Assembly (NCBI GenBank): GCA_045532865.1
Contig: JAZSGT010000028.1
Span: forward strand, 18,507 to 82,506
DNA from: Alphaproteobacteria bacterium
GTDB lineage: Bacteria; Pseudomonadota; Alphaproteobacteria; CAAHEQ01; UBA3637
DNA length: 64,000 nt
Direction of reading: 5' to 3'
Of the stretch, positions 1-64,000 are shown one piece after another. The notes below the pieces were generated by a model. That model made no database searches. It saw only the letters and a program-made list of their open reading frames with translations, and had not been told where the DNA came from. The position numbers were made by a program, and so were the translations under genes. Position 1 is the stretch's first letter, and each line of letters begins with the position of its first letter.

Positions 1-2
1 GT

Positions 3-335
3 TTGTTTGAGCCATTGAAATATACAAAAAGAACAAAAAGTATTCAGGAGTTTATTGAAAATTCTGAGTTGTTTGAAATTGATGTTCTAGCATTAAAAAA
101 GGATGGGTTGTTAGATGCTTTATACGTGAGCCCTTCTGTGTTAGAAAAAGCGCCTGAAAATAAAAATGATGAACTTTTGTGTAAACTTTCGGATTTGTCT
201 GAAATTGATTTTTCTCCGAACGATTATGACGTTTTGGATGATGAAAAAGGATGGCGTTTTGCCTTTATCAGATATTATTTCTTAGTAATAAAAGAAGGTG
301 TTATTCCACCTAAATATATTAAATTGGCGAAATAA
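3..335 (+). CDS. hypothetical protein, C-terminal fragment running off the window edge
   Basis: ORF open from base 3 to a TAA at 333-335; no motif recognised. Confidence 0.35.
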   Translation: MFEPLKYTKRTKSIQEFIENSELFEIDVLALKKDGLLDALYVSPSVLEKAPENKNDELLCKLSDLSEIDFSPNDYDVLDDEKGWRFAFIRYYFLVIKEGVIPPKYIKLAK

Positions 336-366
336 AAAAAGTATGAGATAATTTTTTATAAAAATA

Positions 367-395
367 TTGACAACAAAATGTTTTTGTTGTATTTT
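367..395 (+). promoter_or_regulatory. sigma70-like promoter (TTGACA, 17 nt spacer, TATTTT) upstream of the 439 gene
   Basis: ttgaca at 367-372, 17-nt spacer, tatttt at 390-395; RBS aaggagg at 429-435. Confidence 0.4.
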
Positions 396-438
396 GTATA
401 ACATTGATTGGTTGTTATTATTTTGTTAAGGAGGAAAT

Positions 439-1101
439 ATGACACCTGTGGAAAACAAAGCTCTTCATGTGGCTGAAGAATTACATGGAAAAGTAAAATT
501 TGGTAAAAGTTCAACAATGATTGAACAATTAAGAAGAACAAGAGAATTGTTGGCAGAGAATACGGAACTTAAAGGTGATGAAAGGGATATTCTTTTGGCG
601 GCTTCTTGGTTAAATAAATGTCATGAAGCAAAAAGAATTGATACTGAAAATGGTAAAACGCCTTGGACTATTGAGGATGTTGAAAAGCATTTTGGTCAAA
701 AAGTTGCAAAAGTTGTTGGAGAGTTGATGACTGAACCAGACGAACCTGAACACTTGACTAAAATGCAACAATGGACAATTAAAGCAGAGTGGGCTCAAAC
801 ATTGTCACAACCTTCTCAACAAATTTTATTGGCTGAAAAAATTATTAATTATATGCAAACAAGGGATGACCCAACACCAAAATGGTCTGTTGCAAGACAT
901 AAGGAGTATTTAGATTCCCGTGATTTGATGGTTGAAGCGATTAAAAGTGCGAGTCCAAGGTTGTATCAATTATCTCGTGATGTAAAAAAAGAAGCACTTG
1001 TTAGTCTTGAGAAGTTAGCACAAAGACAAGCTCAAGAACAAATTGTAACAACTCAAAGTGTAAAGCATCAAAAGTCTGAAGTTGCTCGTGATGGGCGATA
1101 A
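439..1101 (+). CDS. HD-domain-like protein (RelA/SpoT hydrolase-like fold, possibly degenerate)
   Basis: The N-terminal pattern ALHVAEELHG...H...LLAASWL resembles the HD_4 architecture of the paralog at 40290. The canonical HD dipeptide is not obvious. A strong RBS precedes the start. Confidence 0.45.
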   Translation: MTPVENKALHVAEELHGKVKFGKSSTMIEQLRRTRELLAENTELKGDERDILLAASWLNKCHEAKRIDTENGKTPWTIEDVEKHFGQKVAKVVGELMTEPDEPEHLTKMQQWTIKAEWAQTLSQPSQQILLAEKIINYMQTRDDPTPKWSVARHKEYLDSRDLMVEAIKSASPRLYQLSRDVKKEALVSLEKLAQRQAQEQIVTTQSVKHQKSEVARDGR

Positions 1102-1123
1102 TTTGAATATATTTAAATTAAAC

Positions 1124-1160
1124 AAAAAAGAGTGCTGAAATTTTCAGCACTCTTTTTTGT
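1124..1160 (+). terminator. rho-independent terminator
   Basis: Inverted repeat agagtgctgaaa/tttcagcactct followed by a T-run. Confidence 0.7.
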
Positions 1161-1539
1161 AATAAAAAATAGTTAGTTGGTTTTCTTATAGTAAAAAAGG
1201 CGGAATTTTTCGCTATTAAGGCTTGTATTAAAGAGTTGTTTTGCTTGCAACCATTTGCTTGGAATCAAAATTCCAGCTCATGGGTTATAGCCTGAACCGT
1301 CACGACCTCTTTGTTGGTCATAAGCTCAATGCTACACCCCCTCTTTTTTAAACACAATAAAAAAAGCACCCAAATGGATGCTCTTTCATTGGCCAAAGGG
1401 GGTGGGATTTATTCGCATAAATGCGCTCACCCTTCGGGCCGCCTGCCGGCGTTGCCTTCATTTCGGCCGAACCAGTGGTTCAACCCCGCCCCACGTATAA
1501 ATCAAAAAGGCCAACCTTTCGGCTGACCTTTTTCCTTTA

Positions 1540-1617
1540 TGGTTGCGGGGGTGGGATTTGAACCTCACGACCTCCAGGTTATGAGCCTGGCAAGCTACCG
1601 GACTGCTCTACCCCGCG
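1540..1617 (-). tRNA. tRNA-Met (anticodon CAT), initiator-like with a C1/A72 mismatch and encoded CCA
   Basis: The reverse complement reads CGCGGGGTAGAGCAGTCCGGTAGCTTGCCAGGCTCATAACCTGGAGGTCGTGAGGTTCAAATCCCACCCCCGCAACCA. The anticodon loop is CTCATAA. The 3' acceptor strand CCCCGCA gives C1 opposite A72. The T-loop is TTCAAAT. One extra nucleotide (A) sits in the 5' T-stem strand. Confidence 0.85.
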
Positions 1618-1630
1618 ATAGAATAAGGTA

Positions 1631-1659
1631 AATATACATAATTTTAATATAATTGTCAA
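1631..1659 (-). promoter_or_regulatory. sigma70-like promoter for tRNA-Met
   Basis: On the minus strand: ttgaca, 17 nt, tatatt, then about 13 nt to the tRNA 5' end. Confidence 0.55.
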
Positions 1660-1792
1660 TGCTTTTTTGAAAAAAAATTCATTTTTTTAAGAAATACAAA
1701 AAAAATGAAAGGGATATACTTTTTTCGCTTGCTTTTTTGGAGTTGTCAGTCCATATTAAATCTGTATTTTATTTTTTTTAGAGGAGTTTCAT

Positions 1793-2236
1793 ATGAAAAA
1801 ACAAATTGCTACAATTGTTATGTCATCTGCTCTTTTGCTTTCAGGGTGTGCCAGTTGGTGTGATGAATGTGCAGATGGTTCATGCGAAGTAACATCTAAA
1901 GTTGTTCTTCCTGCTAATGCATTATTCGCTTTTGATTCTGCTGAATTGTCAACTAAAGACATTAATGCTTTGGCCCCTGTTGTTGAAAGAATGACAGAAG
2001 ATAAATCAGAAAAAGTTACTATCAAAGGTTACACAGATAGTACAGGTCCTGCTGCATACAATCTTAAATTGTCAGAACGCCGTGCAGAATCTGTTGCATC
2101 ATACCTTGAATCAAAAGGTGTTTGTGCAACAAGAATTACAACAGAAGGTTATGGCGAAACAAATCCTGTTGCTTCAAATGAAACAGCAGCGGGTCGTGCA
2201 CAAAACCGTCGTGCAGAAGTTATTACATACAAATAA
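1793..2236 (+). CDS. pal: OmpA-family lipoprotein (Pal-like peptidoglycan-associated lipoprotein)
   Basis: Lipobox LLLSGC; OmpA C-terminal motifs (TDSTGPAAYNLKLSERRAESVASYL, NRRAEV); RBS agaggag. Confidence 0.8.
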   Translation: MKKQIATIVMSSALLLSGCASWCDECADGSCEVTSKVVLPANALFAFDSAELSTKDINALAPVVERMTEDKSEKVTIKGYTDSTGPAAYNLKLSERRAESVASYLESKGVCATRITTEGYGETNPVASNETAAGRAQNRRAEVITYK

Positions 2237-2251
2237 TTGTTTGAATCTGTT

Positions 2252-2283
2252 AAAAAAAGCGAGGTCTCCTCGCTTTTTTTTTA
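2252..2283 (+). terminator. rho-independent terminator
   Basis: aagcgagg tctc ctcgctt followed by T9. Confidence 0.75.
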
Positions 2284-2357
2284 TTTCTAAAAAAAAATAA
2301 AAGTATTTATTTTTTTATTTCTCTATGTTATAATAAAATTATATAAGGAGACTAGAA

Positions 2358-3362
2358 ATGAAAAAGATACTTTTATTATGTACTTTTTTGTGTTGTGCCA
2401 CGCCAGTAAAAGCTGATTTTGCTGATGCTGAAAATTATTTTACACAACAGGATTTTTCTCGTGCATTTTCAGAGTTTTTACCCCTTGCAAATAATGGGGA
2501 CTTTCGCTCGCAATATTATGTGGGCTATTTGTATTTAAATGGTTTAGGTGTTTCTCAAGATATAAGAGAAGCTATTCGTTATTTGAAAGATTCTGCCGAT
2601 CAAAATTATGATATGGCACAGGCTTTACTTGCTTTTTTATATGAAGAAGGGCATGCAGTACCACAAGATAAAGAAAAGGCATTGGAGCTTTATAAGTTGG
2701 CTGCTGCTCAAAGTAATGCTTCGGCAAATTTGAATCTAGGGGTGATGTATTATAATGGTTCAAATGTTGAAAAAAATCATAGTGTTGCATTGGAGTATTT
2801 TAAAAAAGTTCCATTAGAGGAAAAGCCAATTGTCGCTCGTTATATTGGGGATATCTATTTAAATAACGTTGATTTAAAAGATTATAGAAGTGCGTTGTAT
2901 TATTATTCAGTTGCTGCTGCTACGGGTGACTTAGATGCTTTTTTTGCATTAGGTGAAATTCATCGTAAGGGTTTAGGTGTTCCAAAAAGTGTAACAAAGG
3001 CACTTCCTTATTACAAATATGCTGCATCAAGAGGTTATGCGCCTGCTCAGTATATGCTTGGAATTGTTTTTGCAAATGGTGATGGTGTTACCAAAGACGT
3101 TGGTAAAGCTTATGCGTGGATTTCATTTGCAGCTGAGCAAAAGTTTATTAATGCGGAAAAAGCAATTGAACAACTTTCAGCCAACATGTCAATTTCTGAT
3201 TTTGACCAAGCACGGCGCCAGATTGCATTGATACAAGATAATGAAATGGGAAAAATGGCAATGCCTGTTATTTCTAAAGTTTCATTAAAGTCGGACGAAA
3301 AACAAACTCATAATAAAGCAGGAAATAGACGGCGTAGAGGGGTTCGTTCTAGGAGGAAATAA
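2358..3362 (+). CDS. Sel1-repeat (TPR-like) protein with signal peptide
   Basis: Repeated Sel1 motifs (AxxxYxxAAxxGxxxAQxxLGxxY...G); N-terminal signal peptide; basic C-terminal tail. Confidence 0.8.
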   Translation: MKKILLLCTFLCCATPVKADFADAENYFTQQDFSRAFSEFLPLANNGDFRSQYYVGYLYLNGLGVSQDIREAIRYLKDSADQNYDMAQALLAFLYEEGHAVPQDKEKALELYKLAAAQSNASANLNLGVMYYNGSNVEKNHSVALEYFKKVPLEEKPIVARYIGDIYLNNVDLKDYRSALYYYSVAAATGDLDAFFALGEIHRKGLGVPKSVTKALPYYKYAASRGYAPAQYMLGIVFANGDGVTKDVGKAYAWISFAAEQKFINAEKAIEQLSANMSISDFDQARRQIALIQDNEMGKMAMPVISKVSLKSDEKQTHNKAGNRRRRGVRSRRK

Positions 3363-3676
3363 TGTTAACCAATTTTTTTAAACACTTATTCTCATTTAAT
3401 ATTGCAAGTTTTGCTGGAATTATTGTGGGGTGGATGTTGTTTATGACATATACAGGTTCGATGCCTTTGCCTCCACTGCTTTTTTCTCGTGAGCTTTATG
3501 TTATGGGGTTGCTGGGTGTATCTATTTTTCACTTCTTTTTATGGGTGTTGTTAGATAAAGCGAGTTTTTATAATATTAAAAACAGAATGAAAGATTTAGT
3601 AGTAGATTATATGGTCTTAATGGCTGTAACAACTTGTTTTTGTTCTATGCTTTTTTTAATTAATACATTCTACTAA
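3362..3676 (+). CDS. small membrane protein, hypothetical
   Basis: ATG overlaps the upstream stop (ataATGtta); three predicted TM helices. Confidence 0.35.
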   Translation: MLTNFFKHLFSFNIASFAGIIVGWMLFMTYTGSMPLPPLLFSRELYVMGLLGVSIFHFFLWVLLDKASFYNIKNRMKDLVVDYMVLMAVTTCFCSMLFLINTFY

Positions 3677-4464
3677 TCTTTAACATTTTTATATGCTTGG
3701 GTTAGATCTAAATCATTTAGATCGCCATTGATGAAACGCAACACCTTTTTTTTCAAAATAGTTCGTTCAGGTGTATTTTCATCTAAATCTAAACTCATAA
3801 GATACGAATCGTATTTTTGAAATAAACCATAATCTTTAATTGTTACAGAAAGAGGGGTAGCGCTTGAATAAAAAGAATAGAAAAGCCCCTCGTTTTGAGT
3901 TTGAGTTGGATTAATTCTTGTTTTAAAATCAATATCGATTAATTGAGGATTGATAATTTGGCCATAAGTAATCAAACTGTCTCCTTTTTGTTTTATAACT
4001 AATGAGATATTTAGTTTTAATTCATCAATGTTTGATAGTGCCAAACTTTGCAAAGGTTTTTGAAAGGAATCAATAATTGGTTGGTAATTTTCTAGTTCTT
4101 CAATAATATGAATATTGTGATTTTTTCGTAAAGAATTTAAAACGTTTACATGGGTATTTATCATGCGAATATGAATAAAATCACTTTGCTGTTTTACAAC
4201 CATCTTTTCAATTAAATGATCAACGGCAATGTTTGGAAAAGTTACTTTATAGAAAATAATCCCATCACCAAAAAAAGGTTTTGAAACATTTTTATATTTC
4301 ATATCCACAGGGTTGATCTGATATGTTTTAAACAAGTTTGTAATACTTTTTTTTGTGTGAATATGTTGATATGAAATGAATGTGATACACAAAAAAGAAA
4401 TAGAAAATAAACAAGAATAAAATAAATTTGTAATGATAGCACTGGGATGTATTGAGATAGTCAT
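3673..4464 (-). CDS. hypothetical protein with N-terminal TM anchor
   Basis: Long ORF with no competing ORF; hydrophobic N-terminus. Confidence 0.45.
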   Translation of the reverse strand: MTISIHPSAIITNLFYSCLFSISFLCITFISYQHIHTKKSITNLFKTYQINPVDMKYKNVSKPFFGDGIIFYKVTFPNIAVDHLIEKMVVKQQSDFIHIRMINTHVNVLNSLRKNHNIHIIEELENYQPIIDSFQKPLQSLALSNIDELKLNISLVIKQKGDSLITYGQIINPQLIDIDFKTRINPTQTQNEGLFYSFYSSATPLSVTIKDYGLFQKYDSYLMSLDLDENTPERTILKKKVLRFINGDLNDLDLTQAYKNVKD

Positions 4465-4484
4465 TTTTTAGTATTTATTTAAAC

Positions 4485-5843
4485 TCATTTGTCTACCTCG
4501 CAGAGTTTATTTTTGCAGGACTGAATTGTTTTTACTTTAATAGTCCCACGATAAAATGGAGTTTGATTGTTTGTATTAAGCATTCCTACTATTTTATACC
4601 ACCCATTTTTTAATACTTTTCCTTGAATAATTAATGGTAATGGTTTTGTTGTGTAACTTGCTTTATTACTGTTAGATGAAATATATCCAATAAAACTAAC
4701 AGGTACGGGCTCTTTTTTTACTTTTGACAAAATACATTGATGAGCTATGGGGTGTTCTTCTTGTTTTATAGTTTCTTTTTCTTTATGTTGATAGCTTTTT
4801 TGTGGTATAGGAAATGAAAAAAGAGCAGAATTCATTTCCTGTTGTTTTAGATCATTTTGGGGTGTTTGAATTTCTTCATCAAAAGTGTCAAATGATACAG
4901 GATGTTTTGTTTTTAAAATAGGAGTTGTTTCTATTTGATTAATTTTATTTGTTAATAAATTTTCTTCTTGTTTAGAAAAATCGTTGTCTGCAAAGTTTAT
5001 TGAATGTTGATTTTTAGTAACATTTTTAAATGGAAGTAAATCTATTTTTTTTGTCAGCGATGCACGTAATGCATCTAAGTCTTTTTCTTGTGGTGAAATA
5101 ATATCTTCTAAATTTGCAATTTCAATTGTTTTTGAATAGTGTCCAGATTTTTTGAGAGCTTCTTCTTGCCAGGTATCTTTGCTTGTATGATTTTTTAAAT
5201 CTATTTCAGAGTAAAAAACAATATCTTCTTGTTTTGGTTCAATTACAGGGCTTACAAAAAGCATAACCTTATCTGCAACGGGACAAATAGAACGAACATG
5301 TTTTTCAATATTTTTGAAAATGAGTTGTTGACGTTTTTTGTTGGCGAAAGCTGGGATTTGCTCTGTGACAATAAGCAAACGAAAAGGATCGCAGACATGA
5401 AAGCTGCCGTAATCTCCATTTTGGTTTTTTTTAGCAACCATTTGGCCAATATAATCCATATCATTTAAATCATCTTTGGCGAGTAAAAAGGTTGCTTTTT
5501 GCACCCCAAGTTCTTCAGAAAATCTTGTTAAAAAAGGCGCGTCAACAAAAGCATCTCCTGTCCAATATCCGTAGGAAAAATAACCATAAACTTTTTCTGT
5601 TGGTTGGGAAAAAGCATCAAATATGGTGATGTCATGATATCCTTCAATCCATCCATTGTTTGGACAATTTAAGTGATTTGCTGTAAAATGCCATCCTTTA
5701 GCATTTTTTTCAGTAAGATAGCGCATTTTACAAGAGCCATCTTTAGATGGAATTTGTTGTTCCTCTAATAAAAAAGCTAATGCTAAATGAGAGAAACTAC
5801 AAATAAAAAATATTACAAAAAGAAAAAATGTCTTTATTTTCAT
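4485..5843 (-). CDS. hypothetical secreted protein
   Basis: Signal peptide MKIKTFFLFVIFFICSFSHLALA; 452-aa ORF; no recognisable domain. Confidence 0.5.
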   Translation of the reverse strand: MKIKTFFLFVIFFICSFSHLALAFLLEEQQIPSKDGSCKMRYLTEKNAKGWHFTANHLNCPNNGWIEGYHDITIFDAFSQPTEKVYGYFSYGYWTGDAFVDAPFLTRFSEELGVQKATFLLAKDDLNDMDYIGQMVAKKNQNGDYGSFHVCDPFRLLIVTEQIPAFANKKRQQLIFKNIEKHVRSICPVADKVMLFVSPVIEPKQEDIVFYSEIDLKNHTSKDTWQEEALKKSGHYSKTIEIANLEDIISPQEKDLDALRASLTKKIDLLPFKNVTKNQHSINFADNDFSKQEENLLTNKINQIETTPILKTKHPVSFDTFDEEIQTPQNDLKQQEMNSALFSFPIPQKSYQHKEKETIKQEEHPIAHQCILSKVKKEPVPVSFIGYISSNSNKASYTTKPLPLIIQGKVLKNGWYKIVGMLNTNNQTPFYRGTIKVKTIQSCKNKLCEVDK

Positions 5844-5902
5844 ATCTTATATTATACGTGTCTTTTTATAAAAATCAACAAAACTTTTTTTATGACTTTT
5901 TG

Positions 5903-7486
5903 TTAATTTTCTTTTGGAATAACAAGACAACCTATTTTACTTTGTTTTAGTTTTCTGCAGGCATTTTGAGCTGCTTTTTTAGAATAAAACCCATAAATTC
6001 TTGAGCGATAATAATTGGCTGTTTGGGGTGTTAAAATTTGTTTGTTGCGTATTTTTAAAATGCGTGATGCTCGTTTGGCTTGTTGTTCAGAAATATCTTT
6101 TGTTTTAAATGCACCAACTTGAATACCCCAGCCACTTGGTTTTTCTTCTTGAGACAAATTTTCTTTAGGGGTTAGTTGATTGATAATGGGGTGTTGTGAT
6201 TCGTTTGTTTGATCTATCTGTTCTTGATGTTGAATAAAATCAACTTGTTTTGAATCTTGAGTTTCGGTTGATGTTGAGATTTTGTTTTCTTCTATTTCTG
6301 GTTCTGTTTGATTAAGAGATTCAGATTTGTTTTTATTAGATTCATCATTTTTAATTTCAGATAAGTCATTGGAATCTTGATGAATTGTATTGCTTTCTTT
6401 TTCAAAATCTTCTTCAGCTTTAATATTACTTCCTTGATCAATTAAAGAATTTTCTATTTTAAGGGTTTCTACAGTTTGTTGTGTAAGTAGGGGTTCTTTT
6501 GCTGAGTTGTTTTCGGCTGCGATCGCTGTTTTTGAGACAAAAGGATTTAACGCTAATAACTTGCTGCGATTGATATGTTTGTTTGATTTTAAAACACTAT
6601 CAAGACGTTTAGCCATAACGATAAGTAAGGGAGTCATATCTGGTTTTTCAAGAAGTGCTTCTTTATTTAAAATTTCTTTACTCTTTGAAGTTTTTTTCTG
6701 TTTGATTTTTGAAAAACCTTTATCAAGCAAATTCATTGCTTGTCGATCGCGAAGTGCGACAGTATCTTGTCCAATTACAACAGAAACGAGGCGATTGTTG
6801 TTTCTTTTTGCTGTTGAAATGATATTGTATCCAACTGCAGAAATGTAACCTGTTTTTAAACCTTCAGCTCCCTTATATTTTTTTTGTACGTGGTTGTGAG
6901 AACGATAAGTTCTGCCTCTATACGAAAAGGTTCGTTTTGAAAATAATTTATAGTGATGAGGAAAATGGTGTATCATTGCCATGGCTAAAATAGCCATATC
7001 TTGAGCTGTTGTTACTTGATCTGGATTGTGTAATCCTGATGCATTTTTAAATGTTGTGCTTTTAAGCCCTAAGGAATGAGCAGTTTTTGTCATCATTTGG
7101 GCAAATTCAGCTTCGCTTGGGGCGAGCGCTTCAGCAAGAACAACAGCTACATCATTTGCTGAGATAATAATCAAAGCCATGATTGCATCCCGAACAGAAA
7201 TAGTTTGTCCTGCTTTTACGTAAAGTTTTGACCTTGGTTGTCTAGCTGCTTTTAAAGAAACAGGTAGTCTGTCATCCATTTTAAGAATGCCTTTGTCAAT
7301 AGCACTAAAAGTGAGGTACAAAGTCATAACCTTTGTTAAAGATGCAGGGTATTGTTGAACTTGAGCATTTTTTGAAGAAAGAATGAGTCCACTTTTTGTA
7401 TCAGCCACTAATGTTGAAACACTTGTTTGTCCCATGAGTGGGTACAAAAACACTGATGCAAAAATAAGCAGTTTAAAAAATCTCAT
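5903..7486 (-). CDS. D-alanyl-D-alanine carboxypeptidase (PBP5/6 family, peptidase S11) with C-terminal SPOR domain
   Basis: SxxK (ASLTK), SxN (SAND) and KTG motifs; C-terminal SGWGIQVGAFKTKD...SPOR-like segment; signal peptide. Confidence 0.8.
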   Translation of the reverse strand: MRFFKLLIFASVFLYPLMGQTSVSTLVADTKSGLILSSKNAQVQQYPASLTKVMTLYLTFSAIDKGILKMDDRLPVSLKAARQPRSKLYVKAGQTISVRDAIMALIIISANDVAVVLAEALAPSEAEFAQMMTKTAHSLGLKSTTFKNASGLHNPDQVTTAQDMAILAMAMIHHFPHHYKLFSKRTFSYRGRTYRSHNHVQKKYKGAEGLKTGYISAVGYNIISTAKRNNNRLVSVVIGQDTVALRDRQAMNLLDKGFSKIKQKKTSKSKEILNKEALLEKPDMTPLLIVMAKRLDSVLKSNKHINRSKLLALNPFVSKTAIAAENNSAKEPLLTQQTVETLKIENSLIDQGSNIKAEEDFEKESNTIHQDSNDLSEIKNDESNKNKSESLNQTEPEIEENKISTSTETQDSKQVDFIQHQEQIDQTNESQHPIINQLTPKENLSQEEKPSGWGIQVGAFKTKDISEQQAKRASRILKIRNKQILTPQTANYYRSRIYGFYSKKAAQNACRKLKQSKIGCLVIPKEN

Positions 7487-7605
7487 TTTTCCCCTTTGTT
7501 TAGTCTCAAATCAATCCCTTTATTATAATTTACTATAAATTGATTTGTTTTTTTTTACAACAAATAATCGTTGATTTTAGTATATTTTTTTATCATATTA
7601 ACAGT

Positions 7606-9432
7606 ATGCAAATAAATAATGAACAAAAAGGCGTTTTATTTCTTAAAGAAAAGATAAAATCTGTTTCTTATAAAGCAGGTGTTTATCGTATGATTGGTGA
7701 AGATGGTAGAGTTCTTTACGTTGGAAAAGCCAAAAATTTAAAAAACAGATTACTTAATTATACAAGGCCAGAAAAATTGTCTTATCGTATTCAACAAATG
7801 GTGAGTGAAACTGTTGATTTGATTGTGATTGAAACAGCTGGTGAAACAGAAGCTTTTTTGTTGGAAAACGATTTAATCAAAGAATTTCATCCCTATTATA
7901 ACATTTTGTTAAAAGATGATAAAAGTTATCCATATATTATTATTACGAATGATGAATATCCAAGGTTAATAAAGTATAGAGGAAGTCGAAAAGTAAAGGG
8001 AACCTATTTTGGACCATTTTCATCTGTTTATGCAGTTAAACAATCTTTAACAGAATTACAAAAGATTTTTGGATTAAGAACATGCACAGATTCTTATTTT
8101 AAAAACAGAACAAGACCTTGTTTATTATATCAAATAAAAAGATGTATGGGACCTTGTTGTCAGTGTGTTTCTAAAGAAGAATATCTAGAAAAAGTAAATG
8201 ATGCAAAATTGTTTATGAAAGGCGAAAAAACAGATATTCAAGTTAAGTTAAAAAAAGAAATGGATGTCTTTTCAGAGCAAATGGAATATGAAAAAGCAGC
8301 TATTGTAAGAGATAAAATTTTAGCACTTAATCAAATTCAAAACACGAATTCAGAAGTTGTTTTGAAAAATACAGATCTGGTTGCTTTATATGTTAATGGG
8401 TATCAAGCAGGTGTTGAAATTTTCTTTTATAGAGGAGGAAGAGCTCAAGGAAATATATTTCACTTACTTACAGATATTGATGAAGAAAATCCACAAGAAT
8501 CGTTGGCCTCATTTTTAATGCAGTTTTATGATTCAATTCTTCCTCCAAAATATATTTTACTTTCTTGTGATGTGCCACAAGGATTGTCTGAGGCGTTGTC
8601 TCAAAGGGCGAATTTTCTTGTTCATGTGGATAAGGTTCCTGTACGTGGTGCAAAATTTAAATTAATGCAACAAACTCTTAAAAATGCCCAAAAATCATTT
8701 GATCAACAGATGAATGAAAAAGAAATAAAAGAAAGTGTTTGGGAAGAGTTAAGAAACTTATTGCAAATTGAGAATCTTGAAAAAGTTGAAATTTATGATA
8801 ATAGTCATATGCAAGGGACAGCAGCAGTTGGAGCAATGGTGTGTGCTTCTATTAAAGGGTTTGAAAAAAATAATTATCGTAGATTTAATATTGATGGAAC
8901 AATGGCAAAAACCAATGATGATTTTGGCATGATGAAAGAAGTCATGTATCGCAGATTAACAAGAGGGTTAAAAGAAAATAATTTGCCTTCAGCCATGTTG
9001 ATTGATGGCGGCAAAGGACAGCTTTCCTCTGTTTTGGAAATTATGAAAGAATTAAATATAACAACGGTTGCTGTTTTGGCTGTTGCGAAAGGTGAGGAAC
9101 GTAATAAAGGAAAAGAAACACTCTTTTTGGGAACGAATCCTCAAACGCCAATTCATTTGGATTTGAAAAGTGATTTAATTCATTTGATTCAACGTTTAAG
9201 AGATGAAGCACATCGTTTTGCAATTGGGTCACATAGAAAAAGGAGGGCTCAAAATATGTTTCACGAAACTTTGCTTGATATTGAAGGGGTTGGTAAAAAA
9301 AGAAAGAAAGATTTGCTTGCTCATTTTGGCTCGCCAAAGGCAATTGCTGGCGCTTCAATTGAACAAATTATGAAAGTTGAAGGAATAAGTGAAAAAATTG
9401 CAAAAAAAATATATACATTTTATCATGATTAG
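7606..9432 (+). CDS. uvrC: excinuclease ABC subunit C
   Basis: GIY-YIG N-terminus (GVYRMIGEDGRVLYVGKAKNLKNRL); UvrC C-terminal HhH; start trimmed to the ATG at 7606. Confidence 0.9.
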   Translation: MQINNEQKGVLFLKEKIKSVSYKAGVYRMIGEDGRVLYVGKAKNLKNRLLNYTRPEKLSYRIQQMVSETVDLIVIETAGETEAFLLENDLIKEFHPYYNILLKDDKSYPYIIITNDEYPRLIKYRGSRKVKGTYFGPFSSVYAVKQSLTELQKIFGLRTCTDSYFKNRTRPCLLYQIKRCMGPCCQCVSKEEYLEKVNDAKLFMKGEKTDIQVKLKKEMDVFSEQMEYEKAAIVRDKILALNQIQNTNSEVVLKNTDLVALYVNGYQAGVEIFFYRGGRAQGNIFHLLTDIDEENPQESLASFLMQFYDSILPPKYILLSCDVPQGLSEALSQRANFLVHVDKVPVRGAKFKLMQQTLKNAQKSFDQQMNEKEIKESVWEELRNLLQIENLEKVEIYDNSHMQGTAAVGAMVCASIKGFEKNNYRRFNIDGTMAKTNDDFGMMKEVMYRRLTRGLKENNLPSAMLIDGGKGQLSSVLEIMKELNITTVAVLAVAKGEERNKGKETLFLGTNPQTPIHLDLKSDLIHLIQRLRDEAHRFAIGSHRKRRAQNMFHETLLDIEGVGKKRKKDLLAHFGSPKAIAGASIEQIMKVEGISEKIAKKIYTFYHD

Positions 9433-9471
9433 GTTATAACAAAAAAAGATAGTTTATAAATGAGGTGAGAT

Positions 9472-10206
9472 ATGGTTAAAAAAAGCAAAACTCAACAAAA
9501 AAAAGATTTAATCTTGGAAAATGATGTAAAAGAAGAAACTTTAAAAGACATTGAAGGACTTGACGAAACTCGAAAAAACGAATCGTTTAAAAAGCCTTTA
9601 GTGAACAAAGAAATTGTTGAAAAAGTAAAAAAAGATATGAAAAAACAAATGAATATTCCAAATTTGTTGACGCTTTTTCGAATCTGGGCAATTCCAGGGA
9701 TTGTTTTAACATTCTTTTTTAACTCTGCGTCGGCTGCATGGTTTGGTGTTTTGCTTTTTGCTTTGGCAGGGATTAGTGATTATTTAGATGGTTATTTAGC
9801 ACGTCACTGGAATCAACTTTCTCGTTTTGGTAGAGTGTTAGACCCAATTGCCGATAAGTTATTGGTTGGAGCTATGTTGTTAATGTTGGCTTACACTGCT
9901 CGTTTAGGGGATTGGGGAATTATTCCTGCAGTTGTGATTTTGTGTCGTGAAATTTTGGTTTCTGGTTTGCGTGAGTTTTTGGCAGAAATTAAAGTTGGTT
10001 GTCCGGTTACCCGTTTGGCAAAATGGAAGACAGCTTGCCAAATGTTAGCTTTGCCAATTTTAATGGTGGCTGAACCAACATTTAGTGGTGCTTATTCAGA
10101 TACACTTTATGTTTTAGGTCATTTAGCTTTATGGGGTGCTGCTATACTGACAGTTATGACAGGATACGATTATTGGAAATCTGGCCGAAAATATATGGAA
10201 GATTAG
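9472..10206 (+). CDS. pgsA: CDP-diacylglycerol--glycerol-3-phosphate 3-phosphatidyltransferase with an N-terminal K/E-rich extension of about 55 aa
   Basis: NIPNLLTLFRI...DGYLAR...DPIADK motifs of CDP-alcohol phosphatidyltransferases; strong RBS gaggtga before 9472. Confidence 0.85.
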   Translation: MVKKSKTQQKKDLILENDVKEETLKDIEGLDETRKNESFKKPLVNKEIVEKVKKDMKKQMNIPNLLTLFRIWAIPGIVLTFFFNSASAAWFGVLLFALAGISDYLDGYLARHWNQLSRFGRVLDPIADKLLVGAMLLMLAYTARLGDWGIIPAVVILCREILVSGLREFLAEIKVGCPVTRLAKWKTACQMLALPILMVAEPTFSGAYSDTLYVLGHLALWGAAILTVMTGYDYWKSGRKYMED

Positions 10207-10212
10207 GTTAAA

Positions 10213-10242
10213 AAAACTTCGTAGAAATACGAAGTTTTTTTT
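10213..10242 (+). terminator. rho-independent terminator after pgsA
   Basis: aaacttcgta gaaa tacgaagttt followed by T8. Confidence 0.7.
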
Positions 10243-10249
10243 GTAACTA

Positions 10250-10288
10250 AAAACCCACCAGTTTATCTGATGGGTTCTTTTTTTTATT
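10250..10288 (-). terminator. rho-independent terminator for the minus-strand gene ending at 10305
   Basis: On the minus strand: aacccatcag ataaa ctggtgggtt followed by T-run. Confidence 0.6.
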
Positions 10289-10304
10289 TATAGAAAAAGA
10301 GAGA

Positions 10305-11360
10305 TTATTCCTCTTCAAAAATAAGACCTCTACCTTCTTGAACGGTGTTGCCTTCTATAAGATGTTTTTTAACTTTTTTTCTCAAAGAAGTATCTTCTGG
10401 AAGATTTTCTAAAGAAAAACCAGGGCTTGATTTTTGCATATTAAATAAGAAACGATAGAAATCATCCCCCGTATCATCTTCATGTGGTGGTAAGAGAAGA
10501 AACAGGTTTTGAAAATACATAATATGTCTATCTGGTGTTAAAAACTGACTCATTTGAATGCTCAGCAACCAAGAATGGCATCTATATATAACTTTTTTTC
10601 CGGTGATATTTGGAAAGTATTTTTTAAGTAACTTTTTAGCTTGTGCAAAAGAGTTATCCACAGATTTTGGTTCTAATCGACCATTTCGGTCGATATGAAT
10701 ATTAATGCAAATATCCCCTGGTTGAATTAAAATTTCTGTCTTTTTAATTTTTGAAGAACTTCCAACCTCGTGAATTAATTTTTCACCTTTTTTATTTTTT
10801 GTAATAATAAAAGGATCGTGATAGCAGGAATATTCAAATTGGAGTCGACCAAATTTTAACAGCAACTGACGAACAAAGCGAATTCCCCAAGCTAGTGAAC
10901 CGTAGCTAATGCCATTAATTTTGTACAGTTTAAGTCCACGCAAAATCGTTTCTTTTATCCCAACAATTTGATGAACACGTTGCTTTGTATTGAGCCCTTT
11001 CAGAGCTTTTTTGTGTTGGCTTACTGCACTGAGTAAAACAATAGCTGAAATATCTGCTCGAGGAGGTGTGGCTTTCCAATATTCCATTTCTAGAAAATCA
11101 TCAGCTTCAGATTCAAATGAAATATATTGTATTAAAAGAGCTGCCTTTTTTAAAATGGTGTTTCTTTTAAATTCTTCAATCAAAGAAAGGCAGTGATTGT
11201 AAAATTCTGTTTCTTCCTCTAATTTATAAAATTTAAAAGCAGTGTCTAGTGTTTTTTTTGTAATAACACTTTTTTTTGTGTTTATTTTTGATTCATATTT
11301 TTTAAAAGTTTCTGGTATTGTTTTTAAATTGAGTACATTTTTGATATCTTCTAATAACAT
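10305..11360 (-). CDS. hypothetical protein
   Basis: 351-aa ORF; no confidently recognised domain. Confidence 0.5.
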   Translation of the reverse strand: MLLEDIKNVLNLKTIPETFKKYESKINTKKSVITKKTLDTAFKFYKLEEETEFYNHCLSLIEEFKRNTILKKAALLIQYISFESEADDFLEMEYWKATPPRADISAIVLLSAVSQHKKALKGLNTKQRVHQIVGIKETILRGLKLYKINGISYGSLAWGIRFVRQLLLKFGRLQFEYSCYHDPFIITKNKKGEKLIHEVGSSSKIKKTEILIQPGDICINIHIDRNGRLEPKSVDNSFAQAKKLLKKYFPNITGKKVIYRCHSWLLSIQMSQFLTPDRHIMYFQNLFLLLPPHEDDTGDDFYRFLFNMQKSSPGFSLENLPEDTSLRKKVKKHLIEGNTVQEGRGLIFEEE

Positions 11361-11488
11361 TGCCGTCTCCTGGGCTTATGAACAGATGCAGTATAGTTAA
11401 AAAAAAGTTTTTCTGTCAACGAAAAATCAATTGAATTTGAAAAAAAAAGAAGATAAACTTTGCTGTATCATTTTATGAGGGAGATAAT

Positions 11489-12235
11489 ATGAAAGTTTTA
11501 ATTTTAAAAAATGCAGATGAAGTTGCTTCTTTAGTTGCTGCCGAAATTGTTGAAAGAATAAAAACATTTAAACCAACAGTTGAAAAGCCTTATCTCGTAT
11601 TGGGTTTGCCGACAGGTTCAACGCCAATTCCTGTTTATAAATTATTGGTTCAGGCTTATCAAAATAAAGAAATTTCATTTAAAAATGTTGTTACATTTAA
11701 TATGGATGAATATAAAGGTTTAGACGCTGAACATGATCAAAGTTATCACTATTTTATGGAAGAGAATTTGTTCGGTTTAATTGATATTCCTAGAAATCAA
11801 ATTCATATTTTGGATGGGATGGCAAAAGATACAGGTGCTGAATGTAAAGCATATGAAGAAAAAATTGCTTCGTTTGGTGGAATTGATATCCAATTGGCAG
11901 GAATTGGTGAAAATGGACATTTGGCTTTTAATGAACCTGGCACGTCATTTCAATCTTTAACCCATGAACAAAAATTAACAGAAAATACAATTGAGGTGAA
12001 TTCTCGATTTTTTGAAAAGAAAGAAGATGTTCCAACATCTGCTTTAACAATTGGATTGAAAACAGTTTTTGAAGCTAAAAAAGTTATTGTTTTGGCAACT
12101 GGCGAAAAGAAAGCTGAGGCAGTTTATCAAAGTGTTCGTATGCCTGTAACCGAAAATTGTCCGGCATCAATTCTTCAAAAACACGAAAATTCGGTTTTTG
12201 TGTGTGATGAAGCAGCAGCTAAAAAATTAAAATAA
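11489..12235 (+). CDS. nagB: glucosamine-6-phosphate deaminase
   Basis: GLPTGSTP and AGIGENGHLAFNEPG motifs; RBS gagggag. Confidence 0.8.
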   Translation: MKVLILKNADEVASLVAAEIVERIKTFKPTVEKPYLVLGLPTGSTPIPVYKLLVQAYQNKEISFKNVVTFNMDEYKGLDAEHDQSYHYFMEENLFGLIDIPRNQIHILDGMAKDTGAECKAYEEKIASFGGIDIQLAGIGENGHLAFNEPGTSFQSLTHEQKLTENTIEVNSRFFEKKEDVPTSALTIGLKTVFEAKKVIVLATGEKKAEAVYQSVRMPVTENCPASILQKHENSVFVCDEAAAKKLK

Positions 12236-12302
12236 AAATAAATATTGACAAAAAGTATTTTTTAGTGTATCCTCTTACTTAATAGGAGTAGGAGGATATT
12301 TT

Positions 12303-12659
12303 ATGGATAAAAAATTAATGCTTTCTTTATGTTGTATGGGGCTTGCCTTGACTTCATGTGGTGATGCTATTCCAAAAGCTAAAAAAGGAAGGGAAGCAGA
12401 ATTAAATCAAGAAGCTGTTTTGCTTACATGTGATTTGAAGCGCCATTCAGATTGTTTGTATGCATGGATGACTTTTGATACGGATGGTGATTATTCAAAA
12501 CCTGAATATGCAGGATTTACTGTTTATGAACAAAAAGCGATTTCAGAGAGTGCAGTTGATCAATATCACTATGAGTTATCCCAGTTAAAAATTGGATCGA
12601 AAGCAACGCTTCGCACTTGGAGTGGTATTATTCGAAATATCGCACGTGTTAAAGAATAA
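12303..12659 (+). CDS. hypothetical lipoprotein
   Basis: Lipobox LALTSCG; upstream promoter ttgaca/tatcct; RBS ggagtaggagga. Confidence 0.5.
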   Translation: MDKKLMLSLCCMGLALTSCGDAIPKAKKGREAELNQEAVLLTCDLKRHSDCLYAWMTFDTDGDYSKPEYAGFTVYEQKAISESAVDQYHYELSQLKIGSKATLRTWSGIIRNIARVKE

Positions 12660-12737
12660 AAAATACTTGTAACAAGTTTTATTTTGTCATAAAATGCTTT
12701 TATGGAACATTTGTTGTTTTATAAGTGGGAGGGTTAT

Positions 12738-13319
12738 ATGACAAAAAGTGATACATTAGAGATTATTCCTGTTTATAAAGGGATGAATAAGGTTTTTGAT
12801 GGTTTTGCTGTTTATCGGAATAATAAACTTGTCAAACAAGATGAAAAACCAGTTATTTTACGTTTGAAAACAAATAAAGAAGATTATCAATGCAAAAATG
12901 GATGTTTCTTATCTAAAAAAGAAATTGATAATGGTGTATATGCAAAGAGTTCTAGTGATTCTTTAGGATATTTAGTAAAATATGATTCAAAGTTTTGGGA
13001 ACTTTCATTTAAGGATTATGATAGACTTTCACAACCATCATTGATTTTTACGGCTAAAAGTGAGAAGGGTTCTTTTAAGGGATATTCAATTACACAATTT
13101 GACGAAAATACAAAAAAAATAGAAAACAGAGGTTCTATTTCGCCAGAAAATGTTGTGTATAAAAGGTGCTCTGATGGTAAGTATGCTTGCATTTATAATG
13201 ATGAACAAGCAGGAGGTGAGGTTATCCCTTACCATATGGAAAACATTTCAAAAGAAGAGTATGAAAGTCGATTGAAGAATGACTCTAAAAAAACACGTGT
13301 GCAAAGGAGAAATCGATAA
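12738..13319 (+). CDS. hypothetical protein
   Basis: ATG at 12738 preceded by the RBS gggaggg; the longer start at 12702 has no RBS. Confidence 0.45.
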   Translation: MTKSDTLEIIPVYKGMNKVFDGFAVYRNNKLVKQDEKPVILRLKTNKEDYQCKNGCFLSKKEIDNGVYAKSSSDSLGYLVKYDSKFWELSFKDYDRLSQPSLIFTAKSEKGSFKGYSITQFDENTKKIENRGSISPENVVYKRCSDGKYACIYNDEQAGGEVIPYHMENISKEEYESRLKNDSKKTRVQRRNR

Positions 13320-13350
13320 GATTTTATTCTGCTAAATGTGGTTTTAATAA

Positions 13351-13376
13351 AAAAAACTCCCTTTCGGGAGTTTTTT
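13351..13376. terminator. bidirectional rho-independent terminator
   Basis: aaaaaactccc tttc gggagtttttt, T/A-runs on both sides. Confidence 0.75.
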
Positions 13377-13388
13377 ATTTTTTTGATG

Positions 13389-14336
13389 TTAACCTAAAAA
13401 GGCAAGTGCTGCATCTAAAGAATCTTTATTCCCAATATTAATAGATCTTGCATCAGGAGTGATTCGTTTGATTAACCCACTGAGAACTTTTCCATTCCCA
13501 CACTCGATAAAATCTGTAACTCCTTTTGCTGTCATATATTCAACAGATTCAGTCCATCTTACAGAACCAGTAACTTGTGAAACAAGAAGTTCTTTAATTT
13601 TTTGAGCATTAGTTTCGGCTTCGGCAGTGATGTTTGCAATAATAGGAATCAAAGGTGTAACAATAGGAGTTGTTTGTAATTCAATAGCCATTTTTTTACC
13701 AGCTTCTTCCATTAAAGGAGAATGAAATCCTCCCGATACTGGTAATTTGACAGATTTTTTTGCCCCCATTTCAGCAGCTTTCAAAATAGCTCTATCAATA
13801 GCATCGTTGTGCCCACTGATAACAACTTGGCCTTGGCAGTTATCATTTGCAATAAAACATAAAGAATTATCTGTTGATGCTTCATGAACAAGTGTTGCAA
13901 CTTCTTTTAATGACAAACCAAGTACAGCAGCCATAGCTCCTGGATTTTTTTGGCTTGCTTCTTGCATAAAGGTACCACGAGCTTTTAAAAGTTTGGCTGT
14001 TGCTGATAAGCTCAGAGCTCCAGCCGCACAAAGAGCTGAATATTCACCTAAAGAATGACCGGCAACAAAAGAGGCGATTTCGTTTATTTTTTTGCCTGAC
14101 TCTTTTTCAAGGCAACGCAAAGCAGCAATACTTGTTGCCATAATGGCTGGTTGTGCATTTTGAGTTTGTGTTAATTCTTGAATATCGCCTTCAAACATAA
14201 GTTTAGATAAGTTGAAATGCAAAGCCTCATCAACTTCTTGAAAAACTTCATGAGCGACACTAAAATTAGTATCTAAGTCTTTCCCCATACCGATAGATTG
14301 TGATCCTTGACCAGGAAAAACAAATGCGATTGTCAT
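13389..14336 (-). CDS. fabD: malonyl CoA-acyl carrier protein transacylase
   Basis: FVFPGQGSQ and GHSLGEYSAL motifs. Confidence 0.9.
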   Translation of the reverse strand: MTIAFVFPGQGSQSIGMGKDLDTNFSVAHEVFQEVDEALHFNLSKLMFEGDIQELTQTQNAQPAIMATSIAALRCLEKESGKKINEIASFVAGHSLGEYSALCAAGALSLSATAKLLKARGTFMQEASQKNPGAMAAVLGLSLKEVATLVHEASTDNSLCFIANDNCQGQVVISGHNDAIDRAILKAAEMGAKKSVKLPVSGGFHSPLMEEAGKKMAIELQTTPIVTPLIPIIANITAEAETNAQKIKELLVSQVTGSVRWTESVEYMTAKGVTDFIECGNGKVLSGLIKRITPDARSINIGNKDSLDAALAFLG

Positions 14337-14454
14337 ATTTTTATCCTTTCACCTTGAATTGCTGAATTTATTTTTTTTGATTATACACATTCTTTTGAAA
14401 AAATAAAGTGTTAAATTTCTTGTATTTGATTATTAATTTCTTTATAATAAATAT

Positions 14455-16032
14455 ATGTCTTTGATAAAGTCGATAGCAACAGTGGCCTCTGGAACAGCAC
14501 TTAGTCGTGTTGTTGGTTTTGTGCGTGATGTTTTAATTGCACGCTTTTTGGGCGCAAGTATGATGGCTGATGCGTTTTTTGTGGCATTGAGATTTCCAAA
14601 TTTATTTCGCAGTCTTTTTGCAGAAGGGACATTGAATGTTGCATTTGTTCCTTTACTTTCTGGTCAAATACAAACAAAAGGCGAAAAAAAAGCCTGTGTT
14701 TTTGCTAGAAATGTTTTCAGTTTTTTATTTTATGTTTTGTTAATCTTTACAATTTTGATGGAAATTTTTATGCCAGACATGATGTTTATTCTGGCACCAG
14801 GATTTGAAAAAATAGAGGGAAAACTAGCTTTAACAACAGCTTTAAGTCGAATTACGTTTCCCTTTTTGATTTTTGTTTCACTTGTTTCTTTGTTGGCAGG
14901 AATGCTTAATGCAGTTGGAAAATTTTGGGCAGCTGCATTTGTTCCAACCATATTAAACTTAACAATGATTGCCTCATTATTTTTAATTTCACCATTTTTA
15001 TCAACCTCATATGCTCCAGCTTATGCTTTGTCAATTGGGGTATTGTTGGCAGGGATTATTGAGTTTATTTTTTTATTATATCATATCAAAAAAGCTGGTT
15101 TGTTAATTGGACTTGTTTCACCAATAAAAGCCTTATTCCATGTTTCAAAAGAGGTAAAAACTTTGTTAAAAAAAATGGCACCTGGTGTGTTAGGTTCTGG
15201 AGTGTATCAAATTAATTTATTCTTTGATACATTTTTGGTTTCATTTGTTGGTGCTGGTGCTATTTCATGGTTGAATTATGCACATCATTTATTTCAGTTG
15301 CCTGTTGGTATTATTGGTACGGCTGTTGGAACAGCACTTTTACCTGTTTTATCTAAACATATTAAATTAAATGATTTTAAATTGGCTAATGAACAATTAA
15401 ATCGTTCTTTAGAAGTTTCAATTGCAATGTCTGTTTCATCTATGCTTGGATTGATGTTATTGGCAGAGCCCATTGTTCGAATTTTGTTTGAGAGGGGTGT
15501 ATTTACATCAAACGATTCTATTCATACAGCACATGCGCTATTGGTTTTTGCAGTTGGACTTCCTGCCTATATGTTAACAAAAACCTTATCGCCTTTCTTT
15601 TTTGCAAAGGGTGATACAAAAACACCAGTAAAAATAGCAATATTGGGTGTTTTTTTAAATATTATACTTGCTTTGATTTTTATGCAATTTTGGGGTTATT
15701 TGGGCATTGCTTTAGCAACTGGAGTGACGGTTTGGATTAATGCTGGGCAATATGTTGTCAGACTAAAAAAACAAGGAGTTGTTTCTTTAGATAATCTTGC
15801 AAAGTATCGTTTACCAAGAATTTTAGGAGCATCTTTTTTGATGGCGTTAACTTTAATAGGATTAAAGCATTTGTTTAATATATATGTACCAAATTGGGAA
15901 ACTGAAAATGGGATTATATCAGTTCTATTGTTGGGTATTTTGGTGTTTTCAAGCATGTTTGTTTTTGCCACATCGATTATTTTATTAAAAGGAATTTTGT
16001 TAAAAGATATTAAAAATTTATTACACCGATAG
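14455..16032 (+). CDS. murJ: lipid II flippase MurJ (MviN)
   Basis: N-terminus SGTALSRVVGFVRDVLIARFLGAS; polytopic; about 525 aa. Confidence 0.9.
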   Translation: MSLIKSIATVASGTALSRVVGFVRDVLIARFLGASMMADAFFVALRFPNLFRSLFAEGTLNVAFVPLLSGQIQTKGEKKACVFARNVFSFLFYVLLIFTILMEIFMPDMMFILAPGFEKIEGKLALTTALSRITFPFLIFVSLVSLLAGMLNAVGKFWAAAFVPTILNLTMIASLFLISPFLSTSYAPAYALSIGVLLAGIIEFIFLLYHIKKAGLLIGLVSPIKALFHVSKEVKTLLKKMAPGVLGSGVYQINLFFDTFLVSFVGAGAISWLNYAHHLFQLPVGIIGTAVGTALLPVLSKHIKLNDFKLANEQLNRSLEVSIAMSVSSMLGLMLLAEPIVRILFERGVFTSNDSIHTAHALLVFAVGLPAYMLTKTLSPFFFAKGDTKTPVKIAILGVFLNIILALIFMQFWGYLGIALATGVTVWINAGQYVVRLKKQGVVSLDNLAKYRLPRILGASFLMALTLIGLKHLFNIYVPNWETENGIISVLLLGILVFSSMFVFATSIILLKGILLKDIKNLLHR

Positions 16033-16040
16033 AGGAAAAA

Positions 16041-16952
16041 ATGAAAAAAAAATTTGTAGGGATTAGTTGTCTTGCTTTAGTTATAACTCTTGGTGGGTTG
16101 TTTTATCTTTTGCCTGAGGAAGTGGATAAAACACCTTCTAATTTTGTTGAAAAAAGTTTAAATAAAAATCAATCAACAGATATGTTAATTGATTTGGCAA
16201 AACAGGAAATTAAAGGTCAATATTTAACTGATGTTGATCAAAATAAAATAGAAGAAATATATCGTGATGTGACGGCTGATGGTATGCCTCATATTTTTGT
16301 TGAAAACATTCCTCAAGATTTTCAAATTGAAACAGAAGATGATAAAACCTTGTTTATGAAATTGATGACACCACATTTGTTAAAAACGAATGAAAAAATT
16401 ATGAATGAGCGAAAAGTCATTTTGGTTTTAAATGAAAAAATGAAAGTAAACCAACCTTTGACAGAAAAAGAACGTGATTTTTTCAATAAGATGTCTGAAA
16501 AATATGATGTTATGGATTTAAAAGCCGATTCAGCTAAAATTGCTGAATTAGTCAAACGAGTGGATATTATACCTGTATCGCTTGGTATGGCAATTTCAAT
16601 TTGGGTAACAAATTGGGGTCAAAAAAACAAATCCTCTCCTTTTTTAGAGCATGCATGGAACGGAACTATTGCTTATGAACCAATTAAGTTTGACAAACTC
16701 TCTAATGCTTCAGATAGTTTTGCATTACAATTAAATACCAGATCTCAGTTATTGAGTTTTAGAGATGATCGCCAAAGACATCGTTTCTTTGATAACAAGC
16801 TTTCGTTTGGTTGGGTTCAGGTTGATAATATGAGAAATTATTTGCATATGATTCCAACTTTTACAGATGAGTTGGCATTAATTTATCCATTGGGATATAT
16901 CAAAGAGTTGGATAATGCTTGTTTTAAAGAGGGATGTTTTTTAACAAAATGA
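16041..16952 (+). CDS. hypothetical membrane-anchored protein
   Basis: N-terminal TM helix; no confident domain call. Confidence 0.5.
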   Translation: MKKKFVGISCLALVITLGGLFYLLPEEVDKTPSNFVEKSLNKNQSTDMLIDLAKQEIKGQYLTDVDQNKIEEIYRDVTADGMPHIFVENIPQDFQIETEDDKTLFMKLMTPHLLKTNEKIMNERKVILVLNEKMKVNQPLTEKERDFFNKMSEKYDVMDLKADSAKIAELVKRVDIIPVSLGMAISIWVTNWGQKNKSSPFLEHAWNGTIAYEPIKFDKLSNASDSFALQLNTRSQLLSFRDDRQRHRFFDNKLSFGWVQVDNMRNYLHMIPTFTDELALIYPLGYIKELDNACFKEGCFLTK

Positions 16953-17380
16953 AATATATTTTATTGTTAATATGTTTTTTTATTTCTCCTGTTGTTTGGG
17001 CAGATGAGTTGCCTGAGAAACGTGTGCTTATTATTCAAACAGATTTAGGGGAGCATTATTTTGAAACAGATATTGCAGATACACCACAGTTGCAAGAACG
17101 TGGTTTGATGTATAAGAAAAATATACCAATGAATTATGCAATGACTTTTTTGTTTGAAAAGCCAAAAATTATCCGTATGTGGATGAAAAATACATATATA
17201 CCATTGGACATGATTTTTTTTGATGAGAAAGGGATTATTGTTTCTTTAAAAGAAAATGCAGCACCTCATGATTTAATACATATATCTTCTAAAAGAAATG
17301 CATTGGGAGTTGTTGAGTTAAATGCCGGTCTTATCCAGAAAAAAAAGATTCGTATTGGGGATAAAATTATCCTTAACTAA
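16949..17380 (+). CDS. DUF192-family protein (COG1430) with signal peptide
   Basis: ATG overlaps the upstream stop (ATGA); DUF192-like core ...IPLDMIFFDEKG... Confidence 0.55.
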   Translation: MKYILLLICFFISPVVWADELPEKRVLIIQTDLGEHYFETDIADTPQLQERGLMYKKNIPMNYAMTFLFEKPKIIRMWMKNTYIPLDMIFFDEKGIIVSLKENAAPHDLIHISSKRNALGVVELNAGLIQKKKIRIGDKIILN

Positions 17381-17474
17381 AATATAAAACAATTTGGGAT
17401 AATTTCATATGCTCTTGCAAGAATATTTTTATACTGATATATTGTTTTGTATATAACTGTAAAAGAGGCAAAAA

Positions 17475-18155
17475 ATGAAAAACAAACATGAGAAAAAAAC
17501 AACATTAAAAACGTATTTTTTTACAGGAATTATTGTTACAGCTCCAATTGCAATTACACTTTATTTGGCAATAGAGTTGATTTCTTATATTGATAAAACA
17601 GTAACAGGTTTGATTCCTGAAGCTTATAATCCAAATAATTTTTTGCCGTATGGTATTCCTGGGATTGGAATAATTTTGCTTTTATTGTTTTTTACAGGGG
17701 TTGGCATGTTGGCTGCCAACTTTATCGGACAATATTTTATGAGATTGGGTTATAGAATTATTGGAAAAATGCCTGTTATTTCAGGTTTATATAATGCAAT
17801 TCGCAAAATTTTTGAAACATTATTTGGTGCTGATAAAAATAAAGCATTTCGAAAAGCTTTGTTAATAGAATATCCAAGGAAAGATGTTTGGACTATTGCT
17901 TTTTTGACAGGGCCTGTTCCAAATATGATTAAGAAAAAAATAAAGAATAATAATTTAATTAGTGTTTATGTTCCAACAACACCGAACCCAACTTCAGGAT
18001 TCTTTTTATATGTGGCAGAATCAGATGTTATTTATTTGGATATTACAGTTGATGAAGCCTTGAAAATGATTTTATCAACAGGCATTATTGGCCCAGATGA
18101 AAAAGATAAAATCACAAAAAAAGGTTCACGAAAAAAGACATCTTCACAGTTGTAA
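17475..18155 (+). CDS. DUF502-family membrane protein
   Basis: Conserved architecture of TM helices plus GLYNAIRKIFE...; RBS. Confidence 0.55.
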   Translation: MKNKHEKKTTLKTYFFTGIIVTAPIAITLYLAIELISYIDKTVTGLIPEAYNPNNFLPYGIPGIGIILLLLFFTGVGMLAANFIGQYFMRLGYRIIGKMPVISGLYNAIRKIFETLFGADKNKAFRKALLIEYPRKDVWTIAFLTGPVPNMIKKKIKNNNLISVYVPTTPNPTSGFFLYVAESDVIYLDITVDEALKMILSTGIIGPDEKDKITKKGSRKKTSSQL

Positions 18156-18157
18156 AA

Positions 18158-19126
18158 TTAAATCTGCTGATTGTTTTTTAAGAATTCTTTGAGGCCTTTT
18201 ATGTCCCTATTGGCTAAAATTTGTTTGTAAATTTTAGCATTAGGTTGTCCATGGAATAATCCCATTAAATGAGGGCAAATAATACTTAATTGTGAAGTGT
18301 TCTTTTCAAGATAAGGTACCATATTTTGTAATATTTCAATTCTTGAGAGTGGTGAAGTTGTTTCTTGATAAAATAGTGAATCAACATCTTTTAAAGCGTA
18401 GGGATTTCCATAAGCTAGACGACCAATCATTGCTCCATCAACGTATTTTAGATGTTCTTGTGCCTTTTCAATGGTTAGAATATTACCATTTATGGAAATA
18501 ATCATATCAGGAAAACTTTTTTTTAGTTGATATACTAATTCATAATTTAAAGGTATTTTTTCAGTTCGGTTTTCTTTGGGAGACCAATTTAATTTTGCTT
18601 TTCGTGCATGAACAATGAGGTGGTGGCATCCGGCATTTTTCATTAAAGATGCAAAGTTGAAAAGCTCTTTAAACCCATCTCCTTGAACATCGGATAATGA
18701 AATTCTTGTTTTAACGCTTACCGGAATATTCGCTTTTGCAATCATGTTTGAAACACATTCAGCTACGAGTTCAGGTGTTTTCATTAAAATAGCACCAAAT
18801 TTACCTGCTTGAACACGTGAAGATGGACAACCTGCATTGATGTTAACGCCTTGGTATCCGAAATCGGACGCGTATTTTGCGCAATCAGCCATCATATCTG
18901 GATGGGATCCCCCAATTTGCAAAATAAGGGGATGTTCAACCTCATCATATCCGATCAGTTTTTTTCTGTCTCCAAGTAGAATGGCCGGCATAGCTGTCAT
19001 TTCGGTGTAAAAAACAGCATGTTTAGTAATTTGCCTTAAAAAATAGCGAAAGTGCCTGTCGGTCCAATCTAACATAGGGGCAATTGATATTTGATGTGTT
19101 TTTTTGTTTTTTTCTTGAGTTTTCAT
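18158..19126 (-). CDS. dusA: tRNA-dihydrouridine synthase A
   Basis: SIAPMLDWTDRHFRYF...NINAGCP motifs; start trimmed to the ATG at 19126 (MKTQEKNKKTHQISIAPM). Confidence 0.85.
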   Translation of the reverse strand: MKTQEKNKKTHQISIAPMLDWTDRHFRYFLRQITKHAVFYTEMTAMPAILLGDRKKLIGYDEVEHPLILQIGGSHPDMMADCAKYASDFGYQGVNINAGCPSSRVQAGKFGAILMKTPELVAECVSNMIAKANIPVSVKTRISLSDVQGDGFKELFNFASLMKNAGCHHLIVHARKAKLNWSPKENRTEKIPLNYELVYQLKKSFPDMIISINGNILTIEKAQEHLKYVDGAMIGRLAYGNPYALKDVDSLFYQETTSPLSRIEILQNMVPYLEKNTSQLSIICPHLMGLFHGQPNAKIYKQILANRDIKGLKEFLKNNQQI

Positions 19127-19208
19127 GTTTTTTGGTGTATATTGACAAAAATAGTTTAACTTAATATACAATATATTGAAGTAAAAATCAAAGGAAAAAG
19201 GAGTCAAC

Positions 19209-19430
19209 ATGACACTAACTGAAGTTGAAATGAAAAAAGTTCAAACATATTTGCAACAACTTTTTTGGAATCCTGAAATTAAAGTTCAAAGAGGTTCTGG
19301 GGTGGATGCGCCTGCTGAGGTTTTTATTGGCAAAGAATTTGTCGGTGTTATTTATAAAAATGATGATGATGGGGATATTTCATTTGATTGGAATATGTCA
19401 ATTTTAGCTGAAGATATTGAACAATTCTAG
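19209..19430 (+). CDS. DUF3126-family small protein
   Basis: 73 aa with ...EVFIGKEFVGVIYKNDDDGDISFDWNMSIL..., matching the alphaproteobacterial DUF3126 pattern. Confidence 0.5.
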   Translation: MTLTEVEMKKVQTYLQQLFWNPEIKVQRGSGVDAPAEVFIGKEFVGVIYKNDDDGDISFDWNMSILAEDIEQF

Positions 19431-19451
19431 ATTATGATATTTATGCAATAA

Positions 19452-19480
19452 AAAAACGCTCTTTAAAGAGCGTTTTTTTT
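19452..19480. terminator. bidirectional terminator
   Basis: aaaaaacgctcttt aa agagcgtttttttt. Confidence 0.75.
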
Positions 19481-19494
19481 GTTGCTATACTTAA

Positions 19495-20310
19495 TTAATA
19501 TCCTTGAAAGAATATAACTAAAAGTTGAACGAGCTTCACTCCTGTAAACACTAATGAAAATGAGAACAAGGTGTTAAATACAATAGCAAGTTTAGATGGT
19601 TTTAGAGGCTTTTCACCATATTTGTTTGGACCTTTTGTACCAGAAATAAGTGATAAAAGAAAATATCCAAAAATACTAAAAATATAAATAATGGTGAATT
19701 GTGGAAGGCTTGCAAGTGTGCTTAAGATTCCAAAAACTGTTACAAAAAGGAGGCCTCCCCAAAATCCACTTCTCCCAATATCATGAAATCTTCGAATGCT
19801 CAAAGTAAATAATGCTGCAATGAGAAGTGCTGATGCAATAATAACAGCATAAGATAAGTTGGCAGAAAAAACTGCATATGGTACAAAAACAGGGAATAAA
19901 AGGATGGCTATACTCCAAAAAGTTATAAATTCTGCACGATTTGCTCTTCCTGAAAATGAGAACATATGGATCCAGTTGTCAAAGTAAAGTTCTAAAATAT
20001 TTCGTGTTTTTTCTTTTTGAACGGATTCTTGAAAGATTGGAGTTGAAACTGTGGTTAATTTTTCAACTGGTTCGATAACTGTTGGATGTTCAACCGTTAC
20101 AGTAACTGTTTTTACAGGTGTAATTTTAGGTGTAGATTTTTTCTTTGGAGCTGTTTTTTTTGCAACAACCTCTTTTTTTTCAACAGAAGATACTTTTGTT
20201 GTTTTCGTTTGTTTAGGTTGAGATTTTGCTGAAGTTTTTGTTGTTTTTTTAGTTGTAGCACTTGTTTTTGATTTTGTTTTTGTTTGAGTTTTTACCATTT
20301 TTGTCTCCAA
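19495..20310 (-). CDS. DUF805-family inner membrane protein with a Lys/Thr-rich low-complexity N-terminal extension
   Basis: GRANRAEF motif and TM helices of DUF805; N-terminal ~100 aa rich in K/T/P. Confidence 0.7.
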   Translation of the reverse strand: METKMVKTQTKTKSKTSATTKKTTKTSAKSQPKQTKTTKVSSVEKKEVVAKKTAPKKKSTPKITPVKTVTVTVEHPTVIEPVEKLTTVSTPIFQESVQKEKTRNILELYFDNWIHMFSFSGRANRAEFITFWSIAILLFPVFVPYAVFSANLSYAVIIASALLIAALFTLSIRRFHDIGRSGFWGGLLFVTVFGILSTLASLPQFTIIYIFSIFGYFLLSLISGTKGPNKYGEKPLKPSKLAIVFNTLFSFSLVFTGVKLVQLLVIFFQGY

Positions 20311-20392
20311 TTTAAGTTAATCCACTTTCCCCAATATAAATGATTTTTTTTAAAAAAACAAGCCCTAATATAAATAGATTTTATATATAAAA

Positions 20393-20427
20393 TAAAAAAA
20401 ACAGCTTATTAATCAATAAGCTGTTTT
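20393..20427 (-). terminator. terminator downstream of leuA
   Basis: acagcttatt aatc aataagctgt flanked by A/T runs. Confidence 0.65.
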
Positions 20428-20434
20428 TGGGATG

Positions 20435-21991
20435 TTAATTTGTTCTTTCAAGAAGGTTGAGACCATTAAAAATCGCTTTAATTTTTGATTTTGTTGTTGA
20501 TCGATCAATCGCTCTTGAAATAACATTTTTGTTGTTATTAGAAACTTCAAGTGTTGTAATAGCTTCAGCTGCTTCTTTGTCTTTAGCTCCTAGCATTTGC
20601 TCTTCATATTTTAAAATTGAAATAGCAACACCAACAGACAAAAGTGCATTGATACAAGCATGAACGGGTCCATCACCATGCCCAATGACTTCAATAGATT
20701 GGTTGTCTTTTGTGTATGAAAGGGCAAAACGACCATCATTAATTCTATCAAAAGACATAAATTTGTAAGGTCCTTTAATTTCGCAAAGATGTTTACGATA
20801 AAGTGTATCTAAATCAGTTATATTGAGTTCACCTTTCTTTTCGGCCATTTTTTTTGCATGAGGCATCAGCTGGATTGTTTCTTGAATTGTGATGGGGTAT
20901 CCAGCTGTTTGGAAAAGAGACATTAAAGCACCTTTTCCTGATTGATTTGTAAAACCTAAATGTTCTCCATCATTTCGGCCAACTAATTGAGGCTCAAAAG
21001 CAATATATTGGCCTTTTTTTAACCCTTTTGTTTTGTTCGCACCATCTTGATGGATGCCGCTTCTGTGTGTTAAAACATCAGAACCAATAATTGGCGCTTT
21101 TTCAGGAATGGAAATGTTTGACATTTGTGAAACAAGGTGCGAAGAATCATAAAATTTATGCATATTTAAATTTGTATTGACATCCATGTTATGTAAAGCA
21201 ACAGCGACTTCATACATGTTTGTATTACCAGCGCGTTCACCAAGTCCGTTTAAGGTTGTTTCTAATTGTGTTGCACCTTTAAAAAAACTTTCAACAGTTG
21301 TAGCAGTTGCCATACCTAAATCGTTGTGACAGTGAACAGAAATAGTGGCTTTATCTCCGATGCGATTATAAACGGCTTTAACCATGTCTGTAAAAATAGA
21401 TGGTGTGTAGCGTTCAACAGTATTGGGTAAATTAATTACAGTAGCTCCAGCATTAACAATTTTTTCGATAGCATTTACAACTTCTGGTAAATTTTCTCGA
21501 CAGTCTCCAAAATGTTCCACTGAAAATTCGATTTCACAGTGTGGTAAAAGTTTTTTTGCATTTTTTACTGCCTCAATGGCTGTTTGTGTAACTGTATGAA
21601 TGTCTTTTTTCAAGACGTGTTTAAGTCCTTGTGGATTCATTGCTATAAATGTATGAATTCTTGGTTTTTTGGCGTATTGTACAGCTTGAGCAGCTTTTTT
21701 GATGTCGGATTCAACAGCTCTGGCAAGAACGCTTACAACAACATCTTTTGGTGCTTTTTGTGCGAGTTTTTTACAAGATTCAAAATCCATTTCGCTTGAT
21801 GCTGGAAATCCAATTTCGATTCCTTGAACGCCTAATTCAATTAATTGATTAAAAATGATTTCTTTTTCTTCTTGGTTCCATGGTTTTCTTAAAGCTTGGT
21901 TTCCATCTCTAAGGGTTACATCATAAAAAAATGGTTTTCGTTGATTGTTTTGTTCAGATGTAAAGACGGTGTTTTTTGTTTTGTTTGTCAT
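20435..21991 (-). CDS. leuA: 2-isopropylmalate synthase (long form, with C-terminal regulatory domain)
   Basis: FFYDVTLRDGNQA HMGL-like TIM-barrel start and HxH metal site; length about 518 aa; start trimmed to the ATG at 21991 with a GGAG RBS. Confidence 0.75.
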   Translation of the reverse strand: MTNKTKNTVFTSEQNNQRKPFFYDVTLRDGNQALRKPWNQEEKEIIFNQLIELGVQGIEIGFPASSEMDFESCKKLAQKAPKDVVVSVLARAVESDIKKAAQAVQYAKKPRIHTFIAMNPQGLKHVLKKDIHTVTQTAIEAVKNAKKLLPHCEIEFSVEHFGDCRENLPEVVNAIEKIVNAGATVINLPNTVERYTPSIFTDMVKAVYNRIGDKATISVHCHNDLGMATATTVESFFKGATQLETTLNGLGERAGNTNMYEVAVALHNMDVNTNLNMHKFYDSSHLVSQMSNISIPEKAPIIGSDVLTHRSGIHQDGANKTKGLKKGQYIAFEPQLVGRNDGEHLGFTNQSGKGALMSLFQTAGYPITIQETIQLMPHAKKMAEKKGELNITDLDTLYRKHLCEIKGPYKFMSFDRINDGRFALSYTKDNQSIEVIGHGDGPVHACINALLSVGVAISILKYEEQMLGAKDKEAAEAITTLEVSNNNKNVISRAIDRSTTKSKIKAIFNGLNLLERTN

Positions 21992-22164
21992 AAATACTCC
22001 ATTATAAATATAAAAAAACACCCTCCTAAAAGGGTGTTTATCTGCATTAATTATATAAAAAACTAACCCTTTAGGAGATGAATATCATATCCCAACAATA
22101 AGTTTGATAAAAGGTTTAGTGTTAATTTTTTCATGAAATGATAAGTAACATAATTTAAAAATAA

Positions 22165-22200
22165 AGTCAATAAAAAAATAAACCACGTATAAAGTGGTTT
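22165..22200 (-). terminator. terminator downstream of parC
   Basis: aaccac gtataaa gtggtt hairpin followed by a T-run on the minus strand. Confidence 0.6.
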
Positions 22201-22207
22201 ATTTTTG

Positions 22208-24436
22208 TTAATTTCCAAATTTATTGCTTCGAGGGAAACCGACGGGTGGAATTTTTCCAACAGTTGCACGTTTTGTAAGCCAAAGGGATATATTTCTTTC
22301 TACACGAATGCCGTTTCCAGATGGGAAAGAAAGCCCTTCTTCAAGATTGAAGAATTTGGCATCACTTAAACGTGCTTCTTGATAACGTTGTAAAATAACG
22401 CCACTACCTCTTTGCATCATTGGAATTTCTTCTGTTGCAAAGACAATCATCTTTCTATTTGTGCCAATAACAGCCAAGTGTGAGCCATTAACTTGTTTGC
22501 ATAAGCAGGCTTTATCATCATCTGGTAAATTTAAGATAATTTTACCAGCTCTTGTTTGTGCAATGACATCATTTGAATTGACAATAAATCCTTTTCCTTT
22601 TGAAGATGCAACCAAAAGTTTGGTATCAGGCTGATGTACTAGCATGGTGATAACATCAGCATCCTCTGTAATATCAACTTGTAGTCTTAGTGGTTCCCCA
22701 AAACCACGTCCTCCTGCAATAGCATTTCCTCTTAATGTATAGAATCGACCATTTGTTGTGAAGAAAATAATATTGTCAGTTGTATAGGTTTGGAGTGTGC
22801 ATTTAAGAGAATCGCCTTCTTTAAACTTTAAATCGTCAACAGGAGTGTGGCCTTTGAGGGCACGAATCCAACCTTTTTTAGATAAAACAACAGTAATAGG
22901 TTCTTTTTCAATCATAGCTTCAATTGAAATTTCAACAGCAAGAGGAGCTTCTTGAACAATAGTTCTTCTAGCGCCAAGAGCTGTTTTTTGACCGAATTTT
23001 GTTTTGATTTCTTTAATTTCTAAAGCAAGTCTTTCATCTCTTAATTCTTTAGATTGAATAAGAGCTTCTAATTCTGCTTTTTCTTTTAATAATGAGGCAT
23101 GTTCATCTCTAATTTGATTTTCTTCTAATTTGCGAAGAGAACGTAAACGCATGTTCAAAATAGCTTCGGCTTGAACATCAGTCAAATTAAATTCAGCCAT
23201 CATAACGGCTTTTGGTTCATCTTCGTTTCGAATAATTTCAATAACTCTATCAAGATTAAGAAATGCGATTAAGAAACCTTCTAAAATCTCCATTCTATGG
23301 ATAATTTTATCAAGACGATATTGAGATCGACGAATCAAAACTTGGTCACGATGTTTTAAAAATGCTTGAAGTACTTCTTTGATGTTCATCACTTTTGGTG
23401 TGTGATCAGCATCTAACACATTCATATTCAAGTTGAAGTTAACTTGTAAATCTGTGTTTTTAAAAAGATGTTCCATTAATTGTTCAGGAGCAACCGTTCT
23501 TGATTTTGGTTCAAGCACAATGCGAACGACATCAGATGATTCATCTCGAATATCAGCCAATAATGGTAGCTTCTTTTCTGATAATAATTTAGCCACACGC
23601 ATGATTAAATCAGATTTTTGAACCATATAAGGAATTTCTGTTACAACAATTTGGTACTGTCCGTGAGAAAGTTCTTCTTTTTCCCATTTGGCACGCACCT
23701 TCATAGCACCACGTCCCTCTTTATATGCTTTAACAATATTTTCACGAGGTTCAGCTAAAATACCACCGGTTGGAAAATCGGGACCTTGAATAAAATCCAT
23801 TACTTTTTCAATATCAGTATCTGGATGTTTAATCAAATAAAGAAGCGCATCTGAAATTTCACCCACATTATGAGGAGGAATGTTTGTAGCCATACCCACA
23901 GCAATACCCGATGAGCCATTAGCGAGTAGGTTTGGAAATGCAGCAGGCATAACGGTTGGTTCTTCTTCCTCGCCATCATATGTTTTGTCAAAATCAACGG
24001 CGTTATCATCTAGTCCATCCATCAAGGCAACGGCAACAGCTGTTAATCTTGCCTCAGTATAACGCATGGCAGCTGCTTTATCCCCATCAATGTTGCCAAA
24101 GTTTCCTTGACCATCAACGAGTGGGTATCGCACGGCAAAATCTTGAGCCAAACGAACCATGGCATCGTAAACAGAAGAATCTCCATGGGGGTGATATTTA
24201 CCAATAACATCACCAACCACACGAGCACATTTTTTAAAGCCAGAAACAGGGTCTAATTTTAATTGGCGCATTGCAAACAAAAGGCGTCGATGAACCGGTT
24301 TTAATCCGTCACGCACGTCAGGTAAAGACCTTGCAACAATGGTTGATAATGCATAAGCTAAATATCTCTCAGATAATGCATCTGCAAGTTTTGCCTCTTT
24401 AATATTTTCGGTTATTTCTATTGTGTTATCAGTCAT
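22208..24436 (-). CDS. parC: DNA topoisomerase IV subunit A
   Basis: GyrA/ParC N-terminal domain with catalytic Tyr region (AAMRYTE); about 742 aa without a GyrA-box-rich long C-terminus; start trimmed to MTDNTIEI. Confidence 0.8.
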
Positions 24437-24552
24437 AATACTTGGGATTATAAAGAGAAAAAAGAAAAAACGCAAGCTTTTTTTATATCTTGTCTTTTAA
24501 ATAAAAGTTTGGTAAAGTATACTCATTTCTTAAAAATAAATGAAAAGGAAAA

Positions 24553-25113
24553 ATGATGCGATTTTTAGCAATAATGACAAGTGTTTTGTTTTTCTCTGGA
24601 TTAGCACATGCAAGTTCAGAAATGACACCTGAAGGTTTTTTTGGAGAGTGGCGTGTTTATACGGCCAAAGAGGGGAATGGAACGGTTTGTTTTATGGTTA
24701 CAGCGCCACAGCATACAACAGTTGAAAGAGAGGGGAATTTTTTAAGTATTACGCATCGCCCTCATGAGAATAGCTATGATGTTGTTTCGGTGATGTTTGG
24801 GGTTCCTTATCATAAAAAATCACGTCCAACGATTGAAATAGATAATCATCGACCACTTGAAATGGTAACAAGTGATGATGCAGCGTTTATTAAAAATGAA
24901 AAAGATGAAAAAAACTTTGTTCAAGAAATGATTAAAGGGAATGTTGCACGGACGAAGGGAAAATCTCAAAAGGGTACATTATTGCGTGAAACATATTCTT
25001 TAAAAGGTTTTGCAAAAGCATATGAATTGTTAAATGAAAAATGTCGTCCTGAGATGGTTGAAAAAGAAGAAACTTTAGCTCCTTCTGAGGATAATAAAGA
25101 GGAAGTTAAATGA
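24553..25113 (+). CDS. invasion-associated locus B (IalB)-like secreted protein
   Basis: Signal peptide; about 165-aa mature protein with FGEWRVYT...GTVCFM pattern typical of the alphaproteobacterial IalB family. Confidence 0.45.
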   Translation: MMRFLAIMTSVLFFSGLAHASSEMTPEGFFGEWRVYTAKEGNGTVCFMVTAPQHTTVEREGNFLSITHRPHENSYDVVSVMFGVPYHKKSRPTIEIDNHRPLEMVTSDDAAFIKNEKDEKNFVQEMIKGNVARTKGKSQKGTLLRETYSLKGFAKAYELLNEKCRPEMVEKEETLAPSEDNKEEVK

Positions 25114-26165
25114 AAAAAGAGTTAATTGGATTATCATTTGAAGAGTTGCAAAGTGAATTGGTTGCTTTGGGTGAAAAGCCTTTTCGGGCAAAACAGCTTT
25201 GGCACTGGTTGTATAATAAAGGTGAAACAGATTTTTATAAAATGACAACGCTTGCCAAAACATTTCAGGCAAGATTGGATGAGTTGTACACAGCCAAGCA
25301 TCCTAAAATTGTTACGGAGCAAACATCAAAGGATGGTACGCGTAAATGGTTGATGGAATTTCAAGATGAAAAACAAGTTGAGTGTGTTTATATTCCAGAA
25401 GCTGATAGAGGCGCTGTTTGTCTTTCCACTCAAGTTGGTTGCGCACAAGGGTGTAAGTTTTGTCGTACTGGTACGCAACGGATGATGCGCAACTTAACAG
25501 CAGGTGAAATTGTTGGGCAGTTTATGTCTGCACGAGATAGTTATGGGGAATGGCCTACGCCAACAGATGAAACAAGAATGCTTTCAAATATTGTTGTGAT
25601 GGGGATGGGTGAACCACTTTGTAATTTTGAAAATTTAAAGACTGCATTGAAAATTTTGATGAATGGTGATGGGATTGGTATTTCAAAACGCAGAATTACA
25701 GTTTCAACTTCTGGTGTTGCAAACCACATTCCAGAACTTGCTGATTTGGGTGTTAAGCTTGCAGTGAGTTTGCATGCGCCAACAAATGAGCTTAGAAATC
25801 AAATTATGCCGGTGAATAAAAAGTTTCCATTAGAAGTTTTGATTGAAGCATGTAAGGAATATCAAAGACGGAGTGAACGTAGGCAGTTTATTACAATGGA
25901 ATATGTTCTTTTAAAAGATGTGAATGACTCCATAGAGCATGCAGAAAAACTGATGAAATTAGTTGATGGGTTAGAAGTTAAATTTAATCTTATTCCGTTC
26001 CACTATTGGGAGGGAGCACCATTTGAACCATCAAGCATGAATCAAATGCATCGTTTTGCAAAAGTTTTGGAAAGTAATTGGTTTGCTTCTCCAATTAGAC
26101 GTTCTAGAGGGGAAGATATTATGGCTGCTTGTGGGCAGTTAAAATCGGCAAAAGGTAAAAAATAG
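25110..26165 (+). CDS. rlmN: 23S rRNA (adenine2503-C2)/tRNA methyltransferase, radical SAM
   Basis: CAQGCKFCRTG radical-SAM cysteine motif; RlmN-typical length and C-terminus. Confidence 0.9.
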   Translation: MKKELIGLSFEELQSELVALGEKPFRAKQLWHWLYNKGETDFYKMTTLAKTFQARLDELYTAKHPKIVTEQTSKDGTRKWLMEFQDEKQVECVYIPEADRGAVCLSTQVGCAQGCKFCRTGTQRMMRNLTAGEIVGQFMSARDSYGEWPTPTDETRMLSNIVVMGMGEPLCNFENLKTALKILMNGDGIGISKRRITVSTSGVANHIPELADLGVKLAVSLHAPTNELRNQIMPVNKKFPLEVLIEACKEYQRRSERRQFITMEYVLLKDVNDSIEHAEKLMKLVDGLEVKFNLIPFHYWEGAPFEPSSMNQMHRFAKVLESNWFASPIRRSRGEDIMAACGQLKSAKGKK

Positions 26166-26178
26166 GAAAGGGGAAAAT

Positions 26179-26682
26179 ATGGAGCTGATAGAAGCAATCA
26201 AAACACGTAGGTCTATTCGTCAATATGAAGAAGGATTTGTTGTTCCGTTTGAGGATTTGAAACAAATAATTGAAGCAGGAATGTATGCGCCTTCAGCAAT
26301 GAGAAAAATGCCTTGGGAGTTTTTGATTATTACGGATCAGGTTTTGTTAAGTGCGATTGAAAAAACGCATAATTATGCGTCTTTTGCAACTTCTGCAGGA
26401 GCAATGATAGCTGTTTGTTTGGATAAAGATAAAGAACATGCAGGAATGGGTGTGATTGATGTGTCTTTGGCTTCTCAAAATATTATGTTGATGGCGCATG
26501 AAATGGGATATGGGACTTGTTATTGCGGTGTATATCCAGAACGACATGAGGAGTTTAATAAAATTTTGCAAGTGCCACCACATATTGATGTGATAGGATT
26601 GATTTCTATTGGAAAACCGATTGAAACAAAAGGATGTCCACCTCGTTATGATGAAAATAAAGTTCATATTAATAAGTGGTAG
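26179..26682 (+). CDS. nitroreductase-family protein
   Basis: IKTRRSIRQY N-terminus and nitroreductase fold motifs. Confidence 0.75.
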   Translation: MELIEAIKTRRSIRQYEEGFVVPFEDLKQIIEAGMYAPSAMRKMPWEFLIITDQVLLSAIEKTHNYASFATSAGAMIAVCLDKDKEHAGMGVIDVSLASQNIMLMAHEMGYGTCYCGVYPERHEEFNKILQVPPHIDVIGLISIGKPIETKGCPPRYDENKVHINKW

Positions 26683-26705
26683 TTATTTGTAAATAAAAAT
26701 AAAAA

Positions 26706-26754
26706 AAATACTCTAATTTGTTTTTTTGTGGGGTAAATTTTAGAGTATTTTTTA
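26706..26754 (+). terminator. terminator-like long hairpin after the nitroreductase gene
   Basis: atactctaa ... ttagagtat (9-bp stem, 23-nt loop) followed by T5. Confidence 0.45.
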
Positions 26755-26786
26755 CGATTTGTATTAAAGGAAAAATAAAAAATATA

Positions 26787-26815
26787 TTGACGTTTTTTTG
26801 AAAATTTGATATCCT
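26787..26815 (+). promoter_or_regulatory. sigma70-like promoter of the Cys-rich pilin-like operon
   Basis: ttgacg (26787-92), 17-nt spacer, tatcct (26810-15); about 50-nt leader to the ATG at 26873. Confidence 0.55.
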
Positions 26816-26872
26816 AAACTTAGGGGGTATTTGCGCCTAGTGTTTGTTGTATCTGAAAAGAAGGGGACGCTG

Positions 26873-29647
26873 ATGCAAGTAAAACGATACAAAAATGGCC
26901 AATCTGGAAGAAGTATGTTGGAAATGCTTAGCGTTTTGGCAATTCTTGGAATTTTGTCAATATCAGGTATTGTGGGGTATCAATATGCGATGCGTCTTTA
27001 TCGTATTGCTGAAACATATGATGAGGTGAGTGTTACTATTTCAGGGGGTAGAACGTGGCCTGTTTTGGAGCATTATGGTCCTTTAACAAAAGTTGCGAAT
27101 GAAACAGGTGCTCCTTATCCACATGCAGATACATTAGCTTATAACGTTCCAATTCGAGAAGTTGTTTCAAAAGTAAATTATCGAAATGCACTAACAGCTG
27201 CAGAAGCATTGGGTGAAAGTGCGACTGATTATTATGAAAGACGTGAATATGAAGCGTTTTCATCCAAAATATTTGCACCTGTATGGGTGCGGGCAGAAAC
27301 ACCTGAAGCATGGTCTGTTCGTGTAACTGGGCTTTCATATGATATGTGTGCTTCTCTTGTTACAAAAAGGGAGTTGGGCTATCAATATGTTTATGTTGCT
27401 TTAAATGATGATAGTGGAAATCCGGTTGATCCAAATTATTGGGATTTTCCACTTGTAACAAGTTATTCAAATAGCGATATAAAAGATCATGATAAGGTAA
27501 AGGCTCTTTGTGAAGCAATTGATCCAGGGCATAGATCTGTTCCTCCTGCCTATACCTTTCAAAAAAATATTTCTCTTTTGAATAAAGATGGTTCCAATAT
27601 TACTTCAGTTGGGGAATGCAAAATTGAAAATGGTGTTCCTTCTGTTCGTTGTATGGCATTTAGTGCCCGTGTGGATAATGCGCCATTACAAACATTGGTT
27701 TTTTACTGGGGAGCAAAAGCTGAAGATGAGCCTATTCCTTTTGAAACGTGTAGAGCTGGTACAATGTATGATGGGGATGGTAATCCAAGTCAATATTGTT
27801 GTGAAACAGAAGCTAGGGGTCTTTGGATTGATGGTCCAGATATTTGTTGTGCTTTAGGTGAGAGTTTGCCATCACCTGAAACTGTTCAAATTGCTGGCAA
27901 ATATTATAGATTAGATCGTGATTTGACTGGTAAAAACACGGATGGGAACGATGAACCACTTTGTGATGATACCCCTCCCACGGATAACTGTTGTATTGGT
28001 GGAACACCATGGTATGTGGGAGATGATCCAGCAAACATTAGGGGAGCTTGTAAAGGAAACTGTCCTTCAGGTCCTGTATCAGCAACTGTTCCTAACAGAG
28101 TAGAACACAGTTGGTGTTGTGAGACTCAGGCTGGTGGAATATGGAAATTAAGACCAGGAAGCCCAAGTAATGCGAGACTTCCACTTTCTTCATCTCCAAA
28201 GTCCCCTTTAAACGGAAGCGGAGGTGCCTTGTGTTGTTGGGGAGGCAGTGGCAGTGTTTTAGCATATGACAGTTCAAATCCAATGTCTTGTTTTGCACCT
28301 AATGTATGGAGTAAAAAACCACCAACATTGGTTACAGGGGTTGTTAATCATCCGTTGAAGAATACGGGTATGTCTTGTACAAAAAAAGGACCTAATGGTG
28401 GCACATCTTCAGATTCAGATGATGATGACGATGATGATTCAACAAAAACCTGTCCAACTGGTTATACATACAGTGATGCAGCTGATTCTACTGGAACAAT
28501 CCCTGCACCAGGTTGTATACAGCAGCAAACTGCTATGGGTTACTATTGGTGTTGTCCAGATGATTCAACAAATTCAAACTCGAGATCTGTTGATAATTCT
28601 TTAGGAGATGGATCTTCAAAGTCTCGTTCATATTCTAACAATTCAGATTTCAATGATCCAGATTCCGGAGGTTCTGATTTTAATGATGACGATTCTTGTA
28701 TTGTTCAGCCTCCTTTGCCACCCTTAGATATATATGGAAATGAAAATACTGATTGTTGTCCAACAGAAAAGAAAAACGGAACTTATCAAATAAATCCATA
28801 TGTTGGTGCAAAAAAAGTTTCACCAGCTTGTTGTGATGCAATACCAAATATGACAACAGTTTATGGCAAAGGTGGTGATCGGTTCTGTAATTCAGAATGT
28901 TGTAATAGTGGAGAAATTAAAGAAGGATTTGCAAATTTTCAAAATGATCCAACAGCATCTAGGTATCGCTCTGGTATCTTTGTAAACGCCAAAGGGGCTT
29001 CAGTTCCATCAATGTGTTGTCAGTTGTTGGATGCAAATGGCTCTTCATCAAAATTCCAACATCCAGAATGTTGTGAAACTGATTTAGCTCACGATGTTGG
29101 AGATGAAGCTGGTCGTTGGGTTGGTATAGGTGAGATTACATTAAATATCACAGTTTATGATACAGAGACAGGAACATGCACTTATCAAATGATTTCAAGT
29201 GCTAAAAATGCTTGTTGTAAGAAAAATGAAAATGGGTATGATATTGAGTGTAATGAAAATGTTTTCTGTTGTGGAACCGATCAAGAAGAAAATAAAAAAT
29301 CAGAAGTTTGCTGTCCGTTAGTTACAGGACATTATTGGAATGCAGAAAAAGGAGAATGTACGCCTTGTAGTGTTCCTGTTGATGGATGTGGGCCTTATTG
29401 TGAAGAAGTTGGTGAACACTGCTGTATTAAAGATATAAATGGCTGTTCTGAACCATATGCATGGGCTCCAAGGGGTGTAACCTCTTCTTCTAGTGGTGTT
29501 TATATCGAACAATCCTGTTGCCATGAGTGTATAAATGATACAGGTAAAAAGTTCATTGGCTTTACAAAAGCAGCATATGATAAAAAAGATAGAATTATTG
29601 GTGATTGTTATAATGGCTTTACGCTGAGATCGTCAACTAAACATTAG
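26873..29647 (+). CDS. giant cysteine-rich type IV pilin-like (prepilin N-terminal cleavage/methylation domain) protein
   Basis: RBS aagaagggga followed by ATG. N-terminus is MQVKRYKNGQSG|RSMLEMLSVLAILGILSISGIVGY, with Glu at +5 after Gly. The next ~230 aa are Cys-poor. The following ~650 aa hold about 51 Cys, including about 18 CC doublets (CCETEARGLW, CCETQAGGIW, CCPDD, CCPTE, CCPLVTGHYW). There is a poly-Asp run SSDSDDDDDDDS and an SDFNDxDS tandem repeat. Confidence 0.7.
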   Translation: MQVKRYKNGQSGRSMLEMLSVLAILGILSISGIVGYQYAMRLYRIAETYDEVSVTISGGRTWPVLEHYGPLTKVANETGAPYPHADTLAYNVPIREVVSKVNYRNALTAAEALGESATDYYERREYEAFSSKIFAPVWVRAETPEAWSVRVTGLSYDMCASLVTKRELGYQYVYVALNDDSGNPVDPNYWDFPLVTSYSNSDIKDHDKVKALCEAIDPGHRSVPPAYTFQKNISLLNKDGSNITSVGECKIENGVPSVRCMAFSARVDNAPLQTLVFYWGAKAEDEPIPFETCRAGTMYDGDGNPSQYCCETEARGLWIDGPDICCALGESLPSPETVQIAGKYYRLDRDLTGKNTDGNDEPLCDDTPPTDNCCIGGTPWYVGDDPANIRGACKGNCPSGPVSATVPNRVEHSWCCETQAGGIWKLRPGSPSNARLPLSSSPKSPLNGSGGALCCWGGSGSVLAYDSSNPMSCFAPNVWSKKPPTLVTGVVNHPLKNTGMSCTKKGPNGGTSSDSDDDDDDDSTKTCPTGYTYSDAADSTGTIPAPGCIQQQTAMGYYWCCPDDSTNSNSRSVDNSLGDGSSKSRSYSNNSDFNDPDSGGSDFNDDDSCIVQPPLPPLDIYGNENTDCCPTEKKNGTYQINPYVGAKKVSPACCDAIPNMTTVYGKGGDRFCNSECCNSGEIKEGFANFQNDPTASRYRSGIFVNAKGASVPSMCCQLLDANGSSSKFQHPECCETDLAHDVGDEAGRWVGIGEITLNITVYDTETGTCTYQMISSAKNACCKKNENGYDIECNENVFCCGTDQEENKKSEVCCPLVTGHYWNAEKGECTPCSVPVDGCGPYCEEVGEHCCIKDINGCSEPYAWAPRGVTSSSSGVYIEQSCCHECINDTGKKFIGFTKAAYDKKDRIIGDCYNGFTLRSSTKH

Positions 29648-29659
29648 GGAGATAGAAAA

Positions 29660-30832
29660 ATGAAGAAATGGACATACAAAATAATGGCAATTTTTTTCAT
29701 CGTTAGTTCTGTCTCTTGGCAGGCATTAGGTGCAGTTGATTGTCAAAAAGTTTATAATAATATTGATTTAGAGTATAATTTAAACAATAAACCTGCTTCA
29801 GCCAAATGTTGTGTTGATATGTGTGGTGGAGTAGGTGGTCTTGACAATACAGGGGCTTGTTGCTGTGGGCCAAGATGTGCAGGAGATGATCCTTCAACCG
29901 AACCAACAGAACCACAAAATTGTGAAGAAGAAATAATGTGTTGCTTTGATGAGCCAGAATATTATGATAAGCATCCAGATTGTTGTGAGTTAAATGATAA
30001 ATATGAGTTTGTGGCAAGCTATTATGAGGATAGTTGGGGTGACCTTTCTAAATTAAGACCTGAAAGTCAGTGTTGTATTAAAGATGAACCTAAGAATGTA
30101 AGTGGACAGGTAACAAAAACTTGTTGTGAAGGTTTAATGGGCTCTTATAGAAATGGAAACGTCTGGGCAGGTTCTTCTAGTTCTGAAAGTGGAAATCCTT
30201 CCAGTGTTGGAGATGGTGATGAAGCTTGTTGCAAACAAGGATATCCCTACAATTATGCTGGAGAGATGACTGGGCCATGCTGTGAACTTTATGGAACGGA
30301 ACTCAAGTTTGATAAACCCGATAATACACATGAACAAACAGATCTGATAAAGCATTGTCATTTTTATGAAGACAATACACTGAATGTATCAGCCTGTTGC
30401 GTTAAAGGAAGTCGAAGGTTATGTGATAGCAATTCTGAAGACGAATATAGAGGGGCTCCGAGTTTTATTTGTTGTTATGCTGCACAAGGAGAAGTTTGGG
30501 TTAAGGTTAAGGATGAAGGAACTGAGAGATGGGAGCCTGCTAAAGGGAATATTGGTACGCATAAAAACATTGAACATGATTCTACTGCATGGAAGTGCTG
30601 TACAACATTTGGTTACAGAGGTGTTGGTGCAACCGATTGTACACCAAAAGATGGTGTTACAAGCGATTTTGATGATATAGATTGCAGTAAAGTGGTTAGC
30701 AATTATAATCCAAATTATAACTTAGAGCATAGAGCTGAAGCAACAGCTTGTTGCCAGGATTTCTGTGGGTCTTCAGGTTTTATTGATGATACGGGAACCT
30801 GTTGTTGTTCTCCTGGATGTGGTGGGGGATAA
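29660..30832 (+). CDS. cysteine-rich (CC-doublet) secreted protein, partner of the pilin-like protein
   Basis: RBS gggagat. Sec signal peptide MKKWTYKIMAIFFIVSSVSWQALGA. 38 Cys in 390 aa. Terminal modules are AKCCVDMCGGVGGLDNTGACCCGPRCAGDD near the N-terminus and ACCQDFCGSSGFIDDTGTCCCSPGCGGG at the C-terminus. Confidence 0.7.
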   Translation: MKKWTYKIMAIFFIVSSVSWQALGAVDCQKVYNNIDLEYNLNNKPASAKCCVDMCGGVGGLDNTGACCCGPRCAGDDPSTEPTEPQNCEEEIMCCFDEPEYYDKHPDCCELNDKYEFVASYYEDSWGDLSKLRPESQCCIKDEPKNVSGQVTKTCCEGLMGSYRNGNVWAGSSSSESGNPSSVGDGDEACCKQGYPYNYAGEMTGPCCELYGTELKFDKPDNTHEQTDLIKHCHFYEDNTLNVSACCVKGSRRLCDSNSEDEYRGAPSFICCYAAQGEVWVKVKDEGTERWEPAKGNIGTHKNIEHDSTAWKCCTTFGYRGVGATDCTPKDGVTSDFDDIDCSKVVSNYNPNYNLEHRAEATACCQDFCGSSGFIDDTGTCCCSPGCGGG

Positions 30833-30860
30833 TAAAACAAAAGCTAAGGTTGTTTAACAA

Positions 30861-30889
30861 AAAAACCACCGATTTTATCGGTGGTTTTC
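30861..30889. terminator. bidirectional terminator between the Cys-rich operon and fabI
   Basis: aaaccaccgat ttta tcggtggttt. Confidence 0.8.
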
Positions 30890-30906
30890 TATGAAAATGA
30901 TAACGT

Positions 30907-31737
30907 CTATTCTGACAGTTTAAATTGAGAGAGTAACTCTGCTGATTTTGTTGCATTGCGAGGATTAATCATTGCATTTTTGTTATATCCTGCATCAACA
31001 TGAATAATTTCACCCGTTACGCCAGCAGCTAAATCTGAACAAAGATACATGCCTGTGCCACCAACATCTTCAATTGTTACGTTGCGACAAAGGGCTGAAT
31101 TGTTCTCTGTCCAGCCAAGAATTTGTCTGAAATCACCAATACCGGCAGCAGCAAGTGTGCGAATTGGTCCGGCAGAAATAGCATTCACACGAATGTTTTG
31201 ATGTCCAAGGTCAAAAGCAATAAAGTGAATAGATGCTTCTAATGCAGCTTTTGCAACGCCCATTACGTTATAGTTTGGTAAATATCTTTCAGCACCTAAA
31301 TAGGTGAGTGTTAAACAAGCGCCACCATCTGTCATTAATTCAGAAGCACGTTTACAAACATCTGTGAATGAATAACAAGAAATGAGCATTGAATTGGTGA
31401 AGTTTGCTTGAGTTGTGTCAACATATCTGCCTTTAAGTTCATTTTTGTCAGAAAAAGCAATAGCGTGAACAACAAAGTCCAATTTGCCCCACTTTTTTTT
31501 TAGTGTTGCAAAAACATTATCCATTGATTCTGGATTGAGTACATCGCATGGGATTAAAATATCTGAACCAATGCTTTCAGCCAATGGTTTAACACGTTTT
31601 TCAAGTGCTTCACCTTGGTATGTAAAAGCAATTTCAGCCCCTTGATCTGCCATGGCTTTTGCAATACCCCAAGCAATGGAGTGGTCGTTTGCAACACCCA
31701 TGATGAGACCTTTTTTCCCTGCCATAATTCCTGTCAT
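30907..31737 (-). CDS. fabI: enoyl-[acyl-carrier-protein] reductase (NADH)
   Basis: MTGIMAGKKGLIMGVAND...; SDR fold with the FabI Y-x6-K region; start set at the ATG with an aagga RBS. Confidence 0.9.
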   Translation of the reverse strand: MTGIMAGKKGLIMGVANDHSIAWGIAKAMADQGAEIAFTYQGEALEKRVKPLAESIGSDILIPCDVLNPESMDNVFATLKKKWGKLDFVVHAIAFSDKNELKGRYVDTTQANFTNSMLISCYSFTDVCKRASELMTDGGACLTLTYLGAERYLPNYNVMGVAKAALEASIHFIAFDLGHQNIRVNAISAGPIRTLAAAGIGDFRQILGWTENNSALCRNVTIEDVGGTGMYLCSDLAAGVTGEIIHVDAGYNKNAMINPRNATKSAELLSQFKLSE

Positions 31738-31949
31738 ATTTTTTCCTTCCATAATATTTCACACATTATATTTTATAGACTATTCTAGATAAAGATATAC
31801 GAAAAGTCAAAAAAAAGCAAATGACACTTTTATGACAGTTGTAAAATAAAGGCTAGTAGCTCAAAATGAGCGTTTTTTTTGTTTTTGTCTGGTTGACTTT
31901 TATTGAAAATAAGTGTATTATTTTTCAACATAATTTAAAGGAGTATAAT

Positions 31950-33722
31950 ATGAAAGCTGCTGAGTTAAGAAAAAAGTTTATCGATTTTTTTGTTTCAAAA
32001 AATCATGTGGAGATTAAAAGCGCTCCATTAATTCCTGATAATGATCCAACTGTTCTTTTTACAATGGCTGGGATGCATCCATTGGTTCCGTTTTTGTTGG
32101 GCGCTCCTCATCCAGCTGGGAAGCGTTTGGTTGATTTTCAAAAATGTATCAGAACAGGTGATATTGAAGAGGTGGGTGATAAGGTTCATTTAACTTTTTT
32201 TGAAATGCTTGGTAATTGGTCCATTGGTGATTATTTTAAAAAAGAAGCAATAGAATATAGTTTTGAATTTTTAACAAGCAAAGAATGGCTAGGACTTGAT
32301 TTAGATAAATTAGCATTTACTGTTTTTGCAGGGAATGCGCATGCTCCTTTTGATGAAGAGGCTTATAATACATGGCTTTCATTGGGTGTTTCTCCAAACA
32401 AAATTGCAAAACTGGAAGCAAACTGGTGGGGTCCAGCAGGGGTAACAGGCCCTTGTGGTCCAGATACAGAAATGTTCTATTGGACTGGCTCAGAACCAAC
32501 ACCAGAAGTTTTTGATCCAGAAAATCCTCTTTGGGTCGAAATTTGGAATGATGTTTTGATGCAATATAATAAAAATGAAAAAGGCGAGCTTGAAAAGTTA
32601 GCCCATCCAAATGTTGATACTGGTATGGGTTTTGAACGTGTTGTTGCTGTATTAAATGGATTTGACAGTTGTTATGACACAGAACTTTTCGTTCCATTAT
32701 TTGAAGCGTTGGATAAATTCCGTGGTATTGAAACGCCTTCTGAACGGACGAGAGAAGAACGCATTATTATTGATCATGCAAGAGCTGCCACGTTTATTAT
32801 GGCTGAAGGGATTACTCCAGGGAATAAAGATCAACAATACCAATTGCGCCGTATCGTTCGCAGAATGTTAGGGGAAGGGCATAAATTGAATTTAGCTCCA
32901 GGTTTTGCATTACCTGTTGCTGAAAAAGTGATTGAAATGTATCAAGGATATTATCCAGAACTTGCTAAAAACAAAGAACTTATTTTATCAGCTTTTGAAT
33001 TGGAAGAAAAAGATTTTTCAAAAACACTTGTTCGTGGTGTTCAAATGTTTGAAAAAGCTATTCAAGATGAAAAAAATGTTCAAAATGGCGTTTTAAGTGG
33101 TTTGGTTGTTTTTGATTTGGCTCAAACATTTGGGTTCCCAAAAGAAATGGCTGTTATGATGGCTGAAGAAAAAGGTCTTAAAGTGAATTTAAAAGAATTT
33201 GATGAAGCCTTTAAACACCATCAAGATATTTCTCGTGGGGCATCTGCTCCTTGTGGTTTAGCTGATAAAAAAGAAGAAACAACAGCACTTCATACAGCAA
33301 CACACTTGTTGCACCAAGCACTCAGAACAGTTCTTGGAACTCATGTGGAGCAACGTGGTTCTCACATTACAGCTGAACGGTTGCGTTTTGACTTTTCTCA
33401 TCATGAAAAAGTTTCTCCAGATGATTTGAAAAAAGTTGAAGATCTTGTCAATGAGGTTATTCAAAAAGATATGCCAGTTCTGTGTGAAGAAATGACTCTT
33501 GATGAGGCTTTACAAAAAGGAGCAATTGGTCTTTTTGCTAATAAGTATGGTGAAAAAGTAACTGTTTACTCTATGGGTGATTTTAGTAAAGAGGTTTGTG
33601 CAGGTCCTCACGTAACAAATACTGGTGTTTTAAAATCATTCCATATCATGAAAGAGGAAAGCTCTAGTAAAGGTGTTCGCCGAATAAAAGCAACGGTAGG
33701 ATTTGTGAAAAACAATGCATAA
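31950..33722 (+). CDS. alaS: alanine--tRNA ligase, compact form (lacks beta-barrel linker and C-Ala domain)
   Basis: AlaRS class II catalytic core (FTMAGMHP, GDYFK, WGPAGVTGPCGPDTE, DTGMGFERV); editing-core HTATHLLH and CAGPHV motifs present; only about 590 aa; RBS aaaggag. Confidence 0.85.
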   Translation: MKAAELRKKFIDFFVSKNHVEIKSAPLIPDNDPTVLFTMAGMHPLVPFLLGAPHPAGKRLVDFQKCIRTGDIEEVGDKVHLTFFEMLGNWSIGDYFKKEAIEYSFEFLTSKEWLGLDLDKLAFTVFAGNAHAPFDEEAYNTWLSLGVSPNKIAKLEANWWGPAGVTGPCGPDTEMFYWTGSEPTPEVFDPENPLWVEIWNDVLMQYNKNEKGELEKLAHPNVDTGMGFERVVAVLNGFDSCYDTELFVPLFEALDKFRGIETPSERTREERIIIDHARAATFIMAEGITPGNKDQQYQLRRIVRRMLGEGHKLNLAPGFALPVAEKVIEMYQGYYPELAKNKELILSAFELEEKDFSKTLVRGVQMFEKAIQDEKNVQNGVLSGLVVFDLAQTFGFPKEMAVMMAEEKGLKVNLKEFDEAFKHHQDISRGASAPCGLADKKEETTALHTATHLLHQALRTVLGTHVEQRGSHITAERLRFDFSHHEKVSPDDLKKVEDLVNEVIQKDMPVLCEEMTLDEALQKGAIGLFANKYGEKVTVYSMGDFSKEVCAGPHVTNTGVLKSFHIMKEESSSKGVRRIKATVGFVKNNA

Positions 33723-33728
33723 AATCAA

Positions 33729-33759
33729 AATGGCGAATGGAAGCATTCGCCATTTTTTG
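33729..33759 (+). terminator. rho-independent terminator after alaS
   Basis: aatggcgaatg gaag cattcgccatt followed by T5. Confidence 0.75.
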
Positions 33760-33769
33760 TTGAGGGAAA

Positions 33770-34555
33770 ATGTTTGGTGCAATTATAGGAGATGTTATTG
33801 GTTCTTCTTATGAATTTCATAATGTGAAAACAAAAGATTTTAAGTTGTTTACTGAAAATTCATGTTTCACAGATGATACAATTTTAACATGTGCTACAGC
33901 TGAATGGTTGCTAACTGGACAGCCTGCTGAAGTGATTTTAAAAAAATGGGGAAATAAATATAAAAACAGGTATTATGAGAATGGTCAAATTCCTCCTTTT
34001 GGGAAAGGATTTTCAAATTGGCTTGAAACAGGTGTTCCTTATGGGGCTAAAACAAATGGATGTGTGATGAGAATAAGCCCCGTTGGGTTGATGGAAAAGG
34101 ATTTGAATATTGCATTAAAAAAAGCGCATTATTTTACAAATTTGACGCATAATCATCCAGAAAGTTTAAAATACGTTTCTATGTATATTGAAACGATGTT
34201 TTTACTGAAGAAAAATGTGCATCCTAATCAAATTAAAAAATATCTTTCTTCAAAATATGAATGTGATTTGTCAAAGTCAATTGATGATATAAGGCCATCT
34301 TATAACAAATTTTATGTTTCCTGCAAAAACTCAGTTCCACAAGCCATTGTGGCTGGATTAGATGCTACTTCATATGAAGATGCTATTCGAAGTGCTGTTT
34401 CATTAGGGGGAGATAGTGATACGTTGGCGTGTATGGCTGGGGGTATTGCAGAATTGAGGTTTTCAATCCCTCAAAAATTGCAAAAAAAGACGTTGACATA
34501 TTTGGACCCTGTCATGAGAAAATTGATTTTTGATTTTTATCAAAAGAAAAGATAG
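33770..34555 (+). CDS. ADP-ribosylglycohydrolase family protein
   Basis: N-terminal GAIIGDVIGSSYEF and FTDDTILT motifs of the ARH/DraG family. Confidence 0.75.
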   Translation: MFGAIIGDVIGSSYEFHNVKTKDFKLFTENSCFTDDTILTCATAEWLLTGQPAEVILKKWGNKYKNRYYENGQIPPFGKGFSNWLETGVPYGAKTNGCVMRISPVGLMEKDLNIALKKAHYFTNLTHNHPESLKYVSMYIETMFLLKKNVHPNQIKKYLSSKYECDLSKSIDDIRPSYNKFYVSCKNSVPQAIVAGLDATSYEDAIRSAVSLGGDSDTLACMAGGIAELRFSIPQKLQKKTLTYLDPVMRKLIFDFYQKKR

Positions 34556-34631
34556 TGATTTAATTTGTTAAAAAAGAGTTTTTATGGTAAAATAAAAATA
34601 TGTGATACAAAAGAAAATAGGGGAATGGTCT

Positions 34632-36203
34632 ATGGCTGATAATAAAATGCTTTCACTTCAAGAAAAAAGAAAATTAGCAAGTTGTTTTGATTTAAGCTTA
34701 TTATCTCAAGATGATAGAGAATTTTTTTATTCCATATTATATAATCATTTAGATGAATTCCCTATTTTAACCATGCTTGCAAAAGATGTGATGAATGGTT
34801 CAAATAAAAAAATATTTATTAATGTGAAAAAGTTAGATTCTAACATAAATGGGTATCAAGGCAATGGTGAAATTTGTTTTTCAACGCAATTATGGCATTC
34901 TTGTAAACAAAAAAAAGATACAAAAAGAGCGGCTTCTACATTTTGGCATGAGATTATGCATGCAATTCAGCAAGATAAGTTGACTTATTCCTATTCAAAA
35001 AGAGGATATATGGTGTATCGTCAATTTATTGAAGCTGAAGCAATGAGTTATTCTAATTTGATGGTGCCTAGGTGCGAATTTGAAGATGAACTTTATAAAT
35101 CAATTTTAAAAGATTCACCATCTAAGTTTGAGGCTCAAAAAAGATATATTGCTGTTTCTACAAGATTACGTTTAAATGCTGATAGAGAACTGGCAAAATT
35201 TGATGCTCAAAATATTATGGGAAAATATTTTTCAGAATCAAAATGGGAAGATTCTGAAAAATATACAATCAAAGGTTGGCGTGATTTTTATTATAAATAT
35301 CACCAAGATTATGCTAAAAATATATGGGAAACAAAAGGAAGCTATGATAACAAATTAATTTCAGAAAGTGAAAAATATTTTGAAGACAGATATGGTATTA
35401 AAATTTCTGCAAAAGCAGCTATTTCTGAAGATGTTATTAATAATTATGGCTTATCAACTGGAATATTAAATACACGTATTATAAAGTTAAATGATGCAGA
35501 AGTTTTTGAAATTTCTAAATGGCGAGAACTGTCAGATAGACATGGTAATAAAGCATATACATTGGATATGCCAAATATGGATCCATCTTATATTAATGAT
35601 GTGTATGGGCATATTCTTGCAAATGGAATTCATGTTAAAAAGACGTATGCAATCCATAGAGATGGGTTTTCATCAAGATTACTTCAGATTGTAAATACAC
35701 CTGAAAATATTAAAAAGTTTATTGAAAAATGTGAGACATCAAAACAACCAAAAGTAAGAGAAGATATTTGGCCTAAACCAGATGAAAGAAAATGTGGCTA
35801 TGGTAAGCAAATTTTTAATAATGCTATTATTGCTATTGATGTTGAAAATCCTCCCATTTTTCAAGTTGGAAAATACAAGAATATTAGTGTTGATTTTAAT
35901 GAGTTCCTTTCCCCTAAAAATAAAAAGTTTTTAAAAGAAGGTGGTTTGATTTTTGTTGGTAAGCATCCAGATTCGTTAGCGATTGATCTTCCAAAAGAGG
36001 TGATGGATAAGGCTTGTAAATATTGTGCTTTTAAAGAAAGTGATCCAACTGTATCTCGATTGCAAGGATACTTGTTTGTTGATAGGGAAGGGTTTCTTTG
36101 TTACAAAGAGTGCTCAACAAATGGTTCGTTTGTTCAACGGGGTAATCCAAATAGATTAAACCAATGTAAAAATCGAGAGCAATATTCTATGTCAACAAGA
36201 TAA
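34632..36203 (+). CDS. hypothetical protein with HExxH (WHEIMHAIQ) zincin-like motif
   Basis: 523-aa ORF from the ATG at 34632 (GTG at 34602 also possible). HEIMH followed about 30 aa later by EAEA, gluzincin-like. No signal peptide. Confidence 0.5.
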   Translation: MADNKMLSLQEKRKLASCFDLSLLSQDDREFFYSILYNHLDEFPILTMLAKDVMNGSNKKIFINVKKLDSNINGYQGNGEICFSTQLWHSCKQKKDTKRAASTFWHEIMHAIQQDKLTYSYSKRGYMVYRQFIEAEAMSYSNLMVPRCEFEDELYKSILKDSPSKFEAQKRYIAVSTRLRLNADRELAKFDAQNIMGKYFSESKWEDSEKYTIKGWRDFYYKYHQDYAKNIWETKGSYDNKLISESEKYFEDRYGIKISAKAAISEDVINNYGLSTGILNTRIIKLNDAEVFEISKWRELSDRHGNKAYTLDMPNMDPSYINDVYGHILANGIHVKKTYAIHRDGFSSRLLQIVNTPENIKKFIEKCETSKQPKVREDIWPKPDERKCGYGKQIFNNAIIAIDVENPPIFQVGKYKNISVDFNEFLSPKNKKFLKEGGLIFVGKHPDSLAIDLPKEVMDKACKYCAFKESDPTVSRLQGYLFVDREGFLCYKECSTNGSFVQRGNPNRLNQCKNREQYSMSTR

Positions 36204-36299
36204 AAGCGAATGTTTTTTAAATCTGATAGATAAAAATCATCTTGTTTTTTTTGTGATATTTTGATATGATTATCCCAATTTAGTGAAAGGGATTTTAAA

Positions 36300-37820
36300 A
36301 TGAAAAAATATATCACAACACCTATTTATTATACAAATGGTGCTCCTCATATTGGGCATGCTTATACAACAATTTTAGCCGATGTATTCAAAAAATTTGA
36401 ACAAATGAAAGGAAATGATGTTTTCTTTTCAACAGGGACGGACGAACATGGTCAAAAAAACCAACACTCTTGTGAGGCTTCTGGTTTATCTCCAGATGAA
36501 TTTTTGACACGCCAAAGTCAGTTGTTCAGAGATTTGTTTGACAGAATGGGTATTGATTATGACTATTTTGTTAGAACAACTTCTGAAGACCATAAAAAAG
36601 TTGTTCGTAGAGTATTGCAAGATTTATTTGATCGTGGTTTGATTATCAAAAAATCATATGAAGGTTTATATTGTGAAGGGTGTGAACAATTTAAAAAGAA
36701 ATGTGATTTAACAGAAGAAGGGTTATGTCCTGATCATTTGAAAGCTCCAAAAGTTATTTCTGAAGAAAATTACTTTTTCCGTTTAGAACCATATCGCCAA
36801 TGGTTAAAAGAATATATTGCTTTAAATCCTGATTGGATTACGCCAACAAATTATGCAAAAGAAGTTTTGGGAATGCTTGAAGAACCTTTGGATGATTTGT
36901 GTATTTCTCGTCCAAAAGACAGAGTTTGGTTGGGTATTGAATTGCCTTTTGATGCAGATTTTGTTACATATATTTGGTTTGATGCATTGATTAACTATAT
37001 TTCAACATTAAAATTTGGTGAAAATGAAGATTTTGCATCCTATTGGAAAAATTCATATCATTTACTTGCAAAAGATATTTTGAAACCACACTGCATTTAT
37101 TGGCCAATCATGTTAAAAGCAATTGGTATTGATCCTGTCAGTCGTTGTATTGTTCATGGATATTGGATTGGTGAAGGCGGTGTTAAAATGTCCAAATCAT
37201 TGGGTAACGTTGTTGATCCAAATGAAGTGATTGATATTATGGGTGTTGAACCTTTACGATTCTATTTAATCAACAACATGAGTTTAAGCAATGATTCGCC
37301 AATTAGTATTGCACTTTTAAGACAAGGCTATAAATTGTTGGCAAACAATTTAGGTAACTTGCAAATGCGTGTTCTAAAAATGGTTGATAAGAATTTGGAA
37401 GGCGCTATTCCTTCTGATGTTGCTTTGTTACCTGAGGATGAAAAAGTTTTAACAGACATTTCAGCTGAATTTAATGCTGTGTATAAGAAAGATAGTTCTC
37501 TTGAAACAGCTGTTGAATTAGCAAGTAAAATTATGTCAGCTTGTAATCAGGTGAATGCTTATTTCGCTGCAAATGAACCTTGGATATTGGCAAAAAATCC
37601 AGAAAAAATGGAGCGCTTTAAACAAGTTGTTTACACAACTTTGGATGCATTGAGATTGATTGCAACAGCTTTATATCCTCTGATGCCAAACACAAGCAAA
37701 TCTATTCTTGAAACATTGGATGTTAAAGAGGATAAAGTTGAAGCTTTGTTTGAAGCAAAAGCTTTGGATGAAGGAAAAATTACAGTTCCAAGTCCATTGT
37801 TCCCATTCTTGCCTGAATAG
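36300..37820 (+). CDS. metG: methionine--tRNA ligase (short form)
   Basis: HIGH (PHIGHAYT) and KMSKS motifs; CxxC knuckle region. Confidence 0.9.
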   Translation: MKKYITTPIYYTNGAPHIGHAYTTILADVFKKFEQMKGNDVFFSTGTDEHGQKNQHSCEASGLSPDEFLTRQSQLFRDLFDRMGIDYDYFVRTTSEDHKKVVRRVLQDLFDRGLIIKKSYEGLYCEGCEQFKKKCDLTEEGLCPDHLKAPKVISEENYFFRLEPYRQWLKEYIALNPDWITPTNYAKEVLGMLEEPLDDLCISRPKDRVWLGIELPFDADFVTYIWFDALINYISTLKFGENEDFASYWKNSYHLLAKDILKPHCIYWPIMLKAIGIDPVSRCIVHGYWIGEGGVKMSKSLGNVVDPNEVIDIMGVEPLRFYLINNMSLSNDSPISIALLRQGYKLLANNLGNLQMRVLKMVDKNLEGAIPSDVALLPEDEKVLTDISAEFNAVYKKDSSLETAVELASKIMSACNQVNAYFAANEPWILAKNPEKMERFKQVVYTTLDALRLIATALYPLMPNTSKSILETLDVKEDKVEALFEAKALDEGKITVPSPLFPFLPE

Positions 37821-37825
37821 AAGTT

Positions 37826-38101
37826 GTGATGAAGATTGATTGTGGCAAAAGATATGCAATGCAGGCATTGATTAAAACGCACAAAGTTTTTGTTCAAAAA
37901 GGTATTAAATCAGAGGGTGATTATTCTTGTGTCAAAGTTGATTTTTCAAATGTAACTTCTGAAACGGCAAAAGCATTTAAACGTTGTTATAGAAAAAAAT
38001 TGTTGAAAGAATTTGTAAAAAAAAGTTGCCATGACCAGCAGTTATTACGGCTTGTATTTCACCATTTGCATTGCTTTGGGTTGCAGGATGTGTGGATTTA
38101 G
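37826..38101 (+). CDS. hypothetical small protein (doubtful)
   Basis: 91-aa ORF directly after metG; no similarity recognised. Confidence 0.25.
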   Translation: MMKIDCGKRYAMQALIKTHKVFVQKGIKSEGDYSCVKVDFSNVTSETAKAFKRCYRKKLLKEFVKKSCHDQQLLRLVFHHLHCFGLQDVWI

Positions 38102-38224
38102 TGGATAATAAACCACAAAAAGATGCTTCTTATCAGATAAAGGTTGAAAAAATTAATTCACAGAATAAATCTATACCTCCTATTCATTATATAAATCGTG
38201 AGAAAAATTAAACTTTAAAAAATG

Positions 38225-38260
38225 AGACGGTTAATCTTAAAAAGATTGCCGTCTTTTTTT
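38225..38260 (+). terminator. rho-independent terminator
   Basis: agacgg...ccgtct stem with an inner aatctt/aagatt stem, followed by T7. Confidence 0.65.
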
Positions 38261-38287
38261 GTGGTGGATTTTAATATAATTTTAAAA

Positions 38288-38316
38288 TTGACTTTCATTT
38301 TGATAAAGCATATAAT
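38288..38316 (+). promoter_or_regulatory. near-consensus sigma70 promoter (TTGACT, 17 nt, TATAAT)
   Basis: ttgact at 38288-93, 17-nt spacer, tataat at 38311-16. Confidence 0.6.
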
Positions 38317-38346
38317 CGTATGCATATAAAAATAAAGGAGTTGCTT

Positions 38347-38655
38347 ATGTTTTTATCAAGATTAAAGTCTTTTTTTGTCCCCGATACAACAGATTTATTG
38401 CTTAAGAATGAAAATATTTATGTTGATAAAACATTCTTTAATCGGTGTTTAAAAGGGAAATATCTTTTGAATATGAAATATAGAAAAGTAAAAGTTGGTT
38501 TATTAAAACGCCAAATTGATAAAAAGATTTATGATTTAACAGAAAATGACTTGTATAAGTATCTTCAAAATCGTGAAAAAGAGGGAAAAATGAGTTCTTC
38601 TTTTGAACAGTTGATTGAAAATATTGAAAAAATGGATTCGATACAAAAAGTGTAA
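38347..38655 (+). CDS. hypothetical protein; possibly the 5' part of a frameshifted gene that continues to about 38820
   Basis: ATG at 38347 with an aaggag RBS. The ORF stops at 38655, but the +2 frame stays open to 38820 (YRSNLIKDGQHRAIYLLWKYGPDYEVDTIHIRVKK...). That is followed immediately by the terminator at 38823. Confidence 0.35.
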   Translation: MFLSRLKSFFVPDTTDLLLKNENIYVDKTFFNRCLKGKYLLNMKYRKVKVGLLKRQIDKKIYDLTENDLYKYLQNREKEGKMSSSFEQLIENIEKMDSIQKV

Positions 38656-38822
38656 TTATTTGTAAATATCGCTCAAATCTAATTAAAGATGGTCAACACA
38701 GAGCAATTTATTTGTTGTGGAAATATGGTCCAGATTATGAGGTTGATACAATCCATATTCGTGTAAAGAAAAGTTTATTAAGATTTCAATTGTTTCCTTG
38801 GTTGAAAAAGAAATTTTAAAAA

Positions 38823-38845
38823 AGAGAGGGTTTCCTCTCTTTTTT
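38823..38845 (+). terminator. rho-independent terminator
   Basis: agagagg gttt cctctct followed by T5. Confidence 0.75.
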
Positions 38846-38846
38846 C

Positions 38847-38875
38847 TTGACTTAAATAACTAGTGATATTATTTT
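38847..38875 (+). promoter_or_regulatory. sigma70-like promoter driving the trp leader and trpB
   Basis: ttgact at 38847-52, 17-nt spacer, tatttt at 38870-75. The predicted transcription start lies next to the leader ATG, so the leader may be leaderless. Confidence 0.45.
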
Positions 38876-38882
38876 GCAACTT

Positions 38883-38951
38883 ATGAAGTATATAAAATTA
38901 TTTGATTTTTCTTGTGTTTTTAAAAGCGTATATGCATTTTGGTGGTGCTAA
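38883..38951 (+). CDS. trp leader peptide-like ORF (MKYIKLFDFSCVFKSVYAFWWC) with tandem Trp codons
   Basis: 22 codons ending ...ttt TGG TGG tgc TAA; the hairpin ggtgc-taac-gcacc overlaps the stop codon and is followed by a U-rich tract; sits 90 nt upstream of trpB. Confidence 0.45.
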   Translation: MKYIKLFDFSCVFKSVYAFWWC

Positions 38952-38968
38952 CGCACCTGTTTATATAT
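38944..38968 (+). promoter_or_regulatory. candidate attenuator hairpin (ggtgcTAAcgcacc plus U-rich tract) overlapping the leader stop codon
   Basis: 5-bp GC-rich stem whose 5' arm is the second Trp codon and Cys codon; the loop contains the stop codon. Confidence 0.35.
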
Positions 38969-39041
38969 GATAGATTAACCATCTTAAAACGGTTCTTTAT
39001 TTAATAAAAAAATCAAACATTATGAATATAAAAAAGGAAAA

Positions 39042-40223
39042 ATGATGAAAAAATTTAACGGTTTTTTTGGCAGTTTTGGTGGTTCATATATATCAGAAAA
39101 ATTGCAAAAAGAAATGAATAAAATTGAAAATGTATATAATGAATTAACAACAAATTCTGAGTTTATTGAAAAATTAAAATATATTAGAAAAACATATCAA
39201 GGTCGCCCAACTCCAATTACATTTGCTGAAAATTTAAGTAATAAAATTGGTGGTGCAAAAATTTATTTAAAAAGAGAAGATTTAAACCATACCGGAGCTC
39301 ACAAATTGAACCATGCAATGGGAGAAGCTTTGCTCGCAAAATATATGGGGAAGAAAAAGTTGATCGCAGAAACAGGTGCTGGGCAACATGGTGTTGCAAT
39401 GGCAACAGCAGCAGCTTATTTGGGATTAGAATGTGAAATTTATATGGGTGAAGTGGATATTGAAAAACAAAAACCGAATGTGCTAAGGATGAAATTACTG
39501 GGTGCAAAAATTGTCCCTGTAACTCAAGGTCAAAAATCTTTGAAAGAGGCAGTTGATAGTGCTTTTGATGCTTATTTGAGTGATCTTGATAATTCACTTT
39601 ACTGCATTGGATCTGTTGTGGGACCACATCCATTTCCAATGATGGTGAGAGATTATCAAACAATCATTGGAGAAGAAGCTCGTGAGCAGATGGTAAGAGA
39701 TTTTGGATCACTTCCAAATGCAGTTGTTGCTTGTGTGGGTGGTGGTTCAAATGCTATTGGTATTTTTAGTGGTTTTGTGGATGAAAAATCTGTTGCTCTA
39801 TATGGGATTGAGCCTTTAGGAAAAGGTTCAAAAATAGGAGAGCATTCTGCTTCAATTAATTTTGGAAAAGAAGCGATTATGCAGGGGTTTAAATCTTTTG
39901 TGATTCAAGGGGTAGATGGTGAACCTGCGCCTGTTTATTCCATTGCGAGTGGTCTTGATTATCCAAGTGTTGGCCCAGAACATGCTTATTTGCACACAAT
40001 TGGACGAGCAAAATATGTTTTGATTGACGACATAGAATGTTTAGATGCTTTTTATGAACTATCTAAAACAGAAGGTATCATTCCTGCGCTTGAAAGTGCA
40101 CATGCTGTCGCTTATGCAATCAAACTTGCAAAAACGATGAGTTCAAATCAAAAGATATTAGTCAATTTGTCGGGCAGAGGTGATAAAGATTTGGATTTTA
40201 TTGCTGAGAAATATGGAATTTGA
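39042..40223 (+). CDS. trpB: tryptophan synthase beta chain (TrpB1-type), not adjacent to trpA
   Basis: [54 protein letters not shown] and [10 protein letters not shown] motifs; RBS aagga. Confidence 0.85.
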
Positions 40224-40289
40224 TTTTTTTACTAAAATAAGGTAAAATACAAATTACGAAGTTGCAATAAAATGTACTGAGGATAATTT

Positions 40290-41108
40290 ATGTATCAACA
40301 ACTATCTGTTTTAGATATTCAAAAAAACAAAATATTGTGTGATGTGTGGAAGTTTGTTTCTTCAGTTCATGCAGGTCAAACACGAAAAGGGATTAATCAA
40401 ACAGGAATTTTGCCAAAACACACAGCGCATTTATTTCGTGTTATGGAAATCACAGCAAATGCATTGGGTAACCCTATGATGGTCTTAAAAAATAATGATT
40501 TACTACCACTTTTGAGTGCCGCTTTATTGCATGATACAATAGAAGATACGGTTGTTAATACGTCTGAAAAATTGGAGAGAGCATTAATGCCACTTGTGGG
40601 GTTTGATTGTTCAAAAAAAATAGCTGCTCTTGTTCAAGAACTTTCAAACCCTGCAGAGTGCTTTTTGGGAAAAACAAAAGAAGAAAAAGATAAAAACAAA
40701 AAGGAATGGCAAATCCAACATGCTCTTAAAATGTCCACTCCTGCTAAGTTGATTAAAATGGCAGATCAAATTGCAAATATAATAGATTCGGCAGATTTGG
40801 ATATGGCAGGGATTAAAAGTAATCCTAACGCATGGAGTGAGGAAAAAAAGATTTTTTATGTTGGTAAAGCATTGGCTGTTTGCAATGCGTGTTCAGATGG
40901 GATAGAAAAATCAACTCTTTTGCAAAAGAATATGTTTTTAAAGTTGAATAATTTTGCGTCTTTTGCTGCAGAGTATGCGTTATTTAAAATCAAAAATCCA
41001 CAATATGCACATTTGGATTTTTTTGAAGAGCTGAAATTAAAAAATAGAAGATGCTTTAAAAAACAACAGTTAATTGTTACTGATTATAAAGGAATAGAAA
41101 GAGTATAA
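40290..41108 (+). CDS. HD-domain protein of the RelA/SpoT hydrolase family (small alarmone hydrolase-like)
   Basis: VHAGQTRKG...H...LLHDTIEDT motifs of the (p)ppGpp hydrolase HD_4 domain; no synthetase domain. Confidence 0.7.
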   Translation: MYQQLSVLDIQKNKILCDVWKFVSSVHAGQTRKGINQTGILPKHTAHLFRVMEITANALGNPMMVLKNNDLLPLLSAALLHDTIEDTVVNTSEKLERALMPLVGFDCSKKIAALVQELSNPAECFLGKTKEEKDKNKKEWQIQHALKMSTPAKLIKMADQIANIIDSADLDMAGIKSNPNAWSEEKKIFYVGKALAVCNACSDGIEKSTLLQKNMFLKLNNFASFAAEYALFKIKNPQYAHLDFFEELKLKNRRCFKKQQLIVTDYKGIERV

Positions 41109-41226
41109 GGTTGTTCGTTTTGTTTTGTGTTGTGTTGGGCATGCTGTCTCGCTAAAGCTCGACATTACGTTGTTGCACTCCGTCCGAGAACATGCTTCGC
41201 CTGTTCTTCTCATGCCACCCCAAATA

Positions 41227-41254
41227 AAAAAAGACGGTATAAAACCGTCTTTTT
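41227..41254. terminator. bidirectional terminator (ends the minus-strand rnpB/tRNA-Pro unit and the plus-strand upstream gene)
   Basis: aagacggt ataaa accgtctt flanked by A-run and T-run. Confidence 0.8.
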
Positions 41255-41255
41255 A

Positions 41256-41332
41256 TGGTCGGGGCGACATGATTCGAACATGCGACACCTTGGTCCCAAA
41301 CCAAGTACTCTACCAGGCTGAGCTACGCCCCG
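41256..41332 (-). tRNA. tRNA-Pro (anticodon TGG), CCA encoded
   Basis: The reverse complement reads CGGGGCGTAGCTCAGCCTGGTAGAGTACTTGGTTTGGGACCAAGGTGTCGCATGTTCGAATCATGTCGCCCCGACCA. The anticodon loop is TTTGGGA. Confidence 0.9.
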
Positions 41333-41402
41333 ATGATTGAGTAGTTAACTATATACACTAAAAAAAAATGAAATGCAAGTAAAAAATTAAAAAAAATAAA
41401 AA

Positions 41403-41767
41403 AATGTCAGACAATCTATAAGCCGGGTTTTGTAATCGATAATCATTCGTCTGGGATAAACATTACTGTTTACCTCTAGCGACCTACCTCTTGAGAGCAG
41501 ATCAGAAACGCTCTTTTTACAAAGAAAATCTTTGGCTCTCTTCACTTGGTCTTGCTTCCGATAGGGCTTGCCGTGCCATTTTAATCGCTTAAAATGCGGT
41601 GAGCTCTTACCTCGCCGTTTCACCCTTACCAATTAAAAAATTGGCGGTTTGTTTTCTATGGCGCTATCCCGTGGGTCACCCCAGCTGGACGTTATCCAGT
41701 ATCGTGTTTCCGTGAAGCCCGGACTTTCCTCCAAAGTTGCCTTCAGCGATTATCCGATCGTCTGACG
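41403..41767 (-). ncRNA. rnpB: RNase P RNA (bacterial type A)
   Basis: The minus strand contains GGAGGAAAGTCCGGGCTTCACGGAAACACGATACTGGATAACGTCCAGCTGGGGTGACCCACGGGATAGCGCC...GGTAAGGGTGAAACGGCGAGGTAAGAGCTCACCGC...ACAAAACCCGGCTTATAGATTGTCTGAC. Both universally conserved P4 strands (AGGAAAGTCCGGGC and ACAAAACCCGGCTTA) are present. The 5' and 3' ends are complementary (P1). Confidence 0.85.
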
Positions 41768-41773
41768 AGGTGT

Positions 41774-41802
41774 TTTATATCAAAAAAAAGACGAAATGTC
41801 AA
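41774..41802 (-). promoter_or_regulatory. sigma70-like promoter for rnpB (and probably the downstream tRNA-Pro)
   Basis: On the minus strand: ttgaca, 17 nt, tataaa, then about 7 nt to the predicted rnpB 5' end. Confidence 0.55.
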
Positions 41803-41880
41803 TAAAAAGCCTTTGATATAAAATGATATTGCTTATTTTTTCTTTTTTATATAGAATAAAGAAAAATAAAGGAGGTGTCG

Positions 41881-42534
41881 ATGATAATGAAAAATGTAAC
41901 AGTTGTAAATCATCCTATTCTTAAACATAACCTTGCTGTTATAAGGAATAAAACAACAACCAGAGAACAATTTTTGTCAGCTTTTAAAAAGATTAGTTAT
42001 TTTTTGCTTGAAACAGCATTTTTAAAATTGCCAACAAAAACAGTTTTAATCGAGACTCCTCTTGAAACAATGAAAACAAAAGTTATTGATGAAAAGTATA
42101 CTTATATTATAGCACCAATATTAAGAGCGGGTCTTGCTTTGACGGAGACGGCTGTTGAGTTATTGCCTCAAGCGCATGTATTGCATATTGGCATGTACCG
42201 AGATGAAAAAACAAAGAAACCTGTTTGGTATTATGACAAGACGCCTGCTGATTTGCCTCGAAAGACAAAGGTTTTTATTTTGGATCCAATGTTGGCAACA
42301 GGAGGTTCTGCGTTGGCGAGTGTGGAATTGTTTCAAAAAAAAGGTGTGGACATAAAAGATATGGTTTTTATTTCTGTTTTAAGTGCTCCAGAAGGAATAA
42401 AAACATTGAAAGATGTTTATCCTGATTTGAAAATAGTAACCGGAGCTTTGGATAACTGTTTGAATAACAATGCTTATATTGTTCCTGGTCTTGGTGATGC
42501 TGGGGATAGATATTTTAATTCTCTTATCCCTTAA
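41881..42534 (+). CDS. upp: uracil phosphoribosyltransferase
   Basis: NHPILKHNLAVIRNK...DPMLATGGS motifs; RBS aaggagg 5 nt before the ATG. Confidence 0.9.
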   Translation: MIMKNVTVVNHPILKHNLAVIRNKTTTREQFLSAFKKISYFLLETAFLKLPTKTVLIETPLETMKTKVIDEKYTYIIAPILRAGLALTETAVELLPQAHVLHIGMYRDEKTKKPVWYYDKTPADLPRKTKVFILDPMLATGGSALASVELFQKKGVDIKDMVFISVLSAPEGIKTLKDVYPDLKIVTGALDNCLNNNAYIVPGLGDAGDRYFNSLIP

Positions 42535-42668
42535 TTTTCAAGCTGTTTAAAGATGGTATTATGTTACCATTGCAAAAAAATGTTAAAAAACAATGAAAAA
42601 GATGTTGACAATGCATTTTTTTTATTGTATAAATGTGTGTCTTTAAAAAATAACAAGGATTAAATAAC

Positions 42669-43139
42669 ATGACAATGAAAACAACAAAAACAATTAATCC
42701 GGAAAATAGCGATATCAAATGGTACGTTATTGATGCTTCAAATTTGGTTTTAGGCCGTTTGGCAAGCCAAATTGCAACAATCTTACGTGGAAAAAATAAA
42801 CCATGCTATTCTCCAAACCAAGATTGCGGTGACTATGTGGTTGTCGTTAATGCAGAAAAAGTTCAATTAACAGGTCGTAAATTAGAACAAAAAACATATT
42901 ATCATCACACAGGTTATGTTGGTGGTATTAAAGGTGTTTCTGTTGCAAAACAATTAGAAGAACACCCAGAACGTGTTTTACAAAAAGCTGTTGAAAGAAT
43001 GATTTCAAGAAATGCTTTAGGTCGTAAACAAATGAAAAAATTGCGCATTTTTGTCGGCCCAGAACACACACATCAAGCTCAAAATCCAATTGTTTTGGAT
43101 ATTGCTGCTAAAAATCCAAAGAATAAAAGAGGTGCATAA
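42669..43139 (+). CDS. rplM: 50S ribosomal protein L13
   Basis: [17 protein letters not shown]...; uL13 signature. Confidence 0.95.
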
Positions 43140-43618
43140 TGGTTAGCAAAAAAACAACAACTTTAGAAGATTTGAAACAAGAAACAGCAACAGCTGTTGA
43201 AGTTGCACCAAGAACACCAAAAAAAGATGCTTTAGGTCGTTCACAATCTGTTGGTAAAAAGAAAAATGCAATTGCTCGTGTCATTATTAAATTAGGCTCA
43301 GGCAAAATCACAGTTAATGGTAGAAGTATTGAAAACTACTTCCCACGTCCTGTGTTGCAAATGATTATTAATCAACCATTTGCTGTTACAAACCGTGAAG
43401 GTCAATTTGATGTTCAATGTAATGTTTGTGGTGGTGGTTTGTCTGGTCAAGCTTATGCTGTCCGTCATGGTATCAGCCGTTGCTTGGATATGTTTGAACC
43501 AGAATTACATACAGCACTTAAGAAAGCTGGTTTCTTAACACGCGATTCACGTATTGTTGAACGTAAAAAACCAGGTTTGTCAAAAGCAAGAAAACGTTTC
43601 CAATTCTCAAAACGTTAA
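43139..43618 (+). CDS. rpsI: 30S ribosomal protein S9
   Basis: [16 protein letters not shown]...[17 protein letters not shown]...[11 protein letters not shown]; ATG overlaps the rplM stop. Confidence 0.95.
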
Positions 43619-43637
43619 TTGGTTTCAAATTCAAAAA

Positions 43638-43668
43638 AATCTCTACCATTTGGTGGAGATTTTTTTTG
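43638..43668 (+). terminator. rho-independent terminator after rpsI
   Basis: atctctacca tt tggtggagat followed by T8. Confidence 0.75.
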
Positions 43669-43732
43669 TTGAATTTTGAAAAAAAAGATCACTCAAAAAA
43701 AGTATTCTTTTTGTTTTTATTTTATAAAAAAT

Positions 43733-44191
43733 TTATTGTCTTTGGGAACTGTCGCGTCCACCTGCATCGTATCTGCCAAAGTTTTTAACCAGTTGTTCAA
43801 GTACAGAAAGTTCTTTTCCTGTAACTTGCGTATATGCACTGTCATATGCAACATCATTTCCGTCGCTTAAGGTGAGGTGTCTTATATTTCGAACAGACTT
43901 GTCTTGTTTAAATGAAATAACATATACATCACGTTCAATTTCTTCGGGATGATAGAATGCTCTGTTTTCTTTTTTTGATTTAAAGTAAATATAAAAAGAA
44001 TCGTTACCGATTTTGTTTTCAAAAATGGGTTTTCCAAGCAAATCAATAACTTTCTCTTGGGGCATTCCTGCTTGAATCATATTTAATCTTTGTTGTGAGG
44101 GTAAATCACCACTTTGATATGTTTCTAATCCACAAGAATTTAACAAAACTATACTTGATAATAAAGATGTATAAATAAGTTTCTTGAACAT
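43733..44191 (-). CDS. bamE: outer membrane protein assembly factor BamE (SmpA/OmlA lipoprotein)
   Basis: Lipobox LLNSCG; SmpA/OmlA-like core (...IQAGMPQEKVIDLLGKP...); start trimmed to MFKKLIY with an aaggaa RBS. Confidence 0.6.
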   Translation of the reverse strand: MFKKLIYTSLLSSIVLLNSCGLETYQSGDLPSQQRLNMIQAGMPQEKVIDLLGKPIFENKIGNDSFYIYFKSKKENRAFYHPEEIERDVYVISFKQDKSVRNIRHLTLSDGNDVAYDSAYTQVTGKELSVLEQLVKNFGRYDAGGRDSSQRQ

Positions 44192-44255
44192 TTTTTCCTT
44201 CTTTGATATAATCATTTCTAATTGTATATATAAGCAGAAGAAAGGGTGTTCGTCA

Positions 44256-44786
44256 ATGGAAAAAACAGCAAAAACAGAAAAAGACATTTTATTTGTTTTA
44301 GATGCAAGAACGGTGACAAAACAAGGAAAGGATTATTTGTTGGTTGCAAACAAAACGCAATGTCAAGAGTTGGCTGAATTTTATGAATTACCAGCAGTTA
44401 AAAATCTTTCTTTTGAGTTTAATGCTTGTTTGGAAGATGATGTTATTGAGTTGACGGGTGTTTTAAAAGCAAATATTGTTCAAACATGTGTTGTAACTTC
44501 AGAAGAATTTGAAGAAAATATTAATTATCCATTTGTGTTGTTGTTTTCAGAAGATGAGAATGTTGTTTTAACGCAAGAAAATAAAGTGGATTTTTCGCCC
44601 GATGACGAGAGTATTGAACTTATTAAAAATGGGCGCATTTACTTTTATGAAATTGTTCGGGAACAGTTGGGATTATCTTTAAATCCCTTCCCTAAAAAAA
44701 CAGATGAACCATTTGTTTATTACGAAGAAAAAGTTGAGAGTGTGAAGGAGAATCCTTTTGCTGTTTTGAAACACTTGACAAAATAA
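44256..44786 (+). CDS. DUF177 (YceD-like) protein
   Basis: Acidic ~176-aa protein ending NPFAVLKHL, characteristic of the YceD/DUF177 family; RBS agaagaaaggg. Confidence 0.6.
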   Translation: MEKTAKTEKDILFVLDARTVTKQGKDYLLVANKTQCQELAEFYELPAVKNLSFEFNACLEDDVIELTGVLKANIVQTCVVTSEEFEENINYPFVLLFSEDENVVLTQENKVDFSPDDESIELIKNGRIYFYEIVREQLGLSLNPFPKKTDEPFVYYEEKVESVKENPFAVLKHLTK

Positions 44787-44836
44787 ATAAATGTGTTAGA
44801 ATATAAGATAGGGTAGTGAAAGTATAGGTGGTTTCA

Positions 44837-45721
44837 ATGGAAGATAAAAAGAAACAAGAAGCTCAAGAAGCTGTAAAAGATGAAAAAGCAGTTGATGAAA
44901 TTGTCGATGTTGATTTGTCTTTGAAAAAAGATGAAAAAGATTCTGAAAGTCTTCTTCTGATTAATCAACAAGCGCTTCAATCACAATATATTGAAAAATT
45001 AGAGAAACTTTTATCAAAGGATGATGTGACAGATCAGGATATTAAAAACGTTGAGTTTTGTAAAGCTGAACTTTTGGCGCAATTTTTAGGAGTGATATCT
45101 TTTTCTTCTACATTGTCAAACACAGATGGTAGAAAAAAAGCAGCAGATGTTTTGTCTTCTCATCTTGCTAAGCTTTATTCAAAAGCAACAAAATTAAAAG
45201 AAAAATTGGCCAGAAAAGCTGATTTAGGCGTTCTTGGTAATGATGTAATGGAAACAAAATTTGGAGCTAGCAAACCTGATGTTGTAACGGATGATATGTT
45301 GGCTGGACGTGACTTGAAAAAAGTATGTATTTTGTTGGCAGGTGGTTTTGCTATGATATTTTCAAACCCAACATATCGAGAAGCTGCAATGAATCCTAGT
45401 GCTGAAACGCGTTCAAAAGCACTTGCAATGGTTAAAGCTCAAAATGCAACACAAAATTCTGGAACAGGAACATTGTTTTCTGTATTAACAGATCTTGTTT
45501 CAAGCCCAGAAAAGCGTTTAACTGCGCAATTGCCAGATTTATTGGATGAATTTAATCAAAAAGTCGTTGGTGAAGATCGGAATCAATTTACAAATTGGGC
45601 TGAAAGTTTAGTAACTGGTTTGTCAAATTTAGGTGGAAAGAATTCGATTTTAAATGCCTTGCAAGGTAAAGATATGTCAAAAATAATGGGCAATCTTATG
45701 GGGTCTAAAAATATTGCATAA
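44837..45721 (+). CDS. hypothetical protein
   Basis: ATG at 44837 with an aggtgg RBS; no signal peptide; no recognised domain. Confidence 0.45.
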   Translation: MEDKKKQEAQEAVKDEKAVDEIVDVDLSLKKDEKDSESLLLINQQALQSQYIEKLEKLLSKDDVTDQDIKNVEFCKAELLAQFLGVISFSSTLSNTDGRKKAADVLSSHLAKLYSKATKLKEKLARKADLGVLGNDVMETKFGASKPDVVTDDMLAGRDLKKVCILLAGGFAMIFSNPTYREAAMNPSAETRSKALAMVKAQNATQNSGTGTLFSVLTDLVSSPEKRLTAQLPDLLDEFNQKVVGEDRNQFTNWAESLVTGLSNLGGKNSILNALQGKDMSKIMGNLMGSKNIA

Positions 45722-45732
45722 TTGAGGGAAAG

Positions 45733-46380
45733 ATGGGCGAAGAGGCTTTTTATACACATGGTGTGCAAGAGTATCGTAAAAATTCAAGATTTCCAACATT
45801 AAGCAGATATCGTGATTTAATTGGCTTTTTGAAAAATGTATTCAAAGATGGAATCGTAACGGATGAAGAATTGCGAGTTGTTTCGGTAGTGGAACGTGAT
45901 ATTTTACTTGAATATGAATTGGCTGCTGTTATTTGTTCCTCGATTCCTCAATCTTCACCCAGACGTTTGGCAGCAGAGCGTTTGCTTAGTCATCTTTATC
46001 GTTGTTTTATTGTGATGAGTTTTGCAAAAGAAAGAGCTAAAATTCAAAATGCGAATCAAAAATTAAAAGGGCATAAGCAAGAAAGTGTTCGCTCAAAAGA
46101 TTCAGACAGAGTTTTGACTGTGAAAATAAACCCTTTGCAGGGTGAGTTGTTGAAGGGATTGGCAACTGAAAGGCAAAGAATAGAGGCAGAACTACCAAGG
46201 ATTCGCCGAGATTTGGCAAAACTTCCTGCAGATGAGCGTGTTTTGTATGAAGGGCGTGTAAATGCTGCTCTTGATTATTTGGAACAAATTAATTTGGAAA
46301 ACTTAAATGCGCTTGAAGTAAACCGTTTGTTGGGACTTGAACGCAGGTTGGTAGAAGAAAAAGAAAGAGTTAAAGAATAA
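45733..46380 (+). CDS. hypothetical coiled-coil-rich protein
   Basis: 215-aa ORF immediately downstream; charged C-terminal half. Confidence 0.45.
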   Translation: MGEEAFYTHGVQEYRKNSRFPTLSRYRDLIGFLKNVFKDGIVTDEELRVVSVVERDILLEYELAAVICSSIPQSSPRRLAAERLLSHLYRCFIVMSFAKERAKIQNANQKLKGHKQESVRSKDSDRVLTVKINPLQGELLKGLATERQRIEAELPRIRRDLAKLPADERVLYEGRVNAALDYLEQINLENLNALEVNRLLGLERRLVEEKERVKE

Positions 46381-46409
46381 TTTTTTGTATATTATATATA
46401 AAAAAATAC

Positions 46410-46438
46410 TTGACTTTTTTGTGTAAAAATTGTATAAA
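46410..46438 (+). promoter_or_regulatory. sigma70-like promoter of the rpmH-rnpA operon
   Basis: ttgact, 17 nt, tataaa. Confidence 0.5.
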
Positions 46439-46517
46439 GAATAACACTTTAAACAAAACAGGCCCTAGGCAGGCGGTCTGGCTATGCAATTAATTAGATA
46501 AATTAAGGAGAAATAAA

Positions 46518-46652
46518 ATGAAACGCACATATCAACCAAGTAAGCTTGTTCGGACACGCCGTCATGGTTTTAGAGCAAGAATGGCGACTTTAGGCGGTCG
46601 TAAAGTTTTAAATGCACGTCGTCGTAAAGGGCGTAAAGTTTTAAGCGCATAA
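46518..46652 (+). CDS. rpmH: 50S ribosomal protein L34
   Basis: [44 protein letters not shown]; not in the ORF track (44 aa); RBS aaggag. Confidence 0.95.
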
Positions 46653-46723
46653 TTAAGACGACGAATCGACTTTTGTTTGTCAGGTTAAGGGTAAAACAAA
46701 TAGTCATAAAAGATTAAACAAAG

Positions 46724-46753
46724 GGAGCGATTCTTGAATTGTTCCTTTTTTTT
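46724..46753 (+). terminator. attenuator-type terminator between rpmH and rnpA
   Basis: ggagcgattc tt gaattgttcc (10 bp including 2 G.U) followed by T8. Confidence 0.45.
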
Positions 46754-46767
46754 ATAGTGAATTTAAA

Positions 46768-47172
46768 ATGGAAAAATCTTCTTTAAAATATTCCCGATTA
46801 AAAAAGCGGCGTCAGTTTTTAAAAGCGACACATAATGGCAAAAAGTTTGTGGCTTCGACAATGGTTTTGCAAGCTGTTAAACAAGATGAGTTTGATGGGA
46901 TTCGTCTTGGTTTTACTGTAACAAAAAAGATGGGAAATGCAGTTGTTAGAAATCGGATTAGAAGAAGATTACGAGCTGTTGCGCAAGCTGTTTTTTTTAA
47001 TCATGCATTGTTTGGTTATGATTATGTTCTTGTTTCCAGAAAAGCTGCATATGATGCACCTTTTGATGTGTTGAATAGAGATTTACTTTATTTAATGCGT
47101 TTGATGAAGAAAGCATTTGAAGAAAAAAATGATGAAGAAACTGGTGTTGTTGATGAAGAAGCTAATGCATAA
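46768..47172 (+). CDS. rnpA: ribonuclease P protein component
   Basis: Basic RnpA with an [10 protein letters not shown]-type helix; conserved rpmH-rnpA-yidD-yidC context. Confidence 0.9.
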
Positions 47173-47410
47173 TTTGATGATGAATTTTTGTTTGTTTCTT
47201 ATTCGGTTTTATCAGCTTTTTTTGTCTCCATTAAAAGGTCATTGCTGTCGTTTTGAGCCAACATGTTCTGATTATGCAAAAGAAGCTTTTTTGTTGCATG
47301 GGATACGAAAAGGTGCTATTTTAACGCTCAAAAGAATTTTAAAATGTCACCCATGGGGTGGGGATGGATATGATCCAGTTCCAAAAAATAATATAAGGGA
47401 AATAAAATGA
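47165..47410 (+). CDS. yidD: membrane protein insertion efficiency factor YidD
   Basis: [26 protein letters not shown]...[13 protein letters not shown]; overlaps the rnpA stop. Confidence 0.8.
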
Positions 47411-49059
47411 CTCAAATGAAAAAACAACAAAATGAAGAAGTTAAAAATGTTATCATTGCAATGATTTTGGTAACGATTATTATGTTTACATTTAATCGTT
47501 TTTCAACATCCAAACCAATGGATGAAAATTTGCAAGATGAAGCAATTAAAACCGTTCAGCTTGAACAGCAAAATACGCGTAATCTTGTGCCACAAACGGA
47601 AGTTGTTGTTGAAAAAAAAGCTGATCCTGTCTTACTTAAAAATGAATTTGTTGATGCTTCATTTGACCCTGCTTTAGGTGGATTTAATAAGGTAGCTTTA
47701 TTAAAATATAAAGAAACGTTGGATGCAGATAGTAAAAATATTTCTGTTTTAGGGGATGATTATTTCACTTCACTTCTATGGAAAAGTAAAGATGTAAAAA
47801 TGCCTTCAAAAAATTCTTTTTGGAAAGAGGATGAAACTCGTTCATCTGCGCAAAATAAAGTTTTTGTCTTTCAAAACGAAGAAGTTAAAATTGAGAGAGA
47901 ATTAACACTTGATAATCAATATATGTTTCTAATTAAAGATACAATTACAAATTTAACACAATCTCCAATTAAGGCATATCAAGAAGGATTTATTTCTAGA
48001 AAAATGGAAGCTAATCCTCCAGTTTCAACTGTTCATCAAGGTTTTGTTGGTTATTTAAATGATTATTTAGTTGAAGAAAAATATGATCAAGATGAAAAAA
48101 TTTATTCTGATAGAACAAAAGATGGTTGGTTTGGTTTTACAGATAAATATTGGCAAACATTAATGGTTTTAAATCCAAATGAAAATGTTTCAGTTTCATA
48201 TACATCTGATAAAAATGCAACCTATAAAGCATATTTTGAAACAGATAACTTTTTAATTCAACCAAATCAAAGTGCTTCAAAAACAACACGTTTGTTTGTT
48301 GGTGCAAAAGATATTGATGTGATTAATGCTTATCAAAAAAATCAGAATATAACACATTTTGATTTAAGCATTGATTTTGGGTGGTTCAGATTTTTAACAC
48401 AGCCATTTTTACATTTTTTAAATTGGTTGTATGCTTTATTAGGAAATATGGGAGTTGCGATTTTGGTTTTTGCAACATTAATTCGTTTTGCTTTGTTACC
48501 AATTGCGACAAAATCATATGAGAGCATGGCAAAAATGCGAAAAGTTCAACCAAAAATTAAAGAGTTGCAAAAAAGATTTAAAAAAGATCCACGAAGACTT
48601 CAAATTGAAATGGCAAATCTTTATAAGCGAGAAAAAATCAATCCTGCCTCAGGTTGTTTGCCTTTATTGTTACAAATCCCAGTATTTTTTGCCTTATACA
48701 AAGTGTTATCTATTTCAATTAATATGAGACAGGCTCCATTTTTTGGATGGATTCAAGATTTATCAATGCCAGATCCATTATCTCCATTTAATGGTTTTGG
48801 TTATTTTGATATTGGGTTGCCAGCTTTTTTAACGATTGGTATTTGGCCAATTTTAATGGGATTAACGATGTATATTCAACAAAAATTATCACCAGCTCCA
48901 GCTGACAAAACACAAGCAAAGGTAATGTTGTTTTTGCCTGTAATTTTTACATTAATGATGGGATCATTTGCTTCGGGTTTAATTATTTATTGGACGTGGA
49001 GTAATATTTTATCAATATTCCAACAAAAATATATTATGAAAAAAGTAGGGGTTGAATAA
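47407..49059 (+). CDS. yidC: membrane protein insertase YidC
   Basis: Periplasmic domain plus conserved C-terminal 5-TM core (...[16 protein letters not shown]...). Confidence 0.9.
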
Positions 49060-49712
49060 TGACTTTTTTAACACTCGAAGAACAAACCGAAAAATTAAAA
49101 AAAGAGGGGAATGCTCTTTTTATTGAAAAGCCTACTTTTTTAAGGGGGGTTGCAAGTGTTGATCAATTACCAACAACAAATGTGGATGAATTTGCATTTG
49201 CTGGGCGTTCAAATGTTGGAAAGTCTTCTTTAATTAATGCAGTGACTGGTGTGCGAGGATTAGCACGAGCATCAAATACACCAGGGAGAACGCAAGAACT
49301 TAATTTTTTTGATGCAAATAAACAATTTTTTATTGTTGATTTGCCTGGATATGGTTATGCAGCAGCACCTGAAAAAATGGTTCAAGCATGGACCCGTCTT
49401 ATTCATGATTATCTAAGAGGTCGTGTTCAATTAAAACGTGTTTTTTTGCTTGTTGATTCAAGGCATGGTCTTAAAGACGTTGATGTTAAAATTATGAAAA
49501 TGTTGGATGCAGCAGCTGTTAGTTATCAAATTATTTTAACAAAAATTGATAAAATTTCAAAAGTACAATGTGATAAAGTATTTGCAGAAACAGTTGAAAA
49601 AGCAAAATCACATGTTGCAGCTTATCCAGAAATTTTAGTTACAAGTTCTGAAAAAAATATTGGGATTGAAGCTGTTCGTGCTCAGTTTGTAAAAGTTTTA
49701 AAAGGGATATAA
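49059..49712 (+). CDS. engB: ribosome biogenesis GTPase YihA/EngB
   Basis: AFAGRSNVGKSSLINAVTG G1 motif; placement after yidC as in alphaproteobacteria. Confidence 0.85.
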   Translation: MTFLTLEEQTEKLKKEGNALFIEKPTFLRGVASVDQLPTTNVDEFAFAGRSNVGKSSLINAVTGVRGLARASNTPGRTQELNFFDANKQFFIVDLPGYGYAAAPEKMVQAWTRLIHDYLRGRVQLKRVFLLVDSRHGLKDVDVKIMKMLDAAAVSYQIILTKIDKISKVQCDKVFAETVEKAKSHVAAYPEILVTSSEKNIGIEAVRAQFVKVLKGI

Positions 49713-49716
49713 TAAA

Positions 49717-51042
49717 ATGGCATATTCAATGGGTGAAACAATTTATGCCTTGTCATCAGGTGCTGGAAAAGGTGGTGTTGCCGTTATTAGACTTTCAGGT
49801 TCGGATGCACTTAAAATACTTTCATGCATGACAGGTATTGAAAATCCAAAACCAAGATATGCTTATTTTTCCCCTCTTAAAAATAAAGAAAATATCGTTA
49901 TTGATCATTCATTAGTGCTTTATTTTAAAGGTCCTAACAGTTTTACTGGTGAAGATGTTGTTGAGTTTCAAGTTCATGGAGGCAGAAGCGTTATTGAAAG
50001 TGTTTTTGAAGCTCTTTCAATGTTTAAAAATGCACGTCCTGCTGAAGCTGGTGAGTTTTCAAGACGGGCTGTTGTTCATGGGAAAATGGATTTGACAAGT
50101 GCTGAAGGTTTGATGGATTTAATTGATGCACAAACGGAATGGCAACGAAGACAAGCTTTGACTCAAATGGAGGGAAAATTAGGAGCGCTTTATGAAGGAT
50201 GGCGCCAATTATTGATAAAAGATATGGCTTATTTAGAGGCTTTTATTGATTTTCCTGAAGAAGATATTCCTCCAGAAAAAATGAAGCTAATTGACGAAGG
50301 GGTATTACGTCTTATTTGTCAAATTGAAAACCATTTAAAAGATAATAAAAAAGGCCAACGGTTAAGAAATGGATTTCAAATTGCAATTATTGGCGAACCA
50401 AATGTTGGTAAATCTAGCTTGATTAATTTATTGAGCGAAAAAGATGTTGCTATTGTTTCAAATATTGCAGGAACGACAAGAGATGTTGTTGAAACGTATT
50501 TAGATATTGAAGGGTTTCCTGTTGTTTTGGCTGATACAGCAGGTTTGAGGGATAATGCAGAAGAAATTGAAGCTGAAGGTATTAAACGTGCTGTTAGAAA
50601 AGCTGAAGAATCTGATTTAATTTTGCATGTATGCGACATTAAAAATTACCCAAATAAAGATTCTTTGCCTGAAAATTTAAAAGATATTCCATCAATTACT
50701 GTATGGAATAAGTTAGATGTTGTTCACAGAAAAGTAAGTGAAACAGAAATAGCTATGAGTGCCAAAACAAAAGAAGGATTTTCTAAATTAAAGAGTCAAA
50801 TAGCCTCCTTTTTGATGGAAAATTTTTCACCAGACACAACTGGTGTTATCACAAGAGAAAGATATAGAAAAGCATTAGAAGATTGTGTTCATTCATTGAA
50901 AAGTTCATTGATGTCATATGAATTAGAATTAAAAGCTGAAGATTTGAGAATGGCATCAAGAGCATTAGGACGAATTGTTGGTAAAATTGAAACAGAAGAA
51001 TTATTAGATGTGGTCTTTCGTGATTTTTGTATCGGAAAATAA
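49717..51042 (+). CDS. mnmE: tRNA modification GTPase MnmE
   Basis: GEPNVGKSSLINLL and DTAGLRD motifs, and C-terminal CIGK. Confidence 0.9.
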   Translation: MAYSMGETIYALSSGAGKGGVAVIRLSGSDALKILSCMTGIENPKPRYAYFSPLKNKENIVIDHSLVLYFKGPNSFTGEDVVEFQVHGGRSVIESVFEALSMFKNARPAEAGEFSRRAVVHGKMDLTSAEGLMDLIDAQTEWQRRQALTQMEGKLGALYEGWRQLLIKDMAYLEAFIDFPEEDIPPEKMKLIDEGVLRLICQIENHLKDNKKGQRLRNGFQIAIIGEPNVGKSSLINLLSEKDVAIVSNIAGTTRDVVETYLDIEGFPVVLADTAGLRDNAEEIEAEGIKRAVRKAEESDLILHVCDIKNYPNKDSLPENLKDIPSITVWNKLDVVHRKVSETEIAMSAKTKEGFSKLKSQIASFLMENFSPDTTGVITRERYRKALEDCVHSLKSSLMSYELELKAEDLRMASRALGRIVGKIETEELLDVVFRDFCIGK

Positions 51043-51067
51043 AATTAAAGGATAAAAGGATTTGTGT

Positions 51068-52915
51068 ATGAATAAAAAATATGATGTAATTGTTGTTGGG
51101 GGTGGGCATGCAGGATGTGAAGCTTGTGCAGCAGCCGCACGAGTGGGTGCAAAAACACTGTTAATAACGCATCATATTTCCACGATAGCTGATATGTCTT
51201 GTAACCCTGCAATTGGTGGTTTAGGAAAAGGAACTTTGGTTCGAGAAATTGATGCTTTAGATGGTTTGATGGGGCATGTTATTGATAAAACGGGTATTCA
51301 ATTTCGCATTCTAAATCAGTCAAAAGGTCCGGCTGTTCAAGGTCCAAGAGCACAAGCAGATAAAGATGCGTATAAAAAATACATGCAAGAGATTTTGCTT
51401 TCTTATCCAAATTTAGAAATTTTAGAAGGTGATGCGCAAGAGATTTTGTTTGAGGATAACCAAATAAAAGGTATTATTGTTTCTGATGAAACAATTTTGG
51501 CAGATAGTTTGGTTATTACAACAGGAACATTTTTGAATGGATTAATGCATATTGGAACTGAAAAAGTTGAAGGTGGACGCTTTGGGGAAGACGCGTCTAA
51601 AGGAATTACGCCTTCACTTAAAAAAATGGGTTTTGTACTGGGTCGTTTAAAAACTGGTACGCCGGCTAGATTGGATAAAGATTCAATTGATTGGTCATTA
51701 CTAGAAGAGCAAAAAGGAGATGAAGAACCAAAACCATTTTCTTTCATGACAACAGATTTTTATCCTGTTCAAGAATCTTGTTATATCACACATACAACGC
51801 CTGAAACGCATAAAGTTATTTTGGACAATTTGGATCGTGCCCCATTATATAGTGGACAAATTAATTCTGTTGGGCCAAGATATTGCCCAAGTATTGAAGA
51901 TAAATTGGTTCGTTTTCAAGGAAGAGATTCTCACCATATTTTCTTAGAACCTGAAACAAAAGATGGCATCAGCATTTATCCAAATGGGATTTCTACTTCT
52001 TTACCAAAAGATGTTCAAGAAGCTTTTTTAAGAACAATACCTGGTTTGGAAAATGTGAAGATTTTGCGTTATGCTTATGCTATTGAATATGATTATGTTG
52101 ATCCAAGAGAGCTTAAATTAACACTTGAAACAAAAAAAGTGAAAGGTCTATTCTTAGCAGGACAAATCAATGGAACGACGGGGTATGAAGAAGCTGCTGG
52201 GCAAGGTTTGTTGGCTGGGGTTAATGCGGCTCATTTTGCATTAAAAACAGGTAAAACGTTGGTGTTTGACCGATCGGATTCTTACTTGGGTGTTATGATT
52301 GATGATATTACAACACAGGGGATTGATGAACCGTATCGTCTGTTTACTTCTCGAGCTGAATATCGTTTGACGATGCGAGCAGATAATGCCGATTTACGTT
52401 TGACAATGCAAGGAATAGACAGTTCTTGTGTTGGTGAAAAAAGAAAAAAATATTTCTTAGAAAAAAAACGTTTGATGGATGAAGCAAGAGACTTGGTTTC
52501 AACTTTGTATCGAACACCAAAAGAGCTGAATGAACTTGGTTATAATATTAATCTTGATGGACAAAAAAGGAATCCATATGATTTACTTTCATGTCAAGGA
52601 ATTGTTTGGGCAGATGTGATAAAAGTTTGGCCTGTATTGAAAGGAATAAGAAAAGACATTGCTGAACAGTTAGAGATTGAGGGTAGATATCATGGGTATT
52701 TATCCAGACAAAAATCTGATATTGAATCGTTTAAAAAAGACGAAGCACTTAAAATTCCTGAAAATATTGACTATTCAAAAATTGGTGGTCTTTCAAATGA
52801 AATTGTTATACGTTTAACAAGAAGTAAACCTTTAACAATTGGTGCGATGACAAGAATGATGGGGGTTACTCCAGCAGCTGTTACAGCTGTGATTGCATAT
52901 TTAAAGAAAAAGTAA
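51068..52915 (+). CDS. mnmG: tRNA uridine 5-carboxymethylaminomethyl modification enzyme MnmG (GidA)
   Basis: [18 protein letters not shown]-binding start; about 615 aa; RBS aagga. Confidence 0.9.
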
Positions 52916-53049
52916 ATAACATAAGTATTTATTTAAAATTTTCTTCTCTTGACAAAGCTTTAATTTAACCACACCTATAAGAGTGATTTAGCTGGGCTGT
53001 CGTAGAAAAACGAGGCTTTTTGTGAAATTAACAATTACTAGGGGGTATT

Positions 53050-53310
53050 ATGAAAAAAGAAATGAATGATATAACATGTTTAAGTATTGAAGAAAGGAAA
53101 ATCTTAAAAGAAGAAATTAAACAAGCATGGCCAGAGTTACCACTTGAACTGAAACAATTTATTGTTGAGGCAATGCAACAAAATTTAAAAACACTTTATA
53201 TGTTGCAAGATTGGGCAAAGAAAGAAAATCATGAAACAATGCTTGATTTGGTTTCTCGCAAAATTGCTTATAAAGAAGATGTTGTTCAAAAAATGGAATC
53301 CTCAATATAG
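53050..53310 (+). CDS. hypothetical small protein
   Basis: 86 aa; RBS aggggg; precedes the LuxR-type gene. Confidence 0.4.
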   Translation: MKKEMNDITCLSIEERKILKEEIKQAWPELPLELKQFIVEAMQQNLKTLYMLQDWAKKENHETMLDLVSRKIAYKEDVVQKMESSI

Positions 53311-53324
53311 GTAAAGGAGGCCAT

Positions 53325-53570
53325 ATGGAGCAAAATGAAAAAAATTATCAAAAAGAAAATTACGCATTGGGTGATGGTTCCTTTTTGTCTGAACGACAAG
53401 TAGCTGTTTTAAATCAATTGGCGCTTGGTTTATCAAATAAGCAAATTGCGCATGTTTTAGGTGTTGCAGAACCAACGATAAAAATGCATGTGAGTTCGTT
53501 ATTGAGGGCTTTTAAAGTTCAAAATCGTGTTCAAATTTTATTAAAAGCCAAAGAAAAAGATTTTGTGTAA
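53325..53570 (+). CDS. LuxR-family helix-turn-helix protein (stand-alone HTH)
   Basis: LSERQVAVLNQLALGLSNKQIAHVLGVAEPTIKMHVSSLLRAFKVQNRVQ matches the LuxR/GerE HTH signature; RBS aaggagg. Confidence 0.6.
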   Translation: MEQNEKNYQKENYALGDGSFLSERQVAVLNQLALGLSNKQIAHVLGVAEPTIKMHVSSLLRAFKVQNRVQILLKAKEKDFV

Positions 53571-53602
53571 TGCAAAGGAACAAAAAAACAGGCAAGTTTA
53601 AT

Positions 53603-53637
53603 GACTTGTCTGTTTTTTTATGTATATTTTTGATAAT
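53603..53637 (+). terminator. rho-independent terminator
   Basis: acaggcaagt ttaatg acttgtctgt followed by T7. Confidence 0.7.
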
Positions 53638-53740
53638 TGTATTTGTGATTATTTTTATATTTTGGGGTAAAAATAAATTGCTTTTGCCCTTAAAATTTGG
53701 TACGTTAAGAAAAGTAAAAAATAAATTTAAAGAGGGTTAT

Positions 53741-55381
53741 ATGATTAAATCACATTCATTTTTGTTTGGAGCTATTGTTTCAACTTTGGTATTATATAGT
53801 GGTTCAGAAGCTTGGGCAACACAAAATAACCAAACTGTGCCAACTCAAACAGAACAACAAAAAAAGATTCAAGTTCCTGTTTATTCAAAAGAGGATGTTA
53901 TTTTTCATGAAGGTTTATTTTTGAAAAAGACTGATAAACAGCCTGTGAATGGTGTTCTTCAAGCAAAATCAGAGAGTGGAAAAGTAATTGCACAGACATT
54001 TTTTTATAATGGTATGCCTCATGGGGAGAGTGTTACGTTTTATGATAATGGGAAAACTAAAACTCATGAAAAATATAATCAAGGCCGTTTGCATGGAAAA
54101 TCAGTTTCTTATTATGAAAATGGTAAAATTTTAAACGAATCCTATTTCTATATGGGTAGACCTGAAGGTAAATCAACAGTTTTTTATGAAGATGGAAGTG
54201 TCAAGTTTGAAACCATGTATAAAAATGGGAAGAAAAATGGGGATGATAAAGCCTTTTTTGAACAAGGAAAACCCATGTTGTTGCGCCATTATACAGATGG
54301 TGTTTTAGATGGACCTGTTAAAGAATACTATCAAAATGGTAATTTAAAGGGTGAGGGAGTATTTAAAAAAGATGGACCCGAAGGTATTGTGAAAACATAT
54401 TATGAAAATGGTAAATTAAGAACAGAGGAAATGTACGTTAAAGGTAAAAAACAAGGGCCTTCTAAGTCATATTATGATTTTGGACAATTGATGCAAGAAG
54501 AAAATTATGAAAATGATTTGTTGACGGGTATTGCTAAAAATTATTATGAAGATGGTCGCATTGAAAAAGAGGCTACATATCAAAATGGAAAACAAGAAGG
54601 GGCTGTGAAAGTTTATTATAACACAGGACAAATAAAACTGGATGCGATTTATAAAAATGATTTGCCACATGGAAAATTAACAACATATTTCTTAGATGGA
54701 AATATTCAAACAAGTGTTGAAATGGTTGATGGCAAATTGAATGGAAAAATAGTTGAATATTATGAAAATGGACAAATTGCTTTAGAAAAAAATTACAAAA
54801 TGGGATTAGAAGATGGCCCTGTAATTGCCTATTATGAAAATGGGAAGAAAAAAATGGCAACCATTTTTAAAGATGGTAAAAAAGAAGGGGAATTTGCAAA
54901 TTTTTATGAGGATGGTTCTCAAAGTACACGAACAATGTTTAAAAATGACAAACCTCATGGTGAATTCAAACAATATTATCCAAATGGACAGCTCAATGTT
55001 GAAGGCGCATATATCGATGGTAAATTAAATGGAGTACAAAAAATTTATTACAATACAGGAAAGCTTCAAAGTGAAGATTTTTACAAAAATGATTTGCTAG
55101 AAGGCGAAAGTAAGACATATTATGAAAATGGTGTTTTAAGAAGTACTTCTTATTTTAAAGAAGGGAAGAAACACGGTAAGGCACTCATTTATGATGAAGC
55201 TGGGACATTGATTTTAGATATGACATTTGATATGGACAATTTAGTTGCTGCTAAAACTAAAAAAATGATGGATGATGAAGCAGCAGCTACTGGTGAAAAA
55301 AAGGTTGAAGCAAAACCAGCGATAGAAAATAAAGAAACTGCATCTATTCAAAATAAAGAATCTATAAAGACAACGAATTAA
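53741..55381 (+). CDS. MORN-repeat-variant (YwqK-family) repeat protein with signal peptide
   Basis: More than 15 tandem YYENGKL/KNGK.EG...YYENG repeats; signal peptide MIKSHSFLFGAIVSTLVLYSGSEAWA; start set after the upstream terminator, with an aagaggg RBS. Confidence 0.65.
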   Translation: MIKSHSFLFGAIVSTLVLYSGSEAWATQNNQTVPTQTEQQKKIQVPVYSKEDVIFHEGLFLKKTDKQPVNGVLQAKSESGKVIAQTFFYNGMPHGESVTFYDNGKTKTHEKYNQGRLHGKSVSYYENGKILNESYFYMGRPEGKSTVFYEDGSVKFETMYKNGKKNGDDKAFFEQGKPMLLRHYTDGVLDGPVKEYYQNGNLKGEGVFKKDGPEGIVKTYYENGKLRTEEMYVKGKKQGPSKSYYDFGQLMQEENYENDLLTGIAKNYYEDGRIEKEATYQNGKQEGAVKVYYNTGQIKLDAIYKNDLPHGKLTTYFLDGNIQTSVEMVDGKLNGKIVEYYENGQIALEKNYKMGLEDGPVIAYYENGKKKMATIFKDGKKEGEFANFYEDGSQSTRTMFKNDKPHGEFKQYYPNGQLNVEGAYIDGKLNGVQKIYYNTGKLQSEDFYKNDLLEGESKTYYENGVLRSTSYFKEGKKHGKALIYDEAGTLILDMTFDMDNLVAAKTKKMMDDEAAATGEKKVEAKPAIENKETASIQNKESIKTTN

Positions 55382-55483
55382 ATGTTTGGTATATAGAATG
55401 ATAAAAGTTCTTTACAAAAGAGCTTTTATCGTCTATGTAGGAAAGTACATATTTTTATATGTTTCAATTATAAGGATTTAAAA

Positions 55484-56368
55484 ATGACTTGTTTTTCAAA
55501 ATTTATAAATGTTGTTGGTTGTGGGGTATTGATTGCTTCAAGCACGGTTGCATTTGCTGGAGATGAATATCAAAAACCATCAGAACTCAGAGCAAATTTT
55601 AGACGTGTTGGTCTTGAAATGTCTTCAACGAAAGTTTCAAATGCAAAGGAATATGAGAATTCACCAGTTACGCAATTAAATGCTGATAACCAAAGTTTAA
55701 TTAAAGGCGTGTTTGATTTTGTTTTAGAATATGACAATCAAGATATGCGTTGGGATAATTCTTTGTTTATGAATTATGGTAGAACCAAAATCAAAGGTCA
55801 TGAAGAAGGGGATGTTTCTGAAACAAGCGAAAATGAAGATAAGATTTTGCTGACATCTGATTATGCTTACAAAATGTGGAAAGTGCGTGATATGGATTTA
55901 GGTCCATTTGCAAGTATTGCCTATCAAACGGAATTTACACGTAATGAAGATGCGCCAAGAATGAAAGTTTTTCGTGGCAAGAGTGGTTTAAAATTGTTTA
56001 GTGGTAAAATTGTTAAAGAATTATATGTTGCTGGTGTAGGTGAATATGATATCACATATAGTGATCATGTGGGTAAATTTGCAGCTGAAACAGGTTGGCG
56101 CTTAGAACATCAGTTAAGAGATGGTGTTCAATTGTCAACAGACGGTTATTTTAGAAAATATTTTACATATAGCCAGTATGTAGGAACAGACTTAAAATAC
56201 GATTTAAATGTAACTGCAAGAATGGATGTTGATATTACTGAAACGTTAACATTTGGTCCATATATTTCATATCGTTTAGCGCAATCTCGTGAAGCAAGTA
56301 GTCATGCAAGTAACTTGATGATTGGTGTTTCATTAGCTTATAAAAATTTGTATCAATTATTTCAATAA
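55484..56368 (+). CDS. putative outer-membrane beta-barrel protein (DUF3078-like)
   Basis: Signal peptide; alternating amphipathic beta-strand pattern; C-terminal aromatic residue (..YQLFQ). Confidence 0.4.
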   Translation: MTCFSKFINVVGCGVLIASSTVAFAGDEYQKPSELRANFRRVGLEMSSTKVSNAKEYENSPVTQLNADNQSLIKGVFDFVLEYDNQDMRWDNSLFMNYGRTKIKGHEEGDVSETSENEDKILLTSDYAYKMWKVRDMDLGPFASIAYQTEFTRNEDAPRMKVFRGKSGLKLFSGKIVKELYVAGVGEYDITYSDHVGKFAAETGWRLEHQLRDGVQLSTDGYFRKYFTYSQYVGTDLKYDLNVTARMDVDITETLTFGPYISYRLAQSREASSHASNLMIGVSLAYKNLYQLFQ

Positions 56369-56380
56369 AGGAGTATCAAA

Positions 56381-56857
56381 ATGAAGTTATTAAATGAATT
56401 TAAAAAATTTGCAATGCGTGGCAATGTTTTGGATATGGCTGTTGGTATTATTATTGGGGCAGCATTCGGAAAGATTGTTGACTCACTTGTTAAAGATGTG
56501 ATTATGCCTCCAATTGGGTTGGCAATGGGGAAAATTGATTTTGCAAACCTCTTTTTTGTGTTGAAAGATGGAGCCGGAGCATCTGGTCCATACCACTCTC
56601 TTTCAGCCGCACAAGCAGCTGGTGCGGTTACAATGAATGTTGGTATGTTTTTAAACACAATTATCAGTTTTACAATTGTTGCTTTTGCAGTGTTTATGCT
56701 TATAAAAGCAGTGAATACATTACAAGCTAAATTGGAAGCAGCTGAAAAAGAAGAAGCTTCAGCAGCAGCTCCAACAACAAAAGAATGTCCATGCTGTTTT
56801 TCAAAAATAGATATTCGTGCAACAAAATGTCCTAACTGTACATCTGATATAAAATAA
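56381..56857 (+). CDS. mscL: large-conductance mechanosensitive channel with a C-terminal Cys4 zinc-ribbon-like tail
   Basis: [31 protein letters not shown]...PP MscL signature; extra C-terminus [25 protein letters not shown]. Confidence 0.85.
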
Positions 56858-56880
56858 TAAATTTATTAAAATAACTTGCA

Positions 56881-56941
56881 AGGACGGTTTTTTCGTTGTA
56901 AAAATGTATGAGCATTTTAAAGACGATGACCGTCCTTTTTC
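56881..56941 (+). terminator. terminator-like hairpin after mscL
   Basis: aggacggt...accgtcct 8-bp stem with a large loop, followed by T5. Confidence 0.45.
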
Positions 56942-56965
56942 TATATAAAAATATGGGGGAATAAA

Positions 56966-58495
56966 ATGAAAAAATACTTTATGGCAGGATTGATGATGTG
57001 CTTTTTTTCATGTGTAGCGGTGAGCGAAGATATTCCTTCCTTTAAGTATAATAACGTTATTGTTAAAGCAAGAGAATTAGCTTCAAAAAAATATAAGCCA
57101 CAAGAATTAAGGTTGCCACAAGAATTGGTTTCAATGGATTATGATGCATTTAGAAATGTGCGTTATGTTCGAGAAGAGGGACCTTGGTATGGGAAAAACA
57201 TTCCTTTTGAAATTCAATTTTTTCATATGGGGTCAATTTTTAAAAATTCTGTTCGTGTTAATGAAATTATTGGTGGAAAACCTGTGTATATTCCTTATGA
57301 AGGGCATGCATTTACAAACAATAATAACCCATTAAATGCAAAAGGATTTGGTGATATTGATTATGCTGGTTTTCGTTTGCATTATCCTTTAAATACACCA
57401 GATTACTATGATGAATTGATCACGTTTTTGGGTGCAAGCTATTTTAGAGCTTTAGGACAAGGTCAAAAGTATGGTATCTCTGCTCGTGGATTAGCAATTG
57501 ATACTGGGCTTCAAACGGGAGAGGAGTTTCCTGTTTTTAAAGAATTTTGGGTGAAACGACCAGCTCAGCGTAATAGGAATATGACAATTTATGCTTTGCT
57601 AGATAGCAAAAGTGTAACAGGGGCTTATGAATTTTTTATTCAACCAGGAAAAACAACAAAAATTGATGTAACTGCAACAATTTTCCCACGAGAAGACATC
57701 AACAAATTGGGAATTGCACCTTTAACGAGTATGTATTTGTTTGGTGAAAATACAAAAGCAAGATTTTTTGATTATCGGCCAGAAGTTCATGACAGTGATG
57801 GACTGCTTGTTTTAAATGGAAATGATGAATGGTTGTGGCGGCCATTGGATAATTCAAAACAACTTAGAATGAGTTCTTTTGTTGATAACAATCCAAAAGG
57901 ATTTGGATTGTTGCAACGTGATAGAAATCCTGACCATTACCAAGATATGGAAGCTTATTATGAACAACGACCAAGTGTTTGGATTGAACCATTATTTGGT
58001 TTTTCAAAAGGAAGTGTTCATTTGGTTGAAATTCCATCAGATAGAGAAATTCATGATAATGTTGTTGCCTTTTTTTGGCCAGATAAAAAAATTGAAAAAG
58101 GAAAGGAATATCTATTTAAATATCGCATGCATTGGATGAGTGATGCTGTTCCTGAAATTTCAGATAAGGCATATGTTGATTCAACATATTCAGGGGTTGG
58201 AGGTGTTGCTGGAAGTCCAAGAGAGACATTTACAAAATTTGTGATTGATTTTAAAGGTGGGAAATTAGATTCAATTGAAAATGAAAGTTTTTTAAATCCA
58301 GTTGTTTCTGCTTCATCTGGTCATATAAATAATGTTGTTGTTCAAAAGAACACAATTTCAGGAGGATATAGATTATTTTTTGATTATAAACCAAGTGAAA
58401 AAACAGCAGAGCTTCGTGCATCACTTTCTTCAAAAAAAGATGAAGATGCTGGTGCTATTTTAACAGAAGTTTGGTCATATCAATTTTTACCATAG
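56966..58495 (+). CDS. opgG: glucans biosynthesis protein G (periplasmic)
   Basis: MdoG/OpgG family length and conserved blocks; signal peptide. Confidence 0.85.
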   Translation: MKKYFMAGLMMCFFSCVAVSEDIPSFKYNNVIVKARELASKKYKPQELRLPQELVSMDYDAFRNVRYVREEGPWYGKNIPFEIQFFHMGSIFKNSVRVNEIIGGKPVYIPYEGHAFTNNNNPLNAKGFGDIDYAGFRLHYPLNTPDYYDELITFLGASYFRALGQGQKYGISARGLAIDTGLQTGEEFPVFKEFWVKRPAQRNRNMTIYALLDSKSVTGAYEFFIQPGKTTKIDVTATIFPREDINKLGIAPLTSMYLFGENTKARFFDYRPEVHDSDGLLVLNGNDEWLWRPLDNSKQLRMSSFVDNNPKGFGLLQRDRNPDHYQDMEAYYEQRPSVWIEPLFGFSKGSVHLVEIPSDREIHDNVVAFFWPDKKIEKGKEYLFKYRMHWMSDAVPEISDKAYVDSTYSGVGGVAGSPRETFTKFVIDFKGGKLDSIENESFLNPVVSASSGHINNVVVQKNTISGGYRLFFDYKPSEKTAELRASLSSKKDEDAGAILTEVWSYQFLP

Positions 58496-58503
58496 GATAA
58501 AAA

Positions 58504-59001
58504 ATGGAAGTTGTAAAACTCTATCAGGTAGATGATTGGATTAAAGCTTATTTAAAATCTTGGGGATATGAAGATGATGAGCTTGTTCAAAAAATTTATG
58601 AGGAGCTTAAACAAAAAAGTTCAAAAAATATAACACCAGAATACGTGATGAATTATTTGGATACTTATGTAACGAATTATCTTGATTCAAATTTGGATAT
58701 TGCCTTAACAGGTGTTCAAAAATTAAATTATTTTAAAATGATTTTTTTAATAAATAAAGCCTACAAAAAATGTCAAATTTTTGATCAGATTTCTGAAGAA
58801 GAAAATTTGTTTTTAAGAAGTTGTTTTGAAAAAGAAAAATATCTTATCACACCAGATATTATTCCAGCAAATATGTTTAGGCAGAGTATCAAAACATTCC
58901 ATCCGATTTGGCAAATTAAAAAAGCAGTTGCTAAAAGTGTTCAAAAAATAATTATCCCATCTAAAAAAAGAAGTATAAAAAAAGAGGGTAAAAATGGATA
59001 A
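58504..59001 (+). CDS. hypothetical protein inserted between opgG and opgH
   Basis: 165-aa ORF with no competing frame; overlaps the opgH start by 8 nt. Confidence 0.4.
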   Translation: MEVVKLYQVDDWIKAYLKSWGYEDDELVQKIYEELKQKSSKNITPEYVMNYLDTYVTNYLDSNLDIALTGVQKLNYFKMIFLINKAYKKCQIFDQISEEENLFLRSCFEKEKYLITPDIIPANMFRQSIKTFHPIWQIKKAVAKSVQKIIIPSKKRSIKKEGKNG

Positions 59002-61033
59002 CGAATATATCATTTTATCTGATATCAACAAAAGACAAGTTTTATTTAGACGAATTGTCCTTTTTGGATTGGTTTTAATAAGTGTTATTTTTGCAACAAT
59101 CAAATGGGCTTTGTTTATTCCAAGTGATTTGAACCAGTTTTTAAGATATGGTTTGATTTTTTTGTTTTGTGCTACATTTGGGTGGATTTCGCTTTACTTC
59201 TGGTCAAGTATTTTTGGTTTTTTTGAGCTACTGAGACGCAAAAAAATGCCAGGGATAAAAAGAGCTCCTGCGCACAAAAGGTTAACAACAAAAACAGCTA
59301 TTTTAATGCCTGTTTATAATGAAAATCCATTAAATGTGTATGCAAATTTATTGGCTATGGCAAGGGATTTGGAAAAAACAGGACAAGAAACAGCTTTTGA
59401 TTTTTTTGTGTTAAGTGATACAACAAAACCAGATGTGTGGGTGCAAGAAGAAGCTCTTTGGTTGGAAATTAAAAAGAAGTTTCCTAAAAATATTTCAATT
59501 TATTATCGTCACAGGCCTAAAAATACGGCAAGAAAAAGTGGTAACATCGAAGACTTTTGTGTCAGATGGGGACGTCATTATGATTTTATGATTGTTTTGG
59601 ATGCAGATAGTTTGATGACGGGTTCAACCGTTGTTCAAATGGCACAGTTGATGGAAGTAAACACAACAACAGGTATTATTCAGGCTCCTCCAATGATTAT
59701 TAATACAAACAGTTGGTTTGCACGTGTGCAACAATTTGCAGGTCGTGTTTATGGTCCAATTGTAAGTGCTGGTTTGGCTTATTGGCAAGTTTGGGATAGT
59801 AACTATTGGGGGCATAATGCCATTATCAGAGTTAAAGCTTTTATTGAAAGCTGTGGGTTACCTGTTTTCCCTGGCCAAGCTCCTTTTGGTGGGCATATTT
59901 TGAGCCATGACTTTGTTGAGGCGGCCCTTATCAGAAGAGATGGTTGGCTTGCTTGGATGCTTCCTGAGTTAAAAGGTAGTTATGAAGAATGTCCTCCGTC
60001 TATGATTGATTTTGCCGTGCGAGATCGCCGTTGGTGCCAAGGTAATTTGCAGCATTTAAGGATTTTATTTTCAAAAAAATTACACCCAGTGTCAAGAATT
60101 CACTTTACTATGGGGATTATGTCTTATTTATCCTCCCCATTGTGGTTTTTATTTTTGTTGTTTGGTCTTGGGATAGCTTTGTGGCGCGAGTTTTTTCCTC
60201 CAGAATATTTTTCTGATACAAAAACGCTTTTTCCATCTTGGCCGGTGTTTGATTTTTTTGGGACAATAATGCTTTTTGCTTTATCCATGGGGATGCTTTT
60301 TTTACCAAAAATACTTGGATTTTTGATTGTTCTTATTCAAACACCTAAAAAGAAAACATACGGTGGTTATTGGGGGTTATGCAAAACGTTTTTTGTTGAA
60401 ACCTTATTTAGTGCAATGACTGCTCCAATTATGATGTTGTTTCAAACAAAAATTGTATTTGATATTTTAATGGGCTTTGATGCTGGCTGGTCGTCTCAAA
60501 ATAGAGATACAAAAGGTACTTCTTGGTCTGAGGCATTTAAAAGACACTATATTCATACGGCTCTTGGAATTGCTACAACAATTATAGTTTATTTATATGC
60601 TAATAGCTTATTTTATTGGATATTACCAATTACAGTTGGGTTAATCTTGTCTATTCCAATTTCTGTTTTTTCTTCTAGGGAAACAACAGGGTTGTGGGCA
60701 AAAAGGCATAAACTATTTTTAATTCCAGAAGAATATAAAAAACCAACAATTTTAAGAATGGCAGAAGAGGCTTGTGAAGAACTTTCGCTTGTTGCTCCTT
60801 GTGAAAAGGGTATCCATTTGTTGTTGAAAAATCCAATATACAGAGCGTTGCATATTTATATGTTGTCGGTGAATTCGCCAACTCCTGATTTTAATGCAGA
60901 GGTGGAAAAAAGTACTCTTAAAAAAGTGCAGCTATATGCGAACACCCATCAATTGGATTTATCTCCTGATGAAGTAAAATATTGTCTTTATCAACCAGCT
61001 TTGTTAGAGGGAATGGCTCTTTTATCAGCTTAA
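58994..61033 (+). CDS. opgH: glucans biosynthesis glucosyltransferase H
   Basis: GT2 motifs (FMIVLDADS, QxxRW-like RDRRWCQGNLQH); multiple TM helices. Confidence 0.85.
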   Translation: MDNEYIILSDINKRQVLFRRIVLFGLVLISVIFATIKWALFIPSDLNQFLRYGLIFLFCATFGWISLYFWSSIFGFFELLRRKKMPGIKRAPAHKRLTTKTAILMPVYNENPLNVYANLLAMARDLEKTGQETAFDFFVLSDTTKPDVWVQEEALWLEIKKKFPKNISIYYRHRPKNTARKSGNIEDFCVRWGRHYDFMIVLDADSLMTGSTVVQMAQLMEVNTTTGIIQAPPMIINTNSWFARVQQFAGRVYGPIVSAGLAYWQVWDSNYWGHNAIIRVKAFIESCGLPVFPGQAPFGGHILSHDFVEAALIRRDGWLAWMLPELKGSYEECPPSMIDFAVRDRRWCQGNLQHLRILFSKKLHPVSRIHFTMGIMSYLSSPLWFLFLLFGLGIALWREFFPPEYFSDTKTLFPSWPVFDFFGTIMLFALSMGMLFLPKILGFLIVLIQTPKKKTYGGYWGLCKTFFVETLFSAMTAPIMMLFQTKIVFDILMGFDAGWSSQNRDTKGTSWSEAFKRHYIHTALGIATTIIVYLYANSLFYWILPITVGLILSIPISVFSSRETTGLWAKRHKLFLIPEEYKKPTILRMAEEACEELSLVAPCEKGIHLLLKNPIYRALHIYMLSVNSPTPDFNAEVEKSTLKKVQLYANTHQLDLSPDEVKYCLYQPALLEGMALLSA

Positions 61034-61630
61034 TTATTCAAATACTTTGATTCGTTTTTGAATTTCTAAAAAGGTTTTTTCATCAGCTGGTTTTTCGACA
61101 CTGCCAAAATTCATTTGAGCAAGCAATTTCCAAGAAGCAGGGGGAGAAAATGTTTTTTGAACATAATCGTCGACGAGGGGATTATAATGTTGTAAATTAG
61201 CCCCTAATCCCAGTTCTGTTAAAGCAAGCCAGACGCAATATTGAAGCATTCCTGCAGATTGCATACTCCAAATAGGGAAGTTATCGGCATAGAGAGAAAA
61301 TTTTTTTTGCAACATTTGAATGGTATGTTGTTCTTCAAAAAAAAGAATAGAGCCGATTCCTTTTGAAAAAGAAGTTAATTTTTCTTTTGTTTTTTCAAAT
61401 TGCTCAGGAGGGGTTATTTTTTTGAGCGTATTTTTGGTTGAAATCCAAAATTGTTTGTATGGTTCGTTAAAAAGAACAATAACACGACCAGTTTGGGAAT
61501 TAAAAGCTGTAGGGGTTTGTTTTAAACAGTCACAAATGGTTTGAACAATCTCTTGAGGGGAGATGTCACTCTTTTTTCCTAAATGATAGATTGATCTTCT
61601 TGATTTGATGAGAGAGATAAAATCTGACAT
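61034..61630 (-). CDS. nitroreductase-family protein
   Basis: MSDFISLIKSRRSIYHL nitroreductase N-terminus; AGGAGG RBS; the upstream in-frame extension is hydrophobic junk and was rejected. Confidence 0.7.
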   Translation of the reverse strand: MSDFISLIKSRRSIYHLGKKSDISPQEIVQTICDCLKQTPTAFNSQTGRVIVLFNEPYKQFWISTKNTLKKITPPEQFEKTKEKLTSFSKGIGSILFFEEQHTIQMLQKKFSLYADNFPIWSMQSAGMLQYCVWLALTELGLGANLQHYNPLVDDYVQKTFSPPASWKLLAQMNFGSVEKPADEKTFLEIQKRIKVFE

Positions 61631-61815
61631 ATTGCCTCCTTTTGGTTGTTTATAAAAAAGATAGAGCATAACGTTTTGAAAATCAATATAGATTTTATAA
61701 CTAAAAATAATGTAAAAACATAATAAATTCAAAGGGAAATAAAAAAAACATAAAAACAATAAAAAAAGTATTGCATTTTTTAAAATAAAAGTGTATAAAT
61801 ACAACATCTTACGAT

Positions 61816-61891
61816 GACCCCATCGTCTAGAGGCCTAGGACATCGCCCTTTCACGGCGGTAACCGGGGTTCGAATCCCCGTGGGGTCGCCA
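61816..61891 (+). tRNA. tRNA-Glu (anticodon TTC), CCA encoded
   Basis: GACCCCATCGTCTAGAGGCCTAGGACATCGCCCTTTCACGGCGGTAACCGGGGTTCGAATCCCCGTGGGGTCGCCA. Confidence 0.9.
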
Positions 61892-62181
61892 ATAAAAACC
61901 ACCGAAGGGTGGTTTTTTTTATGGCGAAATTCAAACGGGGGCAAGAACCCCATAGGTGTTCAGTCGCGAAGCGTAAGCGAAGTGGACGCCAGAGGTGGTC
62001 CGAAAGGACGAGCGTTAAGCTCGCAATCCTCAGTGGGGTCGTGGGTAAAAACCACCGAAGGGTGGTTTTTTTTATGGCGAATTTCAAACGGGGGCAAGAA
62101 CACCATAGGGGTTCGGTCACGAAGCGTAAGCGAAGTGGACGCCGAAAGGCGGTCCGAAGGGACGAGCGTTAAGCTCGCAAT
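61876..62181. repeat. tandem direct repeat (2 copies of about 153 bp, roughly 90% identical): tRNA-Glu 3'-end remnant, terminator hairpin, and a ~105-nt GC-rich element
   Basis: Copy 1 spans 61876-62027 and copy 2 spans 62028-62181. The second terminator copy is at 62047-62075. Each copy's element includes a GTCC-GNRA-GGAC hairpin. Confidence 0.8.
61893..61921 (+). terminator. rho-independent terminator after tRNA-Glu
   Basis: aaaaaccaccgaagggtggtttttttt. Confidence 0.8.
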
Positions 62182-62204
62182 TTACATATTCTGATTATAA
62201 AATA

Positions 62205-62237
62205 AAGAAACTGCCTGAAAAGGCAGTTTCTTTATTG
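62205..62237. terminator. bidirectional terminator (ends ettA on the minus strand)
   Basis: aaagaaactgcc tgaaaa ggcagtttcttt. Confidence 0.75.
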
Positions 62238-62243
62238 GGTAGA

Positions 62244-63923
62244 TTATCTGGAGATTGGTTTGTATTTGATGCGATGTGGTTGATCTGCATCTGCCCCTAA
62301 TCTGCGTTTTTTGTCAGCTTCATATTCTTCATAGTTACCTTCAAAATAAACAACTTGACTATCGCCTTCAAAAGCAAGAATATGAGTTGCTAATCTGTCT
62401 AGGAACCATCTGTCGTGTGATGTGATAACAGCGCAGCCAGGGAAGTTCATTAATGCTTCTTCCAATGCGCGCAATGTATCAACATCTAAGTCGTTTGTAG
62501 GTTCGTCAAGCAAAAGAACGTTTGCTCCTTGTTTAAGCATTTTTGCCATGTGCACGCGATTGCGTTCACCACCAGAAAGTTGGCCAACTTTCTTTTGTTG
62601 ATCTGGACCTTTAAAGTTGAATTGTGAAACATATCCACGAGAGTTCACTTCACGTTTGCCAAGTGTTAAAATATCTTTTCCTTCGGAAATTTCTTGCCAG
62701 ACAGTTTTGTTATCATCAAGAGCATCTCTTGATTGATCGACATATCCAAGAGAAACAGTTTCACCCACTCTGAATGAGCCACTATCTGGTTGTTCTTGAC
62801 CTGTGATAATTTTCATCAATGTGGTTTTCCCAGCGCCATTTGGACCAATGATACCGACGATACCCCCAGCAGGTAATTTGAATGAAAGATTTTCAAATAA
62901 TAATTTTTCACCATAAGCTTTTGTGAGATTTTCAGCTTCTAAAACAACTTGCCCCAATCTTGGACCAGCAGGAATGATAATCTGAGCGACTTCTGGTGCT
63001 TTTTCTCTTTCTTGTGATTTTTTAAGCAATTCTTCATAAGCTGTGATACGTGCTTTTGATTTTGCTTGACGGGCTTTTGGAGATTGACGCACCCATTCAA
63101 GTTCTTCTTTTAATGTTTTTTGACGGTTGTTGTCGGCATTTTGCTCTTGTTCCATTCGTTTTTGTTTTTGTTCAAGCCAACTTGTGTAGTTTCCTTCAAA
63201 AGGAATGCCTTCACCACGGTCCATTTCCAAAATCCAACCAGTTACATTGTCAAGGAAGTATCTGTCGTGTGTTACCATAACAACAGTACCTGTGTAATTT
63301 TTTAAGAATACTTGTAACCAAGCAACAGATTCTGCATCCAAGTGGTTTGTAGGTTCGTCAAGTAAAAGCATGTCTGGTTTTGATAATAATAAGCGACATA
63401 AGGCAACACGGCGTTTTTCACCACCAGAAAGTTTTGTTACATCTGCATCGGCAGGTGGGCAACGAAGAGCATCCATGGCAATTTCAATTGTGCGTTCTAA
63501 TTCCCACCCATTACAAGCATCAATTTTTTCTTGCAATTCGGCTTGTTCAGCTAAAAGAGCGTCCATATCAGCATCTGGATCAGCAAATTTCATATTCACT
63601 TCTTCAAATCGTGCAAGTAAATCTCTAATTTCTCCAACACCATCCATGATGTTGCCCATGACGTCTTTTGAAGGGTCGAGTTGAGGTTCTTGAGGCAGAT
63701 ATCCAACTTTAACACCATCTGCTGCAAAAGCTTCGCCTGTGAAATCTTGATCTAGACCTGCCATAATTTTAATAAGTGTTGATTTACCAGCACCATTTGG
63801 ACCGATAACACCAATTTTTGCCCCTGGGAAGAATGAAAGCCAAATATGTTTTAACACCTCTTTTCCACCAGGGAATGTTTTGCACAAATCTTTCATGACA
63901 TAAATGTATTGATATGAAGCCAT
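62244..63923 (-). CDS. ettA: energy-dependent translational throttle protein EttA (ABC-F ATPase)
   Basis: Two ABC cassettes (GPNGAGKST twice, LSGGE twice); the EttA N-terminal region; 559 aa. Confidence 0.9.
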
Positions 63924-64000
63924 TTTTTATCCTTTCCTTATAATAAAATTTATCTGGTTATACCAATAAATCTAAAAAAAATCAATATAATTTATTAAAT

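What the first reader, a model, noticed from the sequence alone, without database searches (positions are those of the whole stretch)
61876..62181. Tandem duplication of a tRNA-Glu 3'-end remnant, terminator and ~105-nt GC-rich element; candidate small RNA or integration footprint
Directly after tRNA-Glu and its terminator, a ~153-bp unit occurs twice in tandem. Each copy has a degenerate copy of the tRNA 3' end (ccccgtggggtcgcca versus cctcagtggggtcgtggg), the same terminator hairpin, and a GC-rich element. That element contains a GTCC-GAAA-GGAC GNRA hairpin and a CGAGC-GTTAA-GCTCG hairpin. The sequence around the GNRA loop (GCCAGAGGUGGUCCGAAAGGACGAGCG) loosely resembles the apical part of SRP RNA domain IV (ACCAGGUCAGGUCCGGAAGGAAGCAGCC), but the rest does not fit a 4.5S fold. 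Duplicated tRNA 3' ends are the hallmark of integrase-mediated insertion at tRNA genes. So this could be a scar of a past integration or excision, or a tRNA-linked sRNA that has been duplicated.
Basis: seen in the sequence. Interest (0 to 1): 0.55.

Follow-up and report, generated by a model that had tools for sequence, protein, structure and literature searches.

The report
Tandem tRNA-linked repeats after tRNA-Glu
The duplicated GC-rich unit after tRNA-Glu is a pair of "tRNA-linked repeats", the same kind of element as the RtT repeats known since 1978 behind the E. coli tyrT tRNA genes, here found in a distant uncultured alphaproteobacterium; their function is still unknown.

Summary
Two units (61873-62024 and 62025-78) are 91% identical and lie directly after tRNA-Glu. 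Each holds a copy of the tRNA 3' end, a terminator and a ~105-nt GC-rich element.

It is not SRP-like, and an integrase scar is not supported. It is a tRNA-linked repeat (TLR, RtT-RNA type).
- The same architecture follows all three tRNA genes in the window (Glu, fMet, Pro).
- The architecture is: terminator; a diverged antisense copy of the cognate tRNA's 3' half; a 3-nt loop; the sense T-stem strand plus UUCG; a branched core of hairpins; a copy of the tRNA 3' end; a second terminator.
- Rfam's RtT model hits the fMet copy below threshold (28.5 bits, against a cut-off of 45).
- A covariance model built only from the Glu copies finds all four E. coli tyrT RtT repeats.
- The shared fold shows compensatory changes.

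Among relatives, one lacks the element, one carries a truncated copy, and the others carry one copy, three of them with a perfect 19/19 tRNA-end copy. The second copy therefore appears specific to this lineage, as in E. coli arrays of one to five.

[quoted passage not shown] Function is unknown. This is a new, distant member of a known kind.

The parts
61816..61891 (+). tRNA-Glu(UUC). Its last 19 nt (61873-61891, AATCCCCGTGGGGTCGCCA, called 'B0') is the segment repeated downstream.
   Evidence: ARAGORN; Rfam tRNA; sequence.
61892..61920 (+). First terminator (A-tract, stem CCACC/GGTGG, loop GAAG, T8). With its A-tract it could work in both directions.
   Evidence: Sequence; inverted repeat I3; conserved with compensatory stem changes in relatives (CCGCC/GGCGG in L015 and L019).
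61921..62024 (+). TLR copy 1. H* (61921-61951) is the diverged antisense of the tRNA-Glu 3' half. Then come the loop ATA (61952-61954), A (61955-61962, GGTGTTCA, the T-stem 5' strand plus TTC) and the core hairpins P2-P5 (61963-62024).
   Evidence: RNAduplex of H* against the tRNA-Glu 3' half gives -36.3 kcal/mol, against a shuffle mean of -16.0, with 0/300 shuffles as good. Model R1 scores 121 bits. Consensus fold.
62025..62045 (+). B1: degenerate copy of the tRNA-Glu 3' end (AATCCTCAGTGGGGTCGTGGG). It matches 15 of 19 bases, has one inserted base, and CCA is lost.
   Evidence: The orthologous copy matches 19/19 in L004, L019 and L011, and 16/19 in L002.
62046..62073 (+). Second terminator. 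From 62047 on it is identical to the first (61893-61920).
   Evidence: (I8).
62074..62181 (+). TLR copy 2: H* (62074-62104), loop (62105-62107), A (62108-62115, GGGGTTCG), core (62116-62178) and AAT (62179-62181). No tRNA-end copy follows.
   Evidence: Model R1 scores 96 bits; H* duplex energy -29.2 kcal/mol, 0/300 shuffles as good.
62201..62236 (.). Perfect 16-bp hairpin between TLR copy 2 and the convergent ettA gene (62244-63923, - strand). It would end both transcripts.
   Evidence: Inverted repeat I2; ORF list.
1388..1539 (-). Same kind of appendage after tRNA-fMet (1617..1540). It has a terminator (1523..1510), a TLR (1506..1388) with H*, P1 and a core homologous to the Glu core, and a 13-nt copy of the tRNA-fMet 3' part (1410..1398). 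A second terminator follows at 1387..1360.
   Evidence: Sequence; Rfam RtT 28.5 bits, E 0.0006-0.0014, full length; R1 14.1 bits, the best non-self hit in the window; cognate duplex -28.4 kcal/mol, 0/300 shuffles as good; terminators.
1239..1303 (-). Remnant of an older, different element distal to the fMet TLR. It is homologous to the only element at tRNA-fMet in a related genome (L047).
   Evidence: Local alignment score 40, 0/1000 shuffles as good; alignment.
41133..41255 (-). Same kind of appendage after tRNA-Pro (41332..41256): a terminator, H* (about 41221..41199), A (GCATGTTC), a short core and a decayed tRNA-Pro end. It is more degenerate, and neither model detects it.
   Evidence: Sequence; cognate duplex -31.5 kcal/mol against a shuffle mean of -13.2, 0/300 shuffles as good, and non-cognate duplexes weak; fold.

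Best explanation
The 306-bp region is a tandem pair of tRNA-linked repeats (TLRs), the RtT-RNA type of element first seen behind the E. coli tyrT genes. It is appended to tRNA-Glu in an AT-rich uncultured alphaproteobacterium.

Anatomy (shown). After the tRNA and its terminator, each element has, in order:
1. a diverged antisense copy of the last ~27 nt of the cognate tRNA (H*);
2. a 3-nt loop;
3. the sense T-stem 5' strand plus UUCG (A);
4. a GC-rich core of three to four short hairpins, placed where T-loop positions 57/58 would be;
5. a sense copy of the tRNA's last 19 nt (B);
6. another terminator.

On the tRNA strand this folds into a long irregular hairpin. H* pairs with A and B, and the core branches out of that stem.

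Mode of action (inferred by analogy with E. coli rtT and the rrnB TLR RrB, not shown here). Most transcripts from the tRNA promoter stop at the first terminator. Read-through transcripts carry the element. The tRNA-like 3' end serves as a processing or stabilising signal, and the next terminator ends the transcript. The result would be a stable ~125-nt trailer RNA. What that RNA does is unknown, as it is in E. coli.

Origin of the duplication (inferred). The second copy arose in this lineage by unequal recombination or slippage between the ~46-nt 'tRNA end plus terminator' segments. That gives the copy-number variation typical of TLR arrays.
For: - **Link to the known family.** Rfam RtT (RF00391) aligns full length to the sister element after tRNA-fMet (28.5 bits, E 0.0006-0.0014). 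Model R1 was built only from the tRNA-Glu elements. It finds all four E. coli K-12 tyrT RtT copies (15.7-20.2 bits, E 0.001-0.04), at the places where Rfam RtT scores 133-138 bits.
- **Shared fold.** On the joint alignment A7, 90.5% of cells are paired, against 77.5 +/- 1.3 in shuffles and 36-47% with slid partners. 17 of 37 pairs change on both sides. The covariation score is 0.39 against 0.18, reached by 0/500 shuffles. Helices P2 and P3 are 100% paired and vary.
- **Antisense leader.** Each leader pairs end to end with the 3' half of its own tRNA and not with the others (-26 to -36 kcal/mol; 0/300 shuffles as good for 8 of the 9 leaders, 1/300 for the truncated L015 copy). The same holds for E. 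coli tyrT (-31.5 against -10.8 kcal/mol).
- **Strand.** In all 8 elements the tRNA strand folds better than its complement, with 28 G.U pairs against 16.
- **Family hallmark.** The 3'-end copy matches 19/19 in L004, L019 and L011.
- **Copy number.** It is 0 in L008, 1 in L002, L001, L004 and L019, and 2 in the window. The two window copies share derived states that the orthologues lack: a GTAA loop, an ATA loop and GGGGGCAAG.
- **Placement.** The element sits between two terminators, as described for the E. coli rrn TLRs, which are made by read-through of T1 (PMC8144298).
Against: - The Glu copies themselves get no RtT hit in Rfam, even at E<=10 or E<=0.5 in relatives. The fMet hit is below the curated cut-off of 45 bits.
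- The R1 hits on E. coli are weak in bits, and R1's E-values are rough.
- Alignment A7 is fitted to the model. Helices 1-3 differ between tRNAs by construction, which inflates the covariation counts.
- No promoter lies between the first terminator and the element, and that terminator has a T8 run, so expression may be low. No expression data exist for this organism.
- In the window the tRNA-end copy is degenerate (15/19) after copy 1 and absent after copy 2. The copies here may therefore be decaying rather than working.
- One relative has lost the element (L008) and another has a truncated copy (L015), so it is dispensable.
Confidence: 0.72

Rival explanations
1. The elements are footprints of site-specific integration. 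A small integrative element, or the remnant of a larger one, recombined with the tRNA 3' end. It brought a replacement 3' end and a terminator, and displaced the old 3' end downstream. The two copies are tandem integrations.
For: - A direct repeat of the tRNA 3' end flanks the insert. It starts in the T loop and is perfect (19/19) in L004, L019 and L011. In L019 it extends to 37 nt.
- Presence and absence vary among relatives (L008 against L004).
- At tRNA-fMet the window has a new proximal element and a decayed distal one homologous to the sole element of L047. This looks like successive insertions next to the tRNA.
- The terminators differ between alleles, as if each was brought in by its element.
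Against: - No integrase, transposase or reverse transcriptase is found among the 40 ORFs of at least 140 aa scanned against Pfam or among the neighbours in L011, L004 and L002.
- There is no match in phages, plasmids or viral contigs.
- The 'element' is only ~150-190 bp in every genome seen.
- It contains an antisense copy of the target and a fold with G.U-tolerant, compensatory changes. Att sites do not need these.
- The homologous E. coli TLRs are not known to be integrase products.
- L008 keeps the first terminator and the first 3 nt of the element, so it looks like an imprecise deletion rather than an empty att site.
Confidence: 0.12
2. The duplication is a plain DNA-level event with no consequence. 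One TLR-like relic was duplicated by slippage, and both copies are now drifting, non-functional DNA.
For: - The closest relative on the nitroreductase side (L002) has one copy.
- The window's tRNA-end copies are degenerate or missing.
- P1 carries a mismatch in both copies (C.U in copy 1, A.G in copy 2).
- The element is lost or truncated in other relatives.
Against: - GC stays at 0.51-0.57 in a 0.335-GC genome.
- The Glu element is 81-85% identical to L004, where the neighbouring gene is 74% identical at DNA level.
- The stem differences between the two copies in P2 and P3 are wobble-compatible (G.U against A-U and G-C).
- The fold is shared with E. coli.
Confidence: 0.12
3. The repeats encode a small, very basic peptide like E. 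coli Tpr (the protamine-like protein read from the tyrT repeats).
For: An 87-aa ORF runs through both copies (61909-62172). From the ATG at 61921 it reads MAKFKRGQEPHRCSVAKRKRSGRQRW..., which is arginine- and lysine-rich like Tpr (MRSFDQGSTRAPARERCRRQRPEGRSAQR).
Against: The frame has a stop at codon 8 in L002. It is in a different frame with unrelated residues in L004. It ends after 15 codons in L015. There is no clear ribosome-binding site. The basic character follows from the CGAAG/GAAAGG-rich hairpins.
Confidence: 0.03

Closest known systems
E. coli tyrT-tyrV distal repeats / rtT (RttR) RNA, Rfam RF00391 (Egan & Landy 1978; Bosl & Kersten 1991, as cited in PMC8144298)
   Same: - It is a tandem array directly behind a tRNA gene on the same strand. 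E. coli has copies 178 bp apart; the window has copies 153 bp apart.
- Each copy ends with the last 18-19 nt of the tRNA.
- The leader is complementary to the tRNA 3' half.
- The order of parts is the same: H*, P1, core hairpins, B.
- Core motifs are shared (CGAAGCG, CGxC-loop-GxCG, CCCGAAGGG/UCCGAAAGG, GAGCG).
- The models detect each other's members, and the fold covaries.
- A basic ORF overlaps the repeats.
   Different: - The tRNAs differ (Glu, fMet, Pro against Tyr), and so does the phylum-level lineage (Alphaproteobacteria against Enterobacterales).
- Here a terminator separates the tRNA from the element. At tyrT a 59-nt spacer without a terminator does.
- Here H* reaches the complement of CCA.
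- The units are shorter.
- The Rfam cut-off is not reached.
- In the window the tRNA-end copies are degenerate.
E. coli rrnA/B/D TLRs RrA, RrB, RrF (PMC8144298)
   Same: The element lies between two terminators at the end of a stable-RNA operon. [quoted passage not shown] Its 3' end repeats the last 18 nt of the upstream gene, which the authors propose as a processing signal. This is the best precedent for how the element could be expressed.
   Different: The upstream gene is 5S rRNA, not a tRNA. RrA/B/F bind Hfq and CsrA in vitro through GGA motifs, and nothing of that kind was tested here. Sequence relatedness to the present elements was not tested.
attL/attR duplications made by tRNA-targeting integrases (genomic islands, prophages)
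   Same: A direct repeat of the tRNA 3' part starts in the T loop. Presence and absence vary among relatives, and the older copy lies distal to the tRNA.
   Different: There is no recombinase gene. The insert is 150-190 bp rather than kilobases. It contains an antisense copy of the target and a conserved fold. The same design follows every tRNA in the window.

Membership tests
tRNA-linked repeats (TLR) / RtT RNA | Lies immediately downstream of a tRNA or rRNA gene, on the same strand, in the same operon region. | tested here: met
   tRNA-Glu is at 61816-61891 and the elements at 61921-62181. The same holds at tRNA-fMet and tRNA-Pro.
tRNA-linked repeats (TLR) / RtT RNA | The last 18-19 nt of the element are identical to the 3' end of the upstream gene (hallmark stated in PMC8144298). 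| tested here: inconclusive
   In the window, copy 1 matches 15/19 with CCA lost and copy 2 has no such end. The fMet element keeps 13 nt. Orthologous Glu elements match 19/19 in L004, L019 and L011, and 16/19 in L002. The feature belongs to the family here but is decayed in this genome.
tRNA-linked repeats (TLR) / RtT RNA | One to five copies per locus, in tandem. | tested here: met
   The window has two copies with period 153-154. Relatives have one or none.
tRNA-linked repeats (TLR) / RtT RNA | Scores at or above the Rfam RF00391 gathering score (45 bits). | tested here: not met
   There is no RtT hit on 61700-62300 at E<=10 and none on Glu elements of relatives at E<=0.5. The fMet element reaches 28.5 bits. 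So it is not a member by Rfam's curated criterion.
tRNA-linked repeats (TLR) / RtT RNA | Sequence-and-structure similarity to bona fide RtT copies (reciprocal search). | tested here: met
   R1, built from the Glu elements only, finds the four E. coli tyrT copies and no other place at E<=0.2 in those searches (E 0.001-0.04). Their positions coincide with Rfam RtT hits of 133-138 bits.
tRNA-linked repeats (TLR) / RtT RNA | Shared secondary structure: a closing stem between the leader and the tRNA-end copy, plus internal hairpins. | tested here: met
   The alignment is fitted to the model, so the counts lean towards the structure.
tRNA-linked repeats (TLR) / RtT RNA | Transcribed with the upstream stable RNA and processed to a discrete RNA. 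| not testable with these tools
   There are no expression data for this uncultured organism.
Integrase-made att duplication at a tRNA gene | A recombinase gene and island cargo lie between the repeats or next to them. | tested here: not met
   Pfam scans of 40 window ORFs of at least 140 aa and of neighbours in L002, L004 and L011 found none. The insert is 150-190 bp.
Bacterial SRP (4.5S) RNA | Match to the SRP covariance models, including the domain IV fold. | tested here: not met
   No SRP family appears among the 35 matches at E<=10 on 61700-62300 or in the whole-window scan.

The most novel reading that the evidence does not exclude
TLRs are not passive trailers. They are a widespread class of non-coding cassettes that are copied to the 3' ends of different stable-RNA genes by a target-templated process.

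In this reading, each new copy acquires an antisense and a sense copy of its target's 3' half around a transferable core. It arrives with its own terminator and pushes older copies distally.

The hints are:
- the tRNA-fMet element has a Glu-type core but fMet-specific flanks;
- at tRNA-fMet a new proximal element replaces an L047-type element, which now decays distally;
- alleles at the same tRNA carry different terminators and cores (window against L047; window type against L011);
- the same design occurs in E. coli and in an alphaproteobacterium.
Probability: 0.2. Interest if true: 0.75.

Novelty: new member of a known kind. Interest (0 to 1): 0.42.

Why it matters
TLRs were first described in 1978. 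Twenty-two are annotated in E. coli K-12, and they still have no known function (PMC8144298). As far as the papers I could read and Rfam's model show, they are treated as an enterobacterial feature.

Finding the same design behind all three tRNA genes of a 64-kb window of a distant AT-rich alphaproteobacterium matters for three reasons:
- the design is much more widespread, or much older, than assumed;
- there are now divergent sequences, so the fold can be tested by covariation;
- one feature becomes explicit that may guide experiments: each element carries an antisense copy of its own tRNA's 3' half.

In practice it also shows that Rfam RF00391 is too narrow to find such relatives, and that these regions should not be annotated as integration scars or small basic proteins.

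Tried and rejected
- **SRP / 4.5S likeness.** No Rfam support.
- **Core derived from the 5' two-thirds of the tRNA** (D arm or anticodon arm with replaced loops). Local alignments of 8 cores against three tRNAs in both orientations were no better than shuffles.
- **A decayed second copy in L001.** It was suggested by a MAFFT alignment but is not significant (p=0.26), so it was dropped.
- **Small basic protein.** The frame is not conserved.
- **Mobile-element genes nearby.** None were found.
- **Phage, plasmid or virus origin.** No match. A viral contig with the tRNA-Glu 3' end (L046) has no tRNA call and was not studied further.
- **Metagenome scan with GCAATCCCCGTGGGGTCG.** Of 29 hits, one (L019) is a relative. 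The rest lie in unrelated, mostly GC-rich sequence, about the number I estimated beforehand for chance.
- **Genome scan with a 22-mer of the core.** It found one related MAG only.
- **Tandem Repeats Finder.** It missed the repeat.
- **Promoter scan.** It found nothing between the terminator and the element. One - strand site (62221..62194) is no more than chance gives.
- **Other readings.** I also considered retron ncRNA, group II intron fragments, ribozymes, bridge or omega RNAs, integron attC and CTX-type folded attP. None has a partner gene here or any Rfam support. The folded-hairpin analogy remains only as part of the novel case.

Full report
**1. What is in the sequence**

tRNA-Glu(UUC) occupies 61816-61891 on the + strand. 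It is followed by a short terminator at 61892-61920: an A-tract, the hairpin CCACC-GAAG-GGTGG and eight T. Two near-identical units then follow.

The repeat finder reports 61880-61990 / 62033-62143 (92% over 111 nt) and 61993-62027 / 62147-62181 (94% over 35 nt), with period 153-154. Aligned as whole units, 61873-62024 and 62025-62178 share 139 of 152 positions (91.4%) with two single-base indels.

The core strings occur nowhere else in the window and in none of 100 shuffles. GC is 0.51-0.57 across the repeat, against 0.335 for the window.
- the middle copy of the tRNA end (62025-62045) matches 15 of 19 bases and has lost CCA;
- nothing resembling the tRNA end follows the second element.

The flanking genes are a nitroreductase (- strand, ending upstream of the tRNA promoter) and a convergent ettA (62244-63923, - strand). 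ettA has its own perfect hairpin at 62201-62236.

**2.

Rfam at curated thresholds finds only three tRNAs and RNase P RNA in the window. At E<=10 nothing meaningful covers the elements, and no SRP family appears. The SRP likeness is therefore rejected.

The elements fold better than shuffles, but not decisively on their own (z -2.3 and -1.9 on the + strand).

**3. Relatives**

A 22-mer of the core found one related genome, an alphaproteobacterial MAG (L001). Homologues of the nitroreductase gave further syntenic loci. The picture at tRNA-Glu is as follows.

| Locus | Neighbour protein identity | State at tRNA-Glu |
|---|---|---|
| L002 | 93% | one element, tRNA-end copy 16/19 |
| L001 | 81% | one element, truncated end copy |
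| L004 and L019 | 69% | one diverged element, perfect 19/19 end copy including CCA |
| L011-L013 | 60% | longer element with a different core, again a perfect 19/19 copy and a good second terminator |
| L015 | 65% | truncated element |
| L008 | 70% | no element |

L008 keeps the terminator and the first three bases of the element, so it looks like an imprecise loss.

The second copy in the window is thus lineage-specific. The two window copies share derived states that all orthologues lack: a GTAA rather than GAAA loop, an ATA loop and GGGGGCAAG.

The region is also a recombination boundary between lineages. L002 is closer to the window on the nitroreductase side (91% against 82%). L001 is closer on the ettA side (96% against 90%) and in the element (90-92% against 84-88%).

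**4. The other tRNAs of the window**

The only GC-rich islands outside genes are the tRNAs, RNase P RNA and stretches just downstream of the tRNAs. Reading them shows the same arrangement in both other cases.
- tRNA-fMet (1617..1540, - strand) is followed by a terminator, a GC-rich element and a 13-nt copy of its own 3' part, then a second terminator.
- tRNA-Pro (41332..41256, - strand) is followed by a terminator and a more degenerate element.

**5. Architecture**

Each element begins with a diverged reverse complement of the last ~27 nt of its own tRNA. I call this H*. For Glu it reads TGGCGAaattCaAaCGGGGgcAaGAACCCC, against the exact complement TGGCGACCCCACGGGGATTCGAACCCC. The remaining parts follow in this order:
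- a 3-nt loop;
- the sense T-stem 5' strand with TTCG;
- the core hairpins;
- AAT plus the sense T-stem 3' strand, acceptor strand and CCA.

RNAduplex shows each leader pairing end to end with its cognate tRNA 3' half (-26 to -36 kcal/mol, shuffle means -11 to -17). No shuffle of 300 did as well for 8 of the 9 leaders, and one did for the truncated L015 copy. Pairing with non-cognate halves is weak.

RNAfold of the full elements gives the same global shape in L004, L002, L001, L011, the fMet element and the Pro element. A closing stem forms between the leader and the tRNA-end copy, and a multiloop carries P1 and three or four hairpins (z -3.3 to -4.5 where the end copy is intact).

In all eight elements the tRNA strand folds better than its complement, by 3-14 kcal/mol, and holds more G.U pairs (28 against 16). 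This points to a fold on that strand, as RNA or as single-stranded DNA.

The core shows no similarity to the 5' parts of the tRNAs.

**6. Identification**

An Rfam scan of the fMet region at relaxed threshold gave a full-length match to RF00391, RtT RNA (28.5 bits, below the cut-off of 45; E 0.0006-0.0014). The printed RtT consensus has the same order of parts:
- GGGGAAGGAU, the complement of the tRNA-Tyr end;
- GAACCUU..AAGGUUCGA;
- a core with CGAAGCG, CGxCGC-loop-GCGxCG, GCCCGAAGGGC and GAG;
- then AUCCUUCCCCCACCACCA.

RtT is one of the E. coli "tRNA-linked repeats". According to PMC8144298:
- they were first described by Egan and Landy in 1978;
- 22 are known at ten loci, with one to five per locus;
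- all carry 18-19 bp identical to the 3' end of the upstream tRNA or rRNA gene;
- they have no known function, and the early claim for rtT was retracted;

I fetched the E. coli K-12 tyrT locus (L049). Rfam RtT scores its four copies at 133-138 bits. My model R1, built only from the alphaproteobacterial Glu elements, finds the same four copies (15.7-20.2 bits, E 0.001-0.04). Within the window its best non-self hit is the fMet element (14.1 bits).

On the joint alignment A7:
- 90.5% of cells are paired, against 77.5% in shuffles and 36-47% with slid partners;
- 17 of 37 pairs change on both sides;
- P2 and P3 are fully paired while varying.

Two caveats apply. The alignment is fitted to the model. 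Helices made of tRNA-derived sequence differ between tRNAs by construction.

The E. coli leader is likewise complementary to the tRNA-Tyr 3' half (-31.5 against -10.8 kcal/mol).

The Glu elements themselves get no RtT hit in Rfam. By Rfam's curated criterion they are not members. By architecture, reciprocal search and shared fold they are distant relatives.

**7. How it probably works**

What is shown is the anatomy, the cognate-specific complementarity, the strand bias of the fold, the variation in copy number, and the link to E. coli TLRs.

What is inferred, by analogy with RrB and rtT, is the mode of expression:
- the elements are transcribed when RNA polymerase reads through the first terminator;
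- the tRNA-like 3' end serves processing or stability;
- the next terminator ends the RNA.

No promoter lies between the terminator and the element.

All three loci in the window face a convergent gene. A role as an extra barrier against read-through is therefore conceivable but untested.

The duplication is best explained by unequal recombination between the ~46-nt 'tRNA end plus terminator' segments.

**8. What speaks for a more dynamic history**

At tRNA-fMet a related genome (L047, neighbour protein 82% identical) carries an element of the same design. Its terminators and core are different, and its end copy has drifted from the tRNA while staying complementary to its own leader (GGAGGU:ACCUCC).

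The window keeps a decayed remnant of that element at 1303..1239, distal to its present one (p<=0.001). The core of the present one resembles the Glu core. Elements are therefore replaced over time, and the newest lies next to the tRNA.

This is what an insertion process would give. However, no recombinase, transposase or reverse transcriptase is found among the 40 ORFs of at least 140 aa scanned against Pfam or among neighbours of relatives' elements. There is also no match in phage, plasmid or viral collections. I keep this as the novel case, not the main reading.

**9. Verdict**

The finding is a real tandem pair of tRNA-linked repeats of the RtT type. It is a new, distant member of a known but functionally unexplained kind.

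The integrase-scar reading is not supported, and the SRP likeness is wrong. The 'duplicated tRNA-linked sRNA' reading is essentially right, although expression is unproven.

Interest is moderate. The class is old and known. Its presence in a far-removed lineage, at every tRNA seen, with an explicit antisense-sense design, gives new comparative leverage on a question open since 1978.

Noticed in passing
window 1388-1539 (- strand): tRNA-fMet carries the same kind of appendage between two terminators. It is the only element here that Rfam's RtT model detects (28.5 bits).
   Followed up: yes
window 41133-41255 (- strand): tRNA-Pro lies directly after RNase P RNA (41765..41403). It is followed by a terminator and a degenerate element whose leader is complementary to the tRNA-Pro 3' half. 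Neither covariance model detects it.
   Followed up: partly
window 1239-1303 (- strand): This is a remnant of an older element, homologous to the one at tRNA-fMet in L047. It lies distal to the current element, so it is evidence that elements are replaced over time.
   Followed up: partly
window 61034-63923 compared with L001 and L002: Similarity is discordant. L002 is closer on the nitroreductase side (91% against 82%). L001 is closer on the ettA side (96% against 90%). A recombination boundary between lineages therefore falls in or near the tRNA-Glu intergenic region.
   Followed up: partly
window 61909-62172 (+ strand): An 87-aa very basic ORF runs through both repeats and recalls the E. 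coli 'protamine-like' tpr ORF inside RtT. The frame is broken in L002 and different in L004, so it is probably a by-product of the purine-rich hairpins.
   Followed up: yes
L001 891-966 (- strand): The tRNA-Glu of this MAG differs from all the others at two positions: T loop TTCGAA to TCCGAA, and acceptor GGGGTC to GGGGAC, which breaks a pair. This could be sequencing or assembly error, or a damaged gene.
   Followed up: no
window 1540-1617 and L047 3886-3963: The initiator tRNA is 78 nt long, with an extra base in the T-stem 5' strand (GTGAGG against CCCAC). It is identical in two genomes, so it is probably real.
   Followed up: no
L003, L010, L014, L016 (contig ends): Several short-read contigs of relatives end inside tRNA-Glu, in its terminator or about 30 nt into the element. 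This may reflect repeated sequence or strain variation at that point.
   Followed up: no
L046 5099-5117 (IMG/VR contig, GC 0.54): A viral contig holds the exact last 19 nt of this tRNA-Glu, preceded by a T-arm-like sequence, but ARAGORN calls no full tRNA. It may be an attachment site of an unrelated phage.
   Followed up: no
L020, L035, L042 (metagenome contigs, GC about 0.4): Three contigs share an identical stretch ending ...CTGGGTTCGCAATCCCCGTGGGGTCG, a tRNA-like 3' fragment in a non-tRNA context. It is unrelated to the core studied here.
   Followed up: no
window 62194-62221 (- strand): A promoter-like site (TTTTCA-16-TATAAT, 10/12) points into the second element from the ettA side. One such site is what chance gives in this region.
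   Followed up: no
PMC11623569 (E. coli): [quoted passage not shown] The paper says its approach does not need strand information. Each RtT copy carries an antisense copy of the tRNA-Tyr 3' half, so that signal might come from the repeats themselves. This is my speculation only.
   Followed up: no
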